From NCBI GenBank assembly GCA_027619975.1, contig JAQCGX010000008.1, positions 8,719-72,718 on the forward strand: a stretch of 64,000 bases of DNA. Reading direction: 5' to 3'. Below are positions 1 through 64,000 of this stretch, in pieces; position 1 is the first letter of the stretch, and the number at the start of each line of letters is the position of its first letter. A model generated the notes under the pieces. That model saw nothing but the letters and a program-made list of their open reading frames with translations, ran no database searches and was not told where the DNA came from. This stretch comes from Nitrospinota bacterium. Its GTDB lineage: Bacteria; Nitrospinota; Nitrospinia; Nitrospinales; VA-1. Position numbers and translations under genes: made by a program.

Positions 1-39
1 TTATTGACGGCATTCTTGGTGATTAGCTTGAGCTATCTT

Positions 40-1173
40 ATGCATCGGACGGATAAAAAATCAAAATTAATAATAATCCTGCTGGTTTTATTGGCTTTCA
101 GCCGCTGGACCGAAGCCCACGCAGAGGAACCGCCGCAATTTCGCAAGGTTTTGCCCGGTTATGAGTATCAATTTCCGCGCGACTATTTTTCTCACGACGA
201 TTTCCGCATCGAATGGTGGTATTACACCGGCAACCTTGAATCTGCCGAGGGCCAGCGCTTTGGCTACCAGGTCACTTTTTTCCGAGTCGGTCTCGAGGGG
301 ACGAAAAAAATCGTCAACCCTTCCGAATGGAAAGTGGATCAGGTCTATTTCGCGCACATGACAGTCTCCGACATCGATGGCAGGAAATTTCATTTCTATG
401 AGCGCATAAATCGCAAGGGGATGAATAACGCCGGAGCCAAATCAGATCGGTTTCTGGTGTGGAACGAAGACTGGGTGCTCACGGAGCGCAATGAGGCGCA
501 TCGCTTGCAAGCCATCGAAGCCGGGACGGGGGTGGATTTAAAACTGATGCCTGGCAAGCCGATGGTTTTTCACGGGGAGGGCGGCATCAGCAGAAAGGGT
601 GAGCGGGCCGGAAACGCCTCGCATTATTTTTCTTATCCGCGCATGCAGACGACTGGAAAAATCTTCATCGCAGGCAAAGAGGTTCAGGTCACTGGAACCA
701 GCTGGATGGATCGGGAATTCTCCAGCGACCCGCTGAACCCGAAACTGGTGGGCTGGGACTGGTTTTCACTGAAACTCGATAACGACACCGAGATCATGCT
801 GTATCAATTGCGCCAGAAGGACGGCGGGGTCGATCCATTTTCCAGCGGGACGCTGATTGCAGCCGATGGCGTTTCCCGTCATCTGCAAAAAGATAAATTC
901 TCGGTCGAAGTCACGGGAGACTGGACCAGTAAAAAAACGCAAACCACTTATCCTGCAGGTTGGATCATCACACTTGCCGATTCTAAAACGCGACTCACCG
1001 TCCAACCGGATTTAGCCGATCAAGAGCTTACCAATTTGCGTTCCATTTCAGGGTCGTACTGGGAAGGCAGTGTTTCCATCGAAGGCACGCTTGAGGGCCA
1101 GCCGGTCAAGGGCAAAGGCTACGTCGAGCTGGTGGGCTACGAAACACCGCTCAAACAGGAATTGCCAGAGTGA
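40..1173 (+). CDS. Secreted AttH/CrtC-like protein (carotenoid 1,2-hydratase / lipocalin-fold hydrolase family)
   Basis: ORF 4..1173. The internal ATG at 40 gives a signal-peptide-like N-terminus (KKSKLIIILLVLLAF..AHA). FRIEWWYYTGNL and SWMDREF motifs fit this family. Start uncertain. Confidence 0.65.
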   Translation: MHRTDKKSKLIIILLVLLAFSRWTEAHAEEPPQFRKVLPGYEYQFPRDYFSHDDFRIEWWYYTGNLESAEGQRFGYQVTFFRVGLEGTKKIVNPSEWKVDQVYFAHMTVSDIDGRKFHFYERINRKGMNNAGAKSDRFLVWNEDWVLTERNEAHRLQAIEAGTGVDLKLMPGKPMVFHGEGGISRKGERAGNASHYFSYPRMQTTGKIFIAGKEVQVTGTSWMDREFSSDPLNPKLVGWDWFSLKLDNDTEIMLYQLRQKDGGVDPFSSGTLIAADGVSRHLQKDKFSVEVTGDWTSKKTQTTYPAGWIITLADSKTRLTVQPDLADQELTNLRSISGSYWEGSVSIEGTLEGQPVKGKGYVELVGYETPLKQELPE

Positions 1174-1195
1174 TCACAAACCGCTTGGACCTCCC

Positions 1196-1262
1196 CTGAC
1201 CCCTCCTTCGCAAGGAGGGGAATTTATAACTCCTTCCCTCCAGAGGGTAGAGGAGGGGGGGC
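1196..1262. repeat. GC-rich REP-like palindromes
   Basis: Perfect hairpin CCCCTCCTT-CGC-AAGGAGGGG at 1200-1220, followed by an imperfect CTCCT..AGGAG palindrome. Same style as the clusters at 19.1 and 20.9 kb. Confidence 0.6.
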
Positions 1263-1847
1263 TGGGCAAGGACGGGTTAGCGAATGTGGCTCAACTGGGA
1301 ACCATTGAATAGGAATCGGTTTTTCTGAATCTTGACCTAAAAGATAGGATTCGGAAACAGGATTTCCATGATAGAAATGTGATTTAAACCCGAAAATATT
1401 TCTTGTTTTTTTCTTGCCAAGGAATAACATTGCATAGTGGATAGCGTCCACTCGTTTTCGTTTGGATTCTTTTTTGAGTTTTTATGTTTCCAACTTCTAA
1501 AATAGTTTTTCACGCCAAGTTAAGAAGAGGCTTTTCTTCTTCTCACCTGCATCTCAACAGGCATGTGCTCCGCATGTCAGTTACCGACAAATTAGAGCAA
1601 TCCTATTTTTCCAAAGGGTTCATGTAATTTAATTCGCACCCGTTTTTTCTCTGGTCAATTTCTTTTACGAAGAAATTAGTGTGTTCTGGTGTCTTCAAAG
1701 GTACTCGGGATTTGTTAGGTAAGGATATTGAGCCGCTCTGAAAGGAGGAAAAGCAAGACTGCCTGATTGGTGCATCCAGGCAGGGGGATTTCTCTGAGTT
1801 CAACGTATTCTAATATCATCAAAAAATTTTAAAGGAATCATGAAATT

Positions 1848-2033
1848 ATGAAAAAGTCGGTTTCTGTTTTAACAACTTTCTTGTTGGCTTTCTCGCTTTA
1901 TATTATTTCCCCCGTCAATCTGGTATTGGCAGACAAGGGCCAGGAAGACCCGAATTTTGAATTGATTCAGGATGACCAGATCCCAAGTGATGCTGAGGCT
2001 TCCGAACTCTATAAGGATGAGACTCCAGAGTAA
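1848..2033 (+). CDS. Small secreted acidic protein, unknown function
   Basis: 61-aa ORF with signal-peptide-like N-terminus (MKKSVSVLTTFLLAFSLYIISPVNLVLA) and a terminator downstream. Confidence 0.4.
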   Translation: MKKSVSVLTTFLLAFSLYIISPVNLVLADKGQEDPNFELIQDDQIPSDAEASELYKDETPE

Positions 2034-2178
2034 GCCGAGGAAAGATTAAGGCAGGAAGAAGAAGATCGCATGAACCCCCTTTCTTTGCAGGGAGGCGATA
2101 ATGATAAGGATGAGGATAAGGATGAAGGTAGTAAGAGTATGAATTGACCGTTTAAATCCATTAATTAATGGCTGAGAG

Positions 2179-2210
2179 CCAGGGGGAGTCACCGCCCCTG
2201 GTTTTCTTTT
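2179..2210 (+). terminator. Rho-independent terminator
   Basis: CCAGGGG-9 nt-CCCCTGG followed by TTTTCTTTT. Confidence 0.6.
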
Positions 2211-2212
2211 AA

Positions 2213-2983
2213 TTAAGCAATTTGTTCGGGAATGATAAGGCTGAGACAAGTGATAGCGCCATCGGCTTTCTCAAACTCGCTCATTTCCAGTTCCAGAGTT
2301 TTAAATCCGTGACTGCGGATTTGGTTCGCAACTTTAGGATATCCGGCAGGCATGAGCACGAATTCTCCCAGCCGCAGGCAATTGGTCGCGTAGCGTTCTT
2401 TTTCCTCCACCTCGATCCAGTCGAAACTTTTGAACGGGGACGCATCGACACTGGCAGGGTCGATGACCAGAAGGTTTCCGCCCAAAAAACTCACCGCACT
2501 TTTCAAATGCAATCCGCGTTTGACAGCGACCGGCAGGCAGAGTTTTCCGCATAAAGCGGCAAGAGCTGCGACGGCTTCTTTGTTGGTTCTGCTGGACTGC
2601 CCGACGAACACTGTGTCGGGGGTTACAAGAACATCGCCGCCATCTACGGTGGCAGGTGGCGCAAGATGCTGGATCGTCCGGTAATTTCTAAGCACTTCGG
2701 CAACGGAGGGTGTTTCTCCGCGCCGGGTTTCTGCTTGCATCGAACAGATGATCGCTTGGCGCTCGAAGATAACGGCAGTGTCTTCAACGAAAGGGCTGTC
2801 CGGGAAATCGGCCAGGGGTTCGAGAGCTACGACCTGCACTCCCGCCTGCTTTAAAGCTTCTGTATAGCTGAGATGTTGTTCGCAGGCGAGTTGAGTGTCG
2901 ATCTGGTGTTTTTTTGGGTGGCGGGACAGGGCATGGGTGAAATCGGGGCCGGGTTTTCTAACGAGAGCCGTGACTAAAGACAT
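2213..2983 (-). CDS. Dimethylarginine dimethylaminohydrolase-like amidinotransferase-fold enzyme
   Basis: 256-aa ORF. C-terminal ADGAITCLSL places a Cys where DDAH/arginine deiminase-fold enzymes have the catalytic Cys. Overall length and FVEDTAV segment fit. Confidence 0.7.
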   Translation of the reverse strand: MSLVTALVRKPGPDFTHALSRHPKKHQIDTQLACEQHLSYTEALKQAGVQVVALEPLADFPDSPFVEDTAVIFERQAIICSMQAETRRGETPSVAEVLRNYRTIQHLAPPATVDGGDVLVTPDTVFVGQSSRTNKEAVAALAALCGKLCLPVAVKRGLHLKSAVSFLGGNLLVIDPASVDASPFKSFDWIEVEEKERYATNCLRLGEFVLMPAGYPKVANQIRSHGFKTLELEMSEFEKADGAITCLSLIIPEQIA

Positions 2984-3064
2984 AGAGAGAACTTAGAATT
3001 CAGTGACTAGCATTGTTCGCATCCTTTTTTTGGCTCCTGAATTCTACACTCTATGTTTTCATTT

Positions 3065-3538
3065 TCAATCAATGGTTTTAGTGCCCATGAGCCGGGAAAA
3101 ATACAGCATGGGGACGCTTTTTTTCGCATTTCTAAGAATTTTCATCGTGGCTTTATCGGGTTTGAGACTGTGGTTGATTTTTTCAGGGCGGGCAATGTAA
3201 AGAAAACCGTTCACCATGGCAAAATCGTGTTTGTTGAAGCGCATGACTTTGCGTTGGTATTCCTGAGGCGCCTGATGAATTTCATCCAACCGTGGAAGAT
3301 ACTTGTCATCCATTTCGTACATGATCCCGATAGCCATTCCCGCATTGTCCGGGGTAGGCTCTATATTGGATAAACCCAATCCTTCAGGAGCGTTTTCATC
3401 ACTGGGGATTTTATTAAACACGACCCTCTGCCCTGAAAGGGTGACGGATAACTTGTCAACATAGTCCAATCCCTGCTTCCTGAAGTAATCTTCGTTCATC
3501 AATTCCGCGTAAGCGAAAAAATTTATTATATCTGTCAT
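3065..3538 (-). CDS. Gamma-glutamylcyclotransferase (AIG2/GGACT)-like protein
   Basis: 157-aa ORF. The N-terminal FFAYAELM resembles the YGTLM start of the fold. Weak recognition only. Confidence 0.4.
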   Translation of the reverse strand: MTDIINFFAYAELMNEDYFRKQGLDYVDKLSVTLSGQRVVFNKIPSDENAPEGLGLSNIEPTPDNAGMAIGIMYEMDDKYLPRLDEIHQAPQEYQRKVMRFNKHDFAMVNGFLYIARPEKINHSLKPDKATMKILRNAKKSVPMLYFSRLMGTKTID

Positions 3539-3823
3539 TTAGTGCTCCATCCCGTGATCTTCTTCATTAGCGTTATTTTCGAGCCCTGCGTCAAACTTTA
3601 ACCCTGGGTATTATAGTTGATGATATAGAATGCCCTATGTTATAATTCACCTCGTTTCCCACTTCAATATTTCAGTTGGATCCGATTCAGAATTGTATAG
3701 CAATTGCTGGAAGAATTGTCTTTGAAAGTTGTATTTCCCTATTTCAGCCTTAAATTTGCTGACTTTGGTCAGCAACGGGTTGAAAGCGGTCTGATTTTTT
3801 TTAAATAAATGGAGGAGATTTAT

Positions 3824-4159
3824 ATGTCATCCGGAAAAGTCGTGGCCGTATCTGACGCTGAATTTGAAACGTCAGTGATTCAGAATGGCAAACCCGTCAT
3901 TGTGGATTTCTGGGCCGAATGGTGCCAGCCTTGCAAAATGCTCGCTCCCACGGTGGAAGAAATTGCCAATGAGTATGAAGATCAGATTCTGGTGACTAAA
4001 TTAAACGTCGATGACAACCCTGCCACGGCCACCAAATACGGAATTCGCGGTATTCCTACGTTGTTGTTTTTTAAAGACGGTCAGGTAGCTCAGCAAATTG
4101 TAGGCGTTAAGACCAAAGCAGAGATCAAAAAAATCATCGAAGAAAACCTGTTGTCCTGA
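3824..4159 (+). CDS. trxA: Thioredoxin
   Basis: WCQPCK active site and thioredoxin length. GGAGGAG at 3811-3817 sits 6 nt before the ATG at 3824, so the track start at 3809 is probably too early. Confidence 0.9.
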   Translation: MSSGKVVAVSDAEFETSVIQNGKPVIVDFWAEWCQPCKMLAPTVEEIANEYEDQILVTKLNVDDNPATATKYGIRGIPTLLFFKDGQVAQQIVGVKTKAEIKKIIEENLLS

Positions 4160-4248
4160 ACTTCCTGCTCAATCTTAAAGGCTCGTACGGATGGTTCTCT
4201 CCGGCGGGCCTGGTGTTTCCTTCCTGAAGCCCCGGTTTTCTGGAAAAT

Positions 4249-5241
4249 CTATGCCGATTCGTAAACCGGACGCAGACCCAGGCTTTCTATCATCTCAATA
4301 TCTTTTTTGGGGTCCTGGCCCTTGGTGGTGAGATAGTTTCCTCCCAGAATTCCGTTGGCGCCCGCCGCAAAAAGTGTTTCCTGTCGATCGGTGAATATTT
4401 CTTCGCGTCCGCCGCAGACAAACAAATCCATTTTAGGAAGGATCAGCCTCAAGAGAGCGATGGTTGCGAGTGCTTCGTAATGGTCCATGACCTGTAAATG
4501 GTCCAGCCCGGTTCCCTCGATCGGCTTGAGAAAGTTGATCGGAAACGATTGTGTACCCAGCGCTTTGATATCGAAAGCAAGCTCGACTCGTTGGGCGTGG
4601 GTTTCCCCCATTCCAAAAATACCGCCAACACAAACTTGCAATCCCGCTTCCTTGGCGTTTTCTACGGCGCGGATTTCATCTTCATAGCTATGCGTGGTGA
4701 CGATTTTATCGAAATGGCTGGCGGCGGTTTCCAGGTTGTGATGACAACGGTCCAGCCCGGCGGCCTTCAATTCCTTTAAATGCTCGAGACCCATCAGCCC
4801 GATGGAACAGCAGGTTTCCAGGTTGGTCTCGGCTTTGATCCGCTTGACGGCTTCGATGATTTTATCGAGTTCCTGCCGGTCATCCATTGCGGTGCCTGAC
4901 GTGACAATGGAAAACTCGTTGGAACCGAACGCCTCTGCTTCCTTTGCGGCGGCGACGATTTCATCGACGCTCATCAATTCATACTCAGGGGAATCGGTTT
5001 CAAAACTACTGGATTGTGCGCAAAAGGAGCAATCTTCCACACATTTTCCTGATTTGGCATTGACGATGGAGCAGATTTTTACATCCTGACCCTTAAAGGC
5101 TTCGCGGATTTTGTTGGTACCTTCAAACAGGGTATCCAGTTCTTCGTGAGTCAAGGTTCCCATTTCCAAGGCATCGGCACGGGAGATGCCCTCCCCACTC
5201 AGGGCGTTGTCGATCAGTCGGTCGATAAAGTCTATTCTCAT
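4249..5241 (-). CDS. bioB: Biotin synthase (radical SAM)
   Basis: 330 aa with CVEDCSFCAQ (CxxxCxxC). Collinear with BioB. Confidence 0.9.
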   Translation of the reverse strand: MRIDFIDRLIDNALSGEGISRADALEMGTLTHEELDTLFEGTNKIREAFKGQDVKICSIVNAKSGKCVEDCSFCAQSSSFETDSPEYELMSVDEIVAAAKEAEAFGSNEFSIVTSGTAMDDRQELDKIIEAVKRIKAETNLETCCSIGLMGLEHLKELKAAGLDRCHHNLETAASHFDKIVTTHSYEDEIRAVENAKEAGLQVCVGGIFGMGETHAQRVELAFDIKALGTQSFPINFLKPIEGTGLDHLQVMDHYEALATIALLRLILPKMDLFVCGGREEIFTDRQETLFAAGANGILGGNYLTTKGQDPKKDIEMIESLGLRPVYESA

Positions 5242-5472
5242 GGTTGCAAATCATCCATGTTGCTTTGAGTTGTTTGGTCCCAAAGGTTTGGGAAATTTAG
5301 AGATGGAGAATATTACCACAACTTCTGTTTCCACCAGTGGATTTTATACCCCGCAACGCGGGGAGGAAACGTGGGGCTGACGTTTGCTTCGCTCACGAGC
5401 CCCGAAGACAATGCCAGGATGAAAATTCAGCACTATTCAATATTGGGTCCAGCGTCACGCTGGCCACAACTT

Positions 5473-7554
5473 CTATTCGTAAGCTAACAGTTTGATCAAT
5501 TCCGTGACCGATGTGACGGGAGCCAGACAGGTTCCCTGTCGGCAGACATAGGCTGTGGCCTTGCCGTCCACCAGCTTGCGCCCTGCAAGCAGAGGAATAT
5601 TTACAGCCGTTTTGTCGACATCATCTGCATAAGAAAAGGCGAACACCGCGTTGGGAAAAAATCCGCCACGAATAACTTTCAGCATCTCCTCGGTGGACGG
5701 ATGGTTGCGGGGGCCGACGATGGCGACTTCTTTCAACCCTCCCAAATAGAGGTGCAAGGCCTGCATCATGAAAGCCGAGTTCAAGCCGTATTCCATGACA
5801 TCCTCATGAAAGGACGTGAATATTTTTTCGGCGTTGGCGGCAAGCGTTGGGTCGGCCAATAAAGCGGATAATTTCAAAAAGGCCAGTGCGGCGTTGCTGT
5901 TGCCGGAAGGCTCGACCCCGTCATAACCGGAGATTTGCCGGACGATCAGATTTTCTGCATCGCTCGCGGTTTCGTAATACGCGCCTTCCGAGGCAAATTT
6001 TTCCTCCACCTGTTGCATCAGGTCGCGGGCATGGCGGATGTAGTCGCCGTTATAAGTGGCCTCATAAAGGTCGAGACAGGCGACGGCGATCGAGGTGTAG
6101 TCGAACAGATAACCGTCGTACCGTCCTTCGCCATCCCGGTAGCGGCGCAACAACTTACCATCCGGTTGCCGTAATTCGGTGAGGATGAAGCGCATGGCTT
6201 TTTCCGCTTTTTCGATGCGCGAAGCATCGTCCAGAATGCGTCCGGTTTTGGCCATCGCCGAGATCATCAGTCCATTCCAGGAAGTGAGGACTTTGTCATC
6301 CAGCAGGGGGCGGATGCGTTTGCCGCGAACCCCTAGCAACTGTTCGCGCGCCTTATCCAGTTCCTCCCGGACAGTCGATTCTTCGATGCGTAGTTCCTTG
6401 GCCAGTTCGGGGATGGTTTGTTTAACATTGAGGATATTCTTGCCTTCGAAGTTGCCTCTGGCGGTCACGTCATAGTAGGGGGTGGCGATGCTGGCGGTTT
6501 TACGGCCCAGAAGTTTTTCGACTTCCTCCAGGCTCCAGACGTAAAATTTTCCCTCCACCCCTTCGCTGTCTGCATCTTCGGCGCTGAAGAAAGCGCCCTC
6601 GGCAGACGTCATGTCGCGGTCGATGTATTGCAGGACATCGTTGGCGTAATCTGCGAAATCCTGTTTTCCGGTCACCTGATAGGTTTCGATCAACGCGTTG
6701 ACAAACAGGGCGTTGTCGTAGAGCATTTTTTCAAAATGCGGCACCAGCCATTTGTAGTCGGTACTGTAGCGGGACAGGCCACCGCCGATCTGGTCGTAGA
6801 TGCCGCCGTTTTTCATGGCCCGCAAAGTGTTTTCTGTCATCGTCAGGCTGTGTGCCTCGCCGGTTCGGTGATAATGACGCAACAGCAGGGAGAGCCCCAT
6901 CGACGCTGGGAACTTGTTTTGTTGTTGAAAAGCAAAGCCGTGGTTCAGCGTATCGTAATGGCGACCAAAGAGTTCCGCCGCTTTGTCCTCGCCGTCGAAA
7001 TCCAGCGTATCGAGCGATCCCGTTTTGGTTTCCTTGGCGGAGGAATTGCGAATGGCCTGAATCAAGGCCGCGCCCTGCTTTTCCACCTTTTCATATTCGT
7101 TTTGCCAGGTATTGGTGAGAAAACGCAGGACATCCTCGAAAGAGGGCAGGTTGAATTTGCCCTCCGGCGGGAAATAGGTGCCTCCGTAAAAAGGAATGCC
7201 GTCCGGCGTGACAAATACGTTCAGCGGCCAGCCGCCCTGTTGCCCCAGGTTTTGCACCGCCTGCATGTAAATGCTGTCGATGTCCGGGCGTTCTTCGCGA
7301 TCCACCTTGATGCTGATGAAATGGCTGTTCAGTACCTGGGCCAGGTCCGGGTCTTCAAACGATTCCCGTTCCATGACGTGGCACCAGTGGCAGGTGGCGT
7401 AGCCGATTGAGACCAGCACCGGGATATTTTTTTCCCTGGCGATTTTAAAAGGCTCTTCCCCCCAGGCGTACCAGTTCACCGGGTTGTGCGCGTGCTGGAG
7501 GAGGTAGGGACTCTTTTCGTGTACGAGTTGATTGGTGTAAGTAGGCTCGTTCAT
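5473..7554 (-). CDS. Thioredoxin-domain protein, YyaL/DUF255 family, with (alpha/alpha)6 epimerase-like C-terminal region
   Basis: 693 aa. N-terminal [21 protein letters not shown] motif is typical of DUF255/SSP411-like proteins. Confidence 0.8.
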
Positions 7555-7560
7555 TAGGAA

Positions 7561-8832
7561 TTATTTTAAGGTTGCAAAGCGGTCGAAAAAATCGGGGAAT
7601 GATTTTTCCACGCATTTTGGGTTTTTGATTTTGACGCCGGGAATTTTCAAACCGGCAACGGCAAAGCTCATGGCCATGCGGTGATCTTCGTAAGTTTCGA
7701 TCTCCGCTCCGAAATATTTTTCACTGGGCCGGATGGCTAGAAAATCATTGCCGCTCGTTACCGAGGCGCCTAACCGGGAAAGTTCCGTTTCCAGAGCCTG
7801 AATGCGGTCGGTTTCCTTGATTTTCAGATTGGCAATTCCGTTGATGACCGTTTCCCCCTCGGCAAACAGAGCGGTCACCGCCAGAGTCTGCACCGCATCC
7901 GGCATGCTGTTCATATTGATGGTGATTGCCTTTAAAGGGTTTCCTTTTAAACGGATATTTTTTGTGGATTTCTCGACATTACACCCCATTTGTTGCAGGA
8001 CATCGAGGAACCCGGCGTCGCCCTGAATGCTGTCCGGGTTCAGCCCTGTGAGGGTGACCTCGCCTCCCGTAACCGCCGCCGCCGCAAGGAAATACGAGGC
8101 ACTCGACCAGTCGGCCTCGACCTGATAATCCTGCGCCCGATAACACTGACCGGACGTGACATGAAAGCGTTGGTAGTTCTCATTTTCTACATGAACGCCG
8201 AAGGACCTCATGATGTCGAGAGTGATGTCGGCGTAAGATTTGGACGTGAGATCTCCGAGGATCTCGATGGTGGTGTCATTCTTGAAATAAGGGGCGGAAA
8301 GCAGGATCGAGGTCAGGTATTGACTGCTCTTGTCCCCCGCCAGTTGAATTTCTCCCCCCGGCACATTGCCACCGTGGATTTCAAGGGGGGGACATAGATT
8401 GCCTTTTACCGACACCGCCCGAATCTTCATTTGCTCCAGACAGGAAAGCAGATCACCGATGGGCCGTTGTTGCATGCGCTTATCGCCCGTCAGATGCACA
8501 GTTCCCTGGGCCAGAGTGGAAAAAGTCGTCAGAAAGCGCATGGTGGTTCCGGCATTGCCGACAAAAATTTCTTTCTTGGGAGACCTGATTTTTCCGCCGG
8601 TGCCGGAGATGATAAAAGCGTTCTCTTCTTTTTGCACCGGAATGCCGAACTCAATCAGAGCCTGGCTCATATAATGCGTGTCGTCGCTGAACAGGGGGTG
8701 CTCCAGCCGGCTTTTGCCATCTGCCAAAGCGGCGATCAAGAGAGCCCGGTTGGTGTAACTTTTGGATGCGGGAATTTCAACGGTGACAGAAATTCGGCCT
8801 ACAGGTCGGATTTCGATAGTGGAATCGTCCAT
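7561..8832 (-). CDS. aroA: 3-phosphoshikimate 1-carboxyvinyltransferase (EPSP synthase)
   Basis: 423 aa with PASKSYTNRAL, GNAGTTMRFL and DHRMAMSFAVAGL motifs. Confidence 0.9.
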   Translation of the reverse strand: MDDSTIEIRPVGRISVTVEIPASKSYTNRALLIAALADGKSRLEHPLFSDDTHYMSQALIEFGIPVQKEENAFIISGTGGKIRSPKKEIFVGNAGTTMRFLTTFSTLAQGTVHLTGDKRMQQRPIGDLLSCLEQMKIRAVSVKGNLCPPLEIHGGNVPGGEIQLAGDKSSQYLTSILLSAPYFKNDTTIEILGDLTSKSYADITLDIMRSFGVHVENENYQRFHVTSGQCYRAQDYQVEADWSSASYFLAAAAVTGGEVTLTGLNPDSIQGDAGFLDVLQQMGCNVEKSTKNIRLKGNPLKAITINMNSMPDAVQTLAVTALFAEGETVINGIANLKIKETDRIQALETELSRLGASVTSGNDFLAIRPSEKYFGAEIETYEDHRMAMSFAVAGLKIPGVKIKNPKCVEKSFPDFFDRFATLK

Positions 8833-8973
8833 TATGCGTTTAGTTATAATAGGTTAATTGTTAGGTAAACGGGATAATATAACACATGAGGCAAGGGAGA
8901 CTTTAATAATATCCAGAAGTTTTATATACTGATTGACTATTCTGAAAGAACGTTTTTTAAGGAGGTAGGTCAT

Positions 8974-9624
8974 ATGGCCGATCAATGGATGATTCGTGGT
9001 TCTCAATTTGCGAACTGCAACTGCGACTTTGGATGCCCCTGCCAGTTTTATTCGAAAACGACCCATGGGTTTTGCGAGGCCAGCAACAGTGTGATGATTG
9101 AAGAAGGGTATTTTAATGATATTTCTTTGGACGGGCTGTGTTTTGTACTGCTGGTAAAATGGCCGGGCGAGGTCTCTGAAGGCAACGGACGCCAACAGGT
9201 AATTATTGACGAACGCGCTAACCCCGAACAACGCGAAGCCATTCGAAAAATTGCTCATGGCGAATCGACCAAACCTGGGTCCACGCATTTTTTTATTTTC
9301 AACAGCACCATGTCCGAAGTGCATGAAACGCTCTACGCGCCCATAGAAATGAGTATCGATGTCGATGCGCGTCGCGCCCATACAAAAATCGAAGGCCTGG
9401 TTGAATCAAAAGGATCGCCGTTAATAAACCGCTTTAATGGTGAGGAAATGAAAAAAGGAATTCACCTGCCCCGGGGTTTTGAATACACCTATGCGGAGGT
9501 CGGGTCTGGCAGTTCCAAAGTAACCTCTCAGATTGAACTGGACCTGAATGAAAGTCACGGCCATTTCAACATTCTGCATATGAATCAGGATGGTGTGATC
9601 CATCGCCAATTAACCGGCACATGA
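8974..9624 (+). CDS. DUF1326-family protein (Cys-rich N-terminus)
   Basis: 216 aa. The N-terminal FANCNCDFGCPCQF motif is characteristic of DUF1326. Paired with the DUF2182 gene 4 nt downstream. Confidence 0.7.
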   Translation: MADQWMIRGSQFANCNCDFGCPCQFYSKTTHGFCEASNSVMIEEGYFNDISLDGLCFVLLVKWPGEVSEGNGRQQVIIDERANPEQREAIRKIAHGESTKPGSTHFFIFNSTMSEVHETLYAPIEMSIDVDARRAHTKIEGLVESKGSPLINRFNGEEMKKGIHLPRGFEYTYAEVGSGSSKVTSQIELDLNESHGHFNILHMNQDGVIHRQLTGT

Positions 9625-9628
9625 TCTG

Positions 9629-10402
9629 ATGCCACCTGCCCGGCAATTGCCGCGACGTGATTTCTGGGCCATCGTCCTTTCCCTTGGCGGTGTCACCCTG
9701 CTCGCCTGGCTCTACTTGTTGTCCCTTAACGCAAACATGTCCCTATCTATGGATGGTGGCATGGCCGCCATGCAAATGCAGGCCTGGGACTTGCGTTATT
9801 TCCTGATGATGTTCCTGATGTGGGCCATCATGATGATCGGCATGATGTTGCCTTCCGTCACTCCCACGGTTTTGATCTATGCATCAGTAGCTCGGAAAGC
9901 AGCTACGCAGGGAACGCCCGTGGCTCCCACTGGCGCATTTGTATCAGGATATGTCGCCATGTGGGTTATCTTCAGCCTGTTTGCGGTCTTCGCGCAATGG
10001 GGGTTGGAGAAAGCCGTGCTGTTATCCCCCATGATGGTTTCCAATAGCGTGGGTTTAGGCGCCGGGCTCTTGATCGCCGCAGGTATTTATCAATGGCTTC
10101 CCATTAAAGATAAATGCCTCACCCAATGCCGTTCTCCCGTGGACTTTATTTGCAACCATTGGCGCGACGGAACCACAGGGGCCTTTCGAATGGGGCTTTC
10201 CCATGGCGCGTATTGTCTCGGCTGCTGTTGGGTGTTGATGGGCTTGCTGTTCGTTGGTGGCGTGATGAACCTTTTGTGGATTGCTGGCATAACAGTATTC
10301 GTTCTGCTGGAAAAAATTCTGCCTTTGGGCGGAAGGGGTGGGCGCATTTCGGGGCTTCTGATGATCCTCACTGGTGCTGCTCTCGCGTTTATGGGCGGGT
10401 GA
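9629..10402 (+). CDS. DUF2182-family predicted metal-binding membrane protein
   Basis: 257 aa, multi-TM, with Met-rich helices (MQMQAWDLRYFLMMFLMWAIMMIGMMLP). Usual partner of DUF1326. Confidence 0.7.
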   Translation: MPPARQLPRRDFWAIVLSLGGVTLLAWLYLLSLNANMSLSMDGGMAAMQMQAWDLRYFLMMFLMWAIMMIGMMLPSVTPTVLIYASVARKAATQGTPVAPTGAFVSGYVAMWVIFSLFAVFAQWGLEKAVLLSPMMVSNSVGLGAGLLIAAGIYQWLPIKDKCLTQCRSPVDFICNHWRDGTTGAFRMGLSHGAYCLGCCWVLMGLLFVGGVMNLLWIAGITVFVLLEKILPLGGRGGRISGLLMILTGAALAFMGG

Positions 10403-10521
10403 AGCCCGGTATTTTCCCATATTGCCACAACTCTTGTTTCCGTTCTTATATTTTGATACGATGCCTCCTTGCCGATATTTTTATATGTTGATGAATTAAA
10501 AGGCCCAGCGGAGAAGGGATC

Positions 10522-10812
10522 ATGAGTGATAAAAAAGGCTCTTTGTGGTACCGGTTGTGGGATCACAGGACCGAAAAGGACAAAAAATGGATCAAGTCGT
10601 TCATTCCGGTGGTCATGTACACCCTTGCTTTTATGTATGGGGTGATCTATTTGTCCATTCTCAACACGGTGAACCGGTACAATCCGGGGCCGGCGGTCAA
10701 GTCCTGGTTCGGCGGCGACTCGAATGAGGTCATTGAAGCCAAGAACAAGCTAAAGGCCGACATCGAGGAAAGTTACAAGGGCTTGCGCAAACGGGTTGCC
10801 GGAGGTAGATAA
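10522..10812 (+). CDS. Small single-TM protein, unknown function
   Basis: 96-aa ORF with GGAGAAGGG upstream and one hydrophobic helix. Confidence 0.45.
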   Translation: MSDKKGSLWYRLWDHRTEKDKKWIKSFIPVVMYTLAFMYGVIYLSILNTVNRYNPGPAVKSWFGGDSNEVIEAKNKLKADIEESYKGLRKRVAGGR

Positions 10813-10949
10813 CCCCGCTACCCGGGGAGCGGGCCACGCCCGCAGGAAAAGTTACCGCGCGATGGGTTTTCGAGCGGGCGGTGCGTTATCTTTGAATATG
10901 AATTTTTACCGGGAGGCACTCCCTGAAAAAACTGATCTATATTTTTAAC

Positions 10950-11465
10950 ATGTTCTACCTGTTCTCGCTTTCGTTGTGGGTGGCGGGAATGTTTCTTCTG
11001 GGCATCCTGGTCGAGATCATGGTTCGCATCACCCTCAAGGATCAACCCCTGATGGGCAGTGCCATCATGAACAAGGTCATGGACGTCTACAACGTCAATA
11101 TCATTTACACCTGCATCGGGTTGATGCTGACGGCGGAAGTTATCAAATTCCTGGTGCAGAAATACAGCAAGGTCGGGTTGCAGCGTGTTGTGGTCACCAA
11201 ACGCGCTTATACCAAGGAGGTCGTTTTGGCGATCATGATCGTTCTGGCGATTTATATGGGCAGTTTTCTCAGGCCGGAAATGCACAGGGTGGATCAGCTT
11301 AAAAAGGCCAATCCAACGGATGTGAAACTGCAGATCCAATTCGACCGGTTCCATTCAAAGTTCACGTGGATATATTCCGTTAATATGATTCTCGGATTGT
11401 CCCTGTTTTATATTCATGGCAAAGAGATGGTCCGGTTCAGGGAAGATCCCGAAGACGGGCTGTAG
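10950..11465 (+). CDS. Integral membrane protein (possibly DUF4149-like)
   Basis: 171 aa with about four hydrophobic helices. Preferred over the overlapping minus-strand ORF 10818..11354, which is not membrane-like. Confidence 0.5.
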   Translation: MFYLFSLSLWVAGMFLLGILVEIMVRITLKDQPLMGSAIMNKVMDVYNVNIIYTCIGLMLTAEVIKFLVQKYSKVGLQRVVVTKRAYTKEVVLAIMIVLAIYMGSFLRPEMHRVDQLKKANPTDVKLQIQFDRFHSKFTWIYSVNMILGLSLFYIHGKEMVRFREDPEDGL

Positions 11466-11507
11466 CACTTTGCCGTCAACGCTTGCCGGTACTACGATCG
11501 AACCGAT

Positions 11508-12428
11508 TTGATGTCCATTCGTCTCTCGTCTTTTTTTCTCAATCAGATATTTATTATTGCATTGGCGCTCCACGCCGGTCAGGCGGCTTTTGCTGCGCCA
11601 TCGACCGATGTTTCCCGTTCGGATGATTATTCCCTTATGGTCAGAGTCGAGGCGGGGGGATTCAAGAGAGGTTCCCTGTTTGATGAGACCAAAGAGTACC
11701 TCGAATTGTGCCGGAAATGGGATAATGCCTGTGAACTGTGGTGGTTTGAGGATGAATTTCCGCAAAAGCAAATCACTCTGGACAGTTACTGGATCGATAT
11801 GTATGAGGTGACCAATACTCAATATCTGGAGTTTGTCAAAGCCACGGGGCACCGGCCTGCTTTGGACGATTCCTGTCTGACGGAAAAGTGTCGGGAGGGT
11901 AATTTGTGGGAAGGAAATTCTTTTCCGCCGAGCATCCGCAACCAGCCGGTGGTGCAGGTCAGCTGGTACGATGCCGACACGTATTGCCGCTGGAGGAACA
12001 AACGCCTGCCATCGGAAGCGGAGTGGGAAAAAGCCGCCCGTGGATCCATAGGCAATATATACCCTTGGGGGTCAGCGTCTCCAAAAGGCCGAGCCACTTT
12101 TCAGAGAAAATGGCAGGGTGTGTTTACCATGACCGATGTGGGAAGCTATCCGCAAGGAGCCTCCATTTACGGGGTGTTTGATATGGCCGGCAATGTCTGG
12201 GAGTGGGTGGACGACTGGTACCATTTTAAATATTACAGTCTGGGTCGCAAAAAAAATCCGCATGGCCCAGCCACTGGAGAGTTTAAAGGGGTCCGGGGCG
12301 GGGCCTGGGTCAATTACCCCAACGCTTTGCGTAGTGCCTTTCGCCGATGGAGCCGACCTGAGGTCCGCTTCAATGATACAGGATTCCGATGCGCCAAGGA
12401 TGCCGTAGATGAAACCGAAAAGAACTGA
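11508..12428 (+). CDS. Formylglycine-generating-enzyme (FGE/SUMF1) domain protein, secreted
   Basis: 306 aa with a signal peptide. MAGNVWEWVDDWY and RGGAWV..RSAFR motifs fit the FGE-sulfatase fold. Confidence 0.8.
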   Translation: MMSIRLSSFFLNQIFIIALALHAGQAAFAAPSTDVSRSDDYSLMVRVEAGGFKRGSLFDETKEYLELCRKWDNACELWWFEDEFPQKQITLDSYWIDMYEVTNTQYLEFVKATGHRPALDDSCLTEKCREGNLWEGNSFPPSIRNQPVVQVSWYDADTYCRWRNKRLPSEAEWEKAARGSIGNIYPWGSASPKGRATFQRKWQGVFTMTDVGSYPQGASIYGVFDMAGNVWEWVDDWYHFKYYSLGRKKNPHGPATGEFKGVRGGAWVNYPNALRSAFRRWSRPEVRFNDTGFRCAKDAVDETEKN

Positions 12429-14070
12429 CGAACTGACTGACCGCGAGAAAGAGATTCTCGCGCCTTACGTTTCCGATGTGGACGCCAAGGTCTTTGCGCT
12501 CAAAAACCTCAACCCTGAGGTGATCGGCGCCGCTCTGGCACGCTACAGCCGCGCTCCTACAGGATTAAAGGAAACCATTGCGCGCGAGTTTCTCAATGCC
12601 GACGGCTCTCCCAATGAAGTCAAAGGCAGTGAACTGATCGACCGGGTGGTGAATAAATTCGGCGATGATTCCGTTGCCGAGCTGGCAGTTGCGCCGCTCT
12701 GCCTGGAAGACGTTTCCAACCTGATGACCAAGATCATCGAAGACCGTCGTATCGGCGGTTCCCCCATTGAGGAATCGACGCGCTACGTTTTATACGATCA
12801 GAAAAAAAACGGCGAATGGCGTTATGTGCGCCCACAAAGCATCCTTGAATCCGGCCTTGGAAATAAATTCGTGGAGACGATGGAGTTTCTTTTTGAAACT
12901 TACGCCAGTCTTGTGGAACCCATGCAGGAACTTTTCCGTAAGCGTCTTACCGAGAATAAGTTTCAAATTGAAGTGGAGCGGGCGGGAGTCATAAAAAAAG
13001 CCGGTTGGGACGAACTGGAGAATGACGGTGAGCGCAAGGCGCACCGCATTGCCTACGGGTTCACCATCCGCAGCGCCGCCTGTGACGTGATCCGATGTAT
13101 CCTTCCGGCTTGCACCCAGGCCAATATGGGCCTGGTCGGCAACGGCCGGTTTTATTCCGGCCTGATTTCCAAATTGCTCACCCAGGGGCTTGGGGAAGGT
13201 CACGCTCTGGCGGCGTCCATCCAGGAGGCGCTCAATACTCAGATTCCGACGTTTATTAAGCGGGCGGCCAAAAATACGTATCAGGCGGACAACCACCGCA
13301 ACATGAGACGGCTTTGCGGCCTGTTGTTTGCAGGGATTCCGATCGAGAAAAGCGCGGAAGTGGTTTTACTGGAGGACCGCCCGGAAGAGCCATCAATCCA
13401 TCTTCTTACCAGCATGATTTTCCCACACGTTCAGCACTCGACCGAACAGATACGCCAGATCGTAAAAACTTTTAGCGAGGACCAGCGCAAGGAAATTGTC
13501 GCCACTTATTTTGGGGAACGGAAATCGAAACGCGACCGGCCGGGCCGAGCTCTGGAGAGCGGGTATCCCATCAACTTCGATATCGTTGCAGGGTTTGCAG
13601 AATACCGTGACCTTCAGCGCCATCGAATGCTGACCCAGCAAAGGCAGGACCTTGGCGTTTTGCTGGGATATTCTATTCCAGAGGAAATCATAGAAATCGG
13701 CAGAGAGAAAATCGTTCAGGAATGTTTTGAGCGGAGCGAAACTCTGCACGGTGATCTCAAGCGCGCTGGCATGGAAGAGGAAGCCCAATATGTCACCCTG
13801 TTCAATCACTTCATCCGCTGGAATGTGGGAATGAACTTAAGAGAGCTGGGCCACCTCACGGAACTGCGTACCCAAAAAGCCGGGCACCCTAAATACCGGC
13901 GCATCGTTCAGGTGATGGCAAAACAGTTTTTAAAACGGTCGCCGGAAATGGAACCTGTGTTGAAGTTTGTGGATTATAACGATTACGACCAGAGCATCGC
14001 GCGGGCGGATCAGGAAGCGCGGACGGCCAGAAAAAGTCTGGCCGCAGGCGTGTTTGATGACATGGATTGA
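12409..14070 (+). CDS. ThyX (Thy1)-like protein, long form with degenerate motifs
   Basis: 553 aa. ALARYSRAP, GDDSVAEL, DRRIGGSPIEESTRY and RDLQRHRM resemble ThyX landmarks, but several canonical His/Ser positions differ. Confidence 0.5.
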   Translation: MKPKRTDELTDREKEILAPYVSDVDAKVFALKNLNPEVIGAALARYSRAPTGLKETIAREFLNADGSPNEVKGSELIDRVVNKFGDDSVAELAVAPLCLEDVSNLMTKIIEDRRIGGSPIEESTRYVLYDQKKNGEWRYVRPQSILESGLGNKFVETMEFLFETYASLVEPMQELFRKRLTENKFQIEVERAGVIKKAGWDELENDGERKAHRIAYGFTIRSAACDVIRCILPACTQANMGLVGNGRFYSGLISKLLTQGLGEGHALAASIQEALNTQIPTFIKRAAKNTYQADNHRNMRRLCGLLFAGIPIEKSAEVVLLEDRPEEPSIHLLTSMIFPHVQHSTEQIRQIVKTFSEDQRKEIVATYFGERKSKRDRPGRALESGYPINFDIVAGFAEYRDLQRHRMLTQQRQDLGVLLGYSIPEEIIEIGREKIVQECFERSETLHGDLKRAGMEEEAQYVTLFNHFIRWNVGMNLRELGHLTELRTQKAGHPKYRRIVQVMAKQFLKRSPEMEPVLKFVDYNDYDQSIARADQEARTARKSLAAGVFDDMD

Positions 14071-14262
14071 TCCATCAACTTTCTAGCGGGGATGGAAGAG
14101 GTAAGAGAGGATAATGGGTTCTGATTGGGGGGAGTTAGGGGTGAACCCCCGGCCCACCAGGACCGGGAGTTCGGTGAAGAAAGCGATTGAAATGAGTATA
14201 GTTCGGTATTCCTGATAAATAAACAAAAAATTCGTAATTACGATAAATTTATTCTAATTTAT

Positions 14263-14437
14263 GGGCATCTCTAAAAATTAGTTTTCACAGAAAATAGACT
14301 CGTGTGCAAAATTTACTTAAATCAGTGGCACGGGCTTTCCAGCCCGTGCGGACAGGCAGGAAAGCCTGTCCTACTAAAACAAAAGACGCTTCTTTGAATT
14401 GGCGATTCGGCGTCGTTGTCAATTTTTAGAGATGCCC
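14263..14437 (-). mobile_element. MITE, TIR family 1, copy with minimal hairpin 2
   Basis: 175 bp with perfect 17-bp TIR GGGCATCTCTAAAAATT. Flanked by TTAT/TTAT. Interior holds GCACGGGC-TTTCCA-GCCCGTGC and GGACAGGC-AGGAAA-GCCTGTCC. Confidence 0.85.
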
Positions 14438-14641
14438 TTATTAGTATTTATTTCTGTACTCGGATTATTTTCCTCTTTTTTCATCCTTCATCGGTTTTTT
14501 TCTCTATATTTGCGCCTCAATTAAAGTGTTTTGTTGTGGGCGAGAGTGACGGTTTCCTCACGACTCTTTGACTGAACTGACACCTTCCCATATAAAAAAG
14601 GAAATTGTCCTTTTGCGCAGGTGTCCCTAACCTAAGGATCA

Positions 14642-14939
14642 TTTAACTTCCCTGGCAAGAAGGTTTCAGGGAAATCGTAATTGAGAGTGGATAACTCCCC
14701 CAGATTCAGTTTGAAATTGTTGCTGGAAACGCAAATACAGGAAGTGCAGAGAGCGGCTCAAAAAAAGTGCGTTGAAATAGTGAAAAGATGACGAAACTTT
14801 TTTTAACCGGTCACCGGAGATGGAACCGTTTCTCCAATTTGCGGGCAATAATGATTACGATGGCGGTATAACCTGTGCTGATCAAGAGGCCCGTGCCGCC
14901 CGCAAAAGCCTCGCTTCCAACCTCTTCGACCAAATGATA
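14642..14939 (+). pseudogene. Decayed fragment homologous to the 3' end of the ThyX-like gene
   Basis: SPEMEPFLQFAGNNDYDGGITCADQEARAARKSLASNLFDQMI aligns by hand with the last 43 residues of ORF 12409..14070 (28 identical). Weaker similarity upstream crosses a frameshift and in-frame stops. Confidence 0.6.
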
Positions 14940-15164
14940 AATCTGGCTAGCAGCGATGCTCCCGGCTTAACGAGCTTATGCCCAATTTATTCCACGGGAG
15001 AGAGTGCAGCAATAGGCTGTCGCGTCTGAGTCAGTTCTCTTGACAACGGCCTCTTCCGTTAGGACACTATTTTTTTGAGATTTTGAGAAAAATTGACAAT
15101 TAATATGTTAGTCTTATGCGCTTTTATGTTCCCCTAACCCATTCTTTACTGAGAGAGAAAAGTG

Positions 15165-16700
15165 ATGAAGATTGGTATCCCTAAAGAAGTTCATGCTGGC
15201 GAAAAACGGGTGGCGACCACCCCCGAGGTCGCAAAAGAGCTTATCAAACTGGGTTTTGAAGTAGCCATTGAGTCGGGCGCTGGTTCCGCCGCTCATTATT
15301 CAGATGCTTCTTTTGTTGAAGCGGGCGTAACGGTTATAAAAAATACCAAGGATCTCTGGAGTGACAGCGACATCATTTTAAAAGTTCGTGGCCCCGAAGC
15401 AAACGAGGTGAAATTGCTTAAAGAGGGCCAAATTTATATTTCGTTCCTTTGGCCGGCGCAAAATCCCGAACTGCTCAAAAAATTAGCCGATAAAAAAGTG
15501 ACTGCCCTGGCAATGGACATGATACCGCGTATTTCTCGTGCTCAAAAAATGGACGCGCTCAGCTCCATGGCGAATATTGCCGGATACCGGGCCGTTGTTG
15601 AGGCCGCTCAGCATTTTGGCAGGTTTTTTACCGGGCAGATCACGGCGGCGGGAAAAGTTCCTCCGGCAAAAGTCATGGTTATTGGTGCGGGGGTTGCGGG
15701 TTTGGCTGCCATCGGCGCCGCTAAAAGCATGGGCGCCATTGTACGGGCTTTCGATACCCGGCCAGAAGTGAAAGAACAGATCGAGAGCATGGACGCAGAG
15801 TTCCTGGAACTCGATTTTGAAGAAGAGGGTTCTGGCACTGGCGGATATGCGAAGGTGATGAGCAAAGAGTTTATCGCAGCAGAAATGGCCCTTTTCGCAG
15901 AGCAGGCCAAGGAAGTGGATATTATAATCACGACAGCGTTGATTCCCGGCAAACCGGCTCCGGAACTGATTCTGGAAGATATGGTGGCTTCCATGAAAGA
16001 CGGTAGCGTGATCGTTGACTTAGCCGCTGAACAAGGGGGCAATTGCAAGCTATCTGAAGCAGGAAAAGTGGTCAATGTTCATGGGGTTTCCATTATCGGA
16101 TACACCGATTTACCGAGTCGTATGGCGACCACATCGAGTCAGTTATATGGAACCAATTTACGCCACTTGCTGACAGACATGTGCAAGGCAAAAGACGGGA
16201 ACGTAATAATAGATTTTAATGACGAAGTGGTCAGAGGAGCGACGGTTGTCAAGGAGGGTGAGATCACTTTCCCACCGCCTGCGCCAAAACTTTCAGCGGC
16301 GCCGGCCAAACCGGCTGAACCCGCTAAACCACATGAAAAACCCAAAGAAGAAAAACCATCATGGGTGGGACCGGTTGTCACTTTTGGGATTGCGGCCTTG
16401 GGCTTGTTAGGGTTGGGTGCCGTTGCGCCTGCATCTTTTATGGCCCACTTTACGGTATTTGTTCTGGCCTGCTTTGTCGGCTATATGATTATCTGGAATG
16501 TGACAGCGGCTTTGCACACTCCGTTAATGAGTGTGACCAACGCCATTAGCAGTATCATTGTTGTGGGTGCTATTTTGCAGATCAGTTCGGGAGAAAAACT
16601 TCTTATGGGGGTGGCGGCTTTCGCAACGATGATCACTGCAATTAATATCGTGGGCGGGTTTGCGGTAACGCGCCGCATGCTTAACATGTTTCGTAAATAG
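15165..16700 (+). CDS. pntA: NAD(P) transhydrogenase subunit alpha (full-length, with TM domain)
   Basis: About 511 aa. Alanine-dehydrogenase-like N-terminus, VMVIGAGVAGLAAIG Rossmann motif, C-terminal TM helices. GTG at 15162 or ATG at 15165. Confidence 0.9.
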   Translation: MKIGIPKEVHAGEKRVATTPEVAKELIKLGFEVAIESGAGSAAHYSDASFVEAGVTVIKNTKDLWSDSDIILKVRGPEANEVKLLKEGQIYISFLWPAQNPELLKKLADKKVTALAMDMIPRISRAQKMDALSSMANIAGYRAVVEAAQHFGRFFTGQITAAGKVPPAKVMVIGAGVAGLAAIGAAKSMGAIVRAFDTRPEVKEQIESMDAEFLELDFEEEGSGTGGYAKVMSKEFIAAEMALFAEQAKEVDIIITTALIPGKPAPELILEDMVASMKDGSVIVDLAAEQGGNCKLSEAGKVVNVHGVSIIGYTDLPSRMATTSSQLYGTNLRHLLTDMCKAKDGNVIIDFNDEVVRGATVVKEGEITFPPPAPKLSAAPAKPAEPAKPHEKPKEEKPSWVGPVVTFGIAALGLLGLGAVAPASFMAHFTVFVLACFVGYMIIWNVTAALHTPLMSVTNAISSIIVVGAILQISSGEKLLMGVAAFATMITAINIVGGFAVTRRMLNMFRK

Positions 16701-16711
16701 GAGGCGATTAA

Positions 16712-18106
16712 ATGAGCGAAGGTATAATAACCGCCTCTTATGTTGGGGCGACCATTCTTTTTATTCTTGCGTTAGGCGGATTGAGCAATCCGGAAACTTC
16801 CCGGCGTGGCAACCTTTATGGCATGCTGGGCATGGCCATTGCCCTTGTAGCCACTATCTCAGGGGTCACAGCTAATATAGGGATTTTGATCGGGGCATTA
16901 CTGGTAGGCGGTAGTATTGGTCTGGTTCTGGCACGTCGGGTGCAAATGACGGAAATGCCCGAACTGGTTGCCATTCTGCATAGTCTGGTAGGGCTGGCCG
17001 CAGTTCTGGTTGGTTTTGCCAGTTTCATGGATCCCAATGCTCATTTCAAAGGAGTGGAACTCACCATCCATGATATCGAAACCTACTTAGGAATTCTTAT
17101 TGGGGCGGTCACGTTTTCAGGATCCATCATTGCATTCGGAAAACTCAGCGGAAAAATTACCGGGAACGCCATGTTATTGCCGGCTCGACATTGGCTCAAT
17201 CTGGGTTTACTGATTGCTTCCATTTACTTGTGCGGCATGTTTGTCAATCAGTCCGCAGCGGGCGGTGGATTAATGCCTCTGATGATTATGACAGGAATCG
17301 CCTTGCTGTTCGGGATTCATATGGTCATGGCTATTGGCGGGGCAGATATGCCGGTGGTGGTTTCCATGCTCAACAGCTATTCCGGCTGGGCGGCTTCTGC
17401 AACGGGTTTCATGCTCAATAACGACTTGCTCATTGTGACGGGCGCATTGGTAGGCAGTAGTGGTGCGATCCTCAGTTACATCATGTGTCGAGCCATGAAC
17501 CGTAAATTCCTGTCTGTTATTGCCGGAGGCTTTGGCACAACAACAGGCGGTGGTTCCTCTTCGGCCTCAGCTGAAGAACAGGGTGAAGTTGTTGCGATGA
17601 CGGCACATGAGGTTGCAAGCCTGTTGAATGAAGCGAAGGAAGTCGTGATCATTCCGGGATATGGCATGGCCGTAGCCCAGGCCCAGCACATCGTCTGCGA
17701 AATCACCAAAGCACTTCGTGCCAAAAAAATAAATGTGCGGTTTGCGATTCATCCTGTTGCCGGGCGTATGCCGGGACATATGAATGTTTTATTGGCAGAA
17801 GCCAAGGTCCCCTACGATATTGTTTTTGAAATGGATGAAATCAATGACGATTTCCCGGATGTTGATGTTGCGATCGTCATTGGAGCCAACGACATTGTCA
17901 ATCCCTCAGCTCAGACAGACCCGAACAGTCCTATTGCGGGAATGCCGGTACTGGAATGCTGGAAGTCTGAAACCACCATTGTGCTGAAACGTGGCATGGC
18001 TACAGGCTACGCGGGCGTTGAGAATCCGTTGTTCTTCAAAGAGAATACCCGCATGTTGTTCGGCGATGCCAGGGCCAGTCTGGACGAGGTTTTCAAAAAC
18101 CTTTAA
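16712..18106 (+). CDS. pntB: NAD(P) transhydrogenase subunit beta
   Basis: 464 aa. N-terminal TM domain plus C-terminal NADP(H) domain ([29 protein letters not shown]). Confidence 0.9.
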
Positions 18107-18126
18107 CGGTTAGTTTCCTCATATAT

Positions 18127-18158
18127 GGCCTGTCCATTTGGGCAGGCCGTTTATTTTA
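18127..18158 (+). terminator. Probable rho-independent terminator after pntB
   Basis: GGCCTGTCC-ATTT-GGGCAGGCC (one mismatch) followed by GTTTATTTT. Confidence 0.5.
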
Positions 18159-18222
18159 GAGGAACTGTGAACACCAGGTTGCCATTGAAAGAGGGGACCA
18201 GCACTTGATGGTTCCTGAAATC

Positions 18223-19011
18223 TTAGGAAATGCCCGCTGGCGTGACCATGCTTTTTCGTATCACCTCCACCGTAGAATATTTTTTGATCCGGTAAATGGT
18301 TCCTTCCCCGGCACTGGACACGATGATATTTCTCTCCCGGTCCAGATCAATCCCACTCAAATCTTTGAATCGTTTCTTGAGAATCGGCAGAATATGGCCC
18401 CGCATATCGACGGCGATCAATTTTCCTGACTCCGTGGCCACCAGCAATCGACGATGTGGCGCTTCATAAACCAGCCCGTTAGGATTTCCAAGTTTTGGAT
18501 CTTTTGCCAGAACCGTGATCTGGAAATGATTGGCCGGGTCGATTCGATAGATGACGTTGCCAGCGGTGTCGGAGACAAACAGCAGTCCATCCGAGTCAAC
18601 CGCCAGACCGTGTAAAGATCGCGCACCTAATAGCGAAAAATTGATGGTCCCCAAGGGCTTTCCAGATTCCACATCGAAGCGGCGAACCACATCGATATCC
18701 GTCACATAGAGATTTTGGCCGGAAAGGGCCAACCCCCTGGGAGCGTTCAAATGCACGCCTTTTTTTCCAGAGCGAATGAAATCCCGGTCCACGGCTTTTC
18801 CCGTTGGGTCGATTTTGGCGATGAAAGCGTTATTATCTTTTGCGCCGGGGGAGCCTGAAACGTTGGAAACGTAGTACACTCCGGTGGAGGGATCGACGAT
18901 GAAACTTGCAGGCCCATCCATTCCCCGTATCTGGAAAGCGTGAGCGGGAGAGAAGAACAGGATGAGAAGTAGGGTGGCTAAAGGTAAAGGGCGCATGAAT
19001 GATGTTTTCAT
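18223..19011 (-). CDS. Secreted beta-propeller protein (NHL / SMP-30-like repeats)
   Basis: Repeats of the GLAxDxxGxLYVxD type. Start moved to M69 (MKTSFMRPLPLATLLLILFFSPAHA signal peptide) because the first 68 codons of ORF 18223..19215 translate REP-like repeats. Confidence 0.6.
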   Translation of the reverse strand: MKTSFMRPLPLATLLLILFFSPAHAFQIRGMDGPASFIVDPSTGVYYVSNVSGSPGAKDNNAFIAKIDPTGKAVDRDFIRSGKKGVHLNAPRGLALSGQNLYVTDIDVVRRFDVESGKPLGTINFSLLGARSLHGLAVDSDGLLFVSDTAGNVIYRIDPANHFQITVLAKDPKLGNPNGLVYEAPHRRLLVATESGKLIAVDMRGHILPILKKRFKDLSGIDLDRERNIIVSSAGEGTIYRIKKYSTVEVIRKSMVTPAGIS

Positions 19012-19083
19012 TAGATCAATGGTCACCTTTTTATGAAAAGACCTTTGCATAGGGTCATCCTCGTTGGCTTTGGAAAAGTATAA

Positions 19084-19207
19084 ATCCCCCCTGCCCCCTT
19101 CGCAGAAGGGGGAGAAGCGGGTCCCCCCTTTTTCAAAGGGGGTTAGGGGGATTTTGGAACTCCCAGGCCCCCTCTCCCTTTTAGGGAGAGGGTTGGGGTG
19201 AGGGTTT
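19084..19207. repeat. Cluster of GC-rich REP-like hairpins
   Basis: CCCCCTT-CGCAG-AAGGGGG (19094-19112), a CCCCCTTT..AAAGGGGG hairpin, and CCCTCTCCC-TTTTA-GGGAGAGGG. The last 41 nt (19167-19207) are identical to 20961-21001. Confidence 0.8.
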
Positions 19208-19259
19208 TTTATCAATATTTAAATTGACACAAAATCAGCCTACAACAGAAAATAATTGA

Positions 19260-19574
19260 ATGAAAATAAAAGATAAAAACAACCTGGTGTTTGGGATTTT
19301 ATTGATGAGTGCCACCGGCCTTGCGATGGGCTGGGTGGTGGACAGCCCCCTGCTGATGGCGGTGGCCGGAGGTCTTGGAGCCATTATAGGTGGCTTTGTC
19401 GGCTGGCTGGGCGGCAGGCTTTATCTGGTGATCATCTGCTTTGGTGTGCTCTTGGGCGCGTATCTTGGCAAGCTGTCCGGCGACCGGGACATATTGATCA
19501 TGGCCGCCGGAACCGGCGGTGCTATGGCCGGTTTCCTCGGCAACTTTATTACGTTGTTTGTGAGGAAGAGGTAG
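19260..19574 (+). CDS. Small Gly-rich membrane protein
   Basis: 104 aa with three hydrophobic, glycine-zipper-like helices. Confidence 0.45.
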   Translation: MKIKDKNNLVFGILLMSATGLAMGWVVDSPLLMAVAGGLGAIIGGFVGWLGGRLYLVIICFGVLLGAYLGKLSGDRDILIMAAGTGGAMAGFLGNFITLFVRKR

Positions 19575-19694
19575 AAATTCATTAATAGAACCACTATTCT
19601 AAGAATAGCAAATATCCCAAATCACCTAAAAATTTTGAGTTTTATTTAATTTTCTCATTAACCTGAAAAATCCATACAAACTTTTGTGAATATT

Positions 19695-20522
19695 ATGGAA
19701 ACTAAATTTAAATTCAATATATCCAATATTTCTAAAAACCCTTATTTTGGTTTAATTGGAATAATTTTGGGGCTTATAGGAATAATTTTGTCGATATTCT
19801 TTTATGTTGGAAGTAAAAAAGAGTCTGAATTAACCTTTATGGTAAATCCCATTAAGACATCCATTGTTTCTTCTGGAAGGACCTCATCAATAAAGGTTTT
19901 TAACGCGGAAAAAGAAATAACTAATGATGTAACTGCTGTCCAAATTGCCATTTGGAATGGAGGGGCGAAAAGTATTAGAACAAATAATATTTTAGAACCT
20001 ATCGAGATTTACACAGACCCGCCGGTTTCAATAATTGAAGCTACAATCCTTAATACCTCTCGCGAGGTAACTAATTTTCATATCGAGACGGATAAGCTTG
20101 AACAGGGGATTATTAAACTTAAGTGGAAAATTCTAGAACAGAATGATGGAGCAAGCATTCAGATCATATTTATTGGTGCAAAAGATACTAAATTTAACTT
20201 TAGAGGGACAATTGAAGGGCAAGCACAAATTTTTGATTTTATGAATATCAATAATCAAATTATTTATCTAACTTCTCTTATTTATTCAAAAAAACGTTTA
20301 AGGGAAAAAGAGTTTGGTTTGGAAGAATTTAGAACCCTTTGGAAATTATTAACTGGAATGGTATTACTATTATCATTGATACCATTGACTATGGCTATCG
20401 ATAGACACAAACGAAAAAGATATTTCTTTGCTTATGGTTATTTTTTCGGTTTCCTCATAATGCTTTTTTTAGCTTTGGTTTATTGGTTCTTGACTCCCCC
20501 TTACTCTCCTATTCCTTTTTAA
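19695..20522 (+). CDS. Membrane protein of unknown function in a visibly AT-rich segment
   Basis: ORF 19686..20522 (ATG at 19695). One N-terminal TM, a soluble region of about 150 aa, then two C-terminal TM helices separated by HKRKR. Composition contrasts with the flanks. Confidence 0.5.
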   Translation: METKFKFNISNISKNPYFGLIGIILGLIGIILSIFFYVGSKKESELTFMVNPIKTSIVSSGRTSSIKVFNAEKEITNDVTAVQIAIWNGGAKSIRTNNILEPIEIYTDPPVSIIEATILNTSREVTNFHIETDKLEQGIIKLKWKILEQNDGASIQIIFIGAKDTKFNFRGTIEGQAQIFDFMNINNQIIYLTSLIYSKKRLREKEFGLEEFRTLWKLLTGMVLLLSLIPLTMAIDRHKRKRYFFAYGYFFGFLIMLFLALVYWFLTPPYSPIPF

Positions 20523-20569
20523 TAATAGTCATTTAAAATTCCAAATTTAACAACAATGATTTACTGGCA

Positions 20570-20845
20570 TTAAAATATTCGCCTACATATTATCTTTCCT
20601 CTAACCATCCCTTCCTTTTCTTCCTTCGACATTTTCTTAACAGCGGCCTCGGCTTTTGAAGCTTCGGATCGACTGCCAATTTTTTGCTGGAACACCAGTT
20701 GCAGTGGGCCGCGTCCTCTTAAGTATTTGGCTCCCTTCTTTCCGCCTGCGGTGTGCTCGGCGAATCGTCGCTCCACATCCTGGGTGATGCCGGTATACAG
20801 TTCGCCGTGTTTGGTGCGTATCATGTAGATGTGCCAGTCGGACAT
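20570..20845 (-). CDS. GIY-YIG nuclease-family protein (UPF0213/YhbQ-like)
   Basis: 91 aa. [24 protein letters not shown] matches the GIY-YIG core. Confidence 0.8.
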
Positions 20846-20850
20846 TTTAA

Positions 20851-21001
20851 TTCCCCCTCATCCTAACCTTCTCCCCCAGAGGGGAGAAGGAATTATTTTT
20901 TCCTTCATTCTGTCTATCACCCTGTGGGTGCCTCCCAAAAGAGGAAGAAGTGGGTGGTTTGCCCCCTCTCCCTTTTAGGGAGAGGGTTGGGGTGAGGGTT
21001 T
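20851..21001. repeat. Cluster of GC-rich REP-like hairpins
   Basis: 10-bp stem CCTTCTCCCC-CAGA-GGGGAGAAGG (20867-20890) and CCCTCTCCC-TTTTA-GGGAGAGGG. 20961-21001 is identical to 19167-19207. Confidence 0.8.
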
Positions 21002-21054
21002 CAATAAATAGTTCCAGATAGTTTTTGTTCAATAGGTGAGATATTTGGATTGAA

Positions 21055-21276
21055 GGATATCTCTAAAAATTGACTAAACGCTCCTAGTCGTCAACTTAAG
21101 GAGATGGCTTTGTTTCAGTGGGACAGGCGACCTACCCTTAAAGGTTATACGGAAGTGCGGAATTTAATTCCGCCTTTCCAGCCTGTCCGCACGGGCTGGA
21201 AAGCCCGTGCCACCGATATAAGAAATCCTTGTACAATGTTCGATTTCCTGTAATAAACTAATTTTTAGAGATGCCC
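21055..21276 (+). mobile_element. MITE, TIR family 1, full-length core
   Basis: 222 bp. The right TIR is perfect; the left is degenerate (GGATATCTCTAAAAATT). The core at 21118-21213 holds two 8-bp-stem hairpins. No clear TSD. Confidence 0.8.
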
Positions 21277-21674
21277 TTTAGAAAATACGCCCGTTTGAGT
21301 AATTAATAATTTTCTGCTCATCAATTTCTTTCCCACTTTTCTTCAATATTGCTGTTCCGATCAAGAACCCCAATCACCCCATCAACCTTTTGAATTTATT
21401 GATAATTATAAAGAACTCGCTTGACTTCACCCTTCCAAAATTTTTCGCTTCCGGTCCACCAACTGCATTTTATTAATTTTTATTAATGTTGCGTTAATAA
21501 TTTTTTAATTTTCCTTTTTTATAATGGGGTAATTACTTTCTCCTCCTCTCTTTGGAAGGGGTCCTCTACCATTGGACTCCTTCCTTTCTTTCTATCCAAG
21601 GATGAGAAGGACTGGATTAATAATTAAATCGCCATTCTTTTTGGTACATTTTTAATACTTGGTCAGGTGAGATA

Positions 21675-21839
21675 ATGAATGATATTCGTGTTTACGAAGT
21701 AAAAGTTTTTGACCGATCTGGAAAATTAAAAAAAGTTGTTTCGCAAAAAACTTTGCTCAAGATTTCAGATGAAAAATTTAAGGCCAGCTCTTCTCCAATG
21801 AGAAATTACAAAGCCAAAAAAGTCAAAAATCTTAATTAA
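21675..21839 (+). CDS. Possible 54-aa basic protein
   Basis: ATG preceded by AGGTGAG. Below the track cutoff. Sits after a roughly 400-bp AT-rich leader. No family recognised. Confidence 0.25.
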   Translation: MNDIRVYEVKVFDRSGKLKKVVSQKTLLKISDEKFKASSSPMRNYKAKKVKNLN

Positions 21840-21964
21840 TACAATGGATTGCTCAAACTGACATAAAATTTACGATTTTCTTTATCAGCCCTCTTTACCC
21901 AGGCAGGGGTGGAGAGGGTTTTCTTTTTACCAATTGAAAGTACCCGGTTCAGGTACCTCAAGCC

Positions 21965-22867
21965 TCATCTCACAGGTCCACTGTAATGCCCCGCGAATCC
22001 GGAAGACGAAATACCCACGGGTAAATATTTTTCAGCGATTCGGGCAATGGCGTCCCGGTAGTCTAAATGGACCGAATCCGGCTCAGCCTCGACCATCGCC
22101 TGCGGAAGTTTCGTTTTAAGCGTCCGGGAACCATCCTTGGTGCCATCCCCATATATAAAGTGATCAATCACCACTGCTGTGATTCCGATTTGGGACAATC
22201 TTAAAAAAAATGCATCCGGAGCTTTCATAGGATAAAGAGGGGAAAGACAGGCTACTGCTGGAATTTTCCGATCAGATAGTTCTTTGAGAACAGCCAATCT
22301 CTCTTCCAGCGTGCAGGGCGGAGGCGGCAAACCGGCCAGGCGATCGCGGTCTCCTTCTATGGAAATATGAACGCGGAGGTCGCATATTTTAGATAGTGTT
22401 TGAATCCTTTCCAGGTCGTCAAGCAGACGGGCGGAATGGGTTTGCAGGATCAATTGATCGGGTGGAGCCTTGTGCATGGCCTCAAGCAGTTGGCGCGTCA
22501 CTCGGTACTCCCTTTCAACCGGCTGCCAGGGGTCGGTCGAACTGGAGAAAAAAACTGAAAAGACACCGCCCTCTTTTCGCGCCCAATTTTTCTCCTTTTT
22601 TACTGTGCGCAAATAAATCTCGGCGGCATTGATTTTGACATCGACAAACCGTCCCCATTCGCGTCCGCGCATGAGCCATTGATTGAAGCGCACATAACAA
22701 CCCTCGCCGCAGGCAGAGCGCCCAAACCCGCACCCGACGTAAGGGTTGAGAGAATGCGAACTCACCGCCTGCAAGTAACCGGAAGTACGTGTGAGTATGG
22801 ATTTACAATGAATTTCATCAACCGTCATGAGCTGTGGAGAAGAGACAAGTCTATTTGGCTTCCGCAT
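21965..22867 (-). CDS. Radical SAM-like protein (SplB/COG1533-like) with unusual Cys spacing
   Basis: 300 aa. LNPYVGCGFGRSACGEGCY resembles the NPYxGCxxxCxYC region of the DNA-photolyase-like radical SAM group, but the spacing is C-x6-C-x3-C. Confidence 0.5.
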   Translation of the reverse strand: MRKPNRLVSSPQLMTVDEIHCKSILTRTSGYLQAVSSHSLNPYVGCGFGRSACGEGCYVRFNQWLMRGREWGRFVDVKINAAEIYLRTVKKEKNWARKEGGVFSVFFSSSTDPWQPVEREYRVTRQLLEAMHKAPPDQLILQTHSARLLDDLERIQTLSKICDLRVHISIEGDRDRLAGLPPPPCTLEERLAVLKELSDRKIPAVACLSPLYPMKAPDAFFLRLSQIGITAVVIDHFIYGDGTKDGSRTLKTKLPQAMVEAEPDSVHLDYRDAIARIAEKYLPVGISSSGFAGHYSGPVR

Positions 22868-23369
22868 TGCCGGGAAGCGCTCCCGGCCACCACGGACTCC
22901 ACTTTACAGACGACACATTTCTACGAAAATTAGGGGCCGGATGGTAGTAAGCATCATACGCTCCGGATTTGGAGTTCGCCTCGATGGTTGACCATTTGTC
23001 GTTTTGAAACTCGTCCAGTGCCAACAACCATATCTTCTGGTCATCCCTTTTTCGCAAAACCAGATACCCTCTTTCTTGATTGTAAGAAAAACTTCCGAAC
23101 AGGGTCACCGTGGTCCCCGGAGGGCCGTCGAGGGTCAAGGTGTACATTCCCTGGCAAAAGTAATAGGGATAATCCCGGCGCATGTCGGCAACATCTTCTC
23201 CAGAATCCACGTAATACAAGGTGGCAGAATCACAGAGAGAATTGCCGTCAATAGCGGGACCTGTATCAAAAAGTTGCTCTTTGGACAGCATCAATTCCTG
23301 ATTAGCAGATACAAAAGTAGAATTGAGCAGGACAATCCATATTCCCAATACCAAAATTTTTATTTCCAC
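22851..23369 (-). CDS. Secreted protein, unknown function
   Basis: 172 aa with a signal peptide. Overlaps the downstream radical SAM-like gene by 17 nt. Confidence 0.5.
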   Translation of the reverse strand: MEIKILVLGIWIVLLNSTFVSANQELMLSKEQLFDTGPAIDGNSLCDSATLYYVDSGEDVADMRRDYPYYFCQGMYTLTLDGPPGTTVTLFGSFSYNQERGYLVLRKRDDQKIWLLALDEFQNDKWSTIEANSKSGAYDAYYHPAPNFRRNVSSVKWSPWWPGALPGNAEAK

Positions 23370-23598
23370 AATAACCTCCTTTTTTCAACCAGTTTCTCTT
23401 AACGGCAGAGGAAAGCCAGCCTTGGCTGTAAGTTAACATCGTTCGTAACCACCGATTTAATTTTGGTTACTCGATATTCTATATGGAATCAATATTAAGG
23501 TTTCTTGAATTGCTGTAATTATAGTAAATTTAACCCTCCGCCTAAAGGACAAATTTGGCATATACTGATTCTGATTTATCAAACACCTTTCAAAAAAA

Positions 23599-25209
23599 AT
23601 GCAAATGACCGCTCAGGGGGAAAAAATAAATCCACGATCGATAGTTATGGGCATTTTTATTGCCGCGGCAATCTTTATTTTGGACACACAGCTTCCCCTG
23701 GGTGTTGCTGACGGAGTGCTTTATGTCGCTCTGGTGCTCATCGGGTTACGATCCCGCAGTAAAGAGTACATCCTCTGGAGTGCCTTTTGTGGAACCGCTC
23801 TTATTGCGATCGGTTTTTTCTTTTCCCCACCAGGCGGTGAACTATGGAAAGTACTTGCCAACAGGGCTTTGGCCGTGTTCACCCTTTGGATGAGTGCTTT
23901 TCTTTGCCTGTGGCAGATACGGGCGGAGAAAAAACTTCAGAAAGCCAGTGAGGAATTGGAACAAAGGGTCAAGGACCGGACGGCCAAACTGAACGAGATC
24001 AATATATTATTACAACGAGAGCGTGAATTCGTCGAATTACACAAAGACATCGCCGTGGCTTCCAACGAGACACAGGCCATAGAAAAAACTCTGGAATACA
24101 GTTTAGAACGCATATGCGCACATGCGGGCTGGCCGGTGGGGCATTTGTACCTGACGGCTGAACCCTATTCAAACCAGCTTCTTCCAGCGGGTATCTGGTA
24201 CCTTGAAGATCCCGCCCGGTTTGAAAACTTTCGCAACATAACCGAGGTGACTCCTTTCAAGGCAGGAGAAGGTCTGCCCGGCCGGGTGATCGCCAGCGCC
24301 AAACCCGCCTGGATTATCGACGTGACCAAAGATCCCAATTTCCCCCGTGCCCAACACGCCAAAAATATCGGCGTCAAGGCCGCCTTTGCTTTTCCCATTC
24401 TAATTGGAGATGAAATTGTGGGCGTTATGGAGTTTTTCTCTACCCAGGCCGTGGAACCGGACAGCAAAATGCTGGAGATCATGGCACAGGTGGGAACGCA
24501 ACTGGGCCGGGTGCTCGAACGAAAAAGGGCCGAAGAAGGCATCAAACGGTCGCACGAACAATTGCGCAACCTTTATCATCGGCTGGAATTGATTCGTGAA
24601 GAAGAAAGAACTCGCATGGCCCGTGAAATTCACGATGAACTGGCGCAGGTGTTGAGTGCCTTGAAGCTTGAAGTCTCGCTTCTGGATAAAAAATTGAATA
24701 AAAGTGATTCCTCTCTCCAGACTTCCACCCAATTGATGTTGAAACTGATCGACACCACCATCCAGACAGGAAAAAAACTGGCAATGGATTTGCGGCCACC
24801 TCTTCTGGATGACCTCGGTCTCATGGAGGCTATTGAATGGGAAGCCAGGGAATATGAAAGGCGGACGGGAATTGTATGTGAGGTCGAAATGAAAAAAAAC
24901 GGCTTCGAACTGGATGAGGAAAGGTCCACGACCCTCTTCAGGATATTTCAGGAAGCTTTGACCAATGTAACGCGACATGCCAAAGCAGACAAAGTCCACA
25001 TCCTAATAAAAGATCAAAACAATATCATCACACTTCAGATAGCGGATAATGGAGTAGGCATATCTAAAAAACAGCTTGCCAATCTAAAATCACTGGGCTT
25101 ACTGGGAATGCGTGAACGCGCCCTTGTTTGGGGAGGAAAAGTCGATATAATAGGGGTACCCAATAAAGGCACCACCGTTACCATCCATCTTAATCGAGAA
25201 ACTTTATGA
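23599..25209 (+). CDS. Sensor histidine kinase (TM region, GAF, HisKA_3, HATPase)
   Basis: 536 aa. N-terminal TM helices, a GAF-like middle, H-box REIHDELAQ, and an ATPase region with DNGVGI and GLLGMRER. Confidence 0.85.
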   Translation: MQMTAQGEKINPRSIVMGIFIAAAIFILDTQLPLGVADGVLYVALVLIGLRSRSKEYILWSAFCGTALIAIGFFFSPPGGELWKVLANRALAVFTLWMSAFLCLWQIRAEKKLQKASEELEQRVKDRTAKLNEINILLQREREFVELHKDIAVASNETQAIEKTLEYSLERICAHAGWPVGHLYLTAEPYSNQLLPAGIWYLEDPARFENFRNITEVTPFKAGEGLPGRVIASAKPAWIIDVTKDPNFPRAQHAKNIGVKAAFAFPILIGDEIVGVMEFFSTQAVEPDSKMLEIMAQVGTQLGRVLERKRAEEGIKRSHEQLRNLYHRLELIREEERTRMAREIHDELAQVLSALKLEVSLLDKKLNKSDSSLQTSTQLMLKLIDTTIQTGKKLAMDLRPPLLDDLGLMEAIEWEAREYERRTGIVCEVEMKKNGFELDEERSTTLFRIFQEALTNVTRHAKADKVHILIKDQNNIITLQIADNGVGISKKQLANLKSLGLLGMRERALVWGGKVDIIGVPNKGTTVTIHLNRETL

Positions 25210-25868
25210 CAACGACGTATCTGGAAACCCCGCAAATAAAAATACTCATTGCAGACGATCATCCTCTCTTCAGACAAGGTTTGAAGCACACGTTTTTGGA
25301 AACCGAGGACATCCGGGTAACTGGGGAAGTTGAAAATAATGACGACTTGATCACCACCATTAAAAACCATCCCCCAGATGAGTACACTCTGGTTTTACTT
25401 GATATCACCATGCCAGGAAAAAGCGCTCTTGATGTCCTGAAACAGTTGAAGCTGGAATATCCAAAACTGCCGATCCTGATGTTGAGTGTGTATTCGGAAG
25501 ATCAATACGCCGTCCGGTTCATCAAGGCTGGAGCCTCGGGTTACCTGACCAAGGAAAGCGCCCCGGACCTGCTTGTGGAAGCCGTGCGCAAGGTGGCCCG
25601 TGGGGGCAAATTTGCCAGTCCTCGAATCACTGAAAAACTGGCTTTTGACTTTGGCGATTCAAATAAACCCTTGCATGAATCGTTATCGGATCGTGAATAT
25701 CAGGTGTTTTCCATGATTGCCGACGGGATGTCTCTGACCGAAATTGGCGTTCAACTTTCCCTGAGCGTCAAGACCATCAGCACCCACCGCACCCGAATCC
25801 TAGAAAAAATGAAAATGAAAAAGAACACGGAATTGATCCACTACGCCATCAATAACAACCTGTTATAA
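25206..25868 (+). CDS. NarL/FixJ-family response regulator (REC + LuxR HTH)
   Basis: 220 aa with ILIADDHPLFR, LDITMPG, and the C-terminal LSDREYQVF..LSVKTISTHR HTH. 4-nt overlap with the kinase. Confidence 0.9.
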   Translation: MTTTYLETPQIKILIADDHPLFRQGLKHTFLETEDIRVTGEVENNDDLITTIKNHPPDEYTLVLLDITMPGKSALDVLKQLKLEYPKLPILMLSVYSEDQYAVRFIKAGASGYLTKESAPDLLVEAVRKVARGGKFASPRITEKLAFDFGDSNKPLHESLSDREYQVFSMIADGMSLTEIGVQLSLSVKTISTHRTRILEKMKMKKNTELIHYAINNNLL

Positions 25869-26119
25869 CCCTGCGATGTCATTTCCTCCCTGCGCCCCCC
25901 TCCAAACGCCTTTCAACCCTTTTTCAATTAATCTTATCAGGAAATTCTTCATCCCTTAACCGATATCTCTCAAGGTCCAGGACACATTCCTACACGCATA
26001 CAGTATTTATCCTACATTAAAACCAGAATACATCTGATAGCACGGAAAAATAAAATAACCTAAACTCCCGTTGGTTAAAGCTTCCCATACATTAACGATT
26101 TACAAGACTTTTGGAACAT

Positions 26120-26500
26120 ATGGTGCCTTCAAAACTTCTTTCGTTTGCGCTTGTTATCGGGGTTCTGCTGATGGGATTTTCCTACAAATCGGTGGATGCC
26201 AAAACACCGAACATTTCCCTCAATCAACCCAGCGAAGGGATGTCCAGGATAACCATTACAAAAGGCAAAGTAATCCAAGTCAGCAATGATTTTGGCAGTG
26301 CTCTATATAATTTGATGATCGTAAAGTTTTCCAGCGGAAAAAAAATGGTCAGTATTGATGAGTTCCAGGCAGGGCAGACCTTCGATTTGGAATTCGTTGG
26401 AGAAGGAACTTATGTGATTTGTTACTCACTACATCCCCAAGCCGGGTCCATGCGGGATGCTTGTTTACAGGTAAATGTTGGGGCCCATCACCAGGCATGA
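26120..26500 (+). CDS. Small secreted protein, unknown function
   Basis: ORF 26111..26500. The ATG at 26120 gives a signal-peptide-like start. Confidence 0.5.
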   Translation: MVPSKLLSFALVIGVLLMGFSYKSVDAKTPNISLNQPSEGMSRITITKGKVIQVSNDFGSALYNLMIVKFSSGKKMVSIDEFQAGQTFDLEFVGEGTYVICYSLHPQAGSMRDACLQVNVGAHHQA

Positions 26501-26589
26501 ACGCTCCCTTGTGGAGTTAAACATGAAGTTTTTTAGTTTGGGATCATTATTGCCAACTGTAACCGTCATTTTTTGAAAGGAAAAGGAAA

Positions 26590-27030
26590 ATGAAAAAGAT
26601 TCTCCTGCTAACCGCGATTTTTATCGCCAGCACCAGTATTTCCGCATTTGCGGAGCAAATCAACAATGGTCAGTCCGCCAGCTGTAAGGACGCCGGTTCT
26701 ATCGACATCGCTGTTGTTAAAACCGATTCAGAGTTTAAAGACAAATTCGGTTATACCACCAACGACCGGGGTACAGCTAACCTGGTGGTTTGGAAATCTT
26801 CCAACTACACCACCATCCCCATCACTTTGGGGCCGAACGACGACCACCGCAGCCTCAATTCCACGGACCACGATCTGACCGGAATTCCCGTCAGGGGCGC
26901 CATGGGACCTGCTAAAGTAGCTCTTTCCAAACAGTCTGGTTTCAGCCGTGGAGATTCCATTGGCGACATCAGCGGTACGGTAAAAATCACCAACACCGGT
27001 TCGGTTCCAGTAACTGTTGAATGTAAATAA
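26590..27030 (+). CDS. Small secreted protein, unknown function
   Basis: 146 aa with a signal peptide, one Cys near each end, and a terminator downstream. Confidence 0.55.
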   Translation: MKKILLLTAIFIASTSISAFAEQINNGQSASCKDAGSIDIAVVKTDSEFKDKFGYTTNDRGTANLVVWKSSNYTTIPITLGPNDDHRSLNSTDHDLTGIPVRGAMGPAKVALSKQSGFSRGDSIGDISGTVKITNTGSVPVTVECK

Positions 27031-27074
27031 ATGAAATAAGGGTTTTATCGCGAGTTTAACCCTTACCCTAGAGG

Positions 27075-27112
27075 AAACCGTCGGTCCATCAGGGCCGGCG
27101 GTTTTCTTTTTT
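27075..27112 (+). terminator. Rho-independent terminator
   Basis: AAACCGTCGGTCC-ATCA-GGGCCGGCGGTTT (two G.T pairs) followed by a T-rich run. Confidence 0.55.
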
Positions 27113-27319
27113 CTAAAGTTTCCGCTTGCTAGTGATAAAACCCTCCCATATTCAGAAGTATGCCCCCTCCCCAGGGCCTACGAAGGAAACCCGCAGGTAC
27201 GCCTGAGAAAATAAATCTGATTATTATTATTCTGTTTCGAGATTCATTGGCGGTAGGAACTGAAGAGCGAAGCGGGGAATCAAAAGCTTCTCAATCGTCC
27301 AAGTGGACGATGACATCCG

Positions 27320-27526
27320 TCAAAGCTGGGATCGGTAAATGAGGATATTCATCAGGCGGCGGTAGCGATCGTCTCCAAACAGTTCCGCGTCGTCCTTTTT
27401 CATGTCATAGGAACCCAATAATTCAAAAATTCCGGGGCGCGAGTTTTGTTTGGCGAGAGAAATAAAGTACCTCTTTTTTTCCGCGCCAGTGTTCTTCCCT
27501 GCCAGGTTTTGGCTATTCTCTACCAT
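27320..27526 (-). CDS. Hypothetical 68-aa protein
   Basis: ORF with AAGGA about 8 nt upstream. No recognisable family. Confidence 0.25.
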   Translation of the reverse strand: MVENSQNLAGKNTGAEKKRYFISLAKQNSRPGIFELLGSYDMKKDDAELFGDDRYRRLMNILIYRSQL

Positions 27527-27878
27527 TTCACAAGCATCCTTCCCTTCAATGAAGAAACCCGCCCTGTTGCGGGAAAAATATTTTACCAGTGCTAATATTT
27601 TAGGGAAGCAATAGTTGTACCATTAAAGACAGGACAAATTCAATTTACAAAACCTTTATTTATATAGAGATCACGAGACCGCTGGAAGAAAAGATTCTAA
27701 CACCGTCAATTTTCATTTAAGACTTCCACAATATCGCCGGGATTTTGGCAGCTTCTTCCTCGGGGTCTTCAAGAAATAGCTTAATATTCATTGCTGGTTT
27801 TGGTATTTTGAAGGACTGTTTTTCATAACGGAGCCTCGAGCTCCTATAAAATAATGCAAACATGAAAGCAAAAAAACA

Positions 27879-29297
27879 ATGACTGATAGCGTTAAAGTGC
27901 GATTCGCCCCCAGCCCGACAGGGTTCCTTCACATCGGCGGCGTGCGCACCGCTCTTTTCAACTGGCTGTTCGCCCGCCATCACGGCGGAAAATTTGTCCT
28001 ACGCATTGAAGATACCGATGTCTCACGCTCGACGGAAGAATCCATCCAGGAAATCATCGAGGCTATGAAATGGCTGGGCCTGGATTGGGACGAGGGACCC
28101 TATCGACAAATGGAGCGGCAGAATATTTACAATGAAAAAGTCGGTCTACTACTCAGTGCGGGAAAAGCTTATCGCTGTTATTGCTCTCCCGAGGATTTGG
28201 AAACCAGACGTCAGGAGGCCCAGAAAAAAGGCTTGAAACCCAAGTATGACGGGACCTGCCGCAACCGGACGGATCACCCAGAAGGCATGCCGTCGGTTGT
28301 CCGTTTCAAGACCCCGTTGGAAGGGCCGGTTGCGGTTCACGACCTGCTTCGCGGGCAGATCATATTCGATAATCAGGAACTGGACGATTTTATCATCCAG
28401 AGGACGGACGGAACCCCGACCTATAATTTCGTCGTGGTCGTCGATGACGCGGATATGGGCATCACCCACGTGATCCGGGGAGACGATCATCTCTCCAACA
28501 CCCCAAGGCAGGCGCTCATGTATGAAGCCTTGAATCATCCCCAGCCGAAATTCGCGCATATCTCCATGATTCTGGGAGCCGACAAAGCCCGGCTCAGCAA
28601 ACGGCATGGGGCCACATCGGTCCTCGCCTATCGCGACATGGGATACCTGCCGGACGCCGTGATCAACTATCTGGTACGCCTTGGCTGGTCGCACGGGGAC
28701 CAGGAGATATTCTCAAGAGACGAGTTGATCCAGCATTTCTCGCTGGAGAGCATCACCACCTCGGCGGCGGTATTTAATCCAGAAAAACTGACCTGGCTCA
28801 ACCAGCAATATATCCAGAAAACGCCGCCGCTGGAATTGGCCCCGCACTTAGAACCCATGCTCGTCAAGGAAGGTCTTCTGCCTGAAGGCCACGGATTGAG
28901 CCTGGAAGAAATCGCCAAACCGATTCCTTCCCTCAACCAACGTGCCGAAACTCTGGTGGAAATGGCGCATAAGGCGGAGTTTTATTTTAAAAAAGAATTG
29001 GAGTTTGACGAACAAGCCCGCGCAAAACTTCTGACTCCTGAAGCCAGACCCCATCTCGAATTGCTTGTTTCCAAGTTATCGACTTTAAGCGATTTTTCGG
29101 AGTCCACCCTGGAAACCGCTTTCAAGGAAATCGTCGAGCAGGAAGGCATTAAACTGGGAAAACTGGCCCAGCCGGTACGCATTGCGTTGACCGGAAAAAA
29201 AGAAAGTCCTGGCATTTATGAAGTCCTGTCTCTCCTTGGCCGCGACACGACAATCTCCCGACTCAATAATGCCATTGCGTGGATAGATTCCCTCTAA
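27879..29297 (+). CDS. gltX: Glutamate--tRNA ligase
   Basis: 472 aa with RFAPSPTGFLHIGG (HIGH) and KLSKRHG (KMSKS). Confidence 0.92.
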   Translation: MTDSVKVRFAPSPTGFLHIGGVRTALFNWLFARHHGGKFVLRIEDTDVSRSTEESIQEIIEAMKWLGLDWDEGPYRQMERQNIYNEKVGLLLSAGKAYRCYCSPEDLETRRQEAQKKGLKPKYDGTCRNRTDHPEGMPSVVRFKTPLEGPVAVHDLLRGQIIFDNQELDDFIIQRTDGTPTYNFVVVVDDADMGITHVIRGDDHLSNTPRQALMYEALNHPQPKFAHISMILGADKARLSKRHGATSVLAYRDMGYLPDAVINYLVRLGWSHGDQEIFSRDELIQHFSLESITTSAAVFNPEKLTWLNQQYIQKTPPLELAPHLEPMLVKEGLLPEGHGLSLEEIAKPIPSLNQRAETLVEMAHKAEFYFKKELEFDEQARAKLLTPEARPHLELLVSKLSTLSDFSESTLETAFKEIVEQEGIKLGKLAQPVRIALTGKKESPGIYEVLSLLGRDTTISRLNNAIAWIDSL

Positions 29298-29416
29298 CAC
29301 CCGCCATTTTAGTAAAAGCTTTTGCGCCTAAGAGGAGCATCTGGTAGAAAGGCTCATGAACGACTCTAAATCATAAAAAGCCCAATCGAAGAACTGCAAC
29401 AAAAGGAAAAACGGCG

Positions 29417-30820
29417 ATGAAAGATGATGTACTGGAAGTTTGTAACCCCTTCGATCTCAAACCCATCGGTTCGGTGCCGCTGACTTCCTGGGACGAAGCT
29501 GACAAGATGCTGGAAACCGCGAGCCGGTTGTATAAGGATAAAAAAACCTGGCTCCCGGCTTACAAGCGCATCGAAATCTTGAAAAAGACAGCCACCTTAA
29601 TGCAGGAACGGTTTGATGCGCTGGCGTTTCAGATCGCCAACGAAGGCGGCAAACCGCTCATCGACGCGCGTGTCGAAGTGGCGCGCGCCATCGACGGTGT
29701 CGGGCTTTGCATCAAGGGACTCGACCGCATGGCCGGCACGGAAATTCCGATGGACCTGACCGCCGCCGGAGCGGGCCGGGCGGCTTTCACCTTCCGCGAA
29801 CCCATCGGCCCTGTGGTCGCCATATCGGCGTTCAACCATCCGCTGAACCTGATCGTGCATCAAGTGGGCCCTGCGATTGCAGTGGGCTGTCCCGTGATCG
29901 TCAAGCCTGCGGGAACCACTCCCCTGTCGGCCAAAGCCTTTGTGGAAATGCTGTATGAAGCGGGACTGCCGGAGGACTGGTGCCGGTTCGCCGCCTGCAA
30001 AAGCGCTGTCGCCGAGAAACTGGTGACCGACCCGCGCACGGCTTTTTTCACCTTCATCGGCTCCGGCAAGATCGGCTGGATGCTGCGCAATAAAATCGCT
30101 CCCGGAACCCGCTGTGCCCTGGAGCATGGCGGCGTGGCCCCGGTCATCTTTGAGGAGAGCGCCGAGGTCGATGCCATGATTCCTGCCCTATTGAAAGGCG
30201 GTTTTTATCATGCCGGTCAGGTCTGTGTTTCAGTTCAAAAAGTGTTTGCGCCAAAAGCGATGGCGGAAGACATCGCCAAGCGGCTGGCGGACGGTGCATC
30301 GAAACTGAAAGTCGGCAACGCCATCGAAGAAACCACCGAGGTCGGTCCGCTGATCCAGCCGGCGGAAGTGGACCGCGTCGCCCTATGGGTTCAGGAAGCG
30401 GTGAACAGCGGGGCTCAAGCACTGTGCGGCGCTAAAAAACTGGGTGACACCACCTATGCGCCAACGGTCCTTCTCAACCCCCCGGCGGAGGCAAGGGTTT
30501 CCACGGATGAGATATTCGGTCCCGTGGTCTGTGTGTACGGATATGACGACATCGACCAGGCCATTCTGCAAGCCAACGCCCTGCCCTTCGCCTTCCAGGC
30601 GGCATGTTTCACCAACCGTCTGGATATCGCCATGAAATGCGTGCGCGAGATGGACGCCGCCACCGTGATCGTCAACGACCACACGGCGTTTCGTGTCGAC
30701 TGGATGCCGTTCGCGGGACACCGGCACTCGGGCTATGGCACAGGCGGCATCGCCTACACCATGCACGACATGACGCATGAAAAACTGGTGGTGCTTAATA
30801 ATTTTAGCCCAGCGGGTTGA
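29417..30820 (+). CDS. NAD(P)-dependent aldehyde dehydrogenase family protein
   Basis: 467 aa with FNHPLN, LEHGG and GQVCVS motifs at the positions of the ALDH catalytic Glu and Cys. Confidence 0.85.
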   Translation: MKDDVLEVCNPFDLKPIGSVPLTSWDEADKMLETASRLYKDKKTWLPAYKRIEILKKTATLMQERFDALAFQIANEGGKPLIDARVEVARAIDGVGLCIKGLDRMAGTEIPMDLTAAGAGRAAFTFREPIGPVVAISAFNHPLNLIVHQVGPAIAVGCPVIVKPAGTTPLSAKAFVEMLYEAGLPEDWCRFAACKSAVAEKLVTDPRTAFFTFIGSGKIGWMLRNKIAPGTRCALEHGGVAPVIFEESAEVDAMIPALLKGGFYHAGQVCVSVQKVFAPKAMAEDIAKRLADGASKLKVGNAIEETTEVGPLIQPAEVDRVALWVQEAVNSGAQALCGAKKLGDTTYAPTVLLNPPAEARVSTDEIFGPVVCVYGYDDIDQAILQANALPFAFQAACFTNRLDIAMKCVREMDAATVIVNDHTAFRVDWMPFAGHRHSGYGTGGIAYTMHDMTHEKLVVLNNFSPAG

Positions 30821-30872
30821 TGAGAAAGTTTGTGAATAGGAAGTTTGGTTCCCTTTTTACGAAAGAGGCTTT

Positions 30873-32570
30873 TTATTCCCCCCCACCCTTCTTCACGATA
30901 TTGGCCCAGGCATCGCGCAGGGTGACGGTGCGGTCAAACACAGGTTCACCGGGTTTGGAATCCACCGCATCGACGGTGAAATAGGCCATGCGCAGAAACT
31001 GGTAATATTCGCCAGGTATCGCCTTGATGAGATGCGGTTCCAATTTACAGTCTTGCAGTACTTCCACGGAGTCGGGATTGAGGCATTCGGTAAAATCCGG
31101 GAATTTTTTTTCATTGCCGGGGTCGGGTGCGGTGAACAAGGTGTTGTACAGCCGAACTTCGGCGTTGATTGCGTGTTCCGCCGACACCCAGTGCAGGGTC
31201 GCTTTGACCTTGCGCCCTGCTGTTGCTCCGCCGCTCTTGCTTTCGGGATCGTAGGTGCAGTGCAGTTCTGTCACTTCGCCCGTTTGGGCATCCTTCACCA
31301 CCCGTTCGCATTTGATGATGTAGGCGTGCTTGAGCCGCACTTCGCGCCCCGGACCCAGCCTGAAAAACTTTTTCGGCGGGTCTTCCATGAAATCTTCCTG
31401 CTCGATATACAGCTCGCGGGAAAAGGGAATTTTTCTCGTCCCTGCGGACGGATCTTCAGGATTGTTCTCGGCTTCCAATTCTTCCACCTGGCCCTCAGGA
31501 TAATTGTCGATGATCACTTTCAGGGGACGCAATACCGCCATGACCCTGAGCGCACGGTTGTTCAGGTCTTCGCGGATGCAATGCTCGAGCAGGGCAAGGT
31601 CCACAACGCTGTTGGCTTTGGCCACGCCGATGCGGTGGCAGAATTCGCGGATCGATTCCGGCGTGTAGCCGCGCCGCCGCAACCCGGATAAGGTCGGCAT
31701 GCGTGGATCATCCCAGCCGTTGACATGATTTTCGTTCACCAGTTGCAGGAGCTTGCGTTTGCTCAAGACGGTGTAGCTGAGATTCAACCGGGCAAACTCG
31801 ATCTGTTGCGGATGATATATTTTCAACTGGTCGAGAAACCAGTCGTACAAGGGGCGATGGTCCTCAAATTCCAGTGTGCAGATGGAGTGGGTGATCCCTT
31901 CGATCGAATCGGACTGCCCGTGCGCCCAGTCATACATGGGGTAAATGCACCACTTGTCCCCGGTGCGGTGATGATGGGCTTTGAGGATGCGGTACAGAAC
32001 CGGGTCGCGAAAATTCAGGTTACCGGAGGCCATGTCGATTTTGGCTCTGAGGACTTTCGCACCGGTGTCAAACTCCCCGGCCCGCATGCGCTGAAACAGA
32101 TCGAAATTTTCCTCGACACTACGGTTTCGATACGGACTGTCTGTGCCCGGCTCGGTCAGGGTTCCCCGGTGTTCGCGGATTTCATCGGCGCTCAGGTCAT
32201 CCACATAAGCATTGCCGTTTTTAATCAACTGCACCGCGTATTCGAAAAGCTGTTCAAAATAATCGGAAGTATAAAACAGCCGGTCTTCCCAGTCGAACCC
32301 CAGCCATTTCACGTCTTCGATGATCGACCGCACATATTTGTCTTCTTCCTTGATCGGATTGGTGTCGTCGAACCTGAGGTTGCAGAGCCCGCCAAACTGC
32401 GCCGCGAGGTCAAAGTTGAGACAGATCGATTTAGCGTGACCGATGTGGAGGAAGCCGTTCGGTTCCGGGGGAAAGCGGGTATGCACCTTTTTCTCCTGGA
32501 ACTTGTTGGTTTTCAAATCTTCTTCAACGATGTGCTTGATAAAATGGTGCGGGGAATCGTTGTTGTTCAA
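30873..32570 (-). CDS. glnS: Glutamine--tRNA ligase
   Basis: 565 aa with [17 protein letters not shown] and VLSKRKL, plus the GlnRS-type C-terminal beta-barrel region. Confidence 0.92.
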
Positions 32571-32734
32571 ATCAAAATTTCCTTTCTGTTAATGGCGGTG
32601 AGGAATTGGAGCCAGCCATTTTAACATATCCAAATCTTCAGGAGTCTTTAAAGGAAGTACTCTGGCAAGGCTGGACCTCCAGTAGGTCCAGAATGGTGGG
32701 GAAACCAGGAAAATTCTGTAGCAGCCGTCAGCGG

Positions 32735-33145
32735 TTACTTGGCGGATAAATCCGGAGGCAGATCTTCACTTGGGGAATCCTTAACCTCATTGTCGGAGGA
32801 GTTATCCGTCTCTTGCTGGCAGTCCCATCCCGAATCGGACAAGTCTTTGACGAACACAGCCATTTTTTTCTCACAGAAACCAGCTTCATTGGCGGCTTGC
32901 CAGAGGACCTGCCCCATGCCGGGCTGTTCTGTGTCCTTATAGTACTGAACTTCACAGGGAACTTGCTTTTCCGGTTCATAATAATGGACCTGGACGCTCC
33001 GCTGAGACTTTCCATTTTGACACAAAGACTTGTCCCCAGTGCGCATGGTTTCCTGCCCAATGGCATCGGTTAACGCACCGGAAATCATTAAAGAGATGAC
33101 GATTAAAACGGGAATTATTTTTTTGATCGAGGTCATTGATTCCAT
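32735..33145 (-). CDS. Secreted Cys-containing protein with acidic tail, unknown function
   Basis: Start moved to M57 of ORF 32735..33313. This gives a signal peptide and removes the overlap with the upstream lipoprotein gene. Confidence 0.45.
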   Translation of the reverse strand: MESMTSIKKIIPVLIVISLMISGALTDAIGQETMRTGDKSLCQNGKSQRSVQVHYYEPEKQVPCEVQYYKDTEQPGMGQVLWQAANEAGFCEKKMAVFVKDLSDSGWDCQQETDNSSDNEVKDSPSEDLPPDLSAK

Positions 33146-33209
33146 CTCCGAATTAGTTTGGATAAACTTTTTTCCACCAATAAATGGCAAGCCATTCCAA
33201 CAATTGAGC

Positions 33210-33758
33210 TTACGGGTTGTGACGAGTGACTCTCCAGTCTGTCGCTTCTTTGGGAAACCGCGGACACTCATCGCTATTACCACGCGCCCAGGCAACGATG
33301 GATTCATTAACATTTTCGTAGCCCCTTAAAGCCTTGTAAACCGTCACCCTGGTTTTATCGGAGGAGATAGCCTCAATATCTGCGAACATGACAAAATACC
33401 CACCTTCGGGCATTTTTCCGCTGTCTTTTTTGTCCAGTTGCAAAGAAGTTTCCCCTGCCGTCTCACTAATCATCAGGGAGTCTGAGCGATATCTTATCGA
33501 CTCAACCCTCGCTTCGGGGTCATTGCTGGGTAGTTTTGTAACGGTCACTTCAAAACATCTTTCCGCATTTATTTGCACGGCATTGTACGCAATGATAAAA
33601 GGCCGTTCCACTTCATACTCTTCTATTTGAATCCCAGAGAGACCCGATCTTATCTGATCGCGCATTTCCTCAACACTCTGCACAGGTGGCTGAGTGGCAC
33701 ATCCTGCAATAAATCCAGCCAACACCAGAATCAATAGATTTTTCATACTTTTCATCAT
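33210..33758 (-). CDS. Lipoprotein, unknown function
   Basis: 182 aa with lipobox LAGFIAGC. Confidence 0.6.
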   Translation of the reverse strand: MMKSMKNLLILVLAGFIAGCATQPPVQSVEEMRDQIRSGLSGIQIEEYEVERPFIIAYNAVQINAERCFEVTVTKLPSNDPEARVESIRYRSDSLMISETAGETSLQLDKKDSGKMPEGGYFVMFADIEAISSDKTRVTVYKALRGYENVNESIVAWARGNSDECPRFPKEATDWRVTRHNP

Positions 33759-34144
33759 CGGACCCTAACAGACATAAATTAACCCAGCAGTGAAATGAAA
33801 TCTTTCCGCAACTTTTCTCACTGCTTCTTATCTTGATATTATCAATTTTTCTGGATTATTAACTTCTTTAATACAAGCAAACTAGATGCCATTTAAAAAC
33901 CATTGAAATTTCGCGACTTATGATTCCAGACAATCAGGAATCTGCCAATTTTTGTCGGTTTTACAGATATTATTATACTATTTCAGACATTTTGGGCGAT
34001 GATCTTTCTGGCAAACCCCACGGATATTCTCGCAAAACAACCGATTTTCCGCCTACCCTCTTCCGGCTCCATCCGGAAAATCATTTTCTTGCAAAATTTT
34101 CCCAGGATGGAATGAAACTATTTGAAGTGAACAGGAAACAAGTT

Positions 34145-34486
34145 TTACCTTTTGGCGGTCTCATTAAAAGCAACGGGGCCGGGTTTTGCCAGTGGTTCAT
34201 GGCCACCAAACTTCCCGGAAGGACTGTCATAAAATATTTCGTTGCCATTAACACCATCTTCTTCGGTGTCTTTGTACATCAAATCCCAGCGGCCGTCTTC
34301 ATCTATATCTAATGCATAAAAAAGCGGTTTTGGGACAGCAACGTAGTAATAGTGTGAGGTTTCGTAATTTATGAAAAAGATATGGTTTTCAGGATAGTTT
34401 AAAGCAATATCAGCAACCGAGTCTTTCGAAAAATAGGAGGTTATTACAACACGAAGGATATCACTCACCTCAATATCAAAGGACAA
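34145..34486 (-). CDS. Hypothetical protein with a DxDxDG-like motif
   Basis: 113-aa ORF with a TTG start. DIDEDGRWD resembles a Ca-binding loop. The start is poorly defined. Confidence 0.3.
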   Translation of the reverse strand: MSFDIEVSDILRVVITSYFSKDSVADIALNYPENHIFFINYETSHYYYVAVPKPLFYALDIDEDGRWDLMYKDTEEDGVNGNEIFYDSPSGKFGGHEPLAKPGPVAFNETAKR

Positions 34487-34538
34487 CGGGTATTTGTGGA
34501 TTGGTTTTTTGATCGGCTGACGGATGAGGTGAAGAAGA

Positions 34539-35654
34539 ATGACTGAATTTCATCTTTATCACTTTATCTGGCTTGCGAGCGCTGCTTGTGGCGTATGGTT
34601 TTTCCCAATACGCTACCATGCTGACATTATCGCCTCGATAACCGGCCTGTTTTTGATTGTGTTTTCACCCCTGTCTGCTCTCCTGTTATTTACCAGTTCC
34701 TTATTGGTTTACAGGTTAGCGGCATCCAAACACCGGTCTCATCATCTGACGGTTCTGACGGGAGTGATCTATTGCGGGCTCCAGTTTTTTCTAATCAGGG
34801 GCTTACAGCTTTACCAATATAATCTTGGGGTACAAATTCCTACCGTAATGGGATTAGCCTATTACACCTGTCGGCATATTCATTATATTATTGAAGTTTT
34901 CCAAGGCAATATTAAGCCTGATTTTCGCCAATACCTGCGTTACCAGTTTTTTCTACCTGCGATGTTGGCTGGCCCTATCCACCGATATGCTAATTTTCAG
35001 CGCCAAAGTAGCCGTCGCCGTTTAGATAAGAAGCAAATATCCAACGCCCTGGAAAGGATCCTCTATGGGTACGTTAAGATTGTTGTGCTGGGTAATTATT
35101 TTATTGCCTGGGAAGTCGAACTCAGGAGGGTGGCGCTCGATTTGAACGGCTTTATGACCCTTTGGCTCGAATCCGTTCAAGGTTGGATTTATTTGTACTT
35201 TCAGTTCAGTGGGTGGACGGATGTTGCTATCGGCTTTGCGCTGTTGATGGGGTTCCGCCTGGAAGAAAACTTTAATTGGCCCATTCGTGCCGTGAACCTA
35301 ATGGACTTTTGGAGACGCTGGCATATGACGTTGTCCGCCTGGTGTCGGGATTACGTTTTCACTCCCACTATGGCGGCAACCCGCAAACCGTCTATATCCG
35401 TAGGTGCCGCTATGGTTGCCATGGGGCTCTGGCACGAACTGTCACTGGCCTATATCCTCTGGGGAATCTATCACGCTCTGGGCATTGCTTTTGCGCAGAG
35501 ATTTATTGTTTTGGTTAGAAATTACAATTTCCTACAGCTGTTAACGAGTTCCAGAGCCTGGACACCCGTTGCGCGGGTTCTGACCTTTAACTTTATTGTT
35601 ATGGGGGGGCCCGTTGTTACTTGGGTTAAATTATGGATGGGGATTCCATCATGA
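34539..35654 (+). CDS. MBOAT-family membrane O-acyltransferase (AlgI/DltB-like)
   Basis: 371 aa, multi-TM, with FWRRWHMTLSAWCRDYVF and GLWHE (conserved His). Confidence 0.75.
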   Translation: MTEFHLYHFIWLASAACGVWFFPIRYHADIIASITGLFLIVFSPLSALLLFTSSLLVYRLAASKHRSHHLTVLTGVIYCGLQFFLIRGLQLYQYNLGVQIPTVMGLAYYTCRHIHYIIEVFQGNIKPDFRQYLRYQFFLPAMLAGPIHRYANFQRQSSRRRLDKKQISNALERILYGYVKIVVLGNYFIAWEVELRRVALDLNGFMTLWLESVQGWIYLYFQFSGWTDVAIGFALLMGFRLEENFNWPIRAVNLMDFWRRWHMTLSAWCRDYVFTPTMAATRKPSISVGAAMVAMGLWHELSLAYILWGIYHALGIAFAQRFIVLVRNYNFLQLLTSSRAWTPVARVLTFNFIVMGGPVVTWVKLWMGIPS

Positions 35655-35794
35655 ACTTATTGCAAGTCCTATCACGTTATCTTCCACTTCCCCTTGCCCG
35701 GCTGGCACTGAGTTGCTGGTATGCCTTATTGATATCGGCCGTGCTGTTTCTTTCCAACTATTCAGCAACTGAAATAGTGTATTGGGACCAATGA
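35651..35794 (+). CDS. Possible 47-aa single-TM peptide coupled to the MBOAT gene
   Basis: ATGA start/stop overlap with the MBOAT gene and one hydrophobic helix. Below the track cutoff. Confidence 0.3.
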   Translation: MNLLQVLSRYLPLPLARLALSCWYALLISAVLFLSNYSATEIVYWDQ

Positions 35795-35887
35795 GTGGCA
35801 GTTCACCTTGTCCTCGGTTGGCGCTGAGAACGTTCTGATTCTCAAATCACCCTTCCCCTTGCAACCGAAGTGAACATGGAGGGAAAA

Positions 35888-35964
35888 TGGTAGCGGCGCA
35901 GGGACTTGAACCCCGGACCTCACGGATATGAGCCGTACGCTCTAACCAGCTGAGCTACACCGCC
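35888..35964 (-). tRNA. tRNA with anticodon CAU (elongator Met, or Ile2 if lysidine-modified)
   Basis: The reverse complement folds as a cloverleaf: GGCGGTG acceptor, GCTC/GAGC D stem, TACGG-CTCATAT-CCGTG anticodon arm, GTTCAAGT T loop, encoded CCA. It lacks initiator features. Confidence 0.85.
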
Positions 35965-36080
35965 ATTATTTTGAATGGGCTATCAAACCCGATATGTTAA
36001 CTAATTGAATTGCTTAAAAGGAGGAGGAATTCTACCTGCTTCCCCTTACCCTGTCAACAAAATACCTTTTATGAGGGCGG

Positions 36081-37466
36081 TCAGGCCTTGCCTTTCCATC
36101 GCCGGACATCTTTCATGTACTTTTCCCGGTCCATGGCCCGGTCTGGAGCGAATATTTCCGTCAACGGCTGTGGAAACCTTTGTTCTTTAGAATAGCATTC
36201 CACATTGCCCTTCTCCACCCGATAAATATTTTTAAACGTGCGGTACTGAGCCGCCACACCGACAAAATCCCAGCTCGTTTGCTTTTCGATCAATTTATAG
36301 AGTTCCGAGCAACTGATCCCTTCATACAGATTGACCTTGCCAATACGCCCCTGCTGGACCGTGGCCTCCTCGCCGCCAAAATCGATGCTCCAGATATCCG
36401 ACCCGTTCCGGCCAAACACTTCCAGCTGATAAGCCGTTTTCCATTCCACCCAGGTCTGGATGTTCTCGCTCTCGACCAGCAAGTCCACCAGCTTGTTTTC
36501 AATAAAATCCGTGACGACCTGCTTTTCCTTGTCCTGCTGGGCGGCATCCGTCGTCAACGTCCGCAGGGGCTTGACTTCCATCACCGGTTTGAATTCCGCC
36601 AAATACCCGTCGTTTTCATGCACGCGGACAAAATCGGAGTCCTGCCTGAGAATCTTCACGCCCTGAGGGGTGATCTCGGCCACGTCGCCCGGATAAAAAG
36701 TACTGCTATCGATTTCAGGGCAAAAATCATGCAAATCCCGCAAGAACTGTTCTTGTGTGGTCGGAAAGGAATATTGATTCAGAAAACCAAACTCGTCCTT
36801 GTAGCGAAACCCGGCGGAACCGGGAACCGCAAATTTCGGCTTCAACGCCCCCGCCACCATGAGAAACGACCGGTACTCATCAAAGGGCAGTTCGATGGCA
36901 TTGTGAAAGGTAAAATTCCCTTCCAGCAGCGGCAGGTAACGGACATGCGCCAAGTCTATCTGCCCGTATAACTGATGAACGTATTGAATGATTTTCGGGA
37001 TGACAATGGTATCCACCTGATTCCAGACCGTCACTTCACCGTCATGAATGAGCAGGCCGTGTTCAGGGAAATAGTCCTGCTCGTTGAGAGAAGGCGTGGG
37101 TGTCAGGGTCAAACCCTTGATCTGCAGGGCTTCAAAATCCTTCACCACGCGCACGTCCTTGAACTCCAGTTCAGCAAGAACTTCCAGTAAAATTTCGTCC
37201 TGGGGAGCCAGCACCACCACATCCGGCGCCAGGATTTTGTCATTTCTTGCGAGATGCGCCAGCGTGCGGACATCGAAATGGTCCTGATGACGATGAGACA
37301 GGTTCAGGATATCCACCGGGGGTATTTTGTCGCGGTCCAGATCGATGCTCGGACAAGGCACATTGAGTTCTTCCCAGTGCGGCTGAAACAGCACCGGGTC
37401 GGATATCAAGGTGGTGTCATTAGATTGCACTAAAAGCGTCGCATGCCCGATTAATGTGGTTCTCAT
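36081..37466 (-). CDS. MBL-fold metallo-hydrolase domain protein with a large C-terminal extension
   Basis: Start moved to M37 (MRTTLIGHATLL). LSHRHQDHFD is the HxHxDH motif. The C-terminal ~200 aa are unassigned. Confidence 0.65.
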   Translation of the reverse strand: MRTTLIGHATLLVQSNDTTLISDPVLFQPHWEELNVPCPSIDLDRDKIPPVDILNLSHRHQDHFDVRTLAHLARNDKILAPDVVVLAPQDEILLEVLAELEFKDVRVVKDFEALQIKGLTLTPTPSLNEQDYFPEHGLLIHDGEVTVWNQVDTIVIPKIIQYVHQLYGQIDLAHVRYLPLLEGNFTFHNAIELPFDEYRSFLMVAGALKPKFAVPGSAGFRYKDEFGFLNQYSFPTTQEQFLRDLHDFCPEIDSSTFYPGDVAEITPQGVKILRQDSDFVRVHENDGYLAEFKPVMEVKPLRTLTTDAAQQDKEKQVVTDFIENKLVDLLVESENIQTWVEWKTAYQLEVFGRNGSDIWSIDFGGEEATVQQGRIGKVNLYEGISCSELYKLIEKQTSWDFVGVAAQYRTFKNIYRVEKGNVECYSKEQRFPQPLTEIFAPDRAMDREKYMKDVRRWKGKA

Positions 37467-37691
37467 GGCCGGATATTCCGCTAATATTATGGATATAAAA
37501 CCCGTCACGCTACCCCAATTAACAAGAGAACTCAAGGATTTTTGCTTTATTTTACAAGAGGAAAGAGTGTCCAAAATTATCCCCGCGACGATTTTTAAAA
37601 GCCTGGGGAATTTTTATTGACTTTAACGGAGGGTCCACGACATTATAAAACCTTAAATAAAATTATAATTTCATCTCAACGGAACGAAACC

Positions 37692-38240
37692 ATGGACGAA
37701 GCAATAGACCAAACAATTCGCTTTGAAGAGGGCAAACTTTGTCCCGTAAAAATAGAGGGAGACGGCGGCGGGCTGTCCTTCTCTCCTAACGGAGACATGC
37801 TGTTGATTGGCAGGTTTCCCAATCCGTCAAAAGCGCAGATTGAAGCGTGGGGCGGCAAGTGGCGGGCCAAGCTGTGCACGGAGTCGGAGTTTCCCTCCAT
37901 CCCCATATTCGCCGTCGGCAGTGAGGACTGGATTCTGGAAGCCCCCTGCAACCCATCCGAACTGGAAAAGGAAGCGCCTGGTTTCTGCGAGGCGCTCTAC
38001 GCCAAGGAAGATCATGAAATGGTGGCCATCCTGGTCGATTCGATGACCAACATGATCGTCAAGATCAAGACGGTACCTCTAGATGAGATGTTCATCGAGC
38101 GGCTGGTAATGTCGTGGAATCCGTTTCGCGGCCCGGCGGATCAATACAACAAAACCTTCACCTTCGAGACGTTCAGTGAGCGCATCGGCAATATATTCAA
38201 AACCCGCTCGCAGAAAGATATCTGGGTGAGTTCTTGGTAG
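37692..38240 (+). CDS. Hypothetical protein
   Basis: ORF 37617..38240, with ATG at 37692 preferred. No family recognised. Confidence 0.4.
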   Translation: MDEAIDQTIRFEEGKLCPVKIEGDGGGLSFSPNGDMLLIGRFPNPSKAQIEAWGGKWRAKLCTESEFPSIPIFAVGSEDWILEAPCNPSELEKEAPGFCEALYAKEDHEMVAILVDSMTNMIVKIKTVPLDEMFIERLVMSWNPFRGPADQYNKTFTFETFSERIGNIFKTRSQKDIWVSSW

Positions 38241-38485
38241 GTGTGAAGTAATGAATTTGAAACAGAACTGCGGTGAAGTGTTTCAGATTTGGAGGAAACT
38301 GGAAGGGCGGACCCCCTTGAATCCCGCATAAGACCGTTTCTCAGGGTCAGAATTTGAACCAGAATTGGCCATTCTGTTTCAGGAGGGGTTTTCGGGTAAT
38401 ATAATTTGGATGGTACAGTCCAAAGGAATGAAAGCTGGATTTTGGGTATTATGCTGATCCAAACTAATAATATTAGACCTTAATT

Positions 38486-39082
38486 ATGACCCCCAAACAA
38501 ATACATATTTATACGGAAGAAACGTATATCCACACACAACTGGCATTGTCGAATTATCAGACATTTAGAAATATCATTGATAATCATGAGTCTCGGCAAA
38601 GCCGAGAAGCGTGGATGTTTCTACAGAGTTTCCTGTCACATTTTGGGATGGTATCGAAACTTCTTTATGCTCCCAGCGGAAGTCAACGAGCAAAGGATCG
38701 TGCTCAAGAATTAAGAAATCATCTAAAAACTGATGAAACCAGTGCACTAAATAATAGAGATGCTAGAAATGCTGTTGAGCACCTAGATGAAAGAATGGAT
38801 AACTGGCTAAATGCAAGTGCAAGTCATAAAGGCATATTAGAGGGTGTATTTGAAGACGAACAAGCTTTTGCTTTCCTCTATTCTTTCGATAGTTAGATTG
38901 TTCGTCGAGTTTTTGTCCTAGCTGAGTCACTGTTTATAACGGAAGGAAAAGATGGTCCTAAAAAAATGGAAATCCAACCATTAATTGAAGAGCTAAGTAG
39001 GCTTTATGATTTGTGTCATGAAAAACTAAAAACGGAAAACCCTTACCACATGATCTTGCCAAATCGGAACCAACAAAGGTAA
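38486..39082 (+). pseudogene. HEPN-like (R-x4-H) ORF interrupted by an in-frame TAG
   Basis: ORF 38486..38896 contains RDARNAVEHLDE. The frame stays open for 61 more codons after the TAG at 38894-38896, in an AT-rich region. Confidence 0.45.
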
Positions 39083-39254
39083 ATACACTCTGAACGTTAC
39101 CTGACAAAATGGGTACACCCTACCTGTCAGCCTGTCAGGTGGTTATTTTTTGCGCAAAAACGGGGTTTTGAGCAGGATAAAATCGAGGGACCCTATCTGT
39201 CAGTGAAATCTTCAAGTGTTGCTTTGAACGTATTCATCCACAAGACTGAGGAAA

Positions 39255-39542
39255 TTAAAATTGTTTTTCGGGGTCTTCCCGTCCCAAAATTCGAACGATA
39301 ACAATTTCTTCGGGATCAATGCGGTAATAAATCGAATGTGAACCGCACACGCTACGGCGGTAGCCTTTGTGAATGTGGTCAACAGCGGGATAAAGGAGCG
39401 GAGTTTTGGCCAGCACATTAAATCGATGTTTGAGTTGGTCGCGGTACCTGTCGGATTGAACAATGCCGAAATGCTCATCTCCATATTGTGCGATCGCTAT
39501 CAAGTCTTCTTTTGCGGCTTCGGAAAGCCGATAATCAGGCAT
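39255..39542 (-). CDS. parE: ParE/RelE-family toxin
   Basis: Start at M15 (MPDYRLSEAAKEDL) and an 8-nt overlap with the antitoxin. The YRRSVCGSHSIYYRI..IVIVRILG C-terminus is typical of ParE. Confidence 0.85.
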   Translation of the reverse strand: MPDYRLSEAAKEDLIAIAQYGDEHFGIVQSDRYRDQLKHRFNVLAKTPLLYPAVDHIHKGYRRSVCGSHSIYYRIDPEEIVIVRILGREDPEKQF

Positions 39543-39801
39543 GTTTCGATCGGTGGCGTTGTCTGGCTTCTTGCCATATCTCATCTACAGTGCGATCACT
39601 AAAACCACTCCGCTCACCCTCAATCAACGCCTTGCGGATTGCCTCGATCTCGGCGGGGGTTTCCTGCTCGCGAATTTGCCGCTCGCGGATCAACTCCCGG
39701 ACAACTTCGCTTTCATTGCCGAAATGGCCGGATTCAATTTGCGCCTTGATCCAGCTGTCTTGTTGGTTTGTGATGGATATGCTTTTTTTGACCATTGGCA
39801 T
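39535..39801 (-). CDS. parD: ParD (RHH/CopG-type) antitoxin
   Basis: 88 aa with KSISITNQQDSWIKAQIESGHFGNESEVVRELIR, typical of ParD. Confidence 0.85.
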   Translation of the reverse strand: MPMVKKSISITNQQDSWIKAQIESGHFGNESEVVRELIRERQIREQETPAEIEAIRKALIEGERSGFSDRTVDEIWQEARQRHRSKHA

Positions 39802-39823
39802 TTTTTGCCCCCAGGCTTAAATG

Positions 39824-39852
39824 ATAATATCCTACTCAGTAGGATATTATAC
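39824..39852 (-). promoter_or_regulatory. Palindromic operator overlapping a TATAAT box upstream of parDE
   Basis: Perfect 13-1-13 palindrome ATAATATCCTACT-C-AGTAGGATATTAT (39824-39850), 23 nt from the parD start. The minus strand reads TATAAT at 39851-39846. Confidence 0.55.
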
Positions 39853-39899
39853 CCTTGATCGTCTACCAAGCTTTTTCATAGTATTTTTCTCATAAACCT

Positions 39900-41090
39900 C
39901 TACTTCTCATACTCTTCATCGCCTAAGTCTTCTTCCTCGTCCACTTCGACGATTTCCTCGATCTCTTCAAACTCTTCCTCATCCTCCTCATCCTCCTCCT
40001 CGATCTCTTCGCGCTCGAATTCAGGGTATTCCAGTTTGGTGAGAAATTCGGATTCGCCCAATGCATAAAACCCGTCATCGGTGTATTCGTTGCCCTCGAT
40101 ATAAACCCGAAGCAGGTTGCTCATGAGTTCTGATTCGGCGATGGCGATCAATCCGTCATCGGTGACGCCACTGGTCTCGATCATCAACATTTCCAGGTTT
40201 CTGAATACGTCCGAATTAGCGATTAATTTAACGCCTTCATCGCCGATGGGATTGCGGTCGAGAGAAATCAGGGTGAGGTTGTTTAGATACGGCGATTCGG
40301 TCAGATGGCGAATGCCTTCTGCTGTGATACGGTTCAGCTCCAGATAAAGCTTGGTCAGGTTTGCCAGATCCTCGCAATGGCTGATGGCCTTGCATTCCAA
40401 GTCGCCGATTCCGATCTTACTGAGATCGAGCACCGTTTTATCTTCATTCAAGTGGTGACGCAGACGGTTGATGATGAGAAACTCCGAAAACGCATTTTTG
40501 CCTATTTCAGTGAGGGGGTTGTCGGACGAGTCGATGGATTGCAGACTGCTGAACTCTTTGCTCTTGGCAAATTCCAAAGCGCCCTGGTCGGTGATCCCGT
40601 TCTTTCTAATATCCAGATATTCAAGTTTTGAAAGTTGGGTCGATGCCGCCAGATGTTTAAGACCTTCATCACCGATCTTATTTTCAGCCAGGCTCAAGGT
40701 AGTGAGTGATTTTAGATTTGTAGATTCCGCAATGTGCCGTGCGCCTTCGGGGCCGATTTCGTTCCACGCCAGTCTGAGGGAGTTGAGGCTGGGCAACCTT
40801 TCAGACTCGCAAAGGTATTTGACGCCCTCGTCGCCGATTTTATTTTTGTACAGCTTGAGCGATTGCAGGTTGCCAAGGTAATCCGCGGCTCCCAGGCACT
40901 GCGCGGCTTCAGCGCTCAGCTTGTTGCCGCTTATTGTCAGCCGGGTGACTTGCCGGACCGATTTTGATTTGGACAGCGCCTGAACTCCTGAATCGCCCAA
41001 TTTGATAAAATTAAAATCAAGGATTTCGTAATCCCGGCTCAGTTTAAAACCGTTGCGAATAATTCCTTCTATGTTGTAAAACTTTTTCAT
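39900..41090 (-). CDS. Leucine-rich repeat protein, ribonuclease-inhibitor (RNI)-type repeats, acidic C-terminal tail
   Basis: 396 aa. About a dozen ~28-aa repeats of the LxxLxLxxNxIGDEGxxxLAxS type. The last ~45 aa are almost all E/D. Confidence 0.8.
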   Translation of the reverse strand: MKKFYNIEGIIRNGFKLSRDYEILDFNFIKLGDSGVQALSKSKSVRQVTRLTISGNKLSAEAAQCLGAADYLGNLQSLKLYKNKIGDEGVKYLCESERLPSLNSLRLAWNEIGPEGARHIAESTNLKSLTTLSLAENKIGDEGLKHLAASTQLSKLEYLDIRKNGITDQGALEFAKSKEFSSLQSIDSSDNPLTEIGKNAFSEFLIINRLRHHLNEDKTVLDLSKIGIGDLECKAISHCEDLANLTKLYLELNRITAEGIRHLTESPYLNNLTLISLDRNPIGDEGVKLIANSDVFRNLEMLMIETSGVTDDGLIAIAESELMSNLLRVYIEGNEYTDDGFYALGESEFLTKLEYPEFEREEIEEEDEEDEEEFEEIEEIVEVDEEEDLGDEEYEK

Positions 41091-41158
41091 TCAAAACACC
41101 TGTACGATTTCACAGTTATTAAATATTTTGCATGGACAACACCCGGCCTCGGAAATTC

Positions 41159-41929
41159 TCATTCCTCCCAGGGAACGTTGTCGAGAAAGTTTTTCAGGCA
41201 GACGAAATAACCACTATCTCTTGCCAACATCATATCGTTGTGCCCCACTCCCTGCAGAATATTGAGCAGCTTGACCTTGGCCCCCGCCTGTCTGTAATTC
41301 AACTCCGCTTCCTGCGGAGAAATCAAAAAATCATCCTCGCCATGCATGATCAGCAAAGGACATTTGACGTTTGCGATTTTCTTGCTGTTATTAAATAAAG
41401 CATCCTCTTCCGGCGTAGTCTTGCTTATCCTCAAGCCTCTGCGTTCCACCAGGGGAATGGGGTCGGCATATCCACTTTCGATCACACAGCAGGAAATTTC
41501 ATCGAAGGTCGAACACAACTCAATGGCCGCAGCGCTTCCCAGGGAACGACCCATGACGCAGACACTGGGCAAAAACTTTTGATTGTCTTTAAGATGATTA
41601 TATATCACCGAGGCGTCCGTCAACACGTTCCGGAGGGAAGGGGTCCCCTCGCTTTTCCCGTAGCCGCGATAATCGCAAACGATCATTTCCGCGCCCAGGG
41701 CCGTAAATGCCCCTGCCAGCCCATCATAGTCTGAAACCACCTCGCCATTGCCATGAAAAAACAGCAGGCTGTACCGGGCCTCGGGCGATGGATAGCGGCG
41801 GACATGCACGTGGATGTTTTCCTCCACCTCGACATAAATATCTTCAGCCCCTTGCGGACCGGACATGGAATCCGTCCGGGGGAAAAACAGGTTTTTATTA
41901 AATTCTCTGGAGTCAAATACGGAACTCAT
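41159..41929 (-). CDS. Alpha/beta hydrolase
   Basis: 256 aa with a GRSLGS nucleophile elbow, HGNGE and HGEDD segments. Confidence 0.75.
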   Translation of the reverse strand: MSSVFDSREFNKNLFFPRTDSMSGPQGAEDIYVEVEENIHVHVRRYPSPEARYSLLFFHGNGEVVSDYDGLAGAFTALGAEMIVCDYRGYGKSEGTPSLRNVLTDASVIYNHLKDNQKFLPSVCVMGRSLGSAAAIELCSTFDEISCCVIESGYADPIPLVERRGLRISKTTPEEDALFNNSKKIANVKCPLLIMHGEDDFLISPQEAELNYRQAGAKVKLLNILQGVGHNDMMLARDSGYFVCLKNFLDNVPWEE

Positions 41930-41969
41930 GAATTACCTTCGAAAAAAACGATTATTAGCATCTATTTTA

Positions 41970-41996
41970 TTGATAATAATAAACTTAAATTATCAA
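41970..41996. promoter_or_regulatory. Inverted repeat with Fur-box-like half sites in the divergent hydrolase/aconitase intergenic region
   Basis: TTGATAAT-11 nt-ATTATCAA. GATAATAATAAAC resembles GATAATGATAATC. Confidence 0.3.
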
Positions 41997-42159
41997 GTAT
42001 GTTAACCAAAAATGATTGAATTTTTAAATTTTTCGTGACAGAATGTGCTCTTCCTTTTAGCAGTTTCTGTTGAGAATTCGATCCATGGTCAAAAACTAAC
42101 GGCACCGGTTCTGGTGTCCAAGTGTAACTGATTAAATTTTAAATTGAAGGTGAAATCAA

Positions 42160-44418
42160 ATGTTGCTGGAAATCGAACCCATTGAAAAGTTATTTCAGTC
42201 CCTTGAAAAAATTCATGCCGAAGCAAGAAAAAATCTCGGTCGCGGCCTCACTGTCGTTGAAAAAAATCTCTATTCCCATATGGAGCCCACCGACTATTCC
42301 AAGCTGGTACGCGGTGTCTCAAATATATTTCTAAGCCCCGATCGCGTTGCCATGCAGGATGCCACCGCACAGATGGCGATTCTGCAATTCATGTCGGCGC
42401 TAATGCCCAAAGTCGCAACACCAACCACCGTTCATTGCGACCACCTTATCCAAGCCTATACAGGTTCCATGGCCGATTTAAAAGCTGCTGAAGAAACGAA
42501 TAAGGAAGTTTATGACTTTCTTCGCTCTGCCGCAATGAAATACGGCATGGGCTTCTGGAAGCCCGGCTCCGGCATCATTCACCAGGTTGTGTACGAGAAT
42601 TATGCCGTTCCCGGCACCATGCTGATCGGAACCGATTCTCACACCCCCAACGCTGGCGGCATGGGAACAATCGCCATCGGTGTGGGTGGAGCGGATGCAG
42701 TGGACGTCATGACGGGCCAGCCTTTTATGACCGTCATGCCGAAACTGATCGGTATCAAACTCACCGGTAAAATGAGCGGATGGACGGCTTCCAAGGATAT
42801 TATTTTAAAAGTCGCCACCATGCTGACCGTTAATGGCGGTACGGGCAAAATCGTTGAGTATTTTGGTGAGGGCGCACGTGCTTTGAGCGCCACCGGCAAA
42901 GGAACCGTCACCAATATGGGTGCGGAAATCGGCGCCACCACCTCGACTTTCGGCTACGATGAGGAAATGGACCCGTATCTCCGCGCCACCGGTCGTGCGC
43001 CTGTTGCCGATCTTTGTAAGAAATACGCAGAATTCCTGAAATCAGACCCTGAGGTGGAAGCGGACCCTGCTAAATACTACGACGAGGTTTATGAGATCGA
43101 CCTTTCCACCCTGGAGCCGCACATCGTAGGACCGCACACGCCGGACCTCGGGCGGCCCGTTTCGGCCATGAGCCGTGAAGTGGATGAAAAGGGCTATCCG
43201 GAAAAGCTTTCCGCCGCTCTTATTGGGTCCTGCACCAACTCCAGTTATGAAGATATGGCAAGGGCCAACAGTCTGGTACAGCAGGCGCAAAAAGCCGGTA
43301 TCAAAGTTAAGTCCAACTTCATGGTCACACCGGGTTCCGAACAGGTTTACGAAACCATCAAGCGTGACGGAATTTTGAAGAATTTTGAGGATGTCGGCGC
43401 AACCGTGCTAGCCAATGCCTGCGGACCCTGTATCGGCCAATGGAAACGGGAAGATGTTAAAAAGGGAGAAAAAAACAGCATCCTGACCTCCTACAACCGG
43501 AATTTTGCCAAAAGAAACGACGGCAACCCGGAAACACTGGGCTTTATCAGCAGCCCGGAACTGGTGGTCGCCATGGCGTTTGCCGGGTCTATGAAATTTA
43601 ACCCGATAACGGACACGCTGAAAGACAAAGACGGGAACGATTTCAAATTTAAGCCTCCGACAGGAGATGTGCTTCCTGCCAAAGGATACGCTTCCAATGA
43701 CAGCGGTTACGAGAGTCCCACTATGTCGGGCGAGGTTATTATCGATCCGGCCAGCGAACGGTTGGCATTTCTACACCCGTTTCCCAAGCAGGACCCGGTA
43801 CAAGATTATCAAGATATGCCTGTTATGTTCAAAGCCAAGGGAAAATGCACCACCGACCACATTTCTCCGGCCGGACCGTGGTTGGAGTTTCGCGGACATT
43901 TAGATAACATCAGTAAAAACATGTTCCTGGGCGCCACCAACGCTTTCACTGATGGCACGGGGACAGGAAATAATCCCGTCAACGGCGATCAAAAAGGCGC
44001 TGAGCTCAACCAGATCGCCCGTAGTTTAAAGGAAAAAGGAATCGGTTGGGTGGTTGTCGCGGACGAGAATATCGGTGAAGGGTCAAGCCGGGAACACGCG
44101 GCCATGGAACCCAGACACTTAGGTGGACTGGCCTTCATTGCAAAATCCTACGCACGAATTTTTGAAGCCAATCTCAAAAAGCAGGGCGTTTTGTCTCTGA
44201 CCTTTTCCAATAAGGATGACTACGAAAAAATTCTGGAAAACGACAGGGTCACCCTTGATGCACTGGATAAGCTGGCACCAGGTAAACCCGTTACCGCAAC
44301 GGTAAAGCATGCAGACGGGTCCACCGAAAAATTAACGGTGACTCACACACTCAACGAACAGGAGATCCAGTGGTTCCATGCGGGCTCCGCACTCAATTTT
44401 GTGGGACAGCAGAAATAA
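42160..44418 (+). CDS. Aconitate hydratase (~750-aa type)
   Basis: 752 aa with GTDSHTPNAGG, IGSCTNSSYEDM and NACGPCIGQW (three cluster Cys regions). Confidence 0.92.
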   Translation: MLLEIEPIEKLFQSLEKIHAEARKNLGRGLTVVEKNLYSHMEPTDYSKLVRGVSNIFLSPDRVAMQDATAQMAILQFMSALMPKVATPTTVHCDHLIQAYTGSMADLKAAEETNKEVYDFLRSAAMKYGMGFWKPGSGIIHQVVYENYAVPGTMLIGTDSHTPNAGGMGTIAIGVGGADAVDVMTGQPFMTVMPKLIGIKLTGKMSGWTASKDIILKVATMLTVNGGTGKIVEYFGEGARALSATGKGTVTNMGAEIGATTSTFGYDEEMDPYLRATGRAPVADLCKKYAEFLKSDPEVEADPAKYYDEVYEIDLSTLEPHIVGPHTPDLGRPVSAMSREVDEKGYPEKLSAALIGSCTNSSYEDMARANSLVQQAQKAGIKVKSNFMVTPGSEQVYETIKRDGILKNFEDVGATVLANACGPCIGQWKREDVKKGEKNSILTSYNRNFAKRNDGNPETLGFISSPELVVAMAFAGSMKFNPITDTLKDKDGNDFKFKPPTGDVLPAKGYASNDSGYESPTMSGEVIIDPASERLAFLHPFPKQDPVQDYQDMPVMFKAKGKCTTDHISPAGPWLEFRGHLDNISKNMFLGATNAFTDGTGTGNNPVNGDQKGAELNQIARSLKEKGIGWVVVADENIGEGSSREHAAMEPRHLGGLAFIAKSYARIFEANLKKQGVLSLTFSNKDDYEKILENDRVTLDALDKLAPGKPVTATVKHADGSTEKLTVTHTLNEQEIQWFHAGSALNFVGQQK

Positions 44419-44473
44419 AGGCTGTCATGCAATGATCGAGAAGTTCTTGATTTAAAAATATTTTTTATTTTTT

Positions 44474-44509
44474 AAAGGCTTACGGATTTTTGTCCGTAAG
44501 CCTTTTTTT
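44474..44509 (+). terminator. Rho-independent terminator after the aconitase gene
   Basis: 13-bp stem AAAGGCTTACGGA / TCCGTAAGCCTTT followed by a T-run. Confidence 0.8.
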
Positions 44510-44549
44510 GTGGGAGGAAGTAAACGGGTAAACCACTGAGCAAAAATAA

Positions 44550-44681
44550 GAGCATCTCTAAATATTAGTTTTTACAGAAAATAGAATCGTCTGCAAAAGT
44601 TTCTTAAATCAGTGGCACTAAAACAAAAGAAGCTTCTTTGAATTGGCGATTCGGTGCCGTTGTCAATTTTTAGAAGTGCCC
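44550..44681 (-). mobile_element. MITE, TIR family 1, core-less short form
   Basis: 132 bp. Arms are collinear with 14263-14437, but CAGTGGCAC joins TAAAAC directly. TIRs are slightly degenerate. No clear TSD. Confidence 0.75.
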
Positions 44682-45056
44682 TTCATACTGAAGGATGTAT
44701 TTTTAATTGCGGAAACCGAGTACAAACCAAAGGTTTTACTTTCAATAGCAGTCACAATATTAAAAGGCTTAGGGGTTTTTCCCGTGAGTTTTTTTTGGGG
44801 GGAGAACTTGGAAGATCTCTCAATATAGAAATTCATTTACTTTATTCTGATAATAATGTGGTATTAATGTTAAGAGCAATACGCTAAAGATCCCCTGTCA
44901 CCTAATTACAGCGGGAGGATAGTAATGAGTATACTAGTAAGCAACCCTGAAACCCTCGGAGAGCTTTCCGTAAAAGTTAACGATATTTTCATTTATGGTG
45001 ACACTTAAATCAGGGAACTTATTCCCGCCTTAATCCGAGAATTTCATAATCAGCTC

Positions 45057-45728
45057 ATGAGCGACCCTAAAACCTTGGCCGCTTTTAAATCCCACTCTCA
45101 TTCCCCACCAGTTAGCACAGGGTTTCGCAAACCCCTCCCTTCCAAGCGTGGTCCGCTCCAAATCTTGCACCCAATGGGAAAACGACTCACCCAGAGGACC
45201 CAAATCCTCAAAGTGAAGTGCAAAAATAATTCCTCCTCGACACTCCCCCAAAAAACCAATCCTCAGGAACCATTTGAATCCTTAAAATTTCCCGAAAAAC
45301 GTTTCATGGACGCCCTGCCGGAGTTGATTGGTTTTATTGACAGAGATTTGAAGTATAAATTTAATAATACCAGTTATGAAGAGTGGTTCGGCTTAAAAGT
45401 GGAGAGCCTATACGATACCAAGGTCAGTGAGTTGCTCGGGTCTCATTTTAAAAAATTAAAACCCTTCTTTGAACAGACCTTGGAGGGAGAAATCGTCGAG
45501 ATTACGTCACCCGTGTATTTTAAAGGCACTCAAGGGAGAATGGTTCATTCAAGCTATTTTCCTTATTATGGGGAAAATGACACGGTTGAGGGTTTTTTTG
45601 CTGTCGTTAAAGGGGTGACCAATAAATCTGATTTCGAAAAAGCCAAACTCCAATTCTTGAAACCACCCTTCAAAAAAACCCTAATTCCTAATCACACAAT
45701 TGACAATCATATCGGAAAGCACCTTTAA
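45057..45728 (+). CDS. PAS-domain protein
   Basis: The C-terminal ~120 aa (FMDALPELIGFIDRDLKYKFNN..VEGFFAVVKGVT) look PAS-like. The N-terminal ~90 aa are low complexity, so the start is uncertain. Confidence 0.5.
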   Translation: MSDPKTLAAFKSHSHSPPVSTGFRKPLPSKRGPLQILHPMGKRLTQRTQILKVKCKNNSSSTLPQKTNPQEPFESLKFPEKRFMDALPELIGFIDRDLKYKFNNTSYEEWFGLKVESLYDTKVSELLGSHFKKLKPFFEQTLEGEIVEITSPVYFKGTQGRMVHSSYFPYYGENDTVEGFFAVVKGVTNKSDFEKAKLQFLKPPFKKTLIPNHTIDNHIGKHL

Positions 45729-45890
45729 CAGGTTGCTGAAAAACTATTTTTGGGACCTTAAAATGTTAATTTCAAGCTTACTGTTAACTTAAGAAAACCC
45801 GTAGCACAGGCTGGAAAGGCTGTGCCACTTAAAAGCAAAAACCTGCAAAACTTAACCCGCTGACGGATTTTTCTCTTTTTCAGCAACCTG
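45729..45890 (+). mobile_element. MITE, TIR family 2, deleted core
   Basis: 162 bp with perfect 15-bp TIR CAGGTTGCTGAAAAA. The TTAA/TTAA TSD has its left copy containing the PAS gene stop codon. Confidence 0.85.
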
Positions 45891-45959
45891 TTAAAGCTGG
45901 ATGGGGAAATCTAACTCTGGAGGGACTAATTCATTTCGGGTTAATTTAATCATAAAAAG

Positions 45960-45993
45960 ACAAAAAAAACCGACAGGACCGAAGTCCTGCCGG
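45960..45993 (-). terminator. Rho-independent terminator of cspA
   Basis: On the minus strand, CCGGCAGGAC-TTCG-GTCCTGTCGG followed by eight T. Confidence 0.75.
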
Positions 45994-46010
45994 AGCTTTT
46001 TATTCTCGAA

Positions 46011-46211
46011 TTATTTTGGCATCACGTTTGCCGCCTGCGGCCCTTTCGGCCCGGCATTTTTTTCAAACTCAACCGCTTGCCCTTCTTTTAAAGTTTTGAA
46101 CCCGTCCCCCTGAATCGCCGAAAAATGGACAAAAAAGTCTTCTCCCTCTTCAGACTCAATAAACCCATACCCTTTTTTATCGCTGAACCACTTAACTTTT
46201 CCTCCAGACAT
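46011..46211 (-). CDS. cspA: Cold-shock protein (CSD)
   Basis: 66 aa with [12 protein letters not shown] (RNP1) and FFVHFS (RNP2). Confidence 0.9.
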
Positions 46212-46427
46212 ATCTTAGCTCCTCCCCCTGGAAAACAAATGAACGGCCCACCAAAAAACAACAAAGAATTTTCCAGATATCATGAGTAACGCGTCCCTGT
46301 CAAGCAATTCCTTCGGGCAACCGAATATTCTTCATAAATAACAATTATTTATGAAATTTAAAATTTTCATCTCTCTCGGCTTCTGAAAAACCAATTAATT
46401 TTGTTTTGCGTCCAGCCTCTGCACTAT

Positions 46428-46657
46428 CAGGTTGCTGGAAAACTATTTTTGGAACCTTAAAATGTTAATTTCAAGTTTACTGTTAATTTAAGAAAACCAG
46501 TAGCACAGGCGACCTATCCTTAAAGTCAATGCGGAAGTGCGGAATTTAATTCTGCCTTTCCAGCCTGTGCGCACAGCCTGGAAAGGCTGTGCCACTTAAA
46601 AGCAAAAACCTGCAAAACTTAACTCGCTGACGGATTTTTCTCTTTTTCAGCAACCTG
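46428..46657 (+). mobile_element. MITE, TIR family 2, full-length core
   Basis: 230 bp with TIR CAGGTTGCTGGAAAA / TTTTTCAGCAACCTG and CTAT/CTAT TSD. The core is homologous to the family 1 core. Confidence 0.85.
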
Positions 46658-46698
46658 CTATACTACCAAACAGATTCGACTTGAAAATATTGAAATTA

Positions 46699-47679
46699 AT
46701 GACAAACCCTGAGCTTCTGGTAGATAATTTAAAAGTTTCCTTTTCCAGCAAGGAAGGAAAACTTACGGCTGTCAACGGCATCAGCTACCACCTGAATTGC
46801 GGAGAGACTTTAGCCATAGTGGGCGAGTCCGGTTGCGGTAAAACCGTGAGCGCCCTGTCCATACTGCGACTGATTTCCTCCCCTCCCGGAGAAATCCAAT
46901 CAGGCCGTATCCTGTTCGACTCCAAGGACCTGCTGCAATTGCCTCCCAGAGAACTCAGGGAAATTCGAGGCCGGGATATTGCCATGATCTTTCAGGACCC
47001 GATGACCAGCCTCAATCCGGTGTTAACTCTGGGCGATCAAATCACAGAGCCACTTTTCAGGCACACTTCGTTATCTCGAAAGGAAGCCTGGGAAAAAGCG
47101 GTGGAAATTTTAAACTGGGTGGAAATCCCCTCCCCTGCTGAAAAAATGCATCAATACCCGCATCAGTTGAGCGGCGGCATGCGACAGCGCGTGATGATAG
47201 CCATGGCACTGACCTGCTCGCCACGCATATTGATCGCGGACGAGCCCACGACCGCGCTCGACGTCCTCATCCAGGCGCAGATCATCGATTTATTGCAACA
47301 CATCAAAGGGCAAACGGGAATGTCGATCCTTTTGATCACCCACGACCTCGGCCTAGTCACGGAAATTGCCCAACGAGTCATCGTGATGTATGCCGGAGAA
47401 ATTGTGGAATCCGGCCCCACCGGGCAACTATTCCACAGCCCTAAGCATCCTTACACATTAGGCTTGAAAAATTCCTTGCCCAGACTGGGGCAAAAGAAAG
47501 GCGCCAAAACGCGGCTCACGGAAATTCCTGGTAACGTTCCCTCTTTAAATCAGCTCCCTTCAGGATGCGCCTTTCACCCGCGCTGTCCCGAGGTCATGGA
47601 TCGGTGTAAAACGCAAAAACCCGTTCTGCATAAAGTTGCCCCCGGACACGAAGTCAGCTGCTGGCTGCACGAAATATAA
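46699..47679 (+). CDS. Peptide/nickel-type ABC transporter ATP-binding protein (DppD/OppD-like)
   Basis: GESGCGKT Walker A, LSGGMRQR signature, and the C-terminal oligopeptide-ATPase extension with a Cys cluster. TTG at 46681 or ATG at 46699. Confidence 0.85.
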
Positions 47680-47681
47680 TC

Positions 47682-48668
47682 ATGAATTTGACCGCTGAAA
47701 AACATCACCTTCTCGAAGTCAAGAACCTCAAAAAACATTTTGAGGTGCGCGGAAGTTTCCTGAAAAAAAACGCCTCGAATGTGCGTGCGGTGGATGGAAT
47801 TTCTTTCGTTCTCAAGGAAGGTGAGACTTTAGGATTGGTCGGCGAAAGCGGGTGTGGAAAATCCACCGCCGCCCGTGCCATCCTAAGGTTGGTCGAACCA
47901 ACCTCCGGGGAAATTCTCTATAAAGGCACCGATCTGCTCCGGCTTTGCCACAAGGAAATGCAGCCTTTGAGACGGGAGATGCAGATCATCTTTCAGGACC
48001 CGAACGCTTCTCTCAACCCCCGCAGACGAGTGGGAAGCATTCTCGAAGAACCTTTCGAGATCCACGATGTTGGGCAAAAGGAAGATAGAGAGGATCGGGT
48101 GGCCCAGCTTTTACAAAAAGTCGGGCTTTCCCCGGAACATGCCCGGCGTTTTCCGCATGAGTTCAGCGGCGGCCAACTGCAACGCATCGGCATTGCACGA
48201 GCGATTGCCTTGAACCCGCGCTTGATCGTCGCCGACGAGCCGGTCTCTTCCCTGGATGTGTCTATTCAGGCGCAGGTGATCAACCTCATGCAGGATCTTA
48301 AAGAAACCATGAACATTTCCTACCTGTTCATTTCCCACGACATGGCCATCGTGGAACACTTTTGCGACCGGGTGGCGGTCATGTACCTGGGCAAGATCGT
48401 GGAGATGACCATAAGCGACCAACTTTATAATAACCCACGCCACCCTTACACCGAAGCCCTGCTTTCCGTCATCCCCACCATCGAGTCCGGGAGAAAAAAA
48501 CAACCGCTCCTGATCAAGGGGGACATTCCCAGCGCCGCGAACCCACCGACCGGGTGCGCGTTTCACACCCGCTGTCCGATTAAGGAAAAAATATGCGAGA
48601 CCACCACCCCGGAGCTGAAAGAAGTGGAACCGGGTCATTTTGTCGCCTGTCTGTTGAGGGAGTCTTGA
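47682..48668 (+). CDS. Peptide/nickel-type ABC transporter ATP-binding protein (DppF/OppF-like)
   Basis: [16 protein letters not shown], and the C-terminal extension with CAFHTRCP. Confidence 0.85.
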
Positions 48669-48674
48669 ATCGTT

Positions 48675-49136
48675 ATGGAAATAGGAATCATTTCAGACAC
48701 TCATAGTTTGGTGAGGCCGGAAGTGTACGAAGCCTTCGAGGGAGTAGACCTCATCCTGCATGCGGGAGACATCGGCAGTCACGATGTCATCATCGAACTG
48801 GAACCGATCGCGCCGATCAAAGCTGTGCTGGGAAACAACGACGGCCACCTCTCGCACCGATTCGATGAAAAGGTAAAGTTCGAGTTGGGACAACGGATCT
48901 TCAACCTTCAGCATATCCTTGACGATATCCCTGAAGAAACAGCGGCTGATTTAATTTTGATAAAAGAAATTTTTGTGTTCGGGCATTCCCATCAACCCAT
49001 GAACCGGCAGGTGGGTGACACTCTTTATTTCAATCCGGGAAGCGCGGGACCGCGCCGATTCAATCTTCCCATCACCGTGGGACGAATCACTTTGGTTGGA
49101 AATACTGTGAGAGGAAAAATTATTTCACTGGAATGA
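48675..49136 (+). CDS. YfcE/MJ0936-family metallophosphoesterase
   Basis: 153 aa with ISDTH, HAGD, GNND and GHSH motifs. Confidence 0.8.
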   Translation: MEIGIISDTHSLVRPEVYEAFEGVDLILHAGDIGSHDVIIELEPIAPIKAVLGNNDGHLSHRFDEKVKFELGQRIFNLQHILDDIPEETAADLILIKEIFVFGHSHQPMNRQVGDTLYFNPGSAGPRRFNLPITVGRITLVGNTVRGKIISLE

Positions 49137-49274
49137 TCACAGCCCGCCGCCCAGGGCTTTGTCCAGATTGTAGGTGGCGCTGATGAGGGGCAGGTGTGTA
49201 AATGCCTGGGGGTAGTTTCCCAACGGCTCCACCAGGCGATCCCACCTCTTCCGCATACAGGCCGAGAGGATTGG
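49137..49274 (-). pseudogene. C-terminal relic of a glycoside hydrolase family 15 (glucoamylase/trehalase-like) gene
   Basis: The minus strand reads ..[10 protein letters not shown], then after a 1-nt frame slip in a G-run [34 protein letters not shown]. LGNxPQAFxH is the conserved GH15 C-terminal motif. Nothing upstream of it survives. Confidence 0.55.
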
Positions 49275-49694
49275 TTAATTTGAGCTGATTTGTTCCTGAC
49301 GGGAAATTGTTTGTGGAACCGAGGAGGCATGATGCAATACCATTTTCCAATGGTCCCCCTCATTTTTAAACAGGTTCGTGGCGTGCACTTTGGATAACTG
49401 CACTCCGGACGTTGACATGGCAAACAGATTTTCCTGACAACTCACCCAGAACATCCCATCGCCACCGCTCACTTCAATGTCCGATATTTTTATCTCCAGG
49501 TTTTCTGAGCCTGTAAATATTTTTTCCCATGACTGGATAATGTCGTCGAAACCCTTAAGGACCTCCCATCCCGGATGAATGCAGGATGAAGAACCCCCTT
49601 GCTGCCATACGGCCTGCATTAAAATAAGATCCTGCCGATTGAATGCCTCGTAAAATCTGGCATTGGCATCCATGACCGCTCTTTCTACCGACAT
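49275..49694 (-). CDS. NTF2-like/SnoaL-fold protein (DUF4440-like)
   Basis: 139 aa. ANARFYEAFNRQDL..IHPGW is typical of this fold family. Confidence 0.65.
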   Translation of the reverse strand: MSVERAVMDANARFYEAFNRQDLILMQAVWQQGGSSSCIHPGWEVLKGFDDIIQSWEKIFTGSENLEIKISDIEVSGGDGMFWVSCQENLFAMSTSGVQLSKVHATNLFKNEGDHWKMVLHHASSVPQTISRQEQISSN

Positions 49695-49762
49695 CTAATC
49701 ACCTTTTCTTTCTATGCAGACTCGGGCTGAAACAAACCTGTTCACCCCGTCGCTCGAAATTT

Positions 49763-50365
49763 TTAAGTATTTTTCAACAAATATTCTATGGCCTCGAACG
49801 TTTCTTCGGATTCCCAGTTCTTGGCGCCATCCACCCTGGCGACCACTCGCCCGGATTTATCGATGATAAACGTAAAAGGAATGCTGATCGAAGGATACAG
49901 TTTTTCGACTTTTCCTTCCGAATCGATCAGAACCGGAAAGGACAACTGATATTCTTCAGCAAAGTCCCGGACTTTCTTATCCGCGCCTTTGTCGAGGCTG
50001 ACGGCGAGAACGGTCAACCCTTCAGAACGGTAACGGCGATATAAATTCTCAAACGAAGGCATTTCAATCCGGCACGGCACACACCATGTAGCCCAGAAAT
50101 TCAACACCACCACCTGGCCTTTAAGGCTTTCCAGACTGACATGATTGCCTTCCTTGTTCCTCAAGGTAAATTGCGGCGCCAGATAACCTACCGAAGATTT
50201 TTCCTCGTCAAATTTTGCTCCAACCTGCACGTCACTCAGGGAGATGGGTTCTTCATAAAAATGTTCAAAGAAAAACAAAAGACCCACGACGAACAAAGTA
50301 ACAAAGAGTGCGACGTATTTTTTAATGGGAATAGAGCTTTTCTTTTTTGAGTCGGTCAATTTCAT
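49763..50365 (-). CDS. ccmG: TlpA/ResA/CcmG-type thiol:disulfide oxidoreductase
   Basis: 200 aa with an N-terminal anchor and the WATWCVPC active site. Last gene of the ccm cluster. Confidence 0.7.
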   Translation of the reverse strand: MKLTDSKKKSSIPIKKYVALFVTLFVVGLLFFFEHFYEEPISLSDVQVGAKFDEEKSSVGYLAPQFTLRNKEGNHVSLESLKGQVVVLNFWATWCVPCRIEMPSFENLYRRYRSEGLTVLAVSLDKGADKKVRDFAEEYQLSFPVLIDSEGKVEKLYPSISIPFTFIIDKSGRVVARVDGAKNWESEETFEAIEYLLKNT

Positions 50366-51023
50366 CTTTCATTTTTTCCTGTCGCACTCTTTGCCCCATC
50401 AATAAAAAATACAACAGCGTAAAAGCCGCAAGGGAAATTAAAAGGGTGCCCATCATGGAGTTGTCGAGCCCATTGCCAAACCCCTGGGCGGTGATCACTT
50501 TAGGTTGCGGATGAAAGGACCGCCACCACAGAACCGAAAAGTGAATGAGTGGAATATCGAGAAACCCCACAATGCCAAGGACCGCAGCATACCGCGCCCG
50601 CATGGAGCCGGAGTCGGTTTGCGCTCTTAACATGAGGTAGGCGACGTAGATCAGCCAAAGGATAAGGGTGGACGTCAACCGCGCATCCCAGACCCACCAG
50701 GCCCCCCAGATAGGTTTCGCCCAAATAGGCCCGGTGATGAGCACCAGCGAACAAAAAATCACTCCGATCTCGGCAGAGGCATGGGCGTATATATCCCACT
50801 CCCTTTCTTTTTTCCAGAGGAACAAAATACTGCACAAAAACACCACAAAAAACGCAAAAAAGGAAAGCCAGGCACAGGGAATATGAAAATACATGATGCG
50901 CTGAACGGGACCTTCGGTCTTTTCAGTAGGAGCAAAGAGGTAGATTGCGGCCATAGCGGCAACAATGACACCCGCAGTCAACCAGAGAAGAAAATAGCTT
51001 TCCTTTGTCGTCTCTTCCTTCAT
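50322..51023 (-). CDS. ccmC: Heme exporter protein CcmC
   Basis: 233 aa. WGAWWVWDARLTS is the WWD motif. Multi-TM. Confidence 0.85.
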   Translation of the reverse strand: MKEETTKESYFLLWLTAGVIVAAMAAIYLFAPTEKTEGPVQRIMYFHIPCAWLSFFAFFVVFLCSILFLWKKEREWDIYAHASAEIGVIFCSLVLITGPIWAKPIWGAWWVWDARLTSTLILWLIYVAYLMLRAQTDSGSMRARYAAVLGIVGFLDIPLIHFSVLWWRSFHPQPKVITAQGFGNGLDNSMMGTLLISLAAFTLLYFLLMGQRVRQEKMKDEIDRLKKEKLYSH

Positions 51024-51169
51024 TGTTTGGATTCCTTGTCAACCATGTCTTTTAAAAGCTGGAGATCTCTTTCCAGGGAATGGTTGCGTTTTTTCAAAGT
51101 GAACAGGTAAATAATAACCCCCGCCCACACAAACGCGTTGGCCGCAAACAAAAACTCCAGGTTGTCCAT
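51020..51169 (-). CDS. Possible CcmD-like 49-aa single-TM protein
   Basis: MDNLEFLFAANAFVWAGVIIYLFTLKKRNHSL.. with an ATGA overlap to ccmC. Starts 4 nt after the ccmB stop. Below the track cutoff. Confidence 0.45.
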   Translation of the reverse strand: MDNLEFLFAANAFVWAGVIIYLFTLKKRNHSLERDLQLLKDMVDKESKQ

Positions 51170-51173
51170 GCAA

Positions 51174-51854
51174 CTACTCCTCTAAAATATGGTCGATCGT
51201 CATTATGGAAACCCCTATGAATATAATATCAAAAGCCAGGGTCAAACCGACCCAGTTCATCATGCTCGACAAGGGTTCTCCCGCCAGCAACTGGCTGGTC
51301 ATCCGCACAACCGCAATCACCACGGGCACGATCACGGGATATAAAAGAATCGGAAGCATGATCTCCCTGGTTTTCAGATTGGACGACAAGGAGGACAACA
51401 GGGTTCCGATGCCACAAAACCCCAGCGTTCCCATCAAAATCACAACCAGCAAGGGTCCCAAATGACTTAACAAGTCTACATTAAAAAATATCATGAACAG
51501 CGGTAAAATGAAGGCTTCCATTATCAATAGAAAAATCAGGTTGCTTATCAATTTACCAAAGTAAATAGCGGTCCGGTCCGCCGGTGTCAGAATCAAACCT
51601 TCCAGACAACCGTTTTCCTTTTCCAGCATAAAGGAACGGTTTAAACCGAGGGTGCCCGCGAAGAGAAAGGCCACCCACAATATTCCCGGCCCCACTTCAT
51701 TGGCTTTAACAATGCTCAAATCCACGGAAAAAATAAAAATTACGATCACCAGAAGCGCAAATATGAACATGCTGCTGAAAAGTTCCCTTGTCTTCAGCTC
51801 GGTAACAAGGTCCTTCCAGACGATCGCTTTTATTTGATTGAGATACTGGCGCAT
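51174..51854 (-). CDS. ccmB: Heme exporter protein CcmB
   Basis: 226 aa, six hydrophobic helices, in ccm context. Confidence 0.8.
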   Translation of the reverse strand: MRQYLNQIKAIVWKDLVTELKTRELFSSMFIFALLVIVIFIFSVDLSIVKANEVGPGILWVAFLFAGTLGLNRSFMLEKENGCLEGLILTPADRTAIYFGKLISNLIFLLIMEAFILPLFMIFFNVDLLSHLGPLLVVILMGTLGFCGIGTLLSSLSSNLKTREIMLPILLYPVIVPVVIAVVRMTSQLLAGEPLSSMMNWVGLTLAFDIIFIGVSIMTIDHILEE

Positions 51855-51874
51855 GAAAGTTTCAACGATCTGTA

Positions 51875-52096
51875 GGGCATCTCTAAAAATAGACTAAATG
51901 TTCCTAATCGTTAATTTAAGGAGATGGCTTTGTTTTAGTGGGACAGGCGACCTACCCTTAAAGGTTATACGGAAGTGCGGAATTAAATTCCGCCTTTCCA
52001 GCCTGTCCGCACGGGCTAGAAAGCCCGTGCCACCGATATAAGAAATTCTTGTGCAATGTTCGATTTCCCGTAATAAACTAATTTTTAGAGGTGCCC
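51875..52096 (+). mobile_element. MITE, TIR family 1, full-length core, between ccmA and ccmB
   Basis: 222 bp with TIRs GGGCATCTCTAAAAAT / one mismatch on the right, and TGTA/TGTA TSD. Near-identical core to 21055-21276. Confidence 0.85.
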
Positions 52097-52165
52097 TGTA
52101 ATCATATAATTTTTATCCGTTCCAATCGTCCTGCGAAAATCCGTCATCGCTCCTGGACTCAAGCT

Positions 52166-52891
52166 TCAATTGCCCTCATTGATAATTTCAAAATACTGTT
52201 CCTCAAACCGGGACTTGTCCAGTTTGTCAATATTTTCAAATAAAGCAAAGCGCCCTCTCACTTGCACTGCGATTTTATCGCTCATTTCCAATCCGCAGGG
52301 AAGGTCGTGAGTGGTCATGATGATGGTTCGCTCGTGCGTGTGCAGGGAATGAAGGTACTCCTTGAGTACATTGGAGCCGTGCGGGTCGAGACCGGTGAAC
52401 GGTTCATCCAGAAACAAGATCGAAGGCTCATGAATGACCGCGCGGGCGATGGAAATGCGCTGTTGCATCCCTCGGGAAAACGTTCGAATGTTGTCATGCA
52501 TCCGTCCTTGCAGCCCTACCTCCTCTATCGCCTGAACCGCTCTCTCCCTGGGGTTTTCAAGGCCATACATCTTAGCATAAAACACCAGGTTCTCCAGTGC
52601 GCTCAAATCGGCATAAAGACAGGAAGCGTGCGCGATGACGCCCAACTCTCTCCGTAACCGGGGATCGCCTTCAGCGACATCATATCCCGCCACGGTCCCC
52701 ACGCCACTCGTGGGCTTGGTCAAACCCGCCAGGATTTTGATCAAAGTGGTTTTTCCCGCCCCGTTGGGACCAAAGATGGTCAGGAAATCTCCCTCATTCA
52801 GTTCAAAACTGATTCCGCTTAAAGCCTGCAAAACGCCAAAGGCTTTTCGAATGTCCTTAACACGGATGGTGGGATCGGAAGTATCTTTCAT
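52166..52891 (-). CDS. ccmA: Heme ABC exporter ATP-binding protein CcmA
   Basis: 241 aa with GPNGAGKTT, FSRGMQQR and LFLDEP. In ccm context. Confidence 0.8.
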   Translation of the reverse strand: MKDTSDPTIRVKDIRKAFGVLQALSGISFELNEGDFLTIFGPNGAGKTTLIKILAGLTKPTSGVGTVAGYDVAEGDPRLRRELGVIAHASCLYADLSALENLVFYAKMYGLENPRERAVQAIEEVGLQGRMHDNIRTFSRGMQQRISIARAVIHEPSILFLDEPFTGLDPHGSNVLKEYLHSLHTHERTIIMTTHDLPCGLEMSDKIAVQVRGRFALFENIDKLDKSRFEEQYFEIINEGN

Positions 52892-53042
52892 ATCAAAAAA
52901 AGCGGGTGGGGATCAATTTTCAGCGGCGATATTATTATTTGTCCCCTGTTTTCATAACGGCAGAACTGGCAGAGCCAGGAGCCGAGGAGAGGACACCGGA
53001 GGTTGGAATCACAAAACGGTTCGCAATTGGTAACCGATGGGT

Positions 53043-53381
53043 TCAGACCACCTTGGCGGGCTTGGATGATTTCTTGCCTTGCTGTTTTTCCTTTTCCAGT
53101 TCTTCCAGTCTTTCCAACAAAGCCACCGCATCCATTTCAAGTTTATTGCGGAGCCCCTGATAATCTTCCTCGGAAATTTTATCTGTCTTCAAATCAAATT
53201 CCAGATCCTTGATCGAAAGCAGGACTTCTTCTTTGCGGACCAACAAGTGTTTATACTCTTCACCCGCCTTGTCCAGTTTGGCGAACAGTTTCACCGTGGA
53301 AAGCCCGCGAAACAGGGGCACTCCCACCACACTCAAAATGGCTAAAACAAGAATTAGTTGCACTAACTGGACAAAATTCAT
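53043..53381 (-). CDS. Membrane-anchored coiled-coil protein in the ccm cluster
   Basis: 112 aa with one N-terminal TM, then a charged helical region. Sits 2 nt after the ccmH-like gene. Confidence 0.45.
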   Translation of the reverse strand: MNFVQLVQLILVLAILSVVGVPLFRGLSTVKLFAKLDKAGEEYKHLLVRKEEVLLSIKDLEFDLKTDKISEEDYQGLRNKLEMDAVALLERLEELEKEKQQGKKSSKPAKVV

Positions 53382-53383
53382 TC

Positions 53384-53869
53384 TTATGACTCGATGTTGT
53401 CCAATTCATCACGCAGGCGATCTGAATATTTTTTGGGGATGGCAGGCGCATCTTCAGCCTCGGCTTTATTATCTTCAGGGGCTCCCTTGCGCTTCCAGGC
53501 TTCGATGATTTTGCCCAAACCAAACCCACCCGCAAGGAGGGCCACAAACGGGGTCATCCAGGCCGTCAGGTTAAACCCGGTTTTCGAGGGTGCGGAAAGT
53601 ATTGTTTCCCCATGCTTGTCTATCTGCGCCTTGATGATTTGCTCAACAGTAAGCCCCGAATCCAGTAATTTGCTGAATTCCGCCCGGGTCTTATCCGACG
53701 TCGAACACGTGCAGTTAACAAGGACTTTACCGCACTTGTCATCGCACTTGCACATCAGCGCATTTTCAAGATCCGCCAGTTGCGCCGACGCTCCCGCAGA
53801 GGAGGCAAACCCGACAACCAGAAACATTGCCAGCAGGATTGCAAAAATGGTGGACTTCGTTTTCATCAT
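53384..53869 (-). CDS. CcmH/NrfF-like cytochrome c biogenesis protein with a non-canonical Cys motif
   Basis: Start at M9 (MMKTKSTIFAILL). GLTVEQIIKAQIDKHGETILSAP..WMTPFVALL matches the CcmH C-terminal pattern. The expected LRCxxC is replaced by LMCKCDDKC. Confidence 0.6.
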   Translation of the reverse strand: MMKTKSTIFAILLAMFLVVGFASSAGASAQLADLENALMCKCDDKCGKVLVNCTCSTSDKTRAEFSKLLDSGLTVEQIIKAQIDKHGETILSAPSKTGFNLTAWMTPFVALLAGGFGLGKIIEAWKRKGAPEDNKAEAEDAPAIPKKYSDRLRDELDNIES

Positions 53870-53873
53870 GCCG

Positions 53874-55898
53874 TCACTCCTGAGCCGGAGCAAACAGGGT
53901 TTCCTGTTTTTTCATCCGTGTCAATCTTCGTCTCTGCTCCAGTCTGTCTGGCCACATGCAAACCATCGTACCAAAGGCAATGACCCAGCCCCCGGTCCAG
54001 ATCCAGCTGACCATGGGATTCACGTAAACTTTTATGGTGGCTGACTCATCTTCTCTGAAATCCGCCAGAATCAGGTAAACATCCTCCACTATGGAAGAAA
54101 GCACATCCACTTCGGACACTGGTTGATTCTGCCCTTTGTAAAATTCTTTTTCAGGGCGGGCCGTCCACACCCGCTTGTTATCGCGGTAAACCCCTAACTC
54201 GGCAATGACACGGGTTTTAACAGAAGTTGCTTCGACAGCAGTCAGTTTCTCATAAGTCACGGTGTAATTGCGGAGCTTGATACTTTCCCCGATCTTCAAA
54301 TGCTTTTGATCGTGAACCCCGTAAGCCTGAGACCCTGCGATTCCGGCAAAGATTAAGACCACACCGATATGAACAATATAACCTCCGTATCGGCGCTTGT
54401 TATGCCAGGTCAACGAAGCCAACTCTCCCACAAAATTACTGCTATGCAGTTCCCGGCGGGCAACGGCTCCTTTGAAAAACTCCTTGAGAATACAAGTCAG
54501 GACAAAAACACAAAGAATAAACGTGATGTAAGTAAAAATCTCCGCCCGCTCCTCTAGAGGAACGATGGGAAATAAAACCACTGCGGCGATCAAAGCGGCC
54601 GCAAGGGGTAGCATAAAGTTTTTCTTCAGATTGGACCAGGTGGCCCGCTTCCAGGCGATCACCGGCCCAATACCGATCATTGCCAATAATGCCAAGCCGA
54701 TGGGAACATTGACCTGATTGTAAAACGGCGGTCCCACTGTAATTTTCACGCCACGGACCGCTTCGGAGATGATCGGGAAAATCGTCCCCCAGAAGGTAGC
54801 AAACGCAATGCCCAAAAGAAGAAGATTGTTCAACAGAAAACCGCTTTCACGGGATAAAAAAGAGTCCAGCTCGTTTTTGCTTTTTAACAGGGGAAGCCTG
54901 TTTAAAATCAAGCCCACACAAATTGCAATGATCACCCCCAAAAACGCCAGAAAGTAGTATCCCAGCGTCGCTTCATCAAACGTGTGCACGGATTGAATCA
55001 GCCCGCTTCGGGTTATGAAAGTTCCAAAAATAGTCATCGCAAACGTCAGCAGGACCAGCGACATGTTCCAAACCTTCATCATGTCCTTTTTCTCCTGAAT
55101 CTGGATGGAATGCAAAAACGCCGTCGCTATCAAAAGAGGCATGAAAGCCGCATTTTCCACCGGGTCCCAGGCCCAATAACCGCCCCAACCCAATTCCACA
55201 TACGCCCACGAAGCGCCAAACAGATTGCCCATGCACAGAAAAAACCAGGACAGCAGGGTCCATTTCCGGGTCAGGCGAATCCAGCCGTCATCCAGATTTT
55301 TGCTCACCAGAGCCGCCATGGCAAAGGCGAAGGGAACGGTGAACCCCACGTATCCCAGGTACAGGGTCGGTGGATGGATGACCATCCAGTAATTTTGCAG
55401 CAACGGATTCAACCCTCGGCCATCTTCTGGGGGAAGGGGAATGCGTTCAAAAGGATTGGTGGAAAAGTTGAGCAGGAAAAGGAAAAAGATGACGACGAGG
55501 AGCATGATCGTCATGGCGTAGGGCATCAAGCGAATATTCTTTTTTCTGTTCTGGAGGTAAACCACGCACATATATGTGGTCAAGAGAAACGTCCAAAATA
55601 ACAGAGAGCCTTTTTGCCCGCCCCAGAACGAAGAGACCTTATAAAAAGTGTCCAATTCCTTGTTGGAATAAGCCGCTACGTATTGAAGGCTGAAATCATC
55701 CGTCAAAAACCCCCTCAACAGGGCGGCGGATGCAATGAAAACACACCCCCACACAATGACAGGAGTCTTGTCCGCGCTCAGGTAAAGGTCGATACGGTTG
55801 CCGTTGATCGCCATGACATAAGACACACAGCCATACAAGGCAGTCGCCAAAGCTACTAGTAAACTAAATTCGCCAATATCATTCATTTTAAAAATCAC
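53874..55898 (-). CDS. ccmF: Cytochrome c heme lyase subunit CcmF
   Basis: 674 aa, multi-TM, with the WGGYWAWDPVENAAFMP WWD motif. Confidence 0.9.
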   Translation of the reverse strand: MIFKMNDIGEFSLLVALATALYGCVSYVMAINGNRIDLYLSADKTPVIVWGCVFIASAALLRGFLTDDFSLQYVAAYSNKELDTFYKVSSFWGGQKGSLLFWTFLLTTYMCVVYLQNRKKNIRLMPYAMTIMLLVVIFFLFLLNFSTNPFERIPLPPEDGRGLNPLLQNYWMVIHPPTLYLGYVGFTVPFAFAMAALVSKNLDDGWIRLTRKWTLLSWFFLCMGNLFGASWAYVELGWGGYWAWDPVENAAFMPLLIATAFLHSIQIQEKKDMMKVWNMSLVLLTFAMTIFGTFITRSGLIQSVHTFDEATLGYYFLAFLGVIIAICVGLILNRLPLLKSKNELDSFLSRESGFLLNNLLLLGIAFATFWGTIFPIISEAVRGVKITVGPPFYNQVNVPIGLALLAMIGIGPVIAWKRATWSNLKKNFMLPLAAALIAAVVLFPIVPLEERAEIFTYITFILCVFVLTCILKEFFKGAVARRELHSSNFVGELASLTWHNKRRYGGYIVHIGVVLIFAGIAGSQAYGVHDQKHLKIGESIKLRNYTVTYEKLTAVEATSVKTRVIAELGVYRDNKRVWTARPEKEFYKGQNQPVSEVDVLSSIVEDVYLILADFREDESATIKVYVNPMVSWIWTGGWVIAFGTMVCMWPDRLEQRRRLTRMKKQETLFAPAQE

Positions 55899-55973
55899 CC
55901 TACGCCGTTTCCGGTCGCAAACATGAAATATGCTTCCGGGCCCGGCTCAGACAATACAATAGTGAATGGAATA

Positions 55974-56462
55974 TTAAATCGTGGTTTTTGGTAAGGATTT
56001 GGTTAATTCGGGAGTAGCTTCTTTATATTTATCCAGATTCGGCATGGTACCAGGATGCATTTTTCCGGCTTCCTTTTCGGCCTCATATTTCGACGGGCAA
56101 CTGGTCAACAGCGTATTCGCATGAAACACACCATCCTTGGCCAGCGTTCCCTCGACCACCACTTCCTGACCATCCTTGAACATGTCTGGAATGATTCCCT
56201 CGTAAACAACATCTAGATTGGATTTTTTGTCCTCAATGGAGAAATTAACTTTCAAAAAATTTTCCGTGTCTCTGGCAATGGAGCCGGCAACCACATTTCC
56301 CTTTACTTTCAGTCCGGTGCCAGCATATGAAACCTTCTGGCTCATCAATTCATCCACCGTAAAAAAGTACTGCGACGTGGTGCTGATCCCCATAGTGATA
56401 AGATACCCTACTGCAAACACGATCAAACCACTACCTATCACAAATTTGGCCTTTTTCGGCAT
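55974..56462 (-). CDS. ccmE: Heme chaperone CcmE, CxxxY variant
   Basis: Start at M9 (MPKKAKFVIG). N-terminal anchor and OB-fold region. LTSCPSKYEAE sits where canonical CcmE has HxxxY. Confidence 0.8.
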   Translation of the reverse strand: MPKKAKFVIGSGLIVFAVGYLITMGISTTSQYFFTVDELMSQKVSYAGTGLKVKGNVVAGSIARDTENFLKVNFSIEDKKSNLDVVYEGIIPDMFKDGQEVVVEGTLAKDGVFHANTLLTSCPSKYEAEKEAGKMHPGTMPNLDKYKEATPELTKSLPKTTI

Positions 56463-56851
56463 AATAAAATTTTTCCCAACTATCACAAAATAAAGAAAAT
56501 ATAATGACTTAATACCTAAATACTATCATTCACAATTTGCGCTTGTCAAAGCAATTCCATTTTATTCAATGCGGTGATCTTGCCATAAATGGGCAAAAAA
56601 AACTCTACTACAATAAAGAAATGAATTTTCTCTCTGCTCAAAAAATTACCGTTGAAATTCCGCCACTTTCAATCTTCACCGGAAACCACTCGCCAATACA
56701 ATTCACTTAAAGTGTAAATCAAACAACCTGCAATCTATTTTTCCTTCCTGACAAGACTTCCCTCGGTATCCGCAAACCTAAATATTTAAAGGGTTTTATT
56801 GAAATCTGTTTTTTTCAATAAGTTAAACGTAAATCTAACGTTCCTTTTCTA

Positions 56852-56928
56852 TTGACAGTGCTAATGTTTATGCTAGGATTGTCTCAAATTGTCTCAATAT
56901 GTATGCTAATCGTCTCAAAACGTCTCAA
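56852..56928 (+). promoter_or_regulatory. Candidate dcw/mraZ promoter followed by four GTCTCAA direct repeats
   Basis: TTGACA (56852-57), a 16-nt spacer, then TAGGAT (56874-79). GTCTCAA at 56881, 56891, 56912 and 56922 (spacings 10, 21, 10), within two ~31-bp tandem units that each begin ATGCTA. Confidence 0.5.
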
Positions 56929-56973
56929 AGCCGATCAGCCCTTAATAAATCGCAAAACATTGGTTTTCATTAA

Positions 56974-57372
56974 ATGAGTAGTTTCCTCGGAGAACATACG
57001 ATCGTCATTGATAGTAATGGACGATTCAATGTGCCTGCAAAGTTCAAGGCCATTTTTGAAGAACAGTATGGCTCCAATATCGTTATCTGTTCCAAAAAAA
57101 ATTATCTCATGATCTCTCCAGAAAAGGAATGGGTTAAAACCGAGGAAAAGCTCTTGGCTCTCAATAACTCCGAAGATGAAAACGAGAAAGAGAAAATCCG
57201 TGCCGTTTTCCAAAACTCCACTTACGGCGAAATCAAATCAGGAAAAATATCACTTCCCCAAAAACAACGGGAGAAAGTTGGGATAAAAGTAAAAGAAGAG
57301 GCCGTTCTGATCGGAATGGCAACCTCTTTCGAAATCTGGTCGCAGGATGAATGGGCCAAATATTCAGGCTAA
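56974..57372 (+). CDS. mraZ: Transcriptional regulator MraZ
   Basis: 132 aa with two SpoVT/AbrB-like halves (DSNGRFNVPAKF and GKISLPQKQRE). First gene of the dcw cluster. Confidence 0.85.
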   Translation: MSSFLGEHTIVIDSNGRFNVPAKFKAIFEEQYGSNIVICSKKNYLMISPEKEWVKTEEKLLALNNSEDENEKEKIRAVFQNSTYGEIKSGKISLPQKQREKVGIKVKEEAVLIGMATSFEIWSQDEWAKYSG

Positions 57373-57436
57373 TGTGAGTTGTGTGAGCGGAGCATTTTTC
57401 ACTGAAAAACCACCGCCATAAGAAATGGGATAAGCA

Positions 57437-58375
57437 ATGGCGAATTTCCACGAGCCGGTATTAAAGGAAAAAGTCTTTCAATACCTTATTGCGACAGAGA
57501 AGGGGTTGATCGTGGATGGCACTTTAGGGGATGGGGGTCATACAGAATTCATTCTCAAAAACACCGGGCCCCGGTTGCGGGTACTAGGTATCGATCGGGA
57601 TGCCAGCGCCCTGGAAAGGGCGAAAAGTCGCCTGGCCCCGTTCGAAGGCAGAGTTAGCTATGCTCACGGAAATTACAGTGAAATTCAAGACATTCTCAAA
57701 AAATTCAACATCGAAAAAATCGATGGGTTCCTGGTGGATCTCGGTGTTTCCTCTCCCCAGATCGACCAGCCGGAGCGAGGCTTCAGTTTCATGCGAAACG
57801 GTCCCCTGGACATGCGAATGGACACGTCCCAGGAAGTCACCGCCGCAACGCTTCTGGAAACCCTCTCTGACGAGGAATTGGAATCTATCATCAAGAATTA
57901 TGGCGAAGAGCGCCATTACCGAAGGGTCGTTCGGGCGATCCGCAAAGCGCAGGCAATCAGCCCTATTGTTTCAACACTTCAGTTATCTCAAATCCTCTCT
58001 GGCGCGATTTTTTCAAAGCGTCCTACAAAGATTCATCCCGCAACCCGTACCTTCCAAGCCCTGCGCATTGCTGTAAACCGCGAACTGGTACATCTTAAAA
58101 CCGCGTTGCAGGATTCCCTCGGGATCCTCAACGCGGGAGCTCGCTTGGTTACTATCGCATTTCATTCCCTGGAAGATAGAATCGTGAAAAATTTTTTTCA
58201 GGACGAAGAGAAAAGCTGCATTTGCCCTCCGCGAATTCCCGTGTGTGTTTGCGACAAAAAGCCAACGCTCAAAGTGATTTCCAGAAGGGTCATAACTGCG
58301 GATGCCGATGAGGTGGTTCGCAACCCCCGTTCTTCAAGTGCAAAAATGAGAGTTGCGGAGAGGATTTATGTTTAG
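57437..58375 (+). CDS. rsmH: 16S rRNA (cytosine1402-N4)-methyltransferase
   Basis: 312 aa with HEPVL, DGTLGDGGH, DLGVSSPQ and SFHSLEDR motifs. Confidence 0.92.
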   Translation: MANFHEPVLKEKVFQYLIATEKGLIVDGTLGDGGHTEFILKNTGPRLRVLGIDRDASALERAKSRLAPFEGRVSYAHGNYSEIQDILKKFNIEKIDGFLVDLGVSSPQIDQPERGFSFMRNGPLDMRMDTSQEVTAATLLETLSDEELESIIKNYGEERHYRRVVRAIRKAQAISPIVSTLQLSQILSGAIFSKRPTKIHPATRTFQALRIAVNRELVHLKTALQDSLGILNAGARLVTIAFHSLEDRIVKNFFQDEEKSCICPPRIPVCVCDKKPTLKVISRRVITADADEVVRNPRSSSAKMRVAERIYV

Positions 58376-58685
58376 TTGGATCCGTCGCATTGCAAAAACC
58401 CGGGTCCATGTTTCACCAAGACGATTTCGGATGCTGCTGATGATTTCCATTTTACTGATGGTCGGCGCCATGGGATTCGTCTGGCCAAACGTAAAAAAGG
58501 TGAAAATGTCTTACGAGTATCAACGCCTGGCCCAGGAGCAACACCAGCTATTGGAAGAAAATCAACTGCTTCGGGTAGAGAGGGCGAGTCTGCAGTCGCT
58601 GGACCGAATCTATACGTTGGCAAAAGAACATACTGATCTTGAGCCTCCGAAAGAGGGGCAGATGATAACGGTTTTTTTAAAATAA
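58368..58685 (+). CDS. ftsL: Cell division protein FtsL-like
   Basis: Small bitopic protein (TM, then a leucine-rich coiled coil) between rsmH and ftsI. ATG at 58368 overlaps the rsmH stop. Confidence 0.6.
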   Translation: MFSWIRRIAKTRVHVSPRRFRMLLMISILLMVGAMGFVWPNVKKVKMSYEYQRLAQEQHQLLEENQLLRVERASLQSLDRIYTLAKEHTDLEPPKEGQMITVFLK

Positions 58686-58691
58686 AGCCTT

Positions 58692-60437
58692 ATGCGAAAA
58701 AAAAACCAACCTCTATCAAAGGATTTTCGCTCGATATTACGATTTCGGCTCGCCCTGATCGCTTGCTTTTTTATCCTTTATGGGACCGCTTTAGGCACAC
58801 GGCTGTTTTTTCTGCAAGTCATAAATCATGATGAGCTGGTCGCTCAATCAAAGGAGCAATATCAGGGCATCACAGAAATTGTTTACGGACGAGGAACCAT
58901 TTATGACCGCAACCAGAATGAACTGGCGATGAATATTGAGGTCGAGTCGATCAACATCACCCCGTCCAAAATTATTGACAAACATCAAACAGCCAAATTG
59001 CTTGCGTCCCATCTCAACCTGGACTCAAAAACAATCTTTACAAAACTTTCGTCCAAAAGACCTTTCGTCTGGATCAAGCGCAAATGCGACCTGCAGGAGT
59101 CTGGGAAATTGCGACGCCTCGACTTGCCCGGCGTCGGCTTCATTTCCGAGCAAAAACGGCTTTACCCGAAGCGGGAGCTGGGCGCCAATGTGACCGGCTT
59201 TGTAGGAATGGACAATCAGGGCTTGGCGGGAGTTGAGCATTTTTACCAATCCACCCTTAAAGGAACCACCGTGCGGCGGGTCATAGAAAAGGATGCCCGT
59301 GGGAGAAACATTGGTGCTATCCAGCAAACAGAGAAGTCCGAAACAACCAGCAAGGATGTTGTCCTTACTCTGGATGAAGTGGTCCAATTCATCGCCGAGC
59401 ATCACTTAAAGGATCAGGTCGAAAAATACCAGGCGAAATCCGGTACGGCGATCGTCATGGAACCCTACACCGGGGAAATATTAGCCCTGGCTAACTTTCC
59501 CCAGTTCAATCCAAATAAATTTTCGGCCTATCCGCCGCAAAAATGGGCAAACCCTGCCATCTCCAGTTCGTTCGAACCGGGTTCCATATTCAAACCCATT
59601 GCCGCAGCGGCGGCTCTCGATTCAGGCGCGGTAGATCTCGACGATCTTTTCTTTTGTGAAAACGGGAAATTCCATATCGGCCGGGTGCCTATCGGGGAAG
59701 CATCGAGCCATCGGTTCGGATGGCTGAGTTTGCAGAGTATCATCGCCAAATCCAGCAACATTGGCATCATCAAAATTGCACAACAGCTTGGGGATCAAAA
59801 GTTTTCCAACTACATTCGAAAATTCGGCTTTGGGGAGAAAACAGGGGTGGATCTACCCGGAGAGTCTTCAGGGCAATTGAAAGATGTTTCCCAATGGTCC
59901 GATTTATCCCTCGCCTCAATCTCATTCGGACACGAAATCGCCGTCACCCCCATTCAAATGGTTACGGCATTAAGCGCCATTGCCAACGGTGGAAATCTTA
60001 TGTTGCCGCGAATCACAAAAGCCGTCCTAAAAAATGGTAAAATAGTGGAAACCTTTAAACCTAAAAGGATACGCAGGGTCATCTCGGATAAAACCAGCCG
60101 CCAGATGATTGAGGTGTTGAAAAATACCGTAAAAAACGGAACCGGAATTCCGGCTGCGCTTGCGGAATTTGAAGCTGCGGGAAAAACAGGAACCGCTCAA
60201 AAATATGACCAGGCTTCCGGCGCTTATTCGAAAGAAGACTATCTGGCATCATTCATAGGATTCGTTCCAGCGGACGCTCCCAAAATAGTGGTACTGGTAA
60301 TGATTGACTCTCCCCGCAAAGCTCACTGGGGAGGTGAAGTGGCGGGGCCGGTTTTCCGCAAAATCTCCAAGGAGGTTTTACGATATCTCAACGTCCCGTC
60401 GAAAAACGAGCGGGTCTATTTTCTCAATCGCGCCTGA
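58692..60437 (+). CDS. ftsI: Peptidoglycan D,D-transpeptidase FtsI (class B PBP)
   Basis: 581 aa with an N-terminal anchor and SxxK (SIFK), SSN and KTG(T) motifs. Confidence 0.9.
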   Translation: MRKKNQPLSKDFRSILRFRLALIACFFILYGTALGTRLFFLQVINHDELVAQSKEQYQGITEIVYGRGTIYDRNQNELAMNIEVESINITPSKIIDKHQTAKLLASHLNLDSKTIFTKLSSKRPFVWIKRKCDLQESGKLRRLDLPGVGFISEQKRLYPKRELGANVTGFVGMDNQGLAGVEHFYQSTLKGTTVRRVIEKDARGRNIGAIQQTEKSETTSKDVVLTLDEVVQFIAEHHLKDQVEKYQAKSGTAIVMEPYTGEILALANFPQFNPNKFSAYPPQKWANPAISSSFEPGSIFKPIAAAAALDSGAVDLDDLFFCENGKFHIGRVPIGEASSHRFGWLSLQSIIAKSSNIGIIKIAQQLGDQKFSNYIRKFGFGEKTGVDLPGESSGQLKDVSQWSDLSLASISFGHEIAVTPIQMVTALSAIANGGNLMLPRITKAVLKNGKIVETFKPKRIRRVISDKTSRQMIEVLKNTVKNGTGIPAALAEFEAAGKTGTAQKYDQASGAYSKEDYLASFIGFVPADAPKIVVLVMIDSPRKAHWGGEVAGPVFRKISKEVLRYLNVPSKNERVYFLNRA

Positions 60438-62005
60438 TGAAAACCGCCGCGCAAAAGAATTTTCTAACATTTTCAATGAAACCCCAGACAACCGTGGGCA
60501 ATAAACAAATTAGCAGACTCTCGCAACTGATCCAGGGATTCCCCGTTCTCAATGTTCTTGGAACTTTAGAAAAAGAAATTTCCTCGATCACGTTTGATTC
60601 CAGGAAAGCGACCCCTGGAAGTTTATTTGTCGCCATTCATGGTTTAAAACAGGATGGCAACCGGTTTATTCAGGATGCCCTTAAGCGGGGAGCCGCCGCA
60701 TTCATCACCGAACTTCCAATCTATCAATTAAACGAGTTGGGACTGGCATCCAATAATACAACCGCTATTTGTGTTGAAGACAGCCGTCAGGCCCTGGCCT
60801 GGGTCAGTGCTCTGCATTATGGTCACCCCTCCCGGAACATGGGCATCGTTGGTATTACCGGCACCAACGGGAAAACCACGTTGACCTATATTTTGGAATC
60901 CTTGTACCAAAACCGTGGATTAAAAACCGGCGTGATCGGAACCATCAATTACCGCTACGGGGATTTTCAGGCGCCCGCTTCCGTGACCACACCGGAATCT
61001 CTGGATATCAATCAAATGCTTGCAGACATGGTGGAAAAAGGGGTCAAAGACTGTTTTCTGGAGGTCTCATCGCATTCTCTCGCTCTCAAACGGGTGCATG
61101 AAATACACTTTTCCCTTGGGGTCTTCACCAACTTGAGCCGCGACCACCTGGATTTTCACGTCACCATGGAGCATTACAAAAATGCCAAGAAAGGATTATT
61201 CCAGGACAATTCCATGGAAAAACAGGTCATCAACATCGATGATCCCGTGGGCAAGGAAATCGTCAGCGAAACCAGTAGGCCCACGTTGACCACTGGCATC
61301 GACCGCCCTGCTGATATCAAAGCGGAACAGTGCGTCCTATCCGAATCTGGAAGCCAGTTCATGCTCAAAACACCCTCGGGAAGCCGACAAATTCACACCT
61401 CTCTTCTCGGCAAACACAACATTTATAACCTTCTCAGTGGAGCGGCTACCGCATACTTCCAGGGGTTCTCACTCGATGAGATCGAACAGGGCCTACAAGC
61501 CGTCAGCTACATTCCGGGAAGGTTCGAGCGCATTGATTGTGGGCAGGATTTTTCAGTTGTAGTGGATTACGCCCACACCCACGAAGCCTTGGAGAATGCA
61601 TTGAAGGCGGCCAGGACTCTGACGTCACAAAGCATCATCGTCGTGTTCGGTTGCGGCGGAGACCGCGACCCGGGCAAGCGCAAAGAAATGGCGCGCGTGG
61701 CGCTGGAAATGGGTGACTATACCATCATCACTTCCGACAATCCTCGAACCGAGGACCCAAAACGAATCATTGACGATATTCTCGCAGGTGTGCCGTCTTC
61801 GGCCAGGGAAAACCAGGACTACAGGGTGGTCGCAGACCGGAAACAAGCCATCGAATACGCCATAGAAAACGCCCGACCAGGCGATCTTGTTTTAATAGCA
61901 GGAAAGGGCCACGAGGACTACCAGATACTTGGCTCTGGAAAGATTCATTTTGATGACCGCGAAATCGCGGCCCATGCCATCAATCAGAGGATGAAACGTG
62001 ATTGA
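60437..62005 (+). CDS. murE: UDP-N-acetylmuramoyl-L-alanyl-D-glutamate--2,6-diaminopimelate ligase
   Basis: 522 aa with GITGTNGKTT and the DNPR motif. In dcw position. Confidence 0.92.
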   Translation: MKTAAQKNFLTFSMKPQTTVGNKQISRLSQLIQGFPVLNVLGTLEKEISSITFDSRKATPGSLFVAIHGLKQDGNRFIQDALKRGAAAFITELPIYQLNELGLASNNTTAICVEDSRQALAWVSALHYGHPSRNMGIVGITGTNGKTTLTYILESLYQNRGLKTGVIGTINYRYGDFQAPASVTTPESLDINQMLADMVEKGVKDCFLEVSSHSLALKRVHEIHFSLGVFTNLSRDHLDFHVTMEHYKNAKKGLFQDNSMEKQVINIDDPVGKEIVSETSRPTLTTGIDRPADIKAEQCVLSESGSQFMLKTPSGSRQIHTSLLGKHNIYNLLSGAATAYFQGFSLDEIEQGLQAVSYIPGRFERIDCGQDFSVVVDYAHTHEALENALKAARTLTSQSIIVVFGCGGDRDPGKRKEMARVALEMGDYTIITSDNPRTEDPKRIIDDILAGVPSSARENQDYRVVADRKQAIEYAIENARPGDLVLIAGKGHEDYQILGSGKIHFDDREIAAHAINQRMKRD

Positions 62006-63413
62006 AAGTAACGCACAAGAATGCCTGAAAGTTTTGCGTGGCGACCTCCTGTCCGGGCAAGCGAGCCGGACCTTTCGCGGCGTGTCCATCGACTCCCGGA
62101 CACTTCAGGCGGGCCAGCTGTTTTTTTGTATTCAGGGGCCCCATTTTGATGGTCACCGTTTCATTGCGCAGGCGATTGAAAAAAACGCCGCCGGGATCAT
62201 TCTTTCTAACCAGAAGAAACTGCCTGCCTCCTTGAACTCATCCCGAAAAGAAGCGCAAGCGCTTTTTGCTATTCGAGTGGACGATACGTTATCGGCCCTG
62301 CAGGACCTTGCCCGCTTTCATCGGAGCCGAATGCCGGCCCGCGTGGTGGGGGTCACGGGAACCAACGGTAAATCGACCACCAAGGAAATGATCGCATCTA
62401 TCGCTGAGACGACCTACAAAACTTTGAAGACCAGAGGAAACCTTAACAACCACATTGGCCTGCCGTTGAACGTTCTGGAACTCGACGCCTCACACGAGGT
62501 GGCGGTATTAGAGATGGGGATGAGTGCAGCGGGCGAAATCCGGCAACTGGCGGACATCGCCAAACCCGACATCGGGGTCATCACCAATATTTCCGAGGGC
62601 CATCTGGTACAGTTGAAAACCCTGAAAAACGTGCAGGCGGCCAAGGGCGAGTTGTTTGAAGCGTTGAGCGAGCATGGAACCGCCATCATCAATGCCGACG
62701 ACCCGCTGGTGCTGGAACTGGGCAGATCCTTGCGGGCCAAACAGATCAGTTTTGGAATCGATAATCCTGCCGATGTGAAGGCTGAGAATATTCAAGCCAG
62801 ATCAAATGACGGGCACGATTTTACAGTTTCAATTTTCGGCCAATCATTTTCGGTAGCCCTCCCCTTTCTCGGGTTCTGCAATATCTATAACGCATTGGCG
62901 GCGATTGCAACCGGGTATTCTCTTGGAATCCCGACAACGACTATGACTCAGGGACTTGCTAATTGCCGGTTGCTTTCCCAGCGTTACGAAATTTCACAGC
63001 ACAATTCCATGACCATCATCAACGACGCCTATAACGCCAACCCGCAATCCATGAAGGAAGCGCTGGACACGCTGTCCAAATATAAATCCAGCGGACGCCG
63101 GTTTTTGGTGATTGGAGACATGCTGGAACTCGGCGATTTATCTCAATCCGCCCATAAGGATCTCGGCAAAGAAATAGCCAAACAACCCATTGACGTTTTG
63201 GTCACCGTGGGGGAACTGGCATCTCTGGCCGCAGAGGAGGCCCGTTTAGAAGGCATGCCTAAGGACTGCGCACTCGCCCTTGGCAATCATGAGGAAGCAT
63301 CTGCATATTTAAAAGAAAATACCCGCCCGGGAGACTGCCTTTTGTTCAAAGGATCACGTGGCGCAGGCATGGAGAAGGTCATTCAGGCGTTGGTTAACTC
63401 AGAAAACAACTAA
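61998..63413 (+). CDS. murF: UDP-N-acetylmuramoyl-tripeptide--D-alanyl-D-alanine ligase
   Basis: 471 aa with GVTGTNGKSTT and DAYNANP. In dcw position. Confidence 0.92.
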   Translation: MIESNAQECLKVLRGDLLSGQASRTFRGVSIDSRTLQAGQLFFCIQGPHFDGHRFIAQAIEKNAAGIILSNQKKLPASLNSSRKEAQALFAIRVDDTLSALQDLARFHRSRMPARVVGVTGTNGKSTTKEMIASIAETTYKTLKTRGNLNNHIGLPLNVLELDASHEVAVLEMGMSAAGEIRQLADIAKPDIGVITNISEGHLVQLKTLKNVQAAKGELFEALSEHGTAIINADDPLVLELGRSLRAKQISFGIDNPADVKAENIQARSNDGHDFTVSIFGQSFSVALPFLGFCNIYNALAAIATGYSLGIPTTTMTQGLANCRLLSQRYEISQHNSMTIINDAYNANPQSMKEALDTLSKYKSSGRRFLVIGDMLELGDLSQSAHKDLGKEIAKQPIDVLVTVGELASLAAEEARLEGMPKDCALALGNHEEASAYLKENTRPGDCLLFKGSRGAGMEKVIQALVNSENN

Positions 63414-63417
63414 AAAC

Positions 63418-64000
63418 ATGTTTTATCATATTTTCTATCCGCTCAGTGCCGACTACTCAATCTTCAACGTGTTCCGCTACATCACGTTCCGGTCGGCCTA
63501 TGCCGGAGTGACAGCCCTCGTGCTCAGTCTGGTCCTGGGAACCTACATGATCCGCCTTCTGCAAAAATATCAGATCGGGGAAAAAATTCGCGCCCACGGC
63601 CCGAAACAACATAGTGTTAAATCAGGCACACCGACGATGGGGGGAATGCTCATCCTTTTCACCTTTCTGTTATCCACCCTGCTTTGGGCCAATTTATCGA
63701 ATAATTACATCTGGGTGATCATTTTCGCAACAGTCGGGTTTGGAGGCATTGGTTTCTATGATGACCTGACCAAATTAAAAAGCGGCGATGGCTTATTCGT
63801 CCGAACGAAACTCATACTGCAAACGCTCATCGCCCTGGCCATTGGTGTTTATTTGATCTATTTCGATCCCATCCGGGCAGATTACGCCACAAAACTGTCC
63901 GTGCCTTTCTTCAAGCAACTGCAACCGGACCTCGGCGTCGGTTATCTTTTTTTCATTGTCTTTATCATCGTCGGAACCTCCAATGCCGTCAACCTGACAG
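63418..64000 (+). CDS. mraY: Phospho-N-acetylmuramoyl-pentapeptide transferase (5' part, runs off the window)
   Basis: MFYHIFYPL..FNVFRYITFR..KSGTPTMGG is typical of the MraY N-terminus. Truncated by the window end. Confidence 0.9.
   Translation, partial: MFYHIFYPLSADYSIFNVFRYITFRSAYAGVTALVLSLVLGTYMIRLLQKYQIGEKIRAHGPKQHSVKSGTPTMGGMLILFTFLLSTLLWANLSNNYIWVIIFATVGFGGIGFYDDLTKLKSGDGLFVRTKLILQTLIALAIGVYLIYFDPIRADYATKLSVPFFKQLQPDLGVGYLFFIVFIIVGTSNAVNLT

Follow-up and report, generated by a model that had tools for sequence, protein, structure and literature searches.

Why should copies of one short repeat carry a hairpin core that is complete at one site, shortened at another and absent from a third, when the arms on either side of it remain collinear? 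The question is raised by a stretch of 64,000 nucleotides (the window, to which all positions given without a locus number refer), which holds six small repeats with terminal inverted repeats (TIRs). They belong to two families, family A with four copies whose termini read GGGCATCTCTAAAAAT and family B with two copies whose termini read CAGGTTGCTGAAAAA, and all are dispersed intergenic sequences of 132-230 bp with no coding capacity. The GGGCATCTCTAAAAAT terminal repeat has 9 matches in the window against 1.13 expected, and the hairpin patterns have 4 and 2 matches against 0.00 expected. It had been predicted from this DNA that the hairpin units are gained or lost independently of the arms, through either nested mobility of REP-like units or hairpin-driven deletion, and the sequences quoted in that prediction were all found where it had placed them. 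The six copies and their parts, none of the elements being assigned a strand, are as follows.

14263-14437, unstranded: MITE of family A, subfamily A1, with the plain doublet; 175 bp, TIRs at 14263-14278 and 14422-14437
14259-14262 and 14438-14441: target site duplication (TSD) of this copy, TTAT
14325-14374, unstranded: core module of this copy, consisting of a GTGG tag, hairpins 1 and 2, and CTAC (the reverse complement of GTAG)
14328-14349: hairpin 1 of this copy, GCACGGGC-TTTCCA-GCCCGTGC
14350-14371: minimal hairpin 2 of this copy, GGACAGGC-AGGAAA-GCCTGTCC
21055-21276, unstranded: MITE of family A, subfamily A2, with the 'full' core; 222 bp
21121-21128 and 21181-21188: hairpin 2 stem of this copy, with the 46-nt insert at 21129-21174 and hairpin 1 at 21189-21210
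44550-44681, unstranded: MITE of family A, subfamily A1, core-less; 132 bp, 43-nt deletion with its junction at 44617-44619
45729-45890, unstranded: MITE of family B with a single hybrid hairpin at 45804-45825; 162 bp, one stem mismatch, TSD TTAA
46428-46657, unstranded: MITE of family B with the 'full' core; 230 bp, TSD CTAT
46503-46510 and 46563-46570: hairpin 2 stem of this copy, with the insert at 46511-46556 and hairpin 1 at 46571-46592
51875-52096, unstranded: MITE of family A, subfamily A2, with the 'full' core; 222 bp, TSD TGTA
51949-51994: 46-nt insert of this copy, with hairpin 1 at 52009-52030

Five of the six copies (14263, 44550, 45729, 46428 and 51875) are repeated without indels in three to eight independent assemblies at 99.8-100% identity. 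These assemblies come from different samples and pipelines, and each core state appears with its own flanks; the plain doublet of the 14263 copy, for example, recurs in L148-L151 and L154. The remaining copy, at 21055, joins the left flank of one element (copy X, TSD TGAA) to the right flank of another (copy Y, TSD TAAA). Copy X is found intact, with TGAA on both sides, in six other assemblies (L148-L150, L152, L153 and L155), where it is followed by DnaJ, PMSR and further genes up to PriA, and the window departs from this order exactly at the right end of the MITE (21055-21277). At this position the window is either an assembly chimera (a misjoin) or a real X/Y recombinant. Contig ends frequently fall within these MITEs, and at 21277 the window is probably a chimera. 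Both points could be taken to mean that errors of assembly or sequencing in a repeat rich in hairpins produced the core states. However, the indel-free recurrence of five copies, each state with its own flanks, largely refutes this, and we regard it as very improbable.

The window belongs to an uncultivated bacterium and is 99.8-100% identical to contigs of many metagenomes and of the fragmented MAG GCA_027624285.1, and its closest named aconitases, at ~80% identity, come from Nitrospinaceae MAGs. Further contigs of the window species, reached through the proteins encoded in the window, bring its sample to ~122 kb with nine MITE loci, and a related species contributed 91 kb with at least 15 MITE loci. 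A metagenome scan with the G-arm pattern returned 12 loci, all from one related organism (Ga0114931) and not from the window species, one of which is ~87% identical to window positions 18816-19547. A fourth A2 copy with the full core (L141 10416-10637) was reached from a single match of the stop-free translations of the MITEs, which were concatenated and compared with a protein database. A third family B copy, also full, lies at L170 16246-16475 and has the TSD CTAA.

The ends of the repeats resemble those of an IS5-family element. The TSDs are 4 bp long and TTAA/YTAR-like, and include TGAA and TAAA of copies X and Y; the core-less copy at 44550 has none (ATAA versus TTCA). The family A end GGGCAYCTCTAAAAAT also bounds a 1383-bp insertion sequence in a Sulfurospirillum MAG (L016 5446-6828 and five more copies), whose 345-aa ORF matches the IS5 family model NF033581 with 258 bits (cutoff 140) as well as PF01609 (DDE_Tnp_1). 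This host belongs to another phylum than the window species, and transposase genes, whether IS5 or other, were not found among the called genes in the ~122 kb sampled from the window species. A scan with the family A end across the genomes of 185,579 species returned at least 120 loci, which are spread over many phyla and frequently lie at the end of a contig; the TIR belongs to a widespread IS5 group. Among the matches listed, this end also bounds dozens of unrelated MITEs of 97-316 bp from many phyla, the other MITE families with the same TIR do not contain the hairpin core described here, and the only carrier of the same MITE is locus L061. That copy (L061 3807-3959) has a single hybrid hairpin, and its 5.7-kb contig bears the label 'Alphaproteobacteria bacterium OFTM99', which reflects either a binning error or horizontal spread.

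Orthologous regions of relatives, which the original prediction had proposed to compare, were reached via the neighbouring aconitase gene. Four of the window MITE sites have no MITE in relatives with 76-86% DNA identity. L138, which is 86% identical to the window, has none of the MITEs at 44550, 45729 and 46428, and its 46428 site is a precise empty site with a single CTAT; L136 is without the MITEs at 46428 and 51875. The comparison thus returned sites that are empty of the whole element, core included. As neither MITE nor core is present at these sites in a relative of 86% identity, the copies are recent insertions, each of which brought its own core. A copy of the relative (L131) was considered as an orthologue of a window copy and proved not to be one. 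Going by their ends, TSDs and empty sites, we classify the repeats as non-autonomous IS5-family MITEs.

The core itself has a regular design. Read with the G arm first, a complete core consists of YAGTRG, hairpin 2 (GSACAGGC-TTTCCA-GCCTGTSC), hairpin 1 (GCACRGSC-TGGAAA-GSCYGTGC) and CAC. It is made of two inverted 22-nt hairpins that are 0-2 nt apart, with their bodies adjacent and a GTRG tag on the outer side of every unit. GC-rich hairpins with an 8-bp stem and a 6-nt loop (TGGAAA or TTTCCA) are present in five of the six window copies. The outer tag is mostly GTGG, with GTAG in some units (14371-14374 in reverse complement; AGTAG in family B); whether GTGG counts as a tag would depend on the enzyme involved. 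Between partner hairpins the loop length varies and the stems show compensatory changes, which disfavour pairing between the two hairpins. In an alignment of 15 distinct hairpin units from the window species and the related species, stem pairing holds in 95.8% of cells and four of the eight stem pairs are changed on both sides, a result reached by none of 500 shuffles. The compensatory stem changes indicate that the hairpin structure is under some constraint, although template-switch repair can also produce changes of this kind in a DNA palindrome without selection. The structure might serve as a target for a protein or nuclease, or act as folded DNA or RNA.

In predicted single-stranded DNA folds, each hairpin folds on itself, the 46-nt piece forms a small inner hairpin and the terminal repeats pair. 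The predicted folds have z-scores of -5.5 to -9.5 for core-bearing copies versus -1.2 for the core-less 44550 copy, which is predicted to fold no better than shuffled sequence. A terminator role for the hairpins finds no support, as no T-run follows them. An Rfam search of the region matched no family, and a scan of viral contigs with hairpin 1 gave 0 matches.

The full cores at 21055 and 51875 had been described as carrying a 52-nt insert. The net addition is 46 nt, and 52 nt is the length of the whole enlarged loop (the 46 nt plus the 6-nt loop). This piece always occupies the same position, where the loop of hairpin 2 meets its 3' stem. It is confined to the window species (four A2 loci and two B loci), is absent from A1, A3, L061 and the A2-like copy of the relative (L132), and in the 1.37 Mb of retrieved DNA it lies within a MITE core in every case. 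The state called minimal turned out not to be a reduced form; it is the common doublet, which occurs in A1 of both species and in A2-like and A3 copies of the relative. With this distribution, the plain doublet is probably the ancestral core, and the state called full is this doublet with one lineage-specific addition of 46 nt. By parsimony, we infer that the 46-nt piece was a single lineage-specific gain that spread with transposing elements.

The shorter states, by contrast with this gain, look like deletions when their sequences are set against those of longer copies. The 44550 copy lacks the predicted 43 nt relative to the 14263 copy (132 versus 175 bp), running from CAGTGGCAC directly into TAAAAC with a 2-nt junction ambiguity (AC). 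Its arms share 89-93% identity with their counterparts in 14263, and by both arms it groups with 14263 and with L131 of the relative (89-94%), both of which bear the doublet. The hybrid hairpin of the 45729 copy, GCACAGGC-TGGAAA-GGCTGTGC with its one stem mismatch, had been proposed to be the product of a deletion between GCACAG repeats, and it has just this form: the copy is exactly 68 nt shorter than 46428-46657, the missing sequence lying between GCACAGGC and GCACAGCC. Family B comprises two full copies (46428 and L170), which are plausible parents of the hybrid, and one copy with a 68-nt deletion (45729). The 45729 copy directly adjoins the TAA stop of a PAS_4 ORF (45057-45728), and its TTAA target takes in this stop codon (45726-45732); the final ~15 codons of the ORF (past 45684) are without counterpart in the relative at L138.

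Further independent hybrids or deletions of the 45729 type occur at L061 and in copy Y of L165. The hybrids at 45729 and L061 3872-3893 both take their 5' arm from hairpin 2 and the remainder, loop and 3' arm, from hairpin 1, and both keep the expected mismatch. Because the units are palindromic, the two inverted hairpins double as imperfect direct repeats (GSACRGSC...GSACRGSC), and such hybrids are what slippage between them would leave. Copies X and Y have arms that are 100% identical, and in GCA_027624285.1 copy Y has lost 24 nt of its core, hairpin 1 being removed between GCAC and GGACA. In another strain, a 794-bp deletion with 2-3-nt microhomology at its junction extends from inside the 46-nt piece of copy Y over the G arm and the neighbouring FKBP gene. 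These strain variants, the best direct evidence for deletion in place, were assembled from metagenomes across a repeat of 222 bp and may in part be artefacts, L166 being especially suspect. The central claim of the original prediction, that the core changes independently of the arms, is borne out.

Truncated cores were also found in the relative, where deletions start in the loop of hairpin 2 and reach the terminal repeat (L129), begin after hairpin 2 (L127) or lie between two insert-derived AGGCA repeats (L126). Overall, deletion breakpoints are heterogeneous; they fall on short repeats and lie in stems, in loops, inside the insert or as far out as the terminal repeat. The original prediction had suggested that boundaries might always fall next to the GTRG tetranucleotide, as expected for Y1/RAYT cleavage, and had named heterogeneous breakpoints as a mark of decay. 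The boundaries hold no fixed position next to GTRG and give no sign of precise excision, which by that yardstick speaks for decay over precise excision of the RAYT type. In the lone core-less copy, at 44550, the junction is 1-3 nt from both GTRG tags, a position that leaves room for precise enzymatic excision in this single case. The surroundings of this copy differ from those in relatives: L138 5425-7317 and L140 12626-14410 hold a 1.85-kb PAS-HisKA sensor kinase gene between the aconitase and PAS_4 genes. In the window this gene is missing, and its place (44508-44682) is taken by the core-less MITE without a TSD, which suggests a rearranged site or a gene deletion associated with the MITE.

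The reading that we favour, with a probability of roughly 0.6, is that IS5-type MITEs carry a REP-like dimer as cargo, and that this cargo received one 46-nt addition and suffered deletions starting in the core. The element is mobilised through its TIRs by a DDE transposase, which moves it together with its core and generates the 4-bp target duplication. The TIRs, the TSDs and the empty sites show this step, and a matching transposase was observed solely in other phyla. The 46-nt piece would have been added once to the plain doublet in the window species, at the junction of hairpin 2 loop and 3' stem, and would have spread with the amplifying A2 subfamily and also reached family B. Hairpins promote slipped-strand deletion between flanking repeats. 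Slipped mispairing between the direct repeats of the two hairpins would leave one hybrid hairpin (45729, L061 and, with 24 nt lost, copy Y), and slippage at the foot of the folded dimer, where there are 2 nt of microhomology, would remove the whole core (44550). We infer slippage from the junction sequences and from general knowledge of hairpin-promoted deletion. The original interpretation is partly supported. Of its two causes, hairpin-driven deletion fits the hybrid and core-less forms; as regards nested mobility, no hairpin unit was found outside a MITE in ~122 kb of the window species. The core states in the window are best explained by one ancient 46-nt addition with recurrent deletion, rather than by ongoing mobility of hairpin units.

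What deletion leaves unexplained is the presence of one module, with its 46 nt, in two families whose arms are unrelated. Between A2 and B, similarity is limited to AGTRG...CCAC, where the cores share 87% identity across 96-98 nt. Local alignment scores between A and B arms are within the range of shuffled sequences, and an 11-nt collinear arm match (GTTAATTTAAG) has p ~0.06. A MAFFT alignment had hinted that family B is a nested or degenerate form of family A, an option rejected on these arm scores. Family B copies of the related species lack the hairpin module. Given the unrelated arms and the module-free family B of the relative, the module with its 46 nt must have changed host at least once. 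Two solo doublets were found in the 91 kb of the related species, at L133 7325-7362 (7325-7480 in wider extent) and L126 7800-7845. They consist of GTAGTGG, then GCGCGGAC-TTTCCA-GTCCGCGC and then CATGGGCAGG, without MITE arms and with unrelated flanks; GCGCGGAC is a third, compensated stem variant, and the L133 doublet sits between convergent HDOD and NAPRTase genes.

The relative (Ga0114931) also has small nested pieces of its own. Units of 36-39 nt with the form GCCTGT-ATTGCYAC...GCAAT and an AT-rich, variable middle occupy the junction of loop and 3' stem in either hairpin. They occur singly, doubled (L125 3165-3239) or tripled in tandem (L133 7371-7489), and are present in the cores of L124, L128, L130 and L134 too. 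Near-identical units appear in different contexts, such as L125 and the solo locus of L133, and none was found free in the 1.37 Mb of retrieved sequence. In form they resemble a tiny nested repeat family or mini-array. Such a pattern would seem to call for insertion or exchange on several occasions and is the best hint of nested mobility, though outside the genome of the window.

On the strength of such observations the GTRG...CYAC doublet may be seen as a REP/REPIN-like element that enters and leaves MITEs by means of a RAYT-type tyrosine (HUH) transposase, with the 46-nt and 36-39-nt pieces as smaller integrating elements. The restriction of A2/B homology to the module, its absence from family B of the related species, the solo doublets with their unrelated flanks and the 36-39-nt units at one junction in varied contexts all point this way, as do the outer GTRG tag on every unit, the covariation of the stems and the record of REP dimers within longer palindromic repeats (PMC3733652). 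However, neither a solo hairpin nor a solo 46-nt unit was found in the ~122 kb of the window species, cores travel with their MITEs and the empty sites are without everything, breakpoints are heterogeneous and on microhomologies, and the mismatched hybrid stems are products of deletion, not of insertion. A Y1 transposase (PF01797) is also missing from the Pfam annotations of called genes in window positions 1-64000 and its extensions, although a single-copy gene is easily missed. Moreover, the A2 and B stems and insert are about equally diverged, so that a single ancient transfer suffices for the sharing. On balance we consider mobility of this kind unlikely, a serious minority view for which the solo doublets and the shared module keep a REP/RAYT-like route alive. 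We are a shade more doubtful of its most specific form, in which the loop/3'-stem junction would serve as a specific integration site for hairpin-bearing mobile pieces of 36-46 nt and the dimer would move between unrelated MITEs by a single-strand, HUH/RAYT-like route. If true, this would place an SDR-like layer of 'parasites of parasites' outside the cyanobacteria, in a probably Nitrospinota lineage.

Recombination or gene conversion between copies, with the shared core as a patch of homology across which cores and arms are reassorted among copies and families, offers another route. L166 joins the T arm of A2 (with the Y flank), via 30 nt of shared hairpin, to a minimal core of A1 type and a G arm; the window joins X and Y flanks across a MITE; and among the A3 copies of the relative the insert sits in either hairpin alone or in both, a distribution that requires homoplasy or exchange. 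A further case is contig JAQBXW010000005.1 of GCA_027624285.1 (L001 13731-13735), which tracks the window to 3 nt past 45890, the end of a family B copy, and then departs from its order into SurE, PNPase and rpsO. The window order at 45890-45894 is backed by L002 and L156, and the break in L001 is either a repeat-associated misjoin or a rearrangement. Yet every one of the recombination examples lies at a repeat in a short-read metagenome assembly, the switch in L166 is 44 nt from a contig end, and chimeras explain them equally well. Exchange could also only spread the hybrid and core-less states and not create them, and we judge it improbable as their source.

The components of these elements have counterparts in known systems, and no new kind of system needs to be invoked: the sequences fit IS5-derived MITEs together with GTRG-tagged REP dimers in larger repeats. 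Like IS5-derived bacterial MITEs, they have 16-nt TIRs equal to those of the 1383-bp IS5-family element and 4-bp TSDs, and are short, non-coding and multi-copy with empty sites; unlike them, they carry a REP-like hairpin dimer as cargo, and an autonomous partner was not found in the ~122 kb. Correia/NEMIS and ERIC are MITE families that include full-length forms and forms with internal deletions or insertions at fixed positions. The present elements share with these the existence of length variants with an internal deletion or insertion, but those families belong to other transposase families and host phyla, and their variable part is not known to be a REP-like dimer.

GTAG-tagged REPs form 'HH' heterodimers, and some longer palindromic repeats regularly contain an embedded REP dimer (Di Nocera et al. 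2013, PMC3733652), examples being A. variabilis GTAG-15 and H. neapolitanus CGTC-1. Nitrospinota, the probable phylum here, is not among the phyla surveyed in that study. The units described here agree with this class in being palindromes of ~22 nt (20-40 bp in the class) with GTRG at the outer end, arranged as an inverted pair 0-2 nt apart with differing partners inside a longer inverted-repeat element. They differ in that the tag is mostly GTGG and that all units seen in the window species lie inside TSD-bearing MITEs. GTAG-tagged REPs also occur as abundant free extragenic copies, whereas the small sample available here has 0 free copies in ~122 kb of the window species and two solo loci in 91 kb of the related species. 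REPINs have a spacer, pair between their REPs, and are free intergenic elements with a cognate single-copy RAYT (Bertels & Rainey 2011, PMC3116915). The likeness to REPIN/RAYT systems consists of two inverted REP-like sequences that form one unit with conserved hairpin structure. The differences are that there is no spacer (0-2 nt), that each unit is predicted to fold on itself, that IS5-type ends apparently give mobility, and that no RAYT was seen in the sampled genes.

The small nested pieces invite comparison with the SDRs of Nostocaceae, which are reportedly 21-27 nt long and numerous, both free and nested. No SDRs are known outside the Nostocaceae, and one of them, SDR5, inserts into HIP1 (PMC5861425); HIP1 shows no enrichment in the organism of the window, and a cyanobacterial host was rejected on that ground. 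Both systems involve very small hairpin-bearing pieces nested at a specific site in other repeats, here of 46 nt and, in the relative, of 36-39 nt. In contrast to the 21-27-nt SDRs with their many free copies, the pieces found here have 36-46 nt, none is free in the 1.37 Mb, and one insertion event is enough for the 46-nt piece. If the nested pieces were autonomous integrators, they would be a second case of mobile DNA shorter than 50 nt.

These MITEs offer a natural example of hairpin-rich cargo that destabilises its carrier, with the module intact, enlarged, fused to a hybrid or wholly removed, and some of the core changes can be seen even when genomes of 99.8% identity are compared. They extend GTRG-tagged REP-like dimers to a lineage without earlier description, in which the dimers travel inside IS5-type MITEs. 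Repeats of 130-230 bp such as these also have a practical consequence, as they break metagenome assemblies or cause wrong joins; the window and the MAG GCA_027624285.1 both depart, at the edge of a MITE, from the order found in other assemblies.

Two other arrangements of repeats were observed. An exact 41-nt repeat (GCCCCCTCTCCCTTTTAGGGAGAGGGTTGGGGTGAGGGTTT), which consists of a hairpin and a G-rich tail, occurs at 19167-19207 and 20961-21001, with 1.8 kb between the two copies. It has no relation to the MITE core, and all loci in which it was found are from the window species. The relative has a MITE within a MITE at L127 3487-3610, where a family B element is inserted into a family A copy at its truncated right end.

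Follow-up and report, generated by a model that had tools for sequence, protein, structure and literature searches.

A non-coding element of a Nitrospinota bacterium was found to consist of three nested layers, namely an IS5-type MITE, a REP dimer at its centre and a 46-nt insert in the loop of one of the two REPs. As a rule, REPs and MITEs are regarded as distinct classes of small bacterial repeat with different transposition chemistries. The element was flagged in a 64-kb stretch of a Nitrospinota MAG (hereafter the window), where it occupies 222 bp (21055–21276), and we consider it probable that it is a non-autonomous IS5-family MITE whose centre is not IS-derived and consists of a GTAG-type REP dimer, MITE and dimer being carried together.

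Insertion of the small elements and their IS5-family relatives

Six small elements of 132–230 bp and without coding capacity were located by TIR scans of the window, at the positions given in the initial annotation of this DNA (Table 1), and the only ORFs inside the flagged element are of 49 and 32 aa. Four of the six end in GGGCATCTCTAAAAATT (family 1 TIR, 17 bp) and two in CAGGTTGCTGAAAAA (family 2 TIR, 15 bp). The window scan gave eight matches to GGGCATCTCTAAAAATT at ≤3 mismatches, which form four inverted pairs, where 0.34 were expected by chance, and four matches to CAGGTTGCTGAAAAA, which form two inverted pairs, where the expectation was 0.31. The TTAT, TGTA, TTAA and CTAT repeats that had been noted around four of the elements were read at the same places, and together with TGAA and TTTA from other assemblies they make up the 4-bp duplications of six insertions. 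No 4-bp duplication was found at the copy at 44550, the sole insertion without one, which sits in a locally rearranged region.

Table 1. Coordinates of the elements, of the parts of the flagged copy and of related metagenomic units (window positions unless a locus is named; TSD, 4-bp target duplication)
Feature	Position	Strand	Remarks
GGGCATCTCTAAAAATT inverted pairs	14263/14437, 21055/21276, 44550/44681, 51875/52096		
CAGGTTGCTGAAAAA inverted pairs	45729/45890, 46428/46657		
Subfamily 1A copy	14263..14437	-	TSD TTAT; simple REP dimer, 46-nt insert absent
Degenerate 1A copy	44550..44681	-	REP dimer deleted, GTGGCAC left; no TSD
Family 2 copy	45729..45890	+	TSD TTAA; single hairpin, a hybrid left by deletion between its REPs
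Family 2 long copy	46428..46657	+	TSD CTAT; empty site with single CTAT in L256
Subfamily 1B copy	51875..52096	+	TSD TGTA; empty site with single TGTA in L256
TGAA, left target duplication of copy X	21051..21054		right partner absent in the window, present in L001–L006
Left TIR of the flagged MITE	21055..21071	+	GGATATCTCTAAAAATT, 2 mismatches to the consensus
Left arm, flagged copy	21072..21117	+	~68% identity to subfamily 1A; unrelated to family 2
REP-1	21118..21188	+	tag GTGG 21118–21121; loop TTTCCA 21175–80, enlarged by the 46-nt insert
REP-1 stem	21121–28 with 21181–88	+	GGACAGGC pairs with GCCTGTCC
Loop insert in REP-1	21129..21174	+	46 nt, structured
Inner hairpin of the insert	21157–63 with 21167–73	+	GCGGAAT pairs with ATTCCGC
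REP-2	21189..21213	-	inverted; GTG-GCACGGGC-TTTCCA-GCCCGTGC on the minus strand
Right arm, flagged copy	21214..21259	+	
Right TIR of the flagged MITE	21260..21276	-	GGGCATCTCTAAAAATT on the minus strand
TTTA, right target duplication of copy Y	21277..21280		synteny with five assemblies breaks here
83–84-nt metagenomic units	L140 4938–5020, L177 4535–4617, L231 3489–3571, L241 17–100, L245 290–373		

The flagged copy itself has no 4-bp duplication in the window, where it is bordered by TGAA on the left and by TTTA on the right. The duplication is missing because the window element joins two copies. Several assemblies of the same species, with 99.9% identity to the window, were compared: one copy (X) has TGAA on both sides in the other assemblies, and a near-identical second copy (Y) has TTTA on both sides and owns the sequence to the right of 21277 (GCA_027624285.1). 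Synteny of the window with five other same-species assemblies stops exactly at 21277, one base past the element's last. The flagged window element is a fusion of copies X and Y, and the join arose either by recombination or by assembly error. Contigs of the other assemblies also begin, end or change partner within these elements, and GCA_027624285.1 jumps to another neighbourhood (SurE, PNPase) 3 nt past the MITE at 45729–45890 (position 45893), where a JGI contig agrees with the window against it. Such disagreements among assemblies at MITE boundaries reflect either MITE-mediated rearrangements or assembly chimeras. They carry the practical warning that repeats of this kind break or mis-join metagenome assemblies, as the flagged copy exemplifies.

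Transposition of the elements was visible in a 1.25-Mb contig from a related species (L256), syntenic with the window at 85–88% identity, which lacks the elements at 46428 and 51875 and shows CTAT and TGTA only once each at precisely those sites. These empty sites, together with IS5 elements elsewhere that have the same ends and a 4-bp duplication, support the six as true transposed MITEs, the status that the initial annotation had given them. The 1B copies at separate loci (X, 51875 and Y) have ~93% identity or more over arms and core, and every one of them carries its own TSD. As composite copies stand at separate sites with their own duplications, the composite transposes as one unit, and the whole of it was shown to insert in the DDE manner with duplication of 4 bp. 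The 17-bp ends (GGGCAYCTCTAAAAATT) would be recognised by a DDE transposase provided in trans, and the insertions would have been at AT-rich sites where 4 bp were duplicated.

A TIR scan of genomes, one per species, returned at least 120 loci. TIR-1 was found, among the loci listed, in Cyanobacteria, Chlorobi, Fibrobacteres, Ignavibacteria, Lentisphaerae, Bacteroidota, Campylobacterota and several Proteobacteria, and many of the TIR-1 loci listed were TIR pairs of 92–336 bp whose interiors are unrelated and which carry 4-bp duplications. A full-length IS with the same TIRs was recovered from another organism (L259), where an intact element of 1153 bp with the ends GGGCACTTCTAAAAACT/GGGTACTTCTAAAAACT and the TSD TTTA contains overlapping DUF772 and DDE_Tnp_1 ORFs. 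A further full-length element with the same ends (L093) encodes DUF772 and DDE_Tnp_1 fragments that scored 71.8 and 116.2 bits on NF033581, the NCBIfam IS5 model, and at two other loci (L064, L038) IS5-type transposase sequence lies just within the same ends. Homologues are annotated as IS5 family transposases. These loci show a putative parent of the TIR-1 MITEs, an IS5-family element, in other organisms. Within the 64-kb window neither an IS5-family transposase nor a same-ended IS5 element nor a RAYT gene was found, in agreement with the absence of transposase and RAYT genes noted earlier. No parent IS was found for the second TIR family (CAGGTTGCTGAAAAA). The IS5-family element of L093 (919–3348) is interrupted by an IS630-like insertion.

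A different arrangement of the TIR motif was observed in two loci (L054 1–300 and 7078–7585; L013 4600–5800, Gloeomargarita MAG), where it occurs in head-to-tail arrays of 85–240 nt overall with an 85-nt period, each unit containing a GC-rich hairpin, GCAGGGGC-GCA-GCCCCCG, followed by CGTC. The arrays of L054 flank a segment of ~4.4 kb on both sides in inverted orientation. These arrays may be nested or tandem half-MITEs with a CGTC-type REP-like hairpin.

The surroundings of the window elements were also recorded. An aconitase terminator-like hairpin (aaaggcttacgg...ccgtaagccttttttt) occurs twice, flanking the MITE at 44550 (44419–44860), and once in L256. A cold-shock gene on the minus strand (~46000–46210) lies between the two family 2 MITEs (45729–46657), which point the same way and have a TSD apiece; the leader of the gene matched the cspA thermoregulator below threshold (RF01766; 51.5 bits vs a gathering score of 78, E = 6e-12). 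A 223-aa PAS-domain ORF (45057–45728) ends in the TTAA target duplication of the MITE at 45729, and the gene at the same position in L256 encodes a 575-aa PAS-HisKA-HATPase sensor kinase, which may be truncated in the window's species.

The REP dimer and its relatives in metagenomes

The core of the flagged element (21118–21213) reads GTGG-GGACAGGC..GCCTGTCC-GCACGGGC-TGGAAA-GCCCGTGC-CAC, the sequence reported in the initial annotation, and forms a head-to-head dimer in which REP-2 abuts REP-1 with 0 nt between them. Every REP unit in the window bears a GTGG or GTAG tag. A window scan for perfect 8-bp GC-rich hairpins found REP units only within the six elements, and in ~80 kb of the window's species every REP lies inside a MITE and no solo REP is present. 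The predicted single-strand fold (-42.3 kcal/mol, z = -5.8) contains two separate hairpins. Since the stems differ (GGACAGGC vs GCACGGGC) and fold separately, the dimer is a head-to-head heterodimer and not a strict REPIN. The 46-nt insert is common to the copies at 21055 and 51875 (1B) and 46428 (family 2), at an identical position in the REP-1 loop, and was found nowhere outside the window's species among the 260 loci examined.

Two sequence changes were noted within REPs of this species. The REP-2 tag of copy X has changed from GTGG to GTTG in four of the five other assemblies, a change that speaks against the tag being strongly constrained at this copy. In L002 (7632–7633, equivalent to window 14343–14344) one REP stem reads TT in place of CC in its 3' arm; this turns two G-C pairs into G.T on the plus strand and would give A-C mismatches on the other strand.

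The strength of the single-strand fold invites the interpretation that the core is a structured RNA gene or a cis-regulatory RNA (sRNA, terminator or stabiliser) distributed by the MITE, in which case the stem covariation would stem from RNA function. A few G.T pairs would agree with this, given that PMC3733652 takes G.T pairs in REP stems as a hint of transcription. However, no known family matched the core in Rfam: the scan of the window at gathering thresholds gave no family match, and E-value scans over two elements returned noise only, with no family at half its gathering score (best match on the element tpke11, 16.8 bits vs 43). A candidate role of the hairpins as terminators was rejected because no T-run follows them. 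The RNA interpretation is further opposed by the lack of strand bias in the types of stem mismatch, and the link between REPs and RAYTs accounts for tag, stem and dimer without an RNA, leaving an RNA function of the core very improbable.

To search for the REP family in metagenomes, a hairpin pattern was used in which three of the stem pairs were unconstrained in either arm; it gave at least 132 matches in 120 contigs. The REP pattern comprises the tag GT[AG]G, the 8-bp stem G[CG]AC[AG]G[GC]C and the loop TTTCCA. Only 3 of the 132 matches listed lie close to either TIR (L131, L152, L215). On the 3' side the three positions of [CT]AC were conserved in 121, 116 and 121 of 122 among the matches listed, followed by C in 85; on the opposite strand this flank corresponds to G-GT[AG] before the hairpin, and the other side of the hairpin is unconserved. 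A tagged head-to-head partner, often with a different stem, was present within 100 nt for 57 of the 117 matches listed that had enough flank, and 16 of those 57 dimers have the 0-nt spacing seen in the window.

Metagenomic units of 83 nt around REP dimers (GCCTATCCGAAAAA...) were considered as a third TIR type and were rejected as MITEs for want of a duplication. In these 83–84-nt units (Table 1) a REP head-to-head heterodimer is enclosed by the inverted repeat GCCTATCCGAAAAA...TTTTTCGGATAGGC with no clear target duplication, and they look like ordinary extended REPINs. A separate 41-nt exact repeat occurs in the window at 19167–19207 and 20961–21001, one copy lying 54 nt upstream of the flagged MITE; it consists of the hairpin CCCTCTCC-CTTTTAG-GGAGAGGG followed by TTGGGGTGAGGGT, and similar motifs adjoin REPs in the metagenomic loci L154 and L246.

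RAYT genes flanked by GTRG hairpins of this type were found in other organisms. The search began from an approximate E. coli YafM query, used as a lead only, and matches were verified with Pfam and NCBIfam. An ORF in L191 scored 92.5 bits on the NCBIfam model REP_Tyr_transpos (NF047646; cutoff 80) and 26.1 bits on Pfam Y1_Tnp (cutoff 23); its upstream flank carries GGTG-GCACAGGC-TTTCTA-GCCTGTGC, and an inverted REP lies 6 nt past its stop codon. The family of this RAYT has 647 members at E ≤ 1e-10, many of them labelled RayT, and the named members come from Desulfobacterota-like organisms and not from Nitrospinota. Two more RAYTs, on contigs of 344 kb and 130 kb, share a gene neighbourhood and likewise have these REPs on their flanks, so that RAYT genes flanked by REPs of the family were present at three separate loci (L191, L250, L252). 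The REP family was thereby shown to have a predicted cognate HUH tyrosine transposase (RAYT) in other organisms. The RAYTs of L250 and L252 (both 10001–10525), which come from two different organisms, have a MacB-type ABC transporter gene on one side and an outer-membrane efflux (OEP) gene on the other, and this shared site fits vertical inheritance of a single-copy RAYT. Matches of RAYT proteins in the window obtained by tblastn were artefacts; the called ORFs run over the upstream REP. The hairpin sequence variants gave no match in a full-text literature search or in the supplements of PMC3733652, and no link of these REPs to a numbered GTAG family was found in the literature. The initial annotation had described the core as a REP/BIME/REPIN unit; the REP/BIME assignment is upheld by the tag, the recurrence of the hairpin among the metagenomic matches listed, the dimers and the RAYT flanks, whereas a strict REPIN is contradicted by the separate folds and the duplications.

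Stem covariation was general to the REP family. The covariation pattern allowed 64 arm combinations, 8 of which are complementary; 122 of the 132 metagenomic matches listed pair perfectly, with 7 of the 8 complementary types present, and each of the three variable pairs is associated at Fisher p ≤ 1e-11, in copies that are related by descent. The stem types of the window, GCACGGGC, GGACAGGC, GCACAGCC and GCACAGGC, are all among the general REP subfamilies. Both the three compensatory stem differences from the 46428 copy and the G.T pair in ATTCTGC that had been described earlier are present. The compensatory differences match stem subfamilies present throughout the REP family and need not have arisen inside these MITEs. 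Selection on a folded ssDNA or RNA had been put forward to account for them. Pair-5 mismatches among the metagenomic matches listed were 3 A-C vs 2 G-T, without strand bias, so that folding of one particular strand is backed by two anecdotal G.T cases.

Alternatively, compensatory changes could be produced by mechanism and without function, if template switching in quasi-palindromes copied a mutation from one arm to the other. Near-universal perfect pairing (122/132 of the matches listed), even in seemingly passive cargo copies, would be expected from such a process, and recurrent slippage deletions mark the hairpins as hot spots of replication error. We nevertheless find this quite unlikely, as it leaves unexplained both the conserved unpaired tag and loop and the conservation of 1A against 1B at the level of sequence, beyond pairing.

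Core conservation and the origin of the composite

An alignment of eight copies was used to compare their backbones. Subfamilies 1A (14263, 44550) and 1B (21055, 51875 and L065, the last from an alphaproteobacterial MAG) have a common backbone with the dimer at the same place, and their identity is 48/50 (96%) in the core, 32/34 (94%) in the TIRs and 61/90 (68%) in the arms. The arms of 1A/1B, of 1C (the backbone of L215 and L152) and of family 2 are mutually unrelated. Those of families 1 and 2 had been called strongly diverged in the initial annotation; their local alignment was non-significant (z from -1.0 to 3.4), which amounts to no detectable homology, and a descent of the two families from one MITE as diverged copies was rejected for this reason. 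Between families 1 and 2, homology is confined to the stretch from one REP tag to the other. In 45729, L065 and L152 a single hybrid hairpin has resulted from deletion between the 5' arms of the REPs, which are direct repeats, and in one MAG copy Y is missing 24 nt of the dimer.

In the composite that we propose, an ancestral MITE would have acquired the REP dimer as a discrete unit with a tag at either end, likely by RAYT-type single-strand insertion; as an alternative origin, the MITE may have formed around a REP dimer. The dimer would since then have been carried along by DDE transposition, and recurrent deletions between the direct-repeat stem arms would have generated the single hybrid hairpins and the REP-less copy. 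The location of all REPs in MITEs in ~80 kb of the species, against 3/132 of the metagenomic matches listed, fits such hitch-hiking.

A related possibility is that REP dimers already in the chromosome became flanked by IS5-type ends, each MITE family then being built around one such dimer and the arms being captured flanking DNA. It would agree with the many unrelated interiors of TIR-1 MITEs in other phyla and with the mutually unrelated arms of 1A/1B, 1C (L215) and family 2, and REPs are mentioned as IS targets in PMC3733652. This capture would, however, require several independent multi-step events, only 3 of the 132 REP matches listed lie in such MITEs, and no intermediate was seen, for instance a full IS beside a REP dimer, and we regard it as unlikely.

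Core and TIRs are equally conserved, a fact left unexplained by passive carriage. As the core decays less than the arms, some role of the REP dimer would be needed, or else a process that homogenises the copies, and the conservation may have come about through a role in propagation, homogenisation, self-correction of hairpins, selection among copies or RAYT activity. The last of these would apply if the REPIN were active within the MITE, with a RAYT elsewhere in the genome excising, inserting or replacing the MITE-borne REP dimers. Such activity would account for a core that is common to MITEs with unrelated arms and has its boundaries at the tags, for the 46-nt insert at an identical position in two REP-1 stem types and for a core identity of 96% where the arms have 68%, and the REP family does have a RAYT in other organisms. 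It is weakened by the lack of a solo REP outside MITEs in ~80 kb of the species and of a RAYT in the 64-kb window, by a tag mutation that is common in the population at copy X, and by a spread that leaves 4-bp duplications, which is not the HUH mode. We rate an active REPIN as rather unlikely.

Beyond carriage of the dimer by the MITE, it is an unlikely proposition that the REP dimer is not passive and is retained as tightly as the ends that bind the transposase, either being needed by the composite or allowing REPs to persist and to cross phyla without a RAYT of their own, carried by a promiscuous IS5-type MITE. If true, this would represent a functional alliance of HUH-type and DDE-type mobile systems, and the need could be for a folded single strand or a host-factor site that promotes DDE transposition.

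Relation to known repeat systems

GTAG-type REPs with RAYT transposases were reportedly described by Nunvar in 2010. Documented features of GTAG-type REPs are GTAG or GTGG tags, dimers in head-to-head orientation, heterodimers, and subfamilies whose stems differ by complementary changes (Di Nocera et al. 2013, PMC3733652; Bertels & Rainey 2011, PMC3116915). The repeats analysed here resemble GTAG-type REP/BIME systems in the GT[AG]G tag, the 8-bp GC-rich stem, the short loop and the dimers, including heterodimers, as well as in the subfamilies with complementary changes and in a RAYT flanked by inverted REPs (here in other organisms). They differ from GTAG-type REPs in that the dimer lies inside a TIR-bounded element with a 4-bp duplication and in that the loop of one REP is enlarged by a structured insert of 46 nt. 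In common with REPINs (PMC3116915), two inverted REPs make up a small non-autonomous unit; unlike in REPINs, the stems differ and each folds alone with no pairing across the spacer, and the duplications are of DDE type.

NEMIS/Correia, ERIC, RUP and Nezha are listed as bacterial MITEs (PMC3733652). The present elements are like DDE-derived MITEs in their size (130–230 bp), 15–17-bp TIRs, 4-bp TSD, non-coding and multicopy nature and same-ended parent IS, but unlike the usual DDE-derived MITE they have an interior that is a HUH-type module conserved as strongly as the TIRs. Elhai et al., in a 2008 study that PMC3116915 cites, are said to have reported small dispersed repeats nested in cyanobacterial mini-transposons. 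REP dimers in longer palindromes are described in section 7 of PMC3733652 for Anabaena variabilis (GTAG-15) and Halothiobacillus neapolitanus (CGTC-1), and that section gives them without a mechanism. Our elements share with these palindromes, as that section presents them, REP-like units that are regularly centred in a longer inverted-repeat element; they differ from the cases in that section and, so far as is known, from the cyanobacterial mini-transposons, in that duplications, empty sites and a DDE parent are identified here. IS elements that target REPs are also cited in PMC3733652 (its ref. 12), and the cases mentioned there show the same DDE/REP association with reversed topology, the IS lying in the REP there and the dimer in the MITE here.

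The composite offers a route for the spread of REPs, perhaps between phyla, that is independent of RAYT, and suggests a reading for earlier REP dimers inside longer palindromes. Given its TIR-like conservation, the contribution of the core to transposition becomes a directly testable question. Each layer is of a known kind, the outer an IS5-family MITE and the inner a head-to-head heterodimer of GTAG-type REPs from a family that is associated with RAYTs. What is new in comparison with these systems is a documented DDE-mobilised composite with empty sites, a parent IS family, a RAYT family and TIR-like conservation of its core.

Follow-up and report, generated by a model that had tools for sequence, protein, structure and literature searches.

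A split open reading frame converging on parDE

The stretch of DNA analysed here (64,000 nucleotides from a Nitrospinota bacterium, referred to as the window) contains a forward-strand open reading frame of 136 sense codons that is closed by a TAG, beyond which the frame continues through another 61 sense codons to a TAA (Table 1). An earlier note on this DNA had described one reading frame split by a single in-frame stop, located in an AT-rich patch and converging on a parDE module, and translation, base composition and Pfam searches confirmed this description. With a per-codon stop chance of 0.072 (7.2%), calculated from the local base composition, 61 open codons would arise by chance with a probability of ~ 0.011, in agreement with the view of the note that the open downstream frame is unlikely to be accidental. 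The 597 nt of the split frame contain 5–21 stops when read in any of the other five frames. The GC content of the split gene is 0.379 compared with 0.482 in the window, and a value this low is found in only 4% of 600-nt windows, which suggests horizontal acquisition of a gene of foreign composition.

Table 1. Positions in the window of the split gene, its motif and the features downstream of it
Feature	Position	Strand	Remarks
5' part of broken gene	38486–38896	+	136 sense codons, then premature TAG; same as residues 1–136 of intact P0001
R94-N95-A-V-E98-H99 codons, R-x4-H motif	38765–38782	+	R94 and H99 invariant in the family
Premature stop TAG (W137*)	38894–38896	+	Variant base 38895: A in the window, G in ten sister loci
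3' remnant	38897–39082	+	61 sense codons, then original TAA (39080–39082); identical to intact allele
Hairpin CCUGACA...UGUCAGG, then U-run	39101–39150	+	Just 3' of the TAA; dG -18.5 kcal/mol
parE	39255–39542	-	Pfam ParE_toxin, 4.5e-14; intact
parD	39535–39801	-	Pfam ParD_antitoxin, 2e-11; intact

The translation carries the motif R-N-A-V-E-H at residues 94–99, within the surrounding sequence NNRDARNAVEHLDERMD. The parDE module, convergent to the split gene, is complete in itself. Together with ParDE, the neighbours in the window encode a hypothetical 182-aa protein, an MBL-fold protein, an LRR protein and a hydrolase; none of them gave a PADLOC match, and no recognised defence island was found there. 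The hairpin downstream of the TAA might conceivably be a terminator common to both converging genes. Its folding energy is not significant (z -1.26), and a scan for consensus promoters and terminators gave results not above shuffled expectation and called no terminator.

The intact protein belongs to a large and scattered family

Searching with the joined 198-aa sequence revealed an intact relative, P0001, which is 198 aa long and the same as the joined product of the window except for a Trp at position 137. In a clustered protein collection, 54 relatives were found, most of them 187–195 aa long and covering 93–98% of the joined sequence. An alignment of 33 close members contained 14 invariant residues (Q47, F49, L50, S57, K58, R72, R91, R94, N95, E98, H99, D101, R103 and W107), and six positions beyond the stop (R140, R141, V142, G157, L170 and C177) were near-invariant among the same homologues. 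Since the homologues cover both halves and keep residues past position 137, the 61-codon stretch beyond the TAG belongs, on this comparison, to the protein.

When 1.84 billion cluster representatives were searched with a family profile, 2,491 matched at E ≤ 1e-3, 1,007 of them at E ≤ 1e-10, and most of the more distant matches aligned only to profile positions ~ 1–115. Among 48 diverse members, R94 and H99 were the only strictly invariant positions. Eleven others (E12, L50, S57, K58, R72, R91, E98, D101, E102, W107 and R141) were kept in at least 90% of these members, and position 95 was N in 43/48 and D in 5/48. The mean pairwise identity was 0.30 for residues 1–136 and 0.22 for residues 137–198. 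The family can be recognized by the signature SKLL...R..RN..EH.DER.D.W.

Loci were retrieved with a single peptide pattern, EHxDE[RK][LIF][DEH]xW, which yielded 258 confirmed loci in species-representative genomes. These came from phyla and lineages including Pseudomonadota, cyanobacteria, Bacteroidota, Streptomyces, Bacillus, Chloroflexota, Planctomycetota, Thermosipho and Thermoplasmata archaea. With the same pattern, relatives were found on 20 viral contigs of IMG/VR. Plasmid-borne relatives, some on conjugative plasmids, were present in Alteromonas, Enterobacter and Bacillus cereus, and a relative is gene 33 in the Gordonia phages ZiggyZoo and Samba, being located in ZiggyZoo a few genes from a serine integrase. 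Taken together, this is a very large family of proteins of ~ 180–200 residues, patchily distributed over bacterial and archaeal phyla, temperate phages and plasmids.

All source names seen for members read 'hypothetical protein'. The 48 diverse members had no recurrent match in Pfam, NCBIfam, PHROGs or PADLOC and only isolated weak matches in PADLOC, and the 136-aa and joined 198-aa queries returned nothing but sub-threshold noise (Peptidase_C10, SCAN and Tli4_N in Pfam; NsnC in PADLOC). Two family profiles run against the PDB sequences at E ≤ 10 gave chance matches only (AP-2 beta and ATP synthase b). The family thus appears to be uncurated and uncharacterised, as judged from these searches. 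Identity with NsnC was rejected, because the N-terminal region of NsnC is an inactive PIN domain of alpha/beta type (PMC12065111), whereas the corresponding region here is predicted to be all-helical. We regard the family itself as the useful result of this analysis: it is large, scattered and borne on mobile elements, has an invariant R-N-x3-H centre, and is in none of the curated libraries searched.

Family genes stand alone, often in mobile elements or defence loci

Pairwise comparison of the neighbours at the first diverse loci revealed no neighbour common to them. All-against-all BLAST was then applied to 533 neighbouring ORFs, three per side, from 100 loci, and no conserved partner or antitoxin of fixed position was found among them. 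Only one cluster of neighbours reached eight loci, in variable positions and on variable strands; from their size and the Pfam census of neighbours, these are putatively integrases. Each locus had exactly one family gene, and adjacent Walker-A ATPases were seen in only 3 of the 100 loci.

Among 148 neighbours at 37 genome loci, the commonest Pfam assignments were ABC/SMC-type ATPases (5) and phage integrases (4), and the commonest PADLOC matches were ATPase components of defence systems (mad3, HEC-01A, AriA, AbiLi and GajA; ABC/OLD-type). This census is descriptive, made without a control set, and many further neighbours are housekeeping genes. Individual family genes were located in an element with integrase, relaxase and resolvase genes; near IS91, integrases and a group II intron; at a prophage end beside the tape-measure gene; and between integrases, alongside DUF2326/SMEK_N genes. 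At one locus (L025) the family gene lies 84 bp downstream of a HEPN_AbiU2 gene, and at another (L026) it is placed between a SNF2/NOV_C helicase gene and DUF1156/DUF499 genes, with gaps of 8 and 26 bp.

The upstream gap can be as short as 8 bp, which at L026 leaves no room for an RNA antitoxin. Upstream of the gene in the window there was no Rfam match and no tandem array, the only repeat being an 18-nt direct repeat in two copies. The short gaps and these negative results argue against a protein or RNA antitoxin. A toxin-antitoxin system would have an adjacent, co-oriented cognate antitoxin conserved in homologues, and the neighbours at the other loci are mutually unrelated. Because ParDE was not found among the neighbours of other family members, the adjacency of parDE in the window is incidental, and the module is context and not a partner. 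Family genes are solo genes without a conserved partner, often situated inside mobile elements or defence loci.

Predicted structure

An AlphaFold2 model of the intact protein was built on the 33-sequence alignment. It showed one compact unit (mean pLDDT 89.4, pTM 0.85) with predicted helices at residues 3–31, 40–61, 67–79, 91–98, 100–111, 125–131 and, as the last one, 164–183, and predicted strands at residues 116–122, 137–144, 149–154 and 157–162. In the model, H99 lies at the break between helices 91–98 and 100–111. Neither the position of the motif in the middle of this kinked helix nor the beta-sheet following it corresponds to the textbook HEPN picture.

In BFVD, Foldseek yielded a single genuine relative, a 188-aa protein from Gordonia phage Madeline that is uncharacterised (E 2.6e-6, TM 0.68/0.72). 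Against the PDB, only generic or designed helical bundles were matched, with a best E of 0.24. A bona fide HEPN_AbiU2 protein, modelled likewise and used as control, also matched no HEPN structure, so the negative Foldseek result carries no weight.

Relation to HEPN proteins and to known solo defence proteins

HEPN domains are four-helix up-down bundles, many of which have a kinked helix 4 and an insert separating helix 2 from helix 3 (PMC3710099). Their R-x4-6-H motif is found at the end of helix 3 or at the start of the following loop, the R is directly followed by a polar residue (typically N, D or H), and there is often an acidic residue upstream, in helix 2 (PMC3710099). HEPN RNases are described there as metal-independent, with a composite active site that arises on dimerisation. 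The earlier note had called the open reading frame HEPN-like, a label that the motif supported, with which the predicted helix order was compatible, and which the homology searches did not confirm. R94 and H99, with a spacing of x4, are invariant in both the 33 close and the 48 diverse members, and the position after the R is N or D throughout the latter. The predicted structure has a helix order compatible with HEPN, in that its third helix is short and the motif falls where a helix breaks. The acidic residue E12 is near-invariant (46/48) but is located in predicted helix 1, not in helix 2.

No match to the Pfam HEPN clan was found in the 48 members at E ≤ 10, so the search that the note had proposed did not confirm its HEPN label. 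HEPN_AbiU2 was the sole HEPN family compared profile-to-profile, and hhalign gave the pair a probability of 0.2% when HEPN_AbiU2 was represented by a 10-sequence profile of Pfam-confirmed proteins, seeded by the gene adjacent to the family member at L025; the comparison with HEPN_AbiU2 as a single sequence was also negative. For comparison, profile-level links to established HEPN families reached HHpred probabilities of 75–98% in the defining study (PMC3710099). In PADLOC, the only matches to models of this kind were single and weak (Cas13-ApeA, 0.006; CARF_HEPN, 0.019). HEPN membership, as indicated by the motif and the predicted helix order, is plausible but unproven.

It is unlikely, though a serious contender, that the family consists of something other than HEPN RNases, for instance helical-plus-beta proteins with a regulatory or binding function in mobile elements, in which R-x4-H is coincidental; the gene in the window would then still be broken by a nonsense mutation. 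This explanation is favoured by the negative outcome of every homology test against HEPN families, by the lack of a structural match to any solved HEPN, by the shortness of the R-x4-6-H pattern, and by a helix kink at the motif and an adjoining sheet that are unusual for HEPN. A coincidental pattern is, however, difficult to reconcile with R94 and H99 being the sole strictly invariant positions in 48 diverse members, with N or D after the R as in HEPN. Several near-invariant charged residues surround these two positions, which points to an active site and not to a structural feature. HEPN families are typically not detectable from one another by sequence (PMC3710099), and the HEPN_AbiU2 control failed in Foldseek just as the family did. 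The mobile and defence contexts are also typical of solo HEPN Abi proteins.

Among known systems, the family was compared with HepS (STM14_3211) of the Salmonella prophage Gifsy-1, a HEPN Solo defence element with structures in PDB entries 9OIJ and 9OIK (PMC13043305). HepS has R100-N101...H105, is prophage-borne without a partner gene, and is harmless until triggered: its inactive tetramer is opened by a phage tail-tip protein and then cleaves tRNA anticodon loops (PMC13043305). It is helical, its N- and C-terminal tails become ordered only on binding of the trigger, and regions outside the HEPN core bind this phage trigger (PMC13043305). Both HepS and the family are single proteins of ~ 200 residues with R-x4-H near position 100 (R100/H105 in HepS; R94/H99 here), both are without a conserved partner or antitoxin gene, and both occur in prophages and other mobile elements of distant phyla. 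For the family, this stand-alone organization was seen at 100 loci, with prophage, integrative-element, plasmid and phage contexts. The family differs from HepS in having a predicted ordered internal beta-sheet (residues 116–162) and a C-terminal helix. Homology to HepS was not detected: HMM searches of PDB sequences at E ≤ 10 gave nothing relevant, and HepS was not among the best 50 Foldseek matches. The presence of 9OIJ in the searched copies is uncertain, and the comparison with HepS was otherwise made by description. In the Gifsy-1 record of strain LT2, no ORF with R100/H105 was found, and two candidates turned out not to be related.

The solo Abi HEPN proteins (HEPN_AbiU2, PF18734; AbiV; Abi_2/AbiD-F; ApeA; PMC3710099) resemble the family in being small and stand-alone, in their location in mobile elements or defence islands, and in their invariant R-x4-6-H with a polar residue. 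The AlphaFold2 model of AbiU2 likewise has a long first helix, a long second helix, a short insert helix and then the motif helix, but it has no counterpart of the beta-sheet module of the family, in keeping with the hhalign probability given above. Another similar protein is gp57r of mycobacteriophage Butters, a prophage-expressed, stand-alone defence protein of ~ 190 aa that is non-toxic when expressed alone and has R-x4-H (RDRCAH) exactly at residues 94–99; its HEPN assignment is based on the motif and weak HHpred matches (bioRxiv 10.1101/2023.01.03.522681). Butters gp57r was rejected as a family member, since its sequence (...VKKLRDRCAHSARI...) does not contain the family signature, and Butters was not among the matches of a tblastn search with P0001 against 50,697 phage records. 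The type VII system HepT/MntA shares a putative R-x4-6-H RNase toxin with the locus, which in the window also adjoins a toxin-antitoxin locus. In contrast to HepT/MntA, there was no adjacent MNT or conserved antitoxin at the 100 family loci, and the Pfam model for HepT (DUF86) gave no match. By analogy, the closest functional counterparts of the locus would be HepS and, among the solo Abi HEPN proteins, AbiU2, AbiV and ApeA, but it is not a demonstrable member of any of these families.

The in-frame stop is a nonsense allele segregating in the population

The gene encoding the intact allele, P0001, was located on 23 contigs. Ten of the intact loci (L001–L010) were fetched and compared with the window base by base. 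In all ten, the sole difference over the 597 nt was base 38895, which is G in the sister loci (TGG, Trp137) and A in the window (TAG). These loci have the gene order of the window and 99.86% identity to it over 12.6 kb, and the two haplotypes are set apart by 18 fixed differences in this region. The exact 136-aa product of the TAG allele was recorded on six contigs of separate assemblies, with sources including ENA ERZ23495042, JGI 3300004369, and the MAG proteins MDA0691084.1 and MDA1108796.1, both of which are labelled Nitrospinae/Nitrospinota in NCBI. Two loci with the TAG allele (L011 and L012) matched the window at 99.99%. Each of the two alleles was thus present in several independent metagenome assemblies, the TGG allele for instance in JGI 3300078510.

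Trp occupies position 137 in 27/33 close homologues, and TGG is therefore the ancestral codon. The 186 nt 3' of the stop show no decay yet and no difference from the intact allele, and as the 597 nt are otherwise unchanged apart from the stop, the inactivation is young. Positions 38486–39082 thus represent one 198-codon gene cut by a TGG to TAG transition (G to A at 38895, Trp137 to stop). Because six independently assembled contigs carry it, the TAG is a real allele; it is a recent polymorphism segregating in the population and not an error. The earlier note was right in suspecting a recently inactivated gene of ~ 198 aa: the intact homologues without the stop that it advised looking for exist, both as P0001, one base away in 10/10 sister loci, and as relatives of 187–195 aa extending over both halves. 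Homologues ending at the position of the TAG, which would have spoken against the idea, were not encountered; the 187–195-aa homologues have conserved residues past 137.

Independent in-frame stops were observed elsewhere in the family, in a Lentibacter MAG (L029) and a Pacificibacter MAG (L036, at the equivalent of W43); the positions in these two other broken lineages are W43 and about residue 147. Loss of genes of this family is thus common, and the stops of the other lineages, at unrelated positions, look like ordinary decay.

Missing from the W137* product are three of the predicted strands and the final long helix, and with them the near-invariant R141. We consider it improbable that the 136-aa product is nevertheless functional, as a variant with deregulated or altered specificity and not a null, in which the motif-bearing helical domain is whole and a putative regulatory C-terminus is gone. 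The stop does lie past the conserved N-terminal domain, most of the distant relatives match the profile only over positions ~ 1–115 and diverge downstream, mean pairwise identity is lower after residue 136 than before it, and the TAG allele persists in several samples. However, the C-terminus is predicted with high confidence inside the same compact unit, the final 20-residue helix may, according to the model, be a core helix, and R141 is near-invariant even in the diverse members (44/48). No full-length family member was seen to end near residue 136, the stops of the two other lineages fall at quite different positions, and a constitutively active RNase would be counter-selected.

The alternative of the earlier note, that the two parts form a two-part or read-through arrangement, found no support. 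Programmed read-through (by a suppressor tRNA, pyrrolysine or leaky termination) or two separate working polypeptides would agree with the intact downstream frame, with a 38-codon ATG ORF that the gene caller gives at 38966–39082 in the TAG haplotype, and with the low-level natural read-through that is possible at UAG. These explanations are nonetheless very improbable, because the stop is not conserved, being absent in the ten sister loci and in all homologues, and replaced an ancestral Trp. The TAG also closes 5/33 of the open frames of at least 250 codons in the window and is hence an ordinary terminator here, and the only tRNA gene in the 64-kb window is a tRNA-Met, with no suppressor tRNA there. 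Reassignment of TAG and a suppressor tRNA were ruled out on these grounds. Split versions were not found in 113 family loci, except for the two with stops elsewhere. Finally, a sequencing or assembly error in a gene that is really intact is hardly credible, since, although the difference is a single base and MAG consensus sequences do contain errors, the same base occurs in six contigs from different assemblies and pipelines and is linked to 17 further haplotype-specific differences over 12.6 kb.

Proposed function and effect of the W137* allele

We hypothesize that the locus is a nonsense-broken gene for a stand-alone HEPN-like abortive-infection or defence RNase, recently inactivated in this lineage, and estimate the probability of this combined reading at about 0.55. 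Judging from solo HEPN proteins such as HepS, the intact product is probably an RNase that remains harmless until activated by a phage-derived signal. Catalysis would be the task of the conserved helical domain at the N-terminus, with R-N-x3-H at the helix break, backed by the near-invariant residues E12, K58, R72, R91, E98, D101, E102 and R103. The less conserved C-terminal beta-sheet and helix would regulate the protein or sense its trigger, as suggested by HepS. W137* removes this putative sensing part, R141 and possibly a core helix, and would most likely result in a non-functional protein and a null allele. The outcome for the lineage would be the loss of a costly accessory defence gene.

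For the family as a whole, which numbers at least 2,491 clusters at 50% identity and occurs in bacteria and archaea as well as in temperate phages and plasmids, we tentatively propose, with the odds leaning slightly against it, a very widespread and previously undescribed group of solo immune RNases of HEPN-like type, with a catalytic N-domain and a fast-evolving sensor of beta-sheet and helix. If this is true, present defence annotation misses the family, because no current model in Pfam, NCBIfam, PADLOC or PHROGs covers it. Should the proteins be solo HEPN effectors like HepS, AbiU2 and ApeA, a common and now invisible component of defence would be added to annotation, together with a compact one-gene candidate. 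In case the HEPN reading holds, the family would be new but the kind of system a known one.

There is nothing unusual about the split ORF as such: it is a young pseudogene, created by a point mutation in an accessory gene and segregating in a marine Nitrospinota population. It nevertheless provides a natural pair of alleles, intact and W137*, which are one base apart and allow a clean comparison. If the C-terminal part of the immune RNase is indeed the sensor module, W137* deletes exactly this module and would be a ready-made separation-of-function variant.

Potentially disruptive changes in the two haplotypes and in the family

Of the 18 fixed differences between the window haplotype and its sister, two are potentially disruptive, namely W137* in the gene studied and one additional G at position 35603 of the window haplotype, inside an MBOAT-family ORF. 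Because of this extra G, the ORF encodes 371 aa in the window haplotype and 410 aa in the sister haplotype. In both versions the domain matched by Pfam (MBOAT) stops near residue 350, and the C-terminal tail is therefore the only part that differs.

Internal stops were found in only 2 of 113 family loci. In a Lentibacter MAG (L029) the in-frame stop lies behind ...RRVYL, at about residue 147, and in a Pacificibacter MAG (L036) it falls at the equivalent of W43; the family gene is intact in P. marinus F2R14 (L038), which is related to the latter. These two stops arose independently.

Family members in possible defence loci elsewhere

The gene for the family protein P0040 is tightly set between large genes in two loci (L026 and L027), separated from them by only 8 and 26 bp. 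A SNF2/NOV_C helicase of 1,142 aa is encoded on one side, and proteins with DUF1156 (987 aa) and DUF499 (980 aa) on the other. The arrangement resembles a defence operon of restriction-modification-like type, in which the family gene would be an embedded passenger or accessory. At another locus (L025), a Pfam-confirmed HEPN_AbiU2 gene was observed 84 bp 5' of the family member; similarity between the two proteins was undetectable by hhalign (0.2%).

Surroundings of the gene in the window

Positions of the features are collected in the table. The ORF immediately upstream of the gene had no match in Pfam or PADLOC and does not resemble the genes that flank other family members. The 245-nt spacer 5' of the gene contains a direct repeat of 18 nt (GAATTTGAAACAGAACTG and GAATTTGAACCAGAATTG, 97 nt apart), and behind both copies stands a ...TGTTTCAG... 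element able to pair back. The repeat could serve as an operator or as terminator for the preceding gene. It is not a family-wide feature, since other family loci leave only 8-97 bp upstream.

The sole tRNA gene in the window is found some 2.5 kb 5' of the gene studied. Its vicinity showed no integrase, so nothing supports it as an integration site. Three patches are far more AT-rich than that of the gene, with GC down to 0.31.

Features in the window and at other family loci
Feature	Position	Strand	Details
AT-rich patches	19400-20300, 21000-21500, 56100-56800
MBOAT-family ORF	34539-35654	+
tRNA-Met	35888-35964	-
Upstream ORF	37692-38240	+	182 aa; GC 0.53
18-nt repeat	38253-38270, 38350-38367
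parE start	39535-39584	-
Leucine-rich-repeat protein	39900-41090	-	396 aa; LRR_6, 6.7e-33
HEPN_AbiU2	L025:4351-4917	same as family member	188 aa; R112-N...H118
P0040 locus	L026:1565-10573
Stop-containing gene	L029:5001-5594
Stop-containing gene	L036:5001-5585

The start of parE is ambiguous, giving 109 or 95 aa depending on the gene caller, and the shorter version overlaps parD by 8 nt. parE is uncalled in a sister-haplotype locus (L003) and a TAG-haplotype locus (L012), two otherwise identical loci; this is gene-caller noise with no sequence change. The leucine-rich-repeat protein has a strongly acidic C-terminal tail (EEIEEEDEEDEEEFEEIEE...), and such a protein is unusual in a free-living marine bacterium.
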